This document shows, piece by piece, positions 1 through 26,992 of a DNA stretch of 26,992 nucleotides (its first letter is position 1; each line of letters begins with the position of its first letter). This DNA is from Octopus sinensis (taxonomy: Eukaryota), in assembly GCF_006345805.1 (NCBI RefSeq), contig NW_021834030.1, forward strand, positions 1 to 26,992, given 5' to 3'. Below the pieces are notes generated by a model that ran no database searches, was not told the origin of the DNA, and saw nothing but the letters and a program-made list of their open reading frames with translations. A program made the position numbers and the translations under genes.

Positions 1-44
1 AAAGGTTTGTGAGTCGGACGGGGGCATACTTTCTATTCACGTAT

Positions 45-130
45 GCGTACTGGGGTCGATGTAATTGACTTATCACCAACTCCTCAAAATTTCAGGCCTT
101 GTGCCTATAGTAGAAAGGATCATTATTATT
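45..130 (+). mobile_element. 3' fragment of SINE family A (terminal tail Y)
   Basis: TACTGGGGTCGATGTAAT..AAAATTTCAGGCCTTGTGCCTATAGTAGAAAGG followed by ATT repeats matches the 3' ends of other family A copies in the window. Confidence 0.6.
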
Positions 131-189
131 AATAACTTTCTTCCTTGATTTCTCTCAACAGACATCGACCGGTGAAAAGCACATGGAAG

Positions 190-205
190 CATCATCATCA
201 TCATC

Positions 206-239
<34 letters not shown>

Positions 240-348
240 CCATCACCTATACCATCACCATCATCATCATCATCACCACCACCACCACCACCACCACCAC
301 CACCATCACCATCATCATCATCATCATCGTCATCATCATCATTATCAT
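190..348. repeat. (CAT)n/(CAC)n compound microsatellite
   Basis: Read directly; source of the poly-His and poly-Ser/Pro ORFs. Confidence 0.95.
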
Positions 349-672
349 TTCATTTTCTTACTTCATGTTTTCTCCTTCACTCCTTTCATCGGTTCTTCTT
401 CTGCCCCCCCCAACTCCTCCACATTTTTCATCACTCGAATATTTCCTTCAAACTTCTATAATTCCTTCAACTTCGTCTGCTATTCAACATGTCATCGCCA
501 TTGTTCTTTTTATGAATCTCTCTTTGTCGTAATATCCGCTTCCGCTCTTAGACTCTTTTATAGACTTGATATATCGCCATAAAACTATATCGTCTCCCAG
601 CCATCCGATTTTTCTATAATTGCTCTCTCTCGCTTTCTACCTACCAATATCTATCAATCTTTCTACCTGAAC

Positions 673-862
673 ATGCATACATACATACATACATACATAC
701 ATACATACATACATACACACATACATATGTTAGTAACATCCTCATAAAGGATTTCATAACATTTGGCTTTAAAAATAATTTTTTTAAAATCACCTGTACA
801 CTTCAAAGACTGTTTTAAGTAATCCTCATAGACTTTCAAATATACATACATACATACATACA

Positions 863-960
<98 letters not shown>
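673..960. repeat. (TACA)n and (TA)n microsatellites (673-728, 841-960)
   Basis: Read directly. Confidence 0.9.
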
Positions 961-961
<1 letters not shown>

Positions 962-1177
962 CGAGGGTTGCTAAAGAGTTTCCGGCTTTAATGGTATCAC
1001 GAACGGCCAAGTTGGAGGCCCTGTCTTCCAAGTCTTTTCCAGGGCTTACAAAAACCGAAGGACTGCTGGATGCTGCTGCAATAAGTGTGTGAACCCGACA
1101 AGAGAATAGTGCATAAATCGTAATTAACTGACCCTTCCCTATTCTCTTTTAACCAAAGCCAGGGACTTCCCACCGTA
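960..1177 (+). mobile_element. Degenerate non-autonomous mariner-like element (MITE)
   Basis: Begins TACGAGGG..TTTCCGGCTTT next to a (TA)n run and ends AAAGCCAGGGACTT..CGTA (imperfect TIRs). Internal CNKCVNPTRE* resembles the mariner transposase C-terminus (W.KC....G.Y.E*). Confidence 0.45.
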
Positions 1178-1457
1178 TGTTACGTTTACGCAAGATGTTA
1201 AGGATTTGTTTTGTGGAAGTGATTTCTGTCTCATATATAATCGTCTCACCCTTTTCTGTACAGTTTGTCTTGGTTAATTTATTTGGCTTACATAACATTA
1301 AAAGTACAGCTGTTGTTCAATTTAAGATCGGTTCTATTGGATAGTTTTCTGTAGAGAAGTTTAATTGGGAAATGTATATCTATTAAGGTGACGAGGCCTT
1401 TAACAATATTAGACTTAAAGTTTAAGGAAAAGTTAATATCTGGTGTGAACCAAATTA

Positions 1458-1862
1458 TATTCTTTTTTACTTTAGGCACAAAGCCCGAAATTTTTTGGGG
1501 AAGGGGCCAGTCGATTAGATCGACCCCACTACGCAAATGGTACTTAATTTATCGACCCCGAAACGATGAAACGCAAAGTCGACCTCGGCGAAGTTTGAAC
1601 TCAGAACCTAACGGCAGACAAAATACCTATTTCTTTACTACCCACAAGGGGCTAAACACAGAAGGGGGACAAGCAAGGACAGACAATCGGATTAAGTCGA
1701 TTATATCGACCCCAGTGCGTAACTGGTACTTAATTTATCGACCCCGAACGGATGAAAGGTAAAGTCGACCTCGGCGGGATTTGAACTCAGAACCTAACGG
1801 CAGACGAAATACCGCTGCGCATTTCGCCTGGCGTGCTAACGTTTCTGCCAGCTCACCGCCTT
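1458..1862 (-). mobile_element. SINE family A: tRNA-like head, unit with tail X, second unit with tail Y
   Basis: Head with A box (TGGCAGAAAC) and B box (GAGTTCAAAT); internal junction AAAGAAATAG|GTATTT at 1627/1626. Confidence 0.85.
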
Positions 1863-2484
1863 GAGAACCAGATTATATTGCAGTTCTTCTGACTGCTACT
1901 GCAAGGTGGCTGTTAAGTGGTATCTTTACGTGATCTTATCTTTGAACCCACATCATTTTACTGTTCCATACAAGTTTAAAGAGTTTTCTACTAACATTAT
2001 TAATCAGTCTTTTTTGAAGCTATGACTGGATGCACGGATGGACGACGGACGGACGCACGAATGGATTGATAAATGAATGAATGAATTACAATTACGCTAT
2101 TTAGCGAACGCGAATTCGTTTGAATATCTCCCTGGAAGACGCAAAAGCTTTTATCTTTACGGCTTTCTAATGGGCAGAAAGATCGTTAGCTTTAACCGTA
2201 AACACAAATCCATGGGGCCACCCGCTTTTGCATCTTCAGATGTATTGATAAGCGAAATCGCACACGTTAAAGCCTACTCGCGGGTTCTAATGGCTAAAAG
2301 AGGGGATATTGTCGATACTTTGGTAGATATTTTCCATGGTAAATGTAAAGCTTTTGCGCAGGGTACCTTAAATCCTTAAAAATGTTTTAGCCCGAAGGCT
2401 GTGGCCATGCTGGGGCACCACCGCTGAACTATTAGATTTGTACCGTCGAACTATTAGATTTGTTTGTTTTTGTTTATCCTTTTA

Positions 2485-2756
2485 TTCTTTTATGTGCTTC
2501 AGTCATTTGACTGTGGCCATGCTGGAGCACCACCGTAAAGAGTTTTAGTTTAAGAAATCGACCCCGGGACTTATTCTTTGTAAGCCTAGTGCTTATTCTA
2601 TCGGTCTACGGGGACGTAAACATACCAACATCGGTTGTCATGCGAGTGTGGGGTAATAAACAGAGACACAAAGGCATACACACACATAAATATATATACA
2701 TATATACATATACGACGGACTTCTTTCAGTTTCCGTCTACTAAATTCACTCACAGG
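2485..2756 (-). mobile_element. SINE family D, 3' two-thirds
   Basis: Homologous to 15340-15496 and 26551-26930; carries the internal TA/CA microsatellite. Confidence 0.75.
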
Positions 2757-2842
2757 GTAACGGACGGAGTACCAGCTGAAAGTTGGATGGACTGGATCGT
2801 TCGAGAGCTAATTACTTGGGTCACCATCATCGTTGTCGATGC

Positions 2843-3220
2843 GGTACTCCGTCGGTTGCGACGACGAGAGTTCCAGCTGATCCGATCAACGGAACAGCTT
2901 GCTCGTGAAATTAACGTGCCAGTGGCTGAGTACTCCAACGACACGTGTACCCTTAACGTAGTTCTCGGGGAGATTCAGCGTGATACAGAGTGTGACAAGG
3001 CTGGCCCCTTTGAAATACAGGTACAACAGAAACAGGAAGAGTGAGAGGAATTTGTGGTGAAAGAGTACAGCAAGGTTCGCCACAACCCCCTGCCGGAGCC
3101 TCGTGGAACTTTGTAGTTGTTTTCGCTCAATAAACACTGAAAACGCCCGGTCTGGGAATCGAAACCGCGATCCTACGACCGCGAGTTCGCTGCTCTAACC
3201 ACTGGGCCATTGAGCCTCCA
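2843..3220 (-). mobile_element. Full-length SINE family B (tRNA-Arg-like head; possibly Octopus OR1-type)
   Basis: Head with A box TGGCCCAGTGG and B box GGTTTCGATTCC; 3' tail shared with family C. Name assignment is from memory only. Confidence 0.85.
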
Positions 3221-4050
3221 CACTTTGGTCATAGATAGATGCAACGTGGCACAGCTACTGGTGGACGCAATTAGAACCGTCGATCTTGTGATCGACAGTC
3301 CAGCGTTCCATCCTACCTATTCGACAAGAATTATGCTGAAAACCACAAAAACACATAAAAGAATGATATGGTGATTTAACGAATGAAAAATATTTTATTA
3401 TATAAATATTACTAAAAAAAAAAAAAAGGAAAAAGAAAACAGCGCCATCTATTGGTTCAGCATAGTCACTATAAAAATATATTTTTATTAGAAATTTGTT
3501 TTAAACATGAGTAGAGGCTAAGAGAAAAGCTTCTCCTTCTGTATTAATCTGCTACGATTATAAAATATCATGGTCCTTATATAAATCTTATCAATTCTAA
3601 AATATAAAAATTATTTTATTAGTGACTTCCGAACAGTAAGTCTTCTTTTGTAAAATTTTATTCAGAAACTGGTCACCTTCTTAACTTCACCATTGTTCTT
3701 CGAGTCCTCTTTAAGAACAAAATATTCCAAGTAAATAAACCTGAATAAAGGAAATAAAAGTGAACTTGTCAAATATTTTATAATAAAATTACTGCGCCGT
3801 CTTTTTTTTTTATTATTATTTTCGTTTGTTTCGTTTTTTTTTATCTCTTTTTGTTTTTATAGTTTTATTTTATGAGTTAAGTCTTAAATTCTCGAATCTT
3901 GACTCAAACAAAATATTATTGCGTTATGGCGACCTTTTCTGTTTTGTTGATGCTTGCGGTGAAATAGGATTTAGAGAAATTATTGCCGACCGTGATAAAA
4001 AGAAATCGGTATCAACCAGAGAACAACAGCAACAATAATAATCTTAGCCA

Positions 4051-4465
4051 AGGCGGTGAGCTGGCAGAATCGTTAGCACGCCGGGCGAAATGCGTAGGCG
4101 TATTTCGTTTGCCGCTACGTTCTGAGTTCAAATTCCGCCGAGGTCGACTTTGCTTTTCATCCTTTCGGGGTCGATAAATTAAGTACCAGTTACGCACTGG
4201 GGTCGATGTAATCGACTTAATACCTATGTCTGTCCTTGTTTGTCCCCTCTGTGTCTAGCCCCTTGTGGGTAGTAAAGAAATAGGTATTTCGTCTACCGCT
4301 ACGTTCTGAGTTCAAATTCCACCGAGTTCGACTTTGCCTTTCATCCTTTCGGGGTCGATTAAATAAGTACCGGTTACGCACTGGGGTCGATATAATCGAC
4401 TTAATCCGTTTGCCTGTCCTTGTTTGTCCCCTCTATGTTTAGCACCGTGTGGGCAATAAAGAAAT
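4051..4465 (+). mobile_element. Dimeric SINE family A (two ~184-bp units, both with tail X), with probable TSD
   Basis: Units start at 4100 and 4284; flanks AATAATAATCTTAGCCA (4034-4050) and AATAATAATCTTTTCCA (4466-4482) match 15/17. Confidence 0.9.
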
Positions 4466-4466
4466 A

Positions 4467-4667
4467 ATAATAATCTTTTCCATAATAGGCACAAGGTCTG
4501 AAATTTTTGTGTCGACGGGGCTATCGACCCCATTGCTCAACTGGTATTTGATTTATCCAGCCCGAAATGATGAGAGGTAAAGAAGACTTAGGTAGAATTT
4601 GAACTTAGAACGTAAAGGCAAACGAAATACAACTAAGCATTTTGTCCGTTGTGCTAATGATTCTGAT
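4467..4667 (-). mobile_element. Older degenerate SINE family A copy (tail Y)
   Basis: Diverged match across head, body and tail Y. Confidence 0.65.
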
Positions 4668-4815
4668 AACAATAATGATGGTTTCTTTATTGACCACAAG
4701 GGCGGAACACAAAACAAGTAGGGACAAGACATGGGGAAAGTGAGGTTTGGAACAACGTCGAGTATAAAACGAATAACAATAACAATTAACAATACAATTA
4801 AACAATAAAAAATTT

Positions 4816-4990
4816 AGTTCTCTATTTAAGAGATGAGGAATTATGTACATTATTTACATTTGACGGATATTTGTCCTCATCGTGTTTGTTGTTAACACAA
4901 CATTTCGGCTGATATAACCTCTAGCCTTCATCAGGTGTCTTGGGGAAATTTCGAACCTGGGTTCTAATCCTTAAGATATTTTTCAATGTT
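4816..4990 (-). mobile_element. SINE family E, 3' part without visible tRNA head
   Basis: High identity to 5421-5562 and 10320-10495. Confidence 0.8.
4894..4939 (-). ncRNA. Minimal Type I hammerhead motif, degenerate (stem III ACGT changed to ATGT)
   Basis: Minus strand reads GACAC-CTGATGA-AGGCTAG-AGGTTATA-TCAGCC-GAAA-TGTT-GTGTT. Confidence 0.55.
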
Positions 4991-5045
4991 GTTGTTGTTG
5001 CTGTCATCATCATCATCAATCATCATCATCATCATCATTAATATC

Positions 5046-5120
5046 AAGACACTTGCCCAAGGTGCCATGCGGCGGGATTGAACTCGGAACCGTGGGGCTC
5101 GGAACTCGGAACCTGTGGTC
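5046..5120 (-). mobile_element. SINE family D head fragment
   Basis: AAGACACTTGCCCAAGGTGCCA..GGGATTGAACTCGGAACC matches 21902-21947. Confidence 0.5.
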
Positions 5121-5508
5121 ACATTATATAATTTAACCTTAGATATATTACGACAGAGAAAAGGACGTGGTAGTCACAGTCAATCAAGACTGAGCCGGTC
5201 TGTAAAATTTCCTTCAGCAGTTATATGAGCCAACGATGGAGATTTTAATCGGTCGCTGGACCTACTAGCTAGAAAAAGGAGCTACATTTCCCTCAATTCC
5301 CGTAATCTGTCATTTTAAAGAAGAATAAAAAGGACAGACTGGACAGTGTAATCGTGGTGCTGGATCTCCGTCGTGCCATCACGGTTGTCCGATCAACTGA
5401 ATTACTCTACCCTGATAACACAGTTCTATATTTAAGAGATGAGGAATTATTTACATTATTTACATTATTTACATTTGACGGATATTTGTCCTCATCTTGT
5501 TTGTTGTT

Positions 5509-5554
5509 AACACAACGTTTCGGCTGATATACCCTCCAGCCTTCATCAGGTGTC
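5509..5554 (-). ncRNA. Minimal Type I hammerhead ribozyme motif, core intact
   Basis: GACAC-CTGATGA-A-GGCTGG-AGGGTATA-TCAGCC-GAAA-CGTT-GTGTT. Stem I is GACAC/GTGTT, stem II is GGCTGG/TCAGCC, stem III is the palindrome ACGT, and the cleavage triplet is GUU. Confidence 0.8.
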
Positions 5555-5564
5555 TTGGGGAATA

Positions 5565-5619
5565 TGGTGTAGTGGTTAAGAGCGCGGGCTACGAACCCCA
5601 AGCTTCCGAGTTCAATTCC
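5565..5619 (+). promoter_or_regulatory. Internal RNA Pol III type 2 promoter (A and B boxes) of family E
   Basis: TGGTGTAGTGG and GAGTTCAATTCC with tRNA-like spacing; no TTTT run in the sense strand of this copy. Confidence 0.7.
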
Positions 5620-5654
5620 AGGCAGTGACCTGAATAATAATAATAATAATAATA

Positions 5655-5689
<35 letters not shown>

Positions 5690-5735
5690 TGGAAAAAACC
5701 TTAGTAATGAGAACCCACGTTCGAAATTTCCCCAA

Positions 5736-5781
5736 GACACATGATGAAGGCTGAAGGGTATATCAGCTGAAACGTTGTGTT
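5736..5781 (+). ncRNA. Hammerhead motif with core mutation (CUGAUGA changed to AUGAUGA)
   Basis: GACAC-ATGATGA-AGGCTGA-AGGGTATA-TCAGCT-GAAA-CGTT-GTGTT. Confidence 0.5.
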
Positions 5782-5984
5782 AACAACAAACAAGATGAGG
5801 ACAAATATCCGTCAAATGTAAATAATGTAAATAATGTACTTTATCCTGATTTACCGGACACCTAGCAGGTGTATCCTTCATGTAATTCTCGGGAATCGAT
5901 CAACTTTGACACACTGTGTCTCTTGAATTACAGGTATAAACTGCTTGAGGAATCTTCTACGCATTTTCCGTTTACCCAGTATCG

Positions 5985-6112
5985 TTCACGGGATATGGGT
6001 CGACCCAGAGCTATAAAAAATTGTATTAACACAAAACGCCAAACAGAGGACTCGAACACGAGACTACGTGACTGTGAAGCGAACTTCTTAACCAATTGGC
6101 CACACTGAGCTT
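5985..6112 (-). mobile_element. Diverged family D-like SINE head
   Basis: Minus strand has GTGGCCAATTGGTTAAGAAG..GTTCGAGTCC..TATAGCTCTGGGTCGACC, similar to family D heads. Confidence 0.45.
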
Positions 6113-6316
6113 ACACAATGCAATACACCCCACCCCACCCCCACACATACACACACAATACACAATACAATACACCCCACCCCACCCCCACACATACACA
6201 CACAAAAAAGGGGAAAAGGGGCGGCATAGTTACGGCAGGACCACATTTTTGATCATAGGTATATTCGACCAGAACTGCCATGGCACTAAACAACAACACT
6301 AACTACAACAACAACC

Positions 6317-6620
6317 GGCACTTCGTCGGTTACTACGAGGAGTGTTCTAGTTGGTCCGGTCAACGGAATAGCTTGCACATGAAATTAACGTACAAGTGGC
6401 TGAGTACCCCACAGACATTCGTATCTTTAACGTGGTTCTCAGGAAGATTCAGCGTGACACAGAACGTAACATTGAATTACAGGTTCTGCTCGTTTCTTTA
6501 TGAACTGGAGCAACGTGGAACAAAATGTTTTGCTCAAGGACTCAATACGCTGGTGGGTATCGACCTCACGATCGAAAGAGTGTGAGCTGAATACCCTAAC
6601 CACTATGCCATGCGCATTCA
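6317..6620 (-). mobile_element. SINE family C copy 1 (older)
   Basis: tRNA-like head, CORE-like segment (TCCTTGAGCAA.ACA.TTT) and tail shared with family B. Confidence 0.75.
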
Positions 6621-6633
6621 CACAACACTAGGA

Positions 6634-6956
6634 GCACTCCGTCGGTTACGACGACGAGGGACCCAGCTGGTACGATCAACGCAACAGTTTGCTTGTGAAA
6701 TTAACGAGCAAAGTGGCTGAGCACTCCACAGATACGTGTACCCTTAATGTAGTTCTCGGGGAGATTCAGCGTGACACAGAATGTGACAAGGCTGACCCTT
6801 TGAAATACAGGTACTACTCATTTTTGCCAGCTGAGTGGACTGGAGCAACATGAAATAAAGTGTCTTGCTCAAGGACCCAACGCACCGCCGGGAATTGAAC
6901 TCACGACCTTACAATCGGGAGCTGAATGCCCCTAACCACTAAGCCACACGCCTTCA
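6634..6956 (-). mobile_element. SINE family C copy 2, full length with ~13-bp TSD (possibly OR2-type CORE-SINE)
   Basis: Flanks CACAACACTAGGA (6621-6633) and CACAACAACTAGGA (6957-6970); A and B boxes; CORE-like GGTCCTTGAGCAAGACACTTTATTTC. Confidence 0.85.
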
Positions 6957-6970
6957 CACAACAACTAGGA

Positions 6971-7280
6971 ACACTCCGTCGGTTGCGACGACGAGGGACT
7001 CAGCTGATACGATCAACGGAACAGCTTGCTCGTGAAATCAACGTGCAAGTGGCTGAGCATTCCACAGACGCATATACCTCAGGGAGATCCAGCGTGATAC
7101 AGAGTGTGACAAGGCTGACCCCTTTCAATTACAGGTACACCTCATTTTTGCCAGCTGAATGGACTGGAGCAACGCGAAATAAAGTGTCTTGCTCAAGGGC
7201 CCAACGCGCCGCCGGGAATTGAACTCACGACTTTACGATCATGAGCTAAATACCCTAACCACTAAGCCATGCACCTTCAC
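6971..7280 (-). mobile_element. SINE family C copy 3
   Basis: High similarity to 6634-6956, with a short internal deletion. Confidence 0.85.
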
Positions 7281-7703
7281 GCACAACGTCTACGGCAGCA
7301 TCGACGACTACAACGTCAGACCGTACTATTTCGCTGCTAGTCGGTCGGTCGGTTATAGCATCGTCAGGCTGACAAAGAAGTGTGTTGCTTTCAGCAACAA
7401 CCGTAAATAGCAACGGACAGCGAAGGAGATGCAATGCAGCCCAGTAGACGGAAATATTTATAAAATTGTACATTTATCTGTTACCTGCGCAAGAAATATT
7501 TTTAGCCGTGTATTGATTTTAATTTTTAATTAGTTTTTTTACTTTTATTTTCTTTCAATTTTTTCTTTCTTTTACTTTTTGTATGTCTATTTTCTTAGAG
7601 AGAAAGTTATGGTACTTACGAAGAAGATTAAGTAACGATTTTACGTAAGAATTTGGCAAACTGATTTTTCTTTTTATGAATACGCAATACATGCTAACAA
7701 AAT

Positions 7704-8093
7704 GCTGCAGAATCGATAGGGCATCGGGCAAAATGCCTTGTGGTATTTCTTCCGTCTTTTTATTTTACGTTCTGAGTTCAAATCCTGTCGAAGTCGACTC
7801 TCCTTTTCATTCTTTCGGGGTCGATAAATTAAGTACCAGTTACGCACTGGGGTCGATGTAATCGACTTAATCCGTTTGTCTGTCCTTGTTTGTCCCCTCT
7901 GTGTGTAGCCCTTTGTGGGTAGTAAAGAAATAGGTATTTCTTCCGTCGTTTTATTTTACGTTCTGAGTTCAAATCCTGTCGAAGTCGACTTTCCTTTTCA
8001 TTCTTTCGGGGTCGATAAAATAAAGTGCCAGTCGGTTCTGAGGTTGATGATGTCAATTAACCTCCTATCCTCGACAATTTATGGGCCTACGCC
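7704..8093 (+). mobile_element. Old family A copy containing a young 105-bp tail-X insert flanked by an 86-bp direct repeat
   Basis: 7743-7828 and 7934-8019 match 84/86; insert at 7829-7933 is close to 14866-14968. Confidence 0.85.
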
Positions 8094-8303
8094 AAGGCGG
8101 GGAGCTGACAGGATCGTCATCGCGCCGGAAAAATATTTAGCGGCATTCCGTCCGCTTTTGCGTTCCGAGTTCGAATTCCGCCGAAGTCACTTCGCCTTTC
8201 AACCTTTCGGTGTCGATAAAATAAGTACCAGTTTAGTACTAGGGTCGGTTTAATCAACTTACCTCTACCCCAAACCTGCTGGCCTTGTGCCAAAATTCGA
8301 AAT
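8094..8303 (+). mobile_element. Monomeric SINE family A (tail Y)
   Basis: AAGGCGGGGAGCTGACAG head, GAGTTCGAATTCC B box, body and tail Y. Confidence 0.75.
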
Positions 8304-8315
8304 CATTATTATTAT

Positions 8316-8844
8316 TGAATGAGAGAGCAGTGTACGCCATCAAAGTGACACTGGGGTAAAATATACGAAGCCCAGTACACCCATCATGACTATCCGTCTG
8401 ATAAGGGTATACTATATACAAGCATTACAAACATATGTGCACGACATGATGATCTCATATAAAGATAAACAGCGCATGACCTTGCATGTGGGGCCCAGCT
8501 AGAAATTCCTTCAGGTCAAGTAGCCTATCCCACTCAAATGGTCCTTGAATAAGGATGTTGAACGAAACACCCATTTTTCCAGAGGTGTATTATTCAAACC
8601 CCAAAGAATTCCTCTCAACACGTGGCTATGACGCTCTCCCACTATTTCTCCTCATGATCAGAGATGCGCATATCGTTGGCTATCAAGGGACATGCTCAAC
8701 TGGTTATGGTCAAACAAATGACATGCAAATCTGTGGTATTGAGCAGAATATTTGCTGCAGCCCATCTTTTATACCAAGACAAAACACGTACATGATAACA
8801 CTTCCAATCAGTTAAGACCAGAAGCCACGAGAGCCAGTGCCTGC
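8316..8844. repeat. Unclassified ~530-bp interspersed repeat (family F), copy 1, bounded by (ATT)n
   Basis: Colinear, highly similar direct repeat of 8859-9319. Confidence 0.8.
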
Positions 8845-8858
8845 ATTATTATTATTAT

Positions 8859-9316
8859 TGAGTGAGCGAGCAGTGCATGCCACCAAAGTGACACTGGGGT
8901 AAAATATACGAAGCCCAGCATACCCATCATGACTACCCGTCTGATAAAGGTACACCAGGCACATGCATCACAACCATATGTGCGCGACATGGTGATCTCA
9001 TATCAAGATAAACAGCACATGACCTTGCAGGTGGGGCCCAGTTAGAATTTTCTTCAGGTCGAGTAGCCCATCCTGCTCAAAAGGTCCCTGAATAAGGGTT
9101 GCTTTAGGATGTTGAACGAAACACCTATGTTTCCAGAGGCGAATTATTCAAACTCCAAAGAATCCCTCTCAACACATGGCTATGATGCTCCCCCACTATT
9201 TCTGCTCGCGATCAGAGATGCACGTATCGTCAGCCACTAAGGAACATGCTCAACTGGTTAAGGTCAAACAACTGACAAGCAAATCTGTGGTACTGAGCAG
9301 AATATTTGCTGTAGCC

Positions 9317-9319
<3 letters not shown>
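8859..9319. repeat. Family F copy 2, truncated, bounded by (ATT)n
   Basis: Direct repeat of 8316-8765. Confidence 0.8.
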
Positions 9320-9381
<62 letters not shown>

Positions 9382-9385
<4 letters not shown>

Positions 9386-9681
9386 TAGTTTTATTTTTTA
9401 TAGTGTGCTTTCACTTCACTACCGAGCGCAGCTCTGTGTGCCTTGGGTATGTGCTGTGATATGTTGTGATGCTCTGATGGTTATTGTATGGAAAGTGTTC
9501 TGCGTAGGATGTGTGCAGTGCCTAGTAGTGCAATTTTCTGTATGTTATATGTGTTTGTAAGTCCTGGTGTTTTTGTTATGTATTTGTCTGAATATTTTTT
9601 TATCATGCCTAATGCACCTACTATGATAGGAATTGTTTCTGTTTTTAGATTCCACATTCTGGGTACCTCTATTTCCAGGTC

Positions 9682-9683
<2 letters not shown>
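9382..9683 (-). mobile_element. 5'-truncated RLE-type non-LTR retrotransposon (R4/Dong-like) inside (TAA)n
   Basis: 9681 to 9481 is an intact frame: DLEIEVPRMWNLKTETIPIIVGALGMIKK..IQKIALLGTAHILRRTLSIQ*, a typical RLE C-terminus. TTA repeats lie on both sides. Confidence 0.85.
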
Positions 9684-9718
<35 letters not shown>

Positions 9719-9725
9719 CATTATT

Positions 9726-9930
9726 AAGGCGGTGAGCTGACAGAATCGTTACCACGCCGGAAAAATGCTTAGCAGCATTTTGTCCATCTTTATGTTACGA
9801 GTTCAGAGTTTGTTTTGCTTTTCATCCTTTCGGGATGGAGGAAATAAATAACAGTTAAGCACTGGAGTCGTGTTACTGACTCGGCCTCCTCTCACAAAAT
9901 CTAAGGCTTTGTGTCTACAGTAGAAAAGAT
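9726..9930 (+). mobile_element. Degenerate monomeric SINE family A
   Basis: AAGGCGGTGAGCTGACAGAATCGTT head and tail Y. Confidence 0.7.
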
Positions 9931-10398
9931 TGTTGTTGTTGTTGTTGTAATTCTTATCCTAACAAGATAAATTACGTATCGCACCCACGTTTAAATTGCA
10001 TACATTTTGTTGAATTTCTTTCCAAAACTACGATACGTGTGGGTTTTTTTCTGTGTTGTGTGGCATAAAATCGTTGCAAAAAATTATAAGAAATTTTATT
10101 TTAATTTCTACGTCTCGTTCGAGCAAAAAAAAATTAAAGAATTAAAGAGAAGATATTTTCTTAGAAGCAGTTTTTGGTTTATCTAGAGACAACACTCCCA
10201 CGTTACGAAAGAAAATGTTTGACAAACACTCCAAACACACAAATAAGACAAGAAAATATTTGAAAATTAGTACTGTACTACAGAACATACATTTCGTAAC
10301 AAAATATAACGTAATAATACAGTTCTATATTTAAGAGATGAGGAATTATGTACATTATTTACAATTGACGGATATTTGTCGTCATCTTGTTTGTTGTT

Positions 10399-10444
10399 AA
10401 CATAACGTTTTGGCTGATATACCCTCCAGCCTTCATCAGGTGTC
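10399..10444 (-). ncRNA. Hammerhead motif with GAAA changed to AAAA (G12A), likely inactive
   Basis: GACAC-CTGATGA-AGGCTGG-AGGGTATA-TCAGCC-AAAA-CGTT-ATGTT. Confidence 0.5.
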
Positions 10445-10602
10445 TTGGGGGAAATTTCAAACCTGGGTTCTCATTCCTAAGGTATTTTTCGATGTTATTA
10501 TTATTATTATTATTGTTATTGTTCAGGTCACTGCTTGGAATCGAACTAGGAATCTTGGGGTTAGTAGCCCGCGCTCTTAACCCACGTTCGAAATTTCCCC
10601 AA

Positions 10603-10648
10603 GACACCTGAAGAAGGCTGGAGGGTGTATCAACCGAAACGTTGTGTT
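10603..10648 (+). ncRNA. Hammerhead motif, core intact (CUGAAGA and GAAA), one stem II mismatch
   Basis: GACAC-CTGAAGA-AGGCTGG-AGGGTGTA-TCAACC-GAAA-CGTT-GTGTT. Confidence 0.7.
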
Positions 10649-10749
10649 AACAGCAAACAAGATGAGGACAAATAACCGTCGAATGTAAACAATGTAAATA
10701 TTGTAAATAATGTATAACGCAATGATGTTTCTATAAGCATTCATGTAAA

Positions 10750-10956
10750 CTTGAAATTTTGGCCCAAGGCCAGCAACTTCGGGGGAGCGGTAAGTCGATG
10801 ACATTAACTGTTCAACTGGTAGGTATTTTTATTAAGTCCAGAAGGATGGAAGGCAAAATCGACCTCGGTAGAGTTTGAAGTGAGAACGTAAAGGTCAACG
10901 AAATGCCGCTAAGCATTCTGCCCGACGTGTTAACGATTCTGCCAGCTCGCCGTCTT
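10750..10956 (-). mobile_element. Degenerate monomeric SINE family A
   Basis: Head (GATTCTGCCAGCTCGCC on plus), body and tail Y. Confidence 0.7.
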
Positions 10957-11025
10957 GTTGGTGAACATTCAAATTAATCCCAATGATTTTGGCGACGCCT
11001 TTAACAATAACAACAACAGCAACAG

Positions 11026-11216
11026 TGGAGGCGCAATGGCCCAGTGGTTAGGACAGCGAACTCGCGGTCGTAAGAACGCGGTTTCGATTCCCAGACCGGG
11101 CATTGTGAGTGTTTATTGAGCAAAAAACACCTAAGCTCCACGAGGCACCGGCGGGGGATCGTGGTGAACCCCGCTGTACTCTTTCACCACAACTTTCTCT
11201 CACTCTTTCTTCCTAC
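11026..11216 (+). mobile_element. SINE family B, 5' half
   Basis: TGGAGGCGCAATGGCCCAGTGG..GGTTTCGATTCCCAGACC. Confidence 0.8.
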
Positions 11217-11504
11217 TTCTGCCACGAAGCAGAGGAACCATGGTGTAACCCACTATGGTGTGGTAAACTTTCAGACCCTAGTCTATATTGCGAATCCTCT
11301 GTACCCCATGATGGTTCAGCTCTTCACCCGTTAAAAGCCACCGTTTACGGAATGAGGATAGCAACGTAGCTTTCGCGCCCGCGCAACCACCAGTCTATCG
11401 CGTGTGGTGGGTGGATCTTCAAGTTGCCACACGCATTCTTAGTAGCTTAGAGTAGGCTCGAATTCGAGATTATTCTTTGTGGCTAACGGCGGGAGTACTG
11501 ATTG

Positions 11505-11548
11505 GAAGAAGAAGAAGAAGAAGAAGAAGAAGAAGAAGAAGAAGAAGA
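11505..11548. repeat. (GAA)n microsatellite
   Basis: Read directly. Confidence 0.95.
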
Positions 11549-11819
11549 CAATAGCAACATCAATACTTATACGCTTAAACATGTTTTGCTGCGCGATGAT
11601 AATTCTGAGCATTTTAATGGTAATAACTTGGCTGGAAGATCAACCTCGACTCATTTAAATGGGATTTGCAACAGGCAAACTTTGGAGTGGTGAGGATCAT
11701 TAAGATGACAGAAAGACGGCAAAGCAGCTCTGATTTTTCTTTCCTATCTTTTATTCAGAAAAGATGGGACTGTCCATCACCCATTACAGCAACTCCGAGA
11801 TGAGTGGGAAAGCGCGTGC

Positions 11820-11867
11820 GAGAGAGAAAGAGAGAAAAAGAGAGAGAGAGAAAGAAGGAAAGAGAGT

Positions 11868-11898
<31 letters not shown>

Positions 11899-11947
11899 TG
11901 AGAGAGAAAGAGAGAGAGAGAGAGAAAGAGGAGAGAGAGAGAGAGAG
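11820..11947. repeat. (GA)n-rich microsatellite
   Basis: Read directly. Confidence 0.9.
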
Positions 11948-12180
11948 CAGAAACCAGACTCGAATGAGTGCAACAGACTGGGTGAGATAGGCTCTGCACA
12001 AAACTACTCCACTCTGATTGTAGCCCGAAGATCGAAAACCAGAAACTCAGAGTAACTAACGAACCATGCAGTTTCAGCTTCTGATAAATCACTTTACTTG
12101 CCGTATTGAATCCTCTTATGTTGCTCTTGAAGTACGTACATACATACTTACATACATGCATACACACTCACATATATGCA

Positions 12181-12223
<43 letters not shown>

Positions 12224-12225
<2 letters not shown>

Positions 12226-12537
12226 GTGATCACGTGACCGACCAGACCATCAGATGTTGTTACACATCGCTGGTCACAATGCGTTCGCATTGTTTTTTTA
12301 GCCTTCGAATGACGCCACCGCCCAGCTGGCTAAGCGAGCAGGCCAACAGAAGAAAGAGTGGGAGAAAGTTGTGGTGAAAGAGTACAGCAGGATCACCACC
12401 ACCCCTGCCGGAGCCTCGTGGAGCTTTTTTTAGGTGTTTTCGCTCAATAAACACTCACAACGCCCGGTCTGGGAATCGAAACCGCGATCCTGCGCCCGCG
12501 AGTCCGCTGCCCTAACCACTAGGCCATTGCGCCTCCA
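12224..12537 (-). mobile_element. SINE with family B head and body and a different 3' tail (B')
   Basis: 12345-12537 matches family B; 12224-12344 does not match the B/C tail and ends at a (TA)n run. Confidence 0.7.
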
Positions 12538-12854
12538 CACACACACACACACACACACACACAATATATATATATATATATATATCATACGCACAAACAC
12601 ACACACACACAGACACACACACGTGCGTGTGTTGTGCGCTTCTCTCTCATTCTTAGTCTCTGCTTCGGTGTCTCTCTCTCGGTCTTCCATTCTTTAAGAC
12701 CTTTGGCTATATAAGCCCTAGATCAATACACGCATGTGGAACCTCGATATTTTTAATTTCCTCTCGGCTTTCTACATGGCTTAACATTCAGAATAGAAAT
12801 AATGAACAGTAACTTGAAAAGATACGGCATGAAGGGAGGGGATAAATCGCTAAA

Positions 12855-12888
12855 AATATATATATATATAATATATATATATATATAT

Positions 12889-12927
<39 letters not shown>

Positions 12928-12945
12928 TATATTTATATATATATT

Positions 12946-12999
<54 letters not shown>

Positions 13000-13164
13000 T
13001 TATATATATATATAATATATATATATATATACATATATTATATATATATATATATATTAATATATATAGATCTGTATATATATGTATCTCGTTATACATA
13101 TATATATATGTATAATATATATATATATAGGTATAATATATATATATGTATATATATATATGTA

Positions 13165-13197
<33 letters not shown>

Positions 13198-13345
13198 CAA
13201 TATGTAAGGTATGTATATATTTATGTATAAGTATGTACGAATGTACGTACACACACATATATATATATGTATACAAGTATCTATCTTTCTGTATGTATGA
13301 ATGTGTGTATGTATGTATATATGTATATGTATGTGTGTGCGTGTG
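12855..13345. repeat. Degenerate (TA)n/(TG)n/(TATG)n low-complexity block
   Basis: Read directly. Confidence 0.9.
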
Positions 13346-13502
13346 TGATGTGAAGAAACAAAAGACAGTGAGAATTGGTGGAGAAGAGAAGGAGGAGGTG
13401 GCGGTGATGTAACGAATGAGTGAACGAGAACGAACAAATGAAAAGCTGACCAAGAAAGGGCGAAAGACAATTGCAGGACTTATTTTAAGAAATGGGAAAC
13501 TA

Positions 13503-14000
13503 ATAGAAAGAAAGGAAGGAAGAAAGAAAGAAAGAAAGGAAAGAAAGAAAGAATGAAGGAAAGGAAAGAAAGAAAGAAGGAAAGCAAAGAAAGAAAAATG
13601 AAAGGAAAGAAAGAAGAAAACAAAGAAAGAAAAAAAAAGAAAAGAAAAGGATGGAAAGAAAGAAAAGAAAGAAGAAAGGAAAAAGAAAAGGAAGGAAAGA
13701 AAGAAGAAAAGAAAGAAAGAAAAAAGAAAAGAAAGAAGAAAAGACAGAAGAAAAAGAAAGAAAAGAAAAGGAAGGAAAGAAAGAAAAAAAGAAAAGGAAA
13801 AAGAAAAGGAAAGAAAGAAAGAAGAAAGAAGAAAGGAAAAAGAAAAGGAGGGAAAGAAAGAAAGGAAAAGAAAGGAAAGAAAGGAAAAAGAAAGAAAAAA
13901 GAAAGTAAGAAAACCGAAAGGTAGAAAGGGATTGGGCTGAAAGAAGGGACGGGATTGAAAAAAAAAGAGAAAAATGAACGGAAGACAGGAAAAGTAAAAG
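13503..14000. repeat. Polypurine (GAAA)n-derived tract
   Basis: About 500 bp almost entirely A/G on plus. Confidence 0.9.
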
Positions 14001-14124
14001 GGTTATGAAAGCAAATTTAGCGGAAGACAAAAAAAGATCGAATGAGTTGAAGGAGAAATGAAACAATGAGGAAACGAGGGGAATAAAAAGAAAGAAATTA
14101 AAAACGAAAGTTACATAGGTGGAT

Positions 14125-14340
14125 GGATTGGTAGAATTGGTAACGCATCGGTTAAATTGCCTTTTGGTTTTTGCTCAGGGTTCCATATATATATTCTGAG
14201 CTCAAATTTCGCCAGTGTCAGCTTCGCATGAGATCTTTCAAAAGTTTGATAAAATAAAATGGCGGTCAAGTACTGAGGTCAGCGATATCGACTTCCTCCT
14301 CTTTGCTCAAAATTTCTGTACTTGTGCCAAAACAAGAAAA
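14125..14340 (+). mobile_element. Highly degenerate SINE family A copy
   Basis: TTCTGAGCTCAAATTTCGCC B-box region, AGTACTGAGGTC and tail Y AAAATTTCTGTACTTGTGCC. Confidence 0.55.
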
Positions 14341-14550
14341 TTTTTTTGTTATTAATGTTATGCGGGCGGTGAAAGGCAGCGAACTGGCAGAATCGTTAAG
14401 ATGTCAGTTAACGGTTGCACTGCCAGCTCGCTGCCTTAATGTGCATATATCATACAGGGTGTTCAAAAAGTCTCTCCGCAGTAAATATTTCGATGACCGC
14501 CATTTTATTTTATCAAACTTTGAAAGACATCATGGCATAAGACTACAAAA

Positions 14551-14970
14551 GGCGGCGAGCTGGCAGAAACGTTAGCACGCCGGGCGAAATGCTTAGCGGT
14601 ATTTCGGCTGCCGCTACGTTCTGAGTTCAAATTCCGCCGAGGTCAACTTTGCCTTTCATCCTTTCGGGGGTCGATAAATTTAGTACCAGTTAAGCACTGG
14701 GGTCGATGTAATCGACTTAATACCTATGTCTGTCCTTGTTTGTCCCCTCTGTGTTTAGCCCCTTGTGGGTAATAAAGAAATAGGTATTTCGTCTGTCGCT
14801 ACGTTCTGAGTTCAAATTCCGCCGGGGTCAACATTCCCTTTAATCCTTTCGGGGGTCGATAAATTTAGTACCAGTTACGCACTGGGGTCGATGTAATCGA
14901 CTTAATCCGTTTGTCTGTCCTTGTTTGTCCTCTCTGTGTTTAGCCCCTTGTGGGCAGTAAAGAAATAGGT
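14551..14970 (+). mobile_element. Young dimeric SINE family A (185-bp units) nested in the Tc1 element, 14-bp TSD
   Basis: ATAAGACTACAAAA at 14537-14550 and 14971-14984; units start at 14599 and 14784. Confidence 0.92.
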
Positions 14971-15018
14971 ATAAGACTACAAAAGAATATATTAGACTTT
15001 ACAAGACTTTAAAAAACT

Positions 15019-15290
15019 TTATAAGAGGTGTTGAAGGCGTCGTCCTTCATTTCCAGTACATAAGTGGACTCTTCTACACATGTTTTGAAACACATCTTGG
15101 AGACTCTGACGCGGTATGATCTGTGCGAAGGTTATGATTGCATTTTTAGCTCATTAATGATTTTAGGGCTATACTTGTACACTGATCCTTTATTTTGTTC
15201 CCTAGAAAAAAAAAGTCTGGCGATGTTAAATCAGGCGATCTTAGTAGCCAAAGTCCCTTCGAAATAATCTGTTCACGAAAAACTCTTAAA
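15019..15290 (-). pseudogene. Tc1/mariner transposase C-terminal remnant (frameshifted)
   Basis: IISKGLWLLRSPDLTSPDFFF (WPPRSPDL motif), then VYKYSPKIINELK, then QDVFQNMCRRVHLCTGNEGRRLQHLL*. Confidence 0.8.
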
Positions 15291-15339
15291 GTAGCGCCAA
15301 AAATTCACTGCGGAGAGACTTTTGAACACCTTGAAGTAT

Positions 15340-15496
15340 GAATTCATTATTCTTTTACTTGTTTCAGTCATTTCACTGTGGCCATGCTGGAGCAAATGGA
15401 CCCCAGGACTTATTCTTTGTAAGCCTAGTACTTATTCTATCGGTCTCTTTTGCCGAACCGCTAAGTTACGGGGAGGTAAACACACCAGCATCGGTT
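15340..15496 (-). mobile_element. SINE family D 3' part, interrupted at 15496
   Basis: Matches 2485-2637. Confidence 0.75.
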
Positions 15497-15753
15497 TGGG
15501 GGAGGGGACTAGTTGATCCCATCGACCCCGAAAGGATGAAAGGCAAAGTCGACTTCGGCGGAATTTGATCTCAGAACGCAACGGCGGACGAAATACCACA
15601 AAGCATTTCGTCCGGCGTGCTAACGTTTCTGCCAGCTCGCCGCTTTGTTTGTTGCTTGTCGACTTTGCCTTTCACACTTTCGGGGTCGACGGGATCAACT
15701 AGTCCCCCTCCCCTCAAATCTCAGGTCTTGTTCCTTTAGTAGAAAGGATTATT
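15497..15753. mobile_element. Inverted pair of family A segments (minus 15497-15644, plus 15658-15753)
   Basis: Both carry the same internal deletion, giving GGGGTCGA(T/C)GGGATCAACTAGTCCCC. Confidence 0.75.
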
Positions 15754-15766
15754 TTGCTGGATATCA

Positions 15767-15980
15767 AAGGAGGCGAGCAGGCAGAATTGTTAGCATGCTG
15801 AGCGATAGGCTTAGCGGCATTTCGTGCGTCCTTACGTTCTGAGTTCAAATTTCGCCGGGGTCGACTTTGCCTTTCATTTTTTCGGGGTCGATAAAAGAAG
15901 TTCCAGTTGAACACTTGGGTAGTTGTAATCGACTTACCCCTTCCCCTTGTAAAATTGCTGGTCCTTTGCTAAAATTTGTA
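15767..15980 (+). mobile_element. Monomeric SINE family A (tail Y)
   Basis: Head, B box GAGTTCAAAT, body and tail. Confidence 0.75.
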
Positions 15981-15995
15981 ACTGTTGACTCAACC

Positions 15996-16507
15996 TTAGG
16001 TAGCTAATACCTTTCGTATATCGTTGCTGTGTTAAGCAAACATGTTTTTGATAGAGTCGAAAATAAATCTCTTTAGCCAACACCTTCGATCACTTTTACA
16101 AATTTCTTCCAACTTCTACAAAGACTCCTCCTTTCACAGCTGGAATAACAGCAACGTTACGGCAATCCCAGATTCTTTGAAGTTCGTTTTATAGGTCTTG
16201 ATATTTTTCTACTTTCTCACATTTTTTCTTCCACTCTTTTATCAAACGAGCAAACATCACAACATTGATTAAACAGCACACTCCTTCCTCTTCATTGAAT
16301 CCGACTCTATCTAAGCGTGAAGGTTCTATTTACAAATCCATCTAAGTTTTGATATCTCTTAGTATTTTTACATAGTCATTTTCGAGAATGTGCTCTCTTT
16401 TATGAACATACTATTTTCCCATAAATTCAAATCCATATTTTTTTTTAATAGATATGTAGCGACCTTGTTCTTTCTTCGCTTCTTATAGATTCTCTGAGCA
16501 AGCATTT
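15996..16507 (-). pseudogene. Decayed RLE-type non-LTR retrotransposon ORF (post-zinc-knuckle region and endonuclease)
   Basis: With stops and frameshifts: MLAQRIYKKRRKNKVA, KYGF, K*YVHKREHILENDYVKIL, EKVEKYQDL*NELQRIWDCRNVAVIP, RKVLAT*. Confidence 0.75.
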
Positions 16508-16597
16508 AACATTGAGAAACTACAAGCGCAATCGTGACTTCTTTTTTCATCACACATTCTACATTCAACCGAGATATCTTCCGAAGTTATGGATTAA

Positions 16598-16929
16598 CTC
16601 TCTCTCTCTCTCTATCTGCTCAGTCGAAGTCGACTCTCGGTCACTCGTTGGATCAGTGTCCTCCAGTCAGTTCTACCCTGGGCCGCTTCGTTCAGATTGG
16701 CTATGTCCATTCCGGAATCCCTCTTGATGGTGCCAAGCCAGCGGGTTCTTGGTCGGCCTCTTCCTCTCTTGCCACTGACCATTCCGAGCATGATGTCCTT
16801 CTCCAGGGATTTTCTCCGCATAATATGACCGAAATATGCCAATCTATGCTTGGTGATCCTAGCTTCTAGCGACATTTTCGGCTTATCTGCTTAAGAACTT
16901 CCCCATTGGTGAGCTTCGCTGTCCATGGA
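16598..16929 (-). mobile_element. 5'-truncated RTE-clade (BovB-like) LINE 3' end with (GA)n tail
   Basis: PWTAKLTNGEVLKQI, a frameshift, then MSLEARITKHRLAYFGHIMRRKSLEKDIMLGMVSGKRGRGRPRTRW (ORF 16612-16875). Confidence 0.85.
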
Positions 16930-16998
16930 TTAACTCAATCCACTAAAATTTCAGGCCTTGCGCTTATAGTTGAAAGGACTGCTATGTATACACATATG

Positions 16999-17096
16999 CG
17001 CAGGCGTGGCTGTATGGTAAGAAGCTTGCTTCCCAACCACATGGTTCCAGGTTCAGTCCCACTGCGTGGCATCTTGAACAAGTACCTTCTACTATA
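16999..17096 (+). mobile_element. SINE family D head
   Basis: GCAGGCGTGGCTGTATGGTAAG..CAGGTTCAGTCCCACTGCGTGGCA. Confidence 0.75.
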
Positions 17097-17099
17097 TCC

Positions 17100-17515
17100 T
17101 TGCATGTAAGTATATATGCATGTATGTATATATGTATGTATGCATGTATGTATGTGTTTGCATGCGTATGCATGCATGTATGTGTGTATGTATGTATTTG
17201 CATATATCTATGCATGTATATATGCATGTATGCACGTATGCAGGTATTTATATATGTATGTATGCATGCAAGCGTGTATGTATGTATGTATGTATGTATG
17301 TATGTATGTATGTGTTTGTATGTATGTATGTATTATGTATGTATGGATGTATGTATATATGTATGTATGTATGTATGCATGCGTGTATGTGTTTGTATGT
17401 ATGCATGCATGTATGTATGTATGTATGCATGTATGCATACATGCATGTATGTATGTATGCTTGCATGTATGTAATGTATGTATACATGTATGTATTTTTA
17501 CATGTATGTATATCA
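17100..17515. repeat. Degenerate (TATG)n/(CATG)n microsatellite
   Basis: Read directly. Confidence 0.9.
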
Positions 17516-17523
17516 TAATTCTG

Positions 17524-17949
17524 GTTTATTTCAAGGTTTCTTGCCAATAGAGAAAGAGCAGGTTTCTAACTTACATTCAAGGCTCCTTTATTGATATTTC
17601 AACAATATCAACAAGATATGTATGTATGTATGCATGTATATGTCCAGATTTGTATGTTTTGTTTTATGTATGTCTTCTCATGCATAATTCTAACATAACT
17701 AGACATGCTCATATATACTTAAATGATAAACTTCTTGAAAGTTTTACAGATATTTATAGTTCCAGTGATTGATTAGATCTGTAGCCTTCGAATCAGCTTT
17801 CTATTTTCTGGCTTTGAGAACACCAGTTTCTCAAGATTGGTATTTAGGGAGTGTGTTACATATCCCAGGGCCCTAATAATTACAGGTATATATCTGAACT
17901 TGTAATCTGGATAGAGAAACTGCAGATTTTTCAATAGTTCAGCATAGGT
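17524..17949 (-). mobile_element. 5'-truncated RLE-type non-LTR retrotransposon embedded in (TATG)n
   Basis: 17949 to 17719: TYAELLKNLQFLYPDYKFRYIPVIIRALGYVTHSLNTNLEKL..RRLQI*SITGTINICKTFKKFII*, followed by a 3' UTR. Confidence 0.75.
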
Positions 17950-18012
17950 GTGTATGTATGTATGTATGTATGTATGCATGTATGTATGTATGTATGTATG
18001 TATGTATGTATG

Positions 18013-18043
<31 letters not shown>

Positions 18044-18459
18044 GTATGTATGTATGTATGTATGCATGCATGTATGTATGTATGTATATATGAATGTATG
18101 TATGTATATATGTATGTATGTATGCATGTATGCATGTATGTATGTATGTATGCATGTATGTATGTATTAATGTATTTATGTATGTATGCATGTATGTATG
18201 TATGTTTGCATGCATGCATGTATATATGTAAGTATGTATGTATGTATGTATGCATGCATGTAGGTATATATGCATGCATGTATGTATGTATGTATGAATG
18301 TATTTATGTATGTATGCCTGCATGTTTGTATGTATGTATGCATGCATGCATGTATGTATGTATGCATGTATGTATGTATTATGTATGTATGTATGTAGGT
18401 ATGTATGTATGCATGTATGTAAGGATGTATGTATGTATGTATGCCTGTATGCCAGTATG
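17950..18459. repeat. (TATG)n microsatellite with CATG variants
   Basis: Read directly. Confidence 0.92.
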
Positions 18460-20330
18460 TATGTATGTATATAACTATTATGTATGTATGAATGTATGCA
18501 TGCTTGTATGTATGTATATAACTATTATGTATGTATGAATGTATGCATGCTTGTATGTATGTATATAACTATTATGTATGTATGAATGTATGCATGCTTG
18601 TATGTATGAATATAACTATTATGTATGTATGAATGTATGCATGCTTGTATGTATGTATATAACTATTATGTATGTATGAATGATGCATGCTTGTATGTAT
18701 GTATATAACTATTATGTATGTATGAATTGTATGCATGCTTGTATGTATGTATATACTATTATGTATGTTGAATGTATGCATGCTTGTATGTATGTATATA
18801 ACTATTATGTATGTATGAATGTATGCATGCTTGTATGTATGAATATAACTATTATGTATGTATGAATGTATGCATGCTTGTATGTATGTATATAACTATT
18901 ATGTATGTATGAATGTATGCATGCTTGTATGTATGTATATAACTATTATGTATGATGAAGTATGCATGCTTGTATGTATGAATATAACTATTATGTATGT
19001 ATGATGTATCATGCTTGTATGTATGTATATATACATTATGTATGTATGAATGTATGCATGCTTGTATGCATGTATATAACTATTATGTATGTATGAATGT
19101 ATGCATGCTTGTATGTATATATAACTATTATGTATGTATGAATGTATGCATGCTGTGTATGCATGTATATAACTATTATGTATGTTATGAATGTATCCAT
19201 GCTTGTATGTATGTATATAACTATTATGTATGTATGAATGTATGCATGCTTGTATGCATGTATATAACTATTATGTATGTATGAATGTATGCATGCTTGT
19301 ATGTATGTATATAACTATTATGTATGTATGAATGTATGCATGCTTGTATGTATGTATATAACTATTATGTATGTATGAATGTATGCATGCTTGTATGTAT
19401 GTATATAACTATTATGTATGTATGAATGTATGCATGCTTGTATGCATGTATATAACTATTATGTATGTATGAATGTATGCATGCTTGTATGTATGTATAT
19501 AACTATTATGTATGTATGAATGTATGCATGCTTGTATGCATGTATATAACTATTATGTATGTATGAATGTATGCATGCTTGTATGTATGTATATAACTAT
19601 TATGTATGTATGAATGTATGCATGCTTGTATGTATGTATATAACTATTATGTATGTATGAATGTATGCATGCTTGTATGTATGTATATAACTATTATGTA
19701 TGTATGAATGTATGCATGCTTGTATGTATGTATATAACTATTATGTATGTATGAATGTATGCATGCTTGTATGCATGTATATAACTATTATGTATGTATG
19801 AATGTATGCATGATTGTATGTATGTATATAACTATTATGTATGTATGAATGTATGCATGCTTGTATGTATGTATATAACTATTATATATGTATGAATGTA
19901 TGCATGCTTGTATGTATGTATATAACTATTATGTATGTATGAATGTATGCATGCTTGTATGTATGTATATAACTATTATGTATGTATGAATGTATGCATG
20001 CTTGTATGCATGTATTAACTATTATGTATGTATGAATGTAATGCATGCTTGTATGTATGTATATAACTATATTATGTATGAATGTATCATGCTTGTATGT
20101 ATGTATATAACTATTATGTATGTATGAATGTATGCATGCTTGTATGTATGAATATAACTATTATGTATGTATGAATGTATGCATGCTTGTATGCATGTAT
20201 ATAACTATTATTTATGTATGAATGTATGCATGCTTGTATGTATGTATATAACTATTATGTATGTATGTATGTATGTATGTATGTATGTATGTATGTATGT
20301 ATGTATGTATGTATGCATGCTTGTATGTAT
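18460..20330. repeat. 47-bp minisatellite, about 38-39 units
   Basis: Unit TATATAACTATTATGTATGTATGAATGTATGCATGCTTGTATGTATG; period 47 confirmed at 19361, 19408 and 19455. Confidence 0.95.
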
Positions 20331-20334
20331 GTAC

Positions 20335-20769
20335 ACCGTCACTTCTCTATTTATTATTATTTCTCCTAAAAACAGAGAGCCACTGCTCTGCAACAAAGTA
20401 AACGAAAGCTTTGTCGCCGGTATTTGATAACATCAATAATCCCTATTACATATCGAATTCTAAGAAAGTGTTGCATATTTTTACTATACCACTTGCAAAT
20501 CGTATCTATAAAATTCGTACAAGCCAGTCTCTTCCTTTGCTTAAAAAAATACTAGCTTCTCCAGATTGTCGCTTAGATATTTATCAATATAACCAACAGC
20601 ACAACTGATTATTGGTATGACTATGAATTCGTAATCAGAATAGAGGAGCAGACGTTGTCGAAGCAGTTGTCCATAAATATTCTCCTTCTCACTCGTAATG
20701 GAAGAGATGTTCACATCTGCAGAGCAGCTGACCTCCATGATTGCACTCGACATTTCTATTGTCCCAAAT
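20335..20769 (-). mobile_element. Second (TATG)n-flanked RLE-type retrotransposon remnant
   Basis: IWD, then IMEVSCSADVNISSITSEKENIYGQLLRQRLLLYSDYEFIVIPII..LEKL, then SGIVKICNTFLEF after frameshifts. Confidence 0.7.
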
Positions 20770-20955
20770 GTATTTATACATGAACATGTAAGTATATATG
20801 TTTATGTATGTATATTTGTATGTATATTTGTACGTATGCATGTATACTCTCTCACACACACGCGCATATATATGTTTACATATAGAAATATGTTTTTGCG
20901 TGAGTGTGAGTGTGTGTATATGTGTATATATATGTATCTATGTATGTGTGCGTGT

Positions 20956-21004
<49 letters not shown>

Positions 21005-21009
21005 GAATA

Positions 21010-21235
<226 letters not shown>

Positions 21236-21546
21236 AAGACTGAGAGAGAGGGTGAGATGGAGGGAGAGAGAGAGCGATGCGTTGGAATTGAGATAAATAT
21301 ACGTGCAATTGGAAAGATAGTTGTTAAAAGATTTAGCTGTCAATCGTTAAATTGATCTTCCCTGCTGAGGTCTGATACGGCAGAAACTTGCCAGGAGTTG
21401 TGTCACCATTACTAACGAGCAGATTGACTTACACCAATACATTCCATTCGTAATTAGTTTTAATTAACCAAAGTTTCGATTTTGACGAAGTTTAGTTACT
21501 TGCAAAATGAATATTCTTGTGTTTCTAAACGTGTTATATTAAATAG

Positions 21547-21854
21547 TGGTGGCGCAATGGCCGAGTGGTTAGAGCAGCGGACTCGCGGTCGTAGGAGCGC
21601 GCTTTCGATTCCTAGACCGGACGTTGTGAGTGTATATTTAGCGAAAACACGTAAAGCTCCACGAGGCCCCTGCAGGGGGTCGTGGCGAACCCTGCTGTGC
21701 TCTTTCACCACAACTTTCTCTCACTCTTTCTTCCTGTTTCTGTTGTACCTGTATTTCAAAGGGCCAGCCTTGTCGCACTCTGTGTTATGCTGAATCTCTC
21801 CACGCGTCTGTGGAGTTCTCAGCCACTTGCACGTTAATTTCGCGAGAGGGCTGT
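21547..21854 (+). mobile_element. SINE family B, internally deleted and 3'-truncated
   Basis: Reverse complement of most of 2900-3220. Confidence 0.8.
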
Positions 21855-21857
21855 GAA

Positions 21858-21987
21858 CCAAATTCACTAACAAGGCTTTGGTCGGCCCGAGGCTATAGTA
21901 GAAGACACTTGCCCAAGGTGCCACGCAGTGGGACTGAACCCGGAACGATGTGGATGGTAAGCAAGCTACTTACCACACAGCCACTCA
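21858..21987 (-). mobile_element. SINE family D head
   Basis: Matches 16999-17096 in reverse and 26820-26930. Confidence 0.8.
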
Positions 21988-21989
21988 CT

Positions 21990-22309
21990 AATAATCGTTT
22001 CTACTATAGACACAAGTATTGAAATTTGGGGGTGGTGAGGGGACTGGTCGATAACATCGACCTCAGTCTTTCACTGGTACTCAATTTATTGGCCCCGAAA
22101 GGATGAAAGGTAAAGTGGACCTCGGCGATAGACAAAGGGGACAAACAAGAACAGACACACGGATTAAGTCGATTAGATCGACCCAGCCTTTCACTGGTAC
22201 TCAGTTTATCGGCCCCGAAAGGATGAAAGGTAAGGTGGACCTCGGCGACAGACGAAATACCGCTAAGCATTTTGTCCGGCGTGCTAACGAATTTGTCAGC
22301 TCGCTGCTT
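21990..22309 (-). mobile_element. Family A copy with partial tail-X insert and 66-bp host duplication
   Basis: 22068-22133 and 22188-22253 match 62/66 and share private variants. Confidence 0.8.
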
Positions 22310-22452
22310 CAAAGAATTTCTTGGTTTACTGCATTAAGTATGCAATTCGCCTTCTTTACGATTTCTAGAAAGATGGTTCTGAAGACAAACAAACGAATGA
22401 ATAAATTGATTGATGCGATCGGAAGAAATACTGGTACGTAGTCGAATATATT

Positions 22453-22596
22453 AGTAGATAGGTAGGTAGGTAGATAAATAGATAGATACATAGATAGATA
22501 GACAGACAGACAGATAAATAGATAGATAGACAGACAGACCGACACAGATAGATAGATAGATAGATAGATAGATAGTTAGTTAGATAGATAGATAGT

Positions 22597-22644
<48 letters not shown>

Positions 22645-22656
22645 CAGATAGACAGA

Positions 22657-22688
<32 letters not shown>

Positions 22689-22733
22689 TAGACAGATAGA
22701 CAGATAAATAGATAGATAGATAGACAGACAGAC

Positions 22734-22818
<85 letters not shown>
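22453..22818. repeat. (GATA)n/(GACA)n microsatellite
   Basis: Read directly. Confidence 0.95.
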
Positions 22819-22819
<1 letters not shown>

Positions 22820-23040
22820 GCATTGCATCTGATACAGAGATAGGTTGATAGATAGCAGAAAAGAATGTCAGGAAGCTGACAAAGTTATAACGATGGAAAA
22901 TAAAAGAAAAATAGAACAAAAAAATCATGAGTCATATAATGCAAATTTTTTAGACAGTTTTTCTTGGAGCAAAAACATAAAACCATGTGAAGATCGTCAT
23001 ATATTCTAATGTTTTATTTATAAACAAAAACGGAGCCGTT

Positions 23041-23055
23041 TTATTATTATTGTTG

Positions 23056-23114
<59 letters not shown>

Positions 23115-23150
23115 TAATTTTTTTTTTTTTTTTTATTATTATCATCATTC
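23041..23150. repeat. (TTA)n microsatellite with poly-T
   Basis: Read directly. Confidence 0.9.
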
Positions 23151-23503
23151 ATTATTCATGGTTCGGTTTTCGATGCAGACATACGTATGACATACAGATG
23201 CCATACATGCATACATCGTATCCTTTATATGCATGCACACACACGCACACACACACATAGACACACACATACATACATATATATGTGTGTGTGTATGTGC
23301 GTATGTATGTGTGCATGCATGTATGTATGTATGTATCTATCTATCTTAAAGGTAGCGTGTTTGGCATTTGATATTGGTTTTATAGAAGGCGATTTTTCTT
23401 GTTTTAAGACAATAAGACATGCAGTTTTGGCTGGTTATTTGTAACTTTTGTAGGACTAAAATGAAAGATTTGCTTCCCACTTTATGAACATTAAGGACTG
23501 CGT

Positions 23504-24412
23504 ATTATTAATAATTGAGACGCAATTATTTATAATTGAAGAGTCCTACGCTAAGGAGGAAAATAGTTAGGTAAGACATAGTTATTTAATTTTTATGCTC
23601 TGCAATGACTTAATTCCGAAACGTGCGTCCGTAGGTAACTTAATATAGAATGATTTTCGTCATTTCTTTCTCTTTTGCTTGCGTCGTTTGTCTTTTAAGT
23701 GCTTTGGTTTTACTGGGATCTCCCTTTTAAGTAGAAAGAATAGCCAAAACTTTTTGACTGCTATTTCTAAATTCGGTGTGTGGGAGGCAAATCGTTGCTG
23801 AACCCTTAATTACTTAGTATTACTTACTAAACTTCTTGAATGGGTCTTTTACATGCGAACTCTACTTGGTGAAATTAATGATTATTTCTAAATAATTAAT
23901 TGCACCCTTTATTATTGATAATTGTATTTCTTCCCAGTAAAAAACTGTAGCATCTTATTTTGGCAACACGCTGGCGGAAGGGGGAAGGTGACTTACTTTC
24001 ATTCACCCTTTGAAATTGGCTGTACTGGCAAGAATTACGCTCGCTCTGATACCATGAGTTGAGGTGATGTCTTCTAGTGCCTTCAAATTTAATACACAAT
24101 TATTAATACTTGAGACGCAGTTATTTATAATTGAAGAATCCTACGCTGAGGAGGAAAATAGTCAGGTAAGACATAGTTATTTAATTTTTATGCTCTGCAA
24201 TGACTTAATTCCGAAACGTGCGTCCGTAGGTAACGTAATATAGAATGATTTTCGTCAGTTCTTTCTCTTTTGCCTGCGTCGTTTGTCTTTTAAGTGCTTT
24301 GGTTTTACTGGGATCTCCCTTTTAAGTAGAAAGAATAGCCAAAACTTTTTGACTGCTATTTCTAAATTCGGTGTGTGGTGAGGCAAATCGTTGCTGAACC
24401 CTTAATTACTTA
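23504..24412 (-). repeat. ~313-bp direct repeats (23504-23816, 24099-24412) with a 282-bp spacer; possible TRIM-like LTR element
   Basis: The repeat is read directly. The minus strand has CA|TGGTATCAGAGC (PBS-like) at 24054-24043. The LTR interpretation is inferred. Confidence 0.6.
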
Positions 24413-24448
24413 TATATATATATATATAGCGGCGTACTACACTTTTTC

Positions 24449-24532
<84 letters not shown>

Positions 24533-24677
24533 ATATATATCTTAATATAATATGTGACAATTATTCGCTTGGCATAATTAGACTAATTGTCACATATTAT
24601 ATTTACAGATATTCCTCTATTTACATAATATCGAGGTTTCATTCATTCTTTTGTTGTCTTACCATTACTATTAATAC

Positions 24678-24733
<56 letters not shown>

Positions 24734-24740
24734 TATATAT
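24412..24740. repeat. (TA)n runs enclosing a 20-bp perfect inverted repeat (24544-24563 and 24584-24603)
   Basis: AATATAATATGTGACAATTA and TAATTGTCACATATTATATT. Confidence 0.85.
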
Positions 24741-24958
24741 TATGAACTTTTTATTTATTATTTTGTACATTAATTAATCATTGGTATATGTTTTTATCTT
24801 ATATTTAATTTTTTTCTATATGGTATAATTTAATTATTTCATTGTTGAATTGATAAAAGGTGTTTTTTCCTAATTTATTTACCTATATTATATTTTGTGA
24901 AAATAGATTTTGTATTTCTATATTGAATTTTTCCCTGTAAGTTTGGAATAATATTCCC

Positions 24959-25003
<45 letters not shown>

Positions 25004-25007
<4 letters not shown>

Positions 25008-25240
25008 TAGTTTTATTTTTATAGCGTGCTTTCACTTCACTACCGAGCGCAGCTCTGTGTGCCTTGGGTATGTGCTGTGATTTGTTGTGATGCTCTGATG
25101 GTTATAGTATGGAAAGTGTTCTGCGTAGGATGTGTGCAGTGTCTAGTAGTGCAATTTTCTGTATGTTATATGTGTTTGTAAGTCCTGGTGTTTTTGTTAT
25201 GTATTTGTCTGAATATTTTTTTATCATGCCTAATGCACCT
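25004..25240 (-). mobile_element. Second copy of the Dong-like RLE 3' end, flanked by (TAA)n
   Basis: Near-identical to 9382-9620; encodes GALGMIKKYSDK..LLDTAHILRRTLS. Confidence 0.85.
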
Positions 25241-25260
25241 AATAAAAAATATTCAGACAA

Positions 25261-25291
<31 letters not shown>

Positions 25292-25318
25292 TATTATTAT
25301 TATTATTATTATTATTAT

Positions 25319-25698
25319 GTTTTTTCCTTCTTTCTTCAAATTTTCTTCCGTTTTAGGCCGAGTGTTTCCCATACACCTAGGGCAGAGAAGCTCATTGTAT
25401 GCATTCCCAGATTACACACGCAAATTCACAGATAAAATATGTATTTAAAAATGAATAAATAAATAAATTCATGGATGGATGTTGTTTTCACAGCGATAAT
25501 GCTCTTCTCAGTACATGAGCCGTTCCAGTTACTACGATATTTTGCACTTCCTGTAGGGACGGTTGCCTGGAATCATTTTCAAATAGGTTTCAGTCCCTTT
25601 TTTATCATTCCTAGAGATCCTACAATCACTGGTACTGTAGTCGCCTTGAGATGCCACATTTTTTAAATTTCTATTAGCAGGTCTTTATATTTACTAAT
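25319..25698 (-). mobile_element. Different RLE-type (R4/Dong-like) family 3' end, flanked by (TAA)n
   Basis: 25698 to 25488: ISKYKDLLIEI*KMWHLKATTVPVIVGSLGMIKK, then VTGTAHVLRRALSL*, then a 3' UTR and TAA tail. Confidence 0.8.
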
Positions 25699-25721
25699 TA
25701 TTATTATTATTATTATTATTA

Positions 25722-25759
<38 letters not shown>

Positions 25760-25788
25760 TATTACTATTATTATTATTATTATTATTA

Positions 25789-25819
<31 letters not shown>

Positions 25820-25850
25820 ATTATTATTATTATTATTATTATTATATATC
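25699..25850. repeat. (TTA)n microsatellite
   Basis: Read directly. Confidence 0.95.
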
Positions 25851-26312
25851 ATATATATATATGTAAGAAGACTCAGGATATCCAGGCGAATAACTCGGAC
25901 AACATTTGATACCAAATCGCGGATAAGTTGTAATAATGAGAAAAAATAGTCAAGCAGTTAATACAACATGCTTTATAGAAACTGAAAATCCAGGAAAAAA
26001 CACCGAACACAAGAACAGTTCTTAATCGCAGAGTACGAAATGAAACAGTATAAGAAATAAAGATGGTGGTATAGTATTTATTATTGCTTTGCGAATAACC
26101 GTTTTGAGATGACATATTTTCTTTTAATATTGCAAGGACTTGAATAATCTTTACATATCTTCTTTATTTTTCGTGTATGTGACCCAGCATGTCAATTAAT
26201 GTTTCAATTCCAAAGGATATGGAAGCTACCGTGACTAATTAATGTATGTGATAACGTCATAATAATTTGTTCTATATCGTGACTAATTAATATGTGATAA
26301 CGCCATATTAAT

Positions 26313-26336
26313 TCTATCTATCTATCTATCTATCTA

Positions 26337-26382
<46 letters not shown>

Positions 26383-26400
26383 CTCTCTATATATATATAT
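26313..26400. repeat. (CTAT)n/(TA)n microsatellite
   Basis: Read directly. Confidence 0.9.
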
Positions 26401-26493
26401 TACATGTGTATGGTGTCTGTGTGCACATATTATGTGTGTGTATATATATTATATATATATATTACATGTGTATGTGTCTGTGGGGCATATATT

Positions 26494-26546
<53 letters not shown>

Positions 26547-26550
26547 ATCT

Positions 26551-26930
26551 TCTTTCTATGCGGCCATACTGGAACCCTGCCTTGAAGTGCTTTTTTTGTT
26601 GGACAAATCAACTCCAAACATTTATTTAAAGTTTGGTACCTATCATAAGTCTGCAACTATTTTTGCCGGACCGCTAAGATGCGGAACATTAACAAACCAA
26701 CACCGGTTTTCAAGCGTTAGAGGACACACATAAACACAAAAAAATATAAATAAACACACACACACACACACACACACACAACACACACACAAGACGGGCT
26801 TCTCTCAGTTTCCATCTACTAAATTCACTCACAAGGCTTTGATAGGCCCAAGGCTAGAGTAGAAAACAGCTGCCCCAGGTGTCTCGCTGGAGGACTGAAC
26901 TTGGAACCATGTGGTTGAGAAGCAAGGTCT
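26551..26930 (-). mobile_element. Nearly full-length degenerate SINE family D with internal (CA)n
   Basis: Head at 26820-26930, microsatellite, and tail matching 2485-2756. Confidence 0.7.
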
Positions 26931-26955
26931 ACTATTTAATACATATTACTTTCTC

Positions 26956-26992
26956 AAGGCGAAATGCTTAGCGGTATTTCGTCTGCGCTACT
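26956..26992 (+). mobile_element. Family A internal fragment at the window edge
   Basis: GGCGAAATGCTTAGCGGTATTTCGTCTG. Confidence 0.45.

What the first reader, a model, noticed from the sequence alone, without database searches (positions are those of the whole stretch)
7743..8019. A young SINE tail module inside an old SINE copy, with an 86-bp duplication of the host
Seen: 7743-7828 and 7934-8019 match 84/86. They share variants absent from other family A copies here: the TTTTATTTT expansion, AATCCTGTCGAAGTC and TCCTTTTCATTC. The 105 bp between them is near-identical to the young tail X of other loci, while the sequence after the second repeat is heavily decayed tail Y. A dimeric RNA cannot explain this, because the duplicated part carries the old host's private mutations. 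Inference: tail-X sequence was written into an existing family A copy at a fixed point (AAAGAAATAG|GTATTT) and joined at its 5' end by homology. This could be sequence-specific self-targeted retrotransposition with an unusually long target duplication, similar to R2 5' homologous junctions, or a template switch to an RNA or DNA donor. Either way, a SINE subfamily would be parasitising and rejuvenating its own relatives.
Basis: partly seen in the sequence, partly recalled or inferred. Interest (0 to 1): 0.8.

Follow-up and report, generated by a model that had tools for sequence, protein, structure and literature searches.

The report
Young SINE piece inside old copy
An old, decayed copy of an octopus SINE has gained a 105-base piece of a young two-unit relative, flanked by two near-identical copies of its own body, which points to homology-guided copying between SINE copies; this is of moderate interest to transposon specialists and ordinary otherwise.

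Summary
7743-7828 and 7934-8019 match 84/86. The 105 bases between them differ from the young family consensus at 2 positions. The head, both body copies and the 3' remnant of the host are 15-30% diverged.

The window is octopod DNA. The repeat is a SINE built from a head H, a body B and a tail X or Y.

The junction AAAGAAATAG|GTATTTC is not peculiar to this locus. It lies inside three other two-unit copies (H-B-X-B-tail) in the window, each flanked by its own short target duplication. A two-unit subfamily therefore exists. In this small sample, tail X of the GGTATTTC-linked type is only seen inside such composites.

In every informative composite the two B units share locus-specific changes. 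One composite carries the same 23-base deletion in both units.

My best reading (about 0.45) is an RNA-templated, target-primed insertion into a resident copy. The X end would be primed at the copy's own GGTATTTC, and the 5' side resolved by homology, which duplicates 69-86 bases of host body.

The rivals are DNA template switching during repair, an old dimer changed by two gene conversions, a chimeric RNA copied in from elsewhere, and an assembly artefact.

The ideas of site-specific targeting and "rejuvenation" remain unproven. I could not reach more of this genome for a census.

The parts
7698..7742 (+). Decayed head (H*) of the old host SINE
   Evidence: It aligns to the 52-base head consensus with about 30% mismatches and gaps, whereas the heads at 4048 and 14549 are 96-98% identical to the consensus.
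7743..7811 (+). First body unit, host-type part (B1-62 plus a 7-base insertion)
   Evidence: It carries t8, c11, t13, t16, the 7-base insertion, c35, t37, t39, a43, c53, t55 and t62, all shared with the second unit.
7812..7828 (+). Left crossover window: 17 bases (CTTTCGGGGTCGATAAA) identical in the host and the young sequence
   Evidence: The last host marker is at B62 and the first young-specific base is at B80.
7829..7933 (+). Young insert: B80-120 (7829-7869) plus the complete tail X (7870-7933)
   Evidence: It has 2 differences from the consensus in 105 bases. B80-120 is identical to unit 4100. All four CpG sites are intact.
7933..7940 (+). Right junction: 8-base GGTATTTC shared by the X|B junction and the host's own H*|B* boundary (7742-7749)
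   Evidence: The host marker t8 follows directly at 7941.
7934..8019 (+). Second body unit, the part repeated from the first (B1-79, host type)
   Evidence: It matches 7743-7828 at 84/86. One difference looks derived in each copy.
8020..8091 (+). Old 3' half of the host body plus a truncated Y-type tail remnant
   Evidence: 14 of 44 B positions differ from the consensus. The Y tail lacks its last ~19 bases and abuts the next SINE.
8092..8318 (+). Neighbouring old monomer SINE (H-B-Y/Z tail-(ATT)n) directly abutting the host
   Evidence: Its modules match the consensus at 77-82%. The sequence is shown.
4048..4466 (+). Comparator: two-unit copy H-B-X-B-X with the same internal junction and a perfect 12-base target duplication AATAATAATCTT
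   Evidence: Its 3' unit and tail carry markers of the X-type monomer found in O. bimaculoides.
14549..14970 (+). Comparator: two-unit copy H-B-X-B-X with target duplication ATAAGACTACAA. Its terminal X runs on into GGTAT.
   Evidence: Both units share a47, an extra G at position 67, and t82.
1462..1863 (-). Comparator: two-unit copy H-B-X-B-Y with a 15-base target duplication (1 mismatch). Its junction reads GGTATTTTG.
   Evidence: Both units share t16 and g19.
21990..22302 (-). Comparator: composite H-B'-X(1-33)-B'(9/10-117)-Y with a different junction. Both units carry the same 23-base deletion of B13-35.
   Evidence: The partner is the nearest unit (10% against 12.5-15% or more).

Best explanation
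The window comes from an octopod genome rich in a SINE with three modules: a 52-base head (H), a 120-base body (B) and a tail of type X or Y. One subfamily has two units, H-B-X-B-tail.

At 7698-8091 lies an old, decayed Y-tailed monomer (H*-B*-Y*). I propose that it received a piece of a young X-bearing RNA by target-primed reverse transcription at the copy itself, in these steps (all inferred; only the end product is shown):

1. A DNA 3' end at the host's own GGTATTTC (the H*|B* boundary) paired with an RNA whose 3' end reads ...AAAUAGGUAU(UU). Two-unit or longer masters could yield such an RNA.
2. Reverse transcriptase copied tail X and about 41-57 bases of body.
3. The new cDNA was then captured by the host's homologous body sequence within the 17 identical bases CTTTCGGGGTCGATAAA.

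Because the start point lies upstream of the body and the capture point lies inside it, 69-86 bases of host body end up on both sides of the insert, like an over-long target duplication.

The event dates to about 1-2% divergence ago, while the host is far older. The same kind of event, in other backgrounds, would account for the other composites in the window.
For: (1) Host body positions B8-62 occur on both sides of the insert with the same 11 substitutions and the same 7-base insertion. They differ from each other at 2 of 76 positions, while the nearest other unit is 13-15% away.

(2) The insert differs from the consensus at 2 of 105 positions, against 13/76, 14/44 and about 30% for the adjoining host parts. 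Fisher test for body against insert: p = 0.0005.

(3) One difference per repeat copy, and 2 in the insert, fit a single event.

(4) Host marker t8 lies 8 bases from the edge of unit homology. In the composite at 22302 the shared 23-base deletion starts 3-4 bases from that edge. Homologous conversion between units cannot transfer such markers, whereas block duplication can.

(5) Across composites, shared derived states are highest for the true within-locus pairing. It is the top of 120 permutations, and the top of 24 when the focal locus is left out.

(6) The right boundary is always at or near the X end (host type from before B8, B13, B16 and B47), while the left crossover varies (B63-79, B83 or later, B97 or later). 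This fits synthesis that starts at the X 3' end and ends by homologous capture.

(7) The two-unit copy at 14549 ends ...AAATAGGTAT followed by its target duplication. This shows that cDNA synthesis does start on RNAs that read on into GGUAU.

(8) The five composites have five different 3' backgrounds but the same inner module.

(9) The family shows other irregular outcomes of target-primed insertion: an inverted, twin-priming-like copy at 15498-15713, and head-to-tail pile-ups.
Against: - There is only one clear young-in-old case, and the whole family sample is 27 kb plus 76 kb.
- The duplicated stretch (69-86 bases) is far longer than the family's usual 11-15 base target duplications. The site G^GTATTTC does not resemble their A/T-rich starts (ATAAG, AATAAT, AATAT, TATAAG).
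- No free-standing copy ending in the inner-type X (…AAATAG) is present. X-ended monomers elsewhere end …GAAATAAATA.
- Only three changes (t8, t39 and the insertion) are strictly private to the host. Part of the host's 'age' is therefore subfamily difference.
- The composite at 22302 lacks the last 31 bases of X, which a primed X 3' end does not predict without a later deletion.
- No partner LINE was identified.
- The three canonical two-unit copies can also be read as plain copies of two-unit masters.
Confidence: 0.45

Rival explanations
1. DNA-templated template switching during replication or break repair (MMBIR/FoSTeS, or SDSA with re-invasion). A nascent DNA end left the host body inside the 17 identical bases and copied B80-120 plus X from a young two-unit copy elsewhere. 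It then returned to the host's own GGTATTTC 76-86 bases upstream. The result is a small tandem duplication with a templated insert at its junction.
For: The product has the typical signature: a local duplication, a templated insert, and short identity at both junctions (17 and 8 bases). Young two-unit donors that carry exactly X followed by GGTATTTC exist. No unusual nick site or staggered cut is needed.
Against: None of the X copies in the window matches the insert as donor. The return switch would need only 8 bases, and it would have to fall at the very start of the second unit here and near it in the other composites (before B8, B13, B16 and B47). The joint chance is about 0.002 if boundaries were uniform over B1-76 and the composites arose independently (my calculation).
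Confidence: 0.2
2. The locus is an old two-unit copy (H*-B*-X*-B*-Y*) changed by two later events. Gene conversion between its two body units made them alike, and an ectopic conversion from a young two-unit copy replaced the decayed middle.
For: Two-unit copies are an established subfamily with this exact junction. Partial conversion of old SINE copies by young ones is well documented for Alu (own knowledge). Shared unit variants in other composites could also reflect conversion.
Against: It needs two recent events with complementary boundaries in one old element. The converted tract between units would have to include t8, with only 8-9 bases of homology beyond it. The 23-base deletion shared at 22302 cannot be transferred that way either.
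Confidence: 0.12
3. The chimera formed at the RNA level. Reverse transcriptase copying a transcript of an old-lineage copy switched to an X-bearing RNA and back by homology, and the finished composite was then inserted here as one unit. On this reading the 'old' changes are those of a source copy elsewhere.
For: Template switching is the standard explanation for module exchange between SINEs (PMC4758252; PMC3272025). It would also give a fixed 3' junction and a variable 5' crossover.
Against: It needs two switches, the first from an internal position of the template. It needs transcription of a copy with a decayed head; in the 22302 case both units lack the box-B-like motif. The composite lacks the last ~19 bases of its Y tail, which an insertion primed at that tail should have. 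No flanking target duplication could be found.
Confidence: 0.12
4. Assembly or polishing artefact. Reads from young copies were mis-placed or used to 'correct' the middle, or a repeat was mis-joined.
For: The region is dense in near-identical repeats. A gap-flanking duplicate of the same SINE is visible in the O. bimaculoides assembly.
Against: The host-specific variants are kept on both sides, with one difference in each copy. Polishing towards the consensus would have erased them.
Confidence: 0.05

Closest known systems
Chimeric L1 formation, i.e. homology-resolved target-primed reverse transcription (Gilbert et al. 2002, 2005; Symer et al. 2002; Zingler et al. 2005; cited from my own knowledge, not read here)
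   Same: A nascent cDNA made at a nick is joined at its 5' side by pairing with a resident homologous element rather than by ordinary end joining. The crossover point varies within the homology.
   Different: In L1 chimeras the resident element lies upstream of the nick and the intervening DNA is deleted. Here the homologous sequence is the target itself, downstream of the start point, so host sequence is duplicated. Here the 3' junction also lies in register with the host.
Partial gene conversion of old Alu copies by young ones (own knowledge)
   Same: A tract of young subfamily sequence sits inside an old copy and is bounded by homology.
   Different: Conversion does not duplicate recipient sequence. 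Here host B8-62 is present twice and the element gains 191 bases.
Composite or dimeric SINEs formed by reverse-transcriptase template switching (reviewed in PMC4758252 and discussed in PMC3272025; Twin SINE and Alu from own knowledge)
   Same: A two-unit subfamily with a fixed internal junction and exchangeable tails (X or Y) clearly exists in this window.
   Different: Those models build new masters from RNAs. The focal locus, and the composite at 22302, need duplication of sequence carrying changes of a dead resident copy.
R2 and other site-specific non-LTR elements with variable, homology-assisted 5' junctions (own knowledge)
   Same: A fixed 3' junction and a variable 5' junction.
   Different: No site-specific endonuclease element or conserved target outside the SINE itself is seen. 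Most identical junctions here can be explained by descent.
MMBIR/FoSTeS rearrangements between dispersed repeats, for example Alu/Alu-mediated rearrangements (PMC6071635)
   Same: A small duplication with a templated insert and microhomology at both junctions.
   Different: The donor is not in cis within the window. The right-hand boundary at the X end recurs across composites.
CORE-SINEs, including octopus OR1 (listed in PMC4824008)
   Same: The body stretch TTTCATCCTTTCGGGGTCGATAAATTAAGTACC resembles the CORE domain as I remember it, and the host is an octopod.
   Different: I did not compare it with a reference OR1 or CORE sequence. This is a lead only.

Membership tests
SINE (non-autonomous, LINE-mobilised retroposon) | Short non-coding element flanked by variable target-site duplications | tested here: met
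   Target duplications of 12, 12-15, 15 and 11 bases flank the copies at 4048, 14549, 1863 and L042:40600-40900.
SINE (non-autonomous, LINE-mobilised retroposon) | Head derived from a tRNA or other small RNA, with an internal Pol III promoter | tested here: inconclusive
   A box-B-like GAGTTCAAATTCC lies at B24-36. ARAGORN finds no tRNA, and Rfam gives no match even at E<=5.
SINE (non-autonomous, LINE-mobilised retroposon) | 3' tail shared with a partner LINE | tested here: not met
   The only LINE fragment in the window (16615-16890, minus strand) ends in (GA)n and does not match X or Y. The partner may lie elsewhere in the genome.
Two-unit (dimeric) SINE subfamily | Two homologous units inside one pair of target duplications, with the same internal junction in independent loci | tested here: met
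   Three loci have the junction AAAGAAATAG|GTATTTC and target duplications flanking the whole element. Two loci share the inner-X marker ACCTATG.
Target-primed insertion with target-site duplication | Host sequence is duplicated directly on both sides of an insert that ends with the element's 3' terminus | tested here: met
   A duplication of 69-86 bases flanks an insert that ends with the complete tail X.
Target-primed insertion with target-site duplication | Duplication length and nick-site motif typical of the family | tested here: not met
   The family's duplications are 11-15 bases and start ATAAG, AATAAT, AATAT or TATAAG. Here the duplication is 69-86 bases and starts GGTATTTC.
Site-specific (R2-like) retrotransposition | Independent insertions at one target sequence, driven by a sequence-specific endonuclease element | tested here: inconclusive
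   Four identical junctions are present, but three can be explained by descent from two-unit masters. One composite has another junction. No such LINE is present.
Ectopic gene conversion between repeats | The recipient keeps its architecture: a tract is replaced and recipient sequence is not duplicated | tested here: not met
   Host B8-62 is present in both units and the element is 191 bases longer than a monomer.
MMBIR/FoSTeS templated insertion | Local duplication with an insert copied from elsewhere and microhomology at both junctions | tested here: met
   There are 17 and 8 identical bases at the two junctions. No donor was found in the window. This feature does not separate DNA from RNA templates.
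CORE-SINE superfamily (OR1-like) | Conserved ~60-base CORE domain in the body | not tested
   This is a resemblance recalled from memory.

The most novel reading that the evidence does not exclude
The inner X module is a self-homing unit. RNAs from two-unit or longer masters end in …AAAUAGGUAU(UU), because transcription stops at, or cDNA synthesis starts in, the TATTT(T) that opens the next unit. These RNAs are guided by 3'-end base pairing to the GGTATTTC present in every resident family member. Insertion in register then turns monomers of any subfamily, dead ones included, into two-unit copies. Composite SINEs would then arise repeatedly at the DNA of relatives rather than from a few masters.
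Probability: 0.2. Interest if true: 0.7.

Novelty: new variant of a known kind. Interest (0 to 1): 0.42.

Why it matters
Composite and multi-unit SINEs are usually explained by rare template switches that create a new master. If the proposed mechanism is right, there is a second route: a SINE RNA is copied in register into a resident relative, with both junctions set by homology. That would explain three things seen here. Every composite in the window has a different background. The two units of a composite share private changes. And a short tandem repeat can be seeded inside a dispersed element, which may be a first step towards SINE-derived satellites. It would also mean that subfamily ages inferred from divergence can be mosaic within a single copy. 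If one of the rivals is right instead, the locus is a clear but ordinary example of sequence exchange between dispersed repeats.

Tried and rejected
Getting more of the genome for a junction census mostly failed.
- The exact junction pattern gave 40 metagenome hits and 1 viral hit. None contains the SINE, so they are chance matches.
- A core pattern found nothing in bacterial/archaeal genomes or in viral contigs.
- Protein searches with antisense SINE translations and with a LINE fragment gave only P0001-P0004.
- From those I obtained one 76-kb, gap-ridden O. bimaculoides locus (L042) and one 543-base ENA contig (L043). L042 holds about 20 copies but no two-unit copy with the junction.
- Looking up the window's own ORF across the junction found nothing.

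Other checks that led nowhere.
- ARAGORN and Rfam give no tRNA or other RNA family for the head.
- Tandem Repeats Finder does not see the 1.45-copy repeat.
- No LINE 3' end matches X or Y.
- Literature searches found no description of two-unit octopus SINEs or of in-register SINE-into-SINE insertion.

Ideas rejected.
- A simple tandem duplication of a 191-base unit: the sequences after the two units differ at 14 of 44 positions.
- Ordinary double-strand-gap repair from a two-unit donor: it cannot duplicate host B8-62.
- The GGGTAG versus GGGCAR difference as a marker of 'inner' versus 'terminal' X: L043 has a terminal X with GGGTAA.
- A first nick at the host's ATAA-like site at B79|80: the predicted junction is not the observed one.

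Full report
**What the window is.** The window is AT-rich eukaryotic DNA full of microsatellites and short dispersed repeats. An antisense translation of the main repeat hits an 'uncharacterized protein' of Octopus bimaculoides. The 76-kb chromosome segment around that gene (L042) carries about 20 copies of the same repeat. The window is therefore octopod DNA; the species is not determined.

**The repeat family.** The repeat behaves as a SINE. Copies are 230-420 bases, non-coding, and flanked by 11-15 base target duplications. I split it into four modules:
- a head H of 52 bases;
- a body B of 120 bases, with a box-B-like GAGTTCAAATTCC;
- tail X of 64 bases, ending AAAGAAATAG;
- tail Y (or a related Z form) of about 46 bases, ending AAAGTAAAAAAG or similar.

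ARAGORN and Rfam do not recognise the head. The body resembles the CORE domain of CORE-SINEs, a group that includes octopus OR1 (PMC4824008). That is a recollection and I did not test it.

**The observation.** 7743-7828 and 7934-8019 match at 84 of 86 positions, and the match begins one base earlier. The 105 bases between the repeats are B80-120 plus a complete tail X. They differ from the consensus at two positions, and their B part is identical to the unit at 4100. The sequence after the second repeat differs from the consensus at 14 of 44 positions, and it runs into a truncated Y remnant that abuts the next SINE at 8092. The head in front (7698-7742) is about 30% diverged, with gaps.

Two refinements apply. 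First, several 'private' variants (c11, t13, t16, a43) are markers of older Y/Z-tailed monomers. Only t8, t39 and the 7-base insertion are absent from all 23 other units I aligned. The haplotype as a whole is nevertheless unique: the partner is 2.6% away and the nearest other unit 13-15%. Second, the young and host sequences cannot be told apart over 17 bases on the left (7812-7828) and 8 bases on the right (GGTATTTC, 7933-7940).

**The junction is a family feature.** AAAGAAATAGGTATTT occurs four times in the window, against 0.13 expected by chance. The other three cases lie inside complete two-unit elements:
- H-B-X-B-X at 4048-4466;
- H-B-X-B-X at 14549-14970;
- H-B-X-B-Y at 1863-1462 (minus strand).

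Each is flanked as a whole by its own target duplication. The inner X of 4048 and 14549 shares a three-base marker (ACCTATG) that their terminal X lacks. In B1-76 their units are no closer to their partners than to units of other loci. A two-unit subfamily therefore exists, and identical junctions alone do not prove repeated targeting.

X-ended monomers also exist: L042:40600-40900 and the ENA contig L043. Both end …GAAATAAATA rather than …AAATAGG. A fifth composite at 22302-21990 (minus strand) has a different junction, X33|B9-10.

**Simple descent is still not enough.** At the focal locus, host positions B8-62 are present twice with identical changes. Gap repair from a two-unit donor would split the host body between the two units and would not duplicate it.

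In the composite at 22302 both units carry the same 23-base deletion (B13-35), which removes the box-B-like motif. The deletion starts only 3-4 bases from where the two units begin to be homologous. At the focal locus, t8 lies 8 bases from that edge. Homologous conversion between the units needs flanking homology that is not there, so the units must have been duplicated as blocks after those changes arose.

Across all five composites, the number of derived states shared by first and second units is highest for the true within-locus pairing. It is the top of 120 permutations, and the top of 24 when the focal locus is excluded. The five composites have five different 3' backgrounds: the X-type of the O. 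bimaculoides monomer, an inner-like X, and three different Y types. All have the same inner module.

**Direction of the process.** Host-type sequence resumes in the second unit before B8 (focal locus), B13 (22302), B16 (1863) and B47 (14549). The crossover in the first unit lies at B63-79, B83 or later, and B97 or later where it can be placed. A fixed right end and a variable left end fit synthesis that starts at the 3' end of X and stops when enough body has been copied to pair with the host. That is the direction in which reverse transcriptase copies an RNA. If the right boundary were a homologous crossover placed uniformly in B1-76, and the four composites arose independently, the joint chance of these four values is about 0.002 (my calculation).

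The two-unit copy at 14549 ends …AAATAGGTAT followed by its target duplication. cDNA synthesis therefore does begin on RNAs that read from X on into GGUAU, the very bases that can pair with GGTATTTC at the head/body boundary of any resident copy. In the copy at 1863 the junction reads GGTATTTTG. That run of four T could stop Pol III; this last point is inference.

**Best explanation (about 0.45).** An RNA-templated, target-primed event took place at the old resident copy. It was primed at the copy's own GGTATTTC and resolved on the 5' side by homology within CTTTCGGGGTCGATAAA. This duplicated 69-86 bases of host body. One derived difference in each repeat copy and two in the insert date the event to about 1-2% divergence ago, in a host that is far older (Fisher p = 0.0005 for body against insert). 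The end product is shown; every step is inferred.

Weak points:
- the duplication is much longer than the family's 11-15 base target duplications;
- the site does not resemble their A/T-rich starts;
- no partner LINE was found;
- the 22302 junction needs a later 40-base deletion or internal priming;
- there is only one clear young-in-old case.

**Rivals.**
- DNA template switching in replication or repair gives the same product and needs no odd nick site. It does not explain the recurrent right boundary, and no donor is in the window (0.2).
- An old dimer altered by two conversions fails on the markers that lie at the edge of homology (0.12).
- A chimeric RNA inserted as one unit needs two switches and transcription of a decayed copy. 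It also conflicts with the missing 3' end of the Y tail (0.12).
- An assembly or polishing artefact is unlikely because host-specific variants survive on both sides (0.05).

**Comparison with what is known.** The closest precedent is the resolution of L1 insertion intermediates by pairing with a resident L1 ('chimeric L1'; own knowledge). There the result is a deletion; here the homologous partner is the target itself and the result is a duplication. Partial Alu gene conversion, template-switch origin of composite SINEs (PMC4758252, PMC3272025), R2-type fixed 3' and variable 5' junctions, and microhomology-mediated rearrangements between Alus (PMC6071635) each share some features. The membership table lists which defining features were met. 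I file the locus as a new variant of known kinds of exchange between SINE copies, not as a new kind of element.

**Limits.** I could not search the source genome. The metagenome, viral and prokaryote scans and the protein-based look-ups yielded only L042 and L043. All family-level statements rest on 5 composites and about 25 body units. The census and the empty-site test listed under next steps would settle the matter.

Noticed in passing
window 15498-15713: A SINE copy with an inverted 5' part. Two 56-base arms are 91% complementary and lie 104 bases apart: head and body on the minus strand, then body from B44 and a Y tail on the plus strand. It looks like a twin-priming product with a 56-base overlap.
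   Followed up: partly
window 15498-15713 (also B68-76 and B99-107 of the consensus): The body contains a direct repeat GGGGTCGAT twice. This copy lacks the 31 bases between the two, so it is either a deletion variant or a short subfamily.
   Followed up: no
window 14955-14985: The terminal tail X of the two-unit copy runs on as AAATAGGTAT before the target duplication, as if the source RNA came from an element with three or more units.
   Followed up: partly
window 16615-16890 (minus strand): An open frame with the C-terminal motifs typical of a LINE reverse-transcriptase protein (…GRGRPRTRW…DWR…), followed by (GA)n. Its 3' end does not match SINE tails X or Y. The best database relatives are 56-68% identical fragments on short contigs.
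   Followed up: partly
window 18299-20300: A long minisatellite with a 47-base period (about 60 units, 98-99% identical in its core), embedded in TATG/CATG-type microsatellite sequence.
   Followed up: no
window 4840-4985, 5446-5562, 5690-5838, 10345-10456, 10579-10711: A second short dispersed repeat family is present in both orientations (87-97% identity between copies), often next to (ATT)n runs.
   Followed up: no
window 3118-3226, 12429-12538, 21541-21655: A third short repeat family (87-89% identity between copies). The pieces at 2889-3041, 6632-6850, 6926-7219 and 21724-21969 share translated motifs (…TLNVVLGEIQRDTECDKAGP…) and may belong to it.
   Followed up: no
window 23504-23783 and 24099-24378: A 280-base direct repeat, 97% identical, with 595 bases start to start.
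   Followed up: no
window 9470-9724 and 25091-25432: Two stretches give nearly the same translation (CSDGY.MESVLRRMCAV.SSAIFCMLYVFVSPGVFVMYLSEYFFIMPNAP…), each next to long (ATT)n runs. This is a duplicated segment or another repeat family.
   Followed up: no
window 157-350: A long (CAT/CAC)n run that reads as a poly-histidine open frame. It is most likely a microsatellite and not a gene.
   Followed up: no
L042 40782-40797: In the O. bimaculoides assembly, a run of 10 N sits inside a SINE and is flanked by the same 50 bases of that SINE on both sides. This is a gap-closing duplicate, not a real two-unit copy.
   Followed up: partly
window 8065-8092; L042 4389-4431 and 65995-66615: Family members often sit head to tail within 0-12 bases of one another's tails, forming pile-ups of two or three copies. 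This suggests insertion guided by tail-like target sequence.
   Followed up: no
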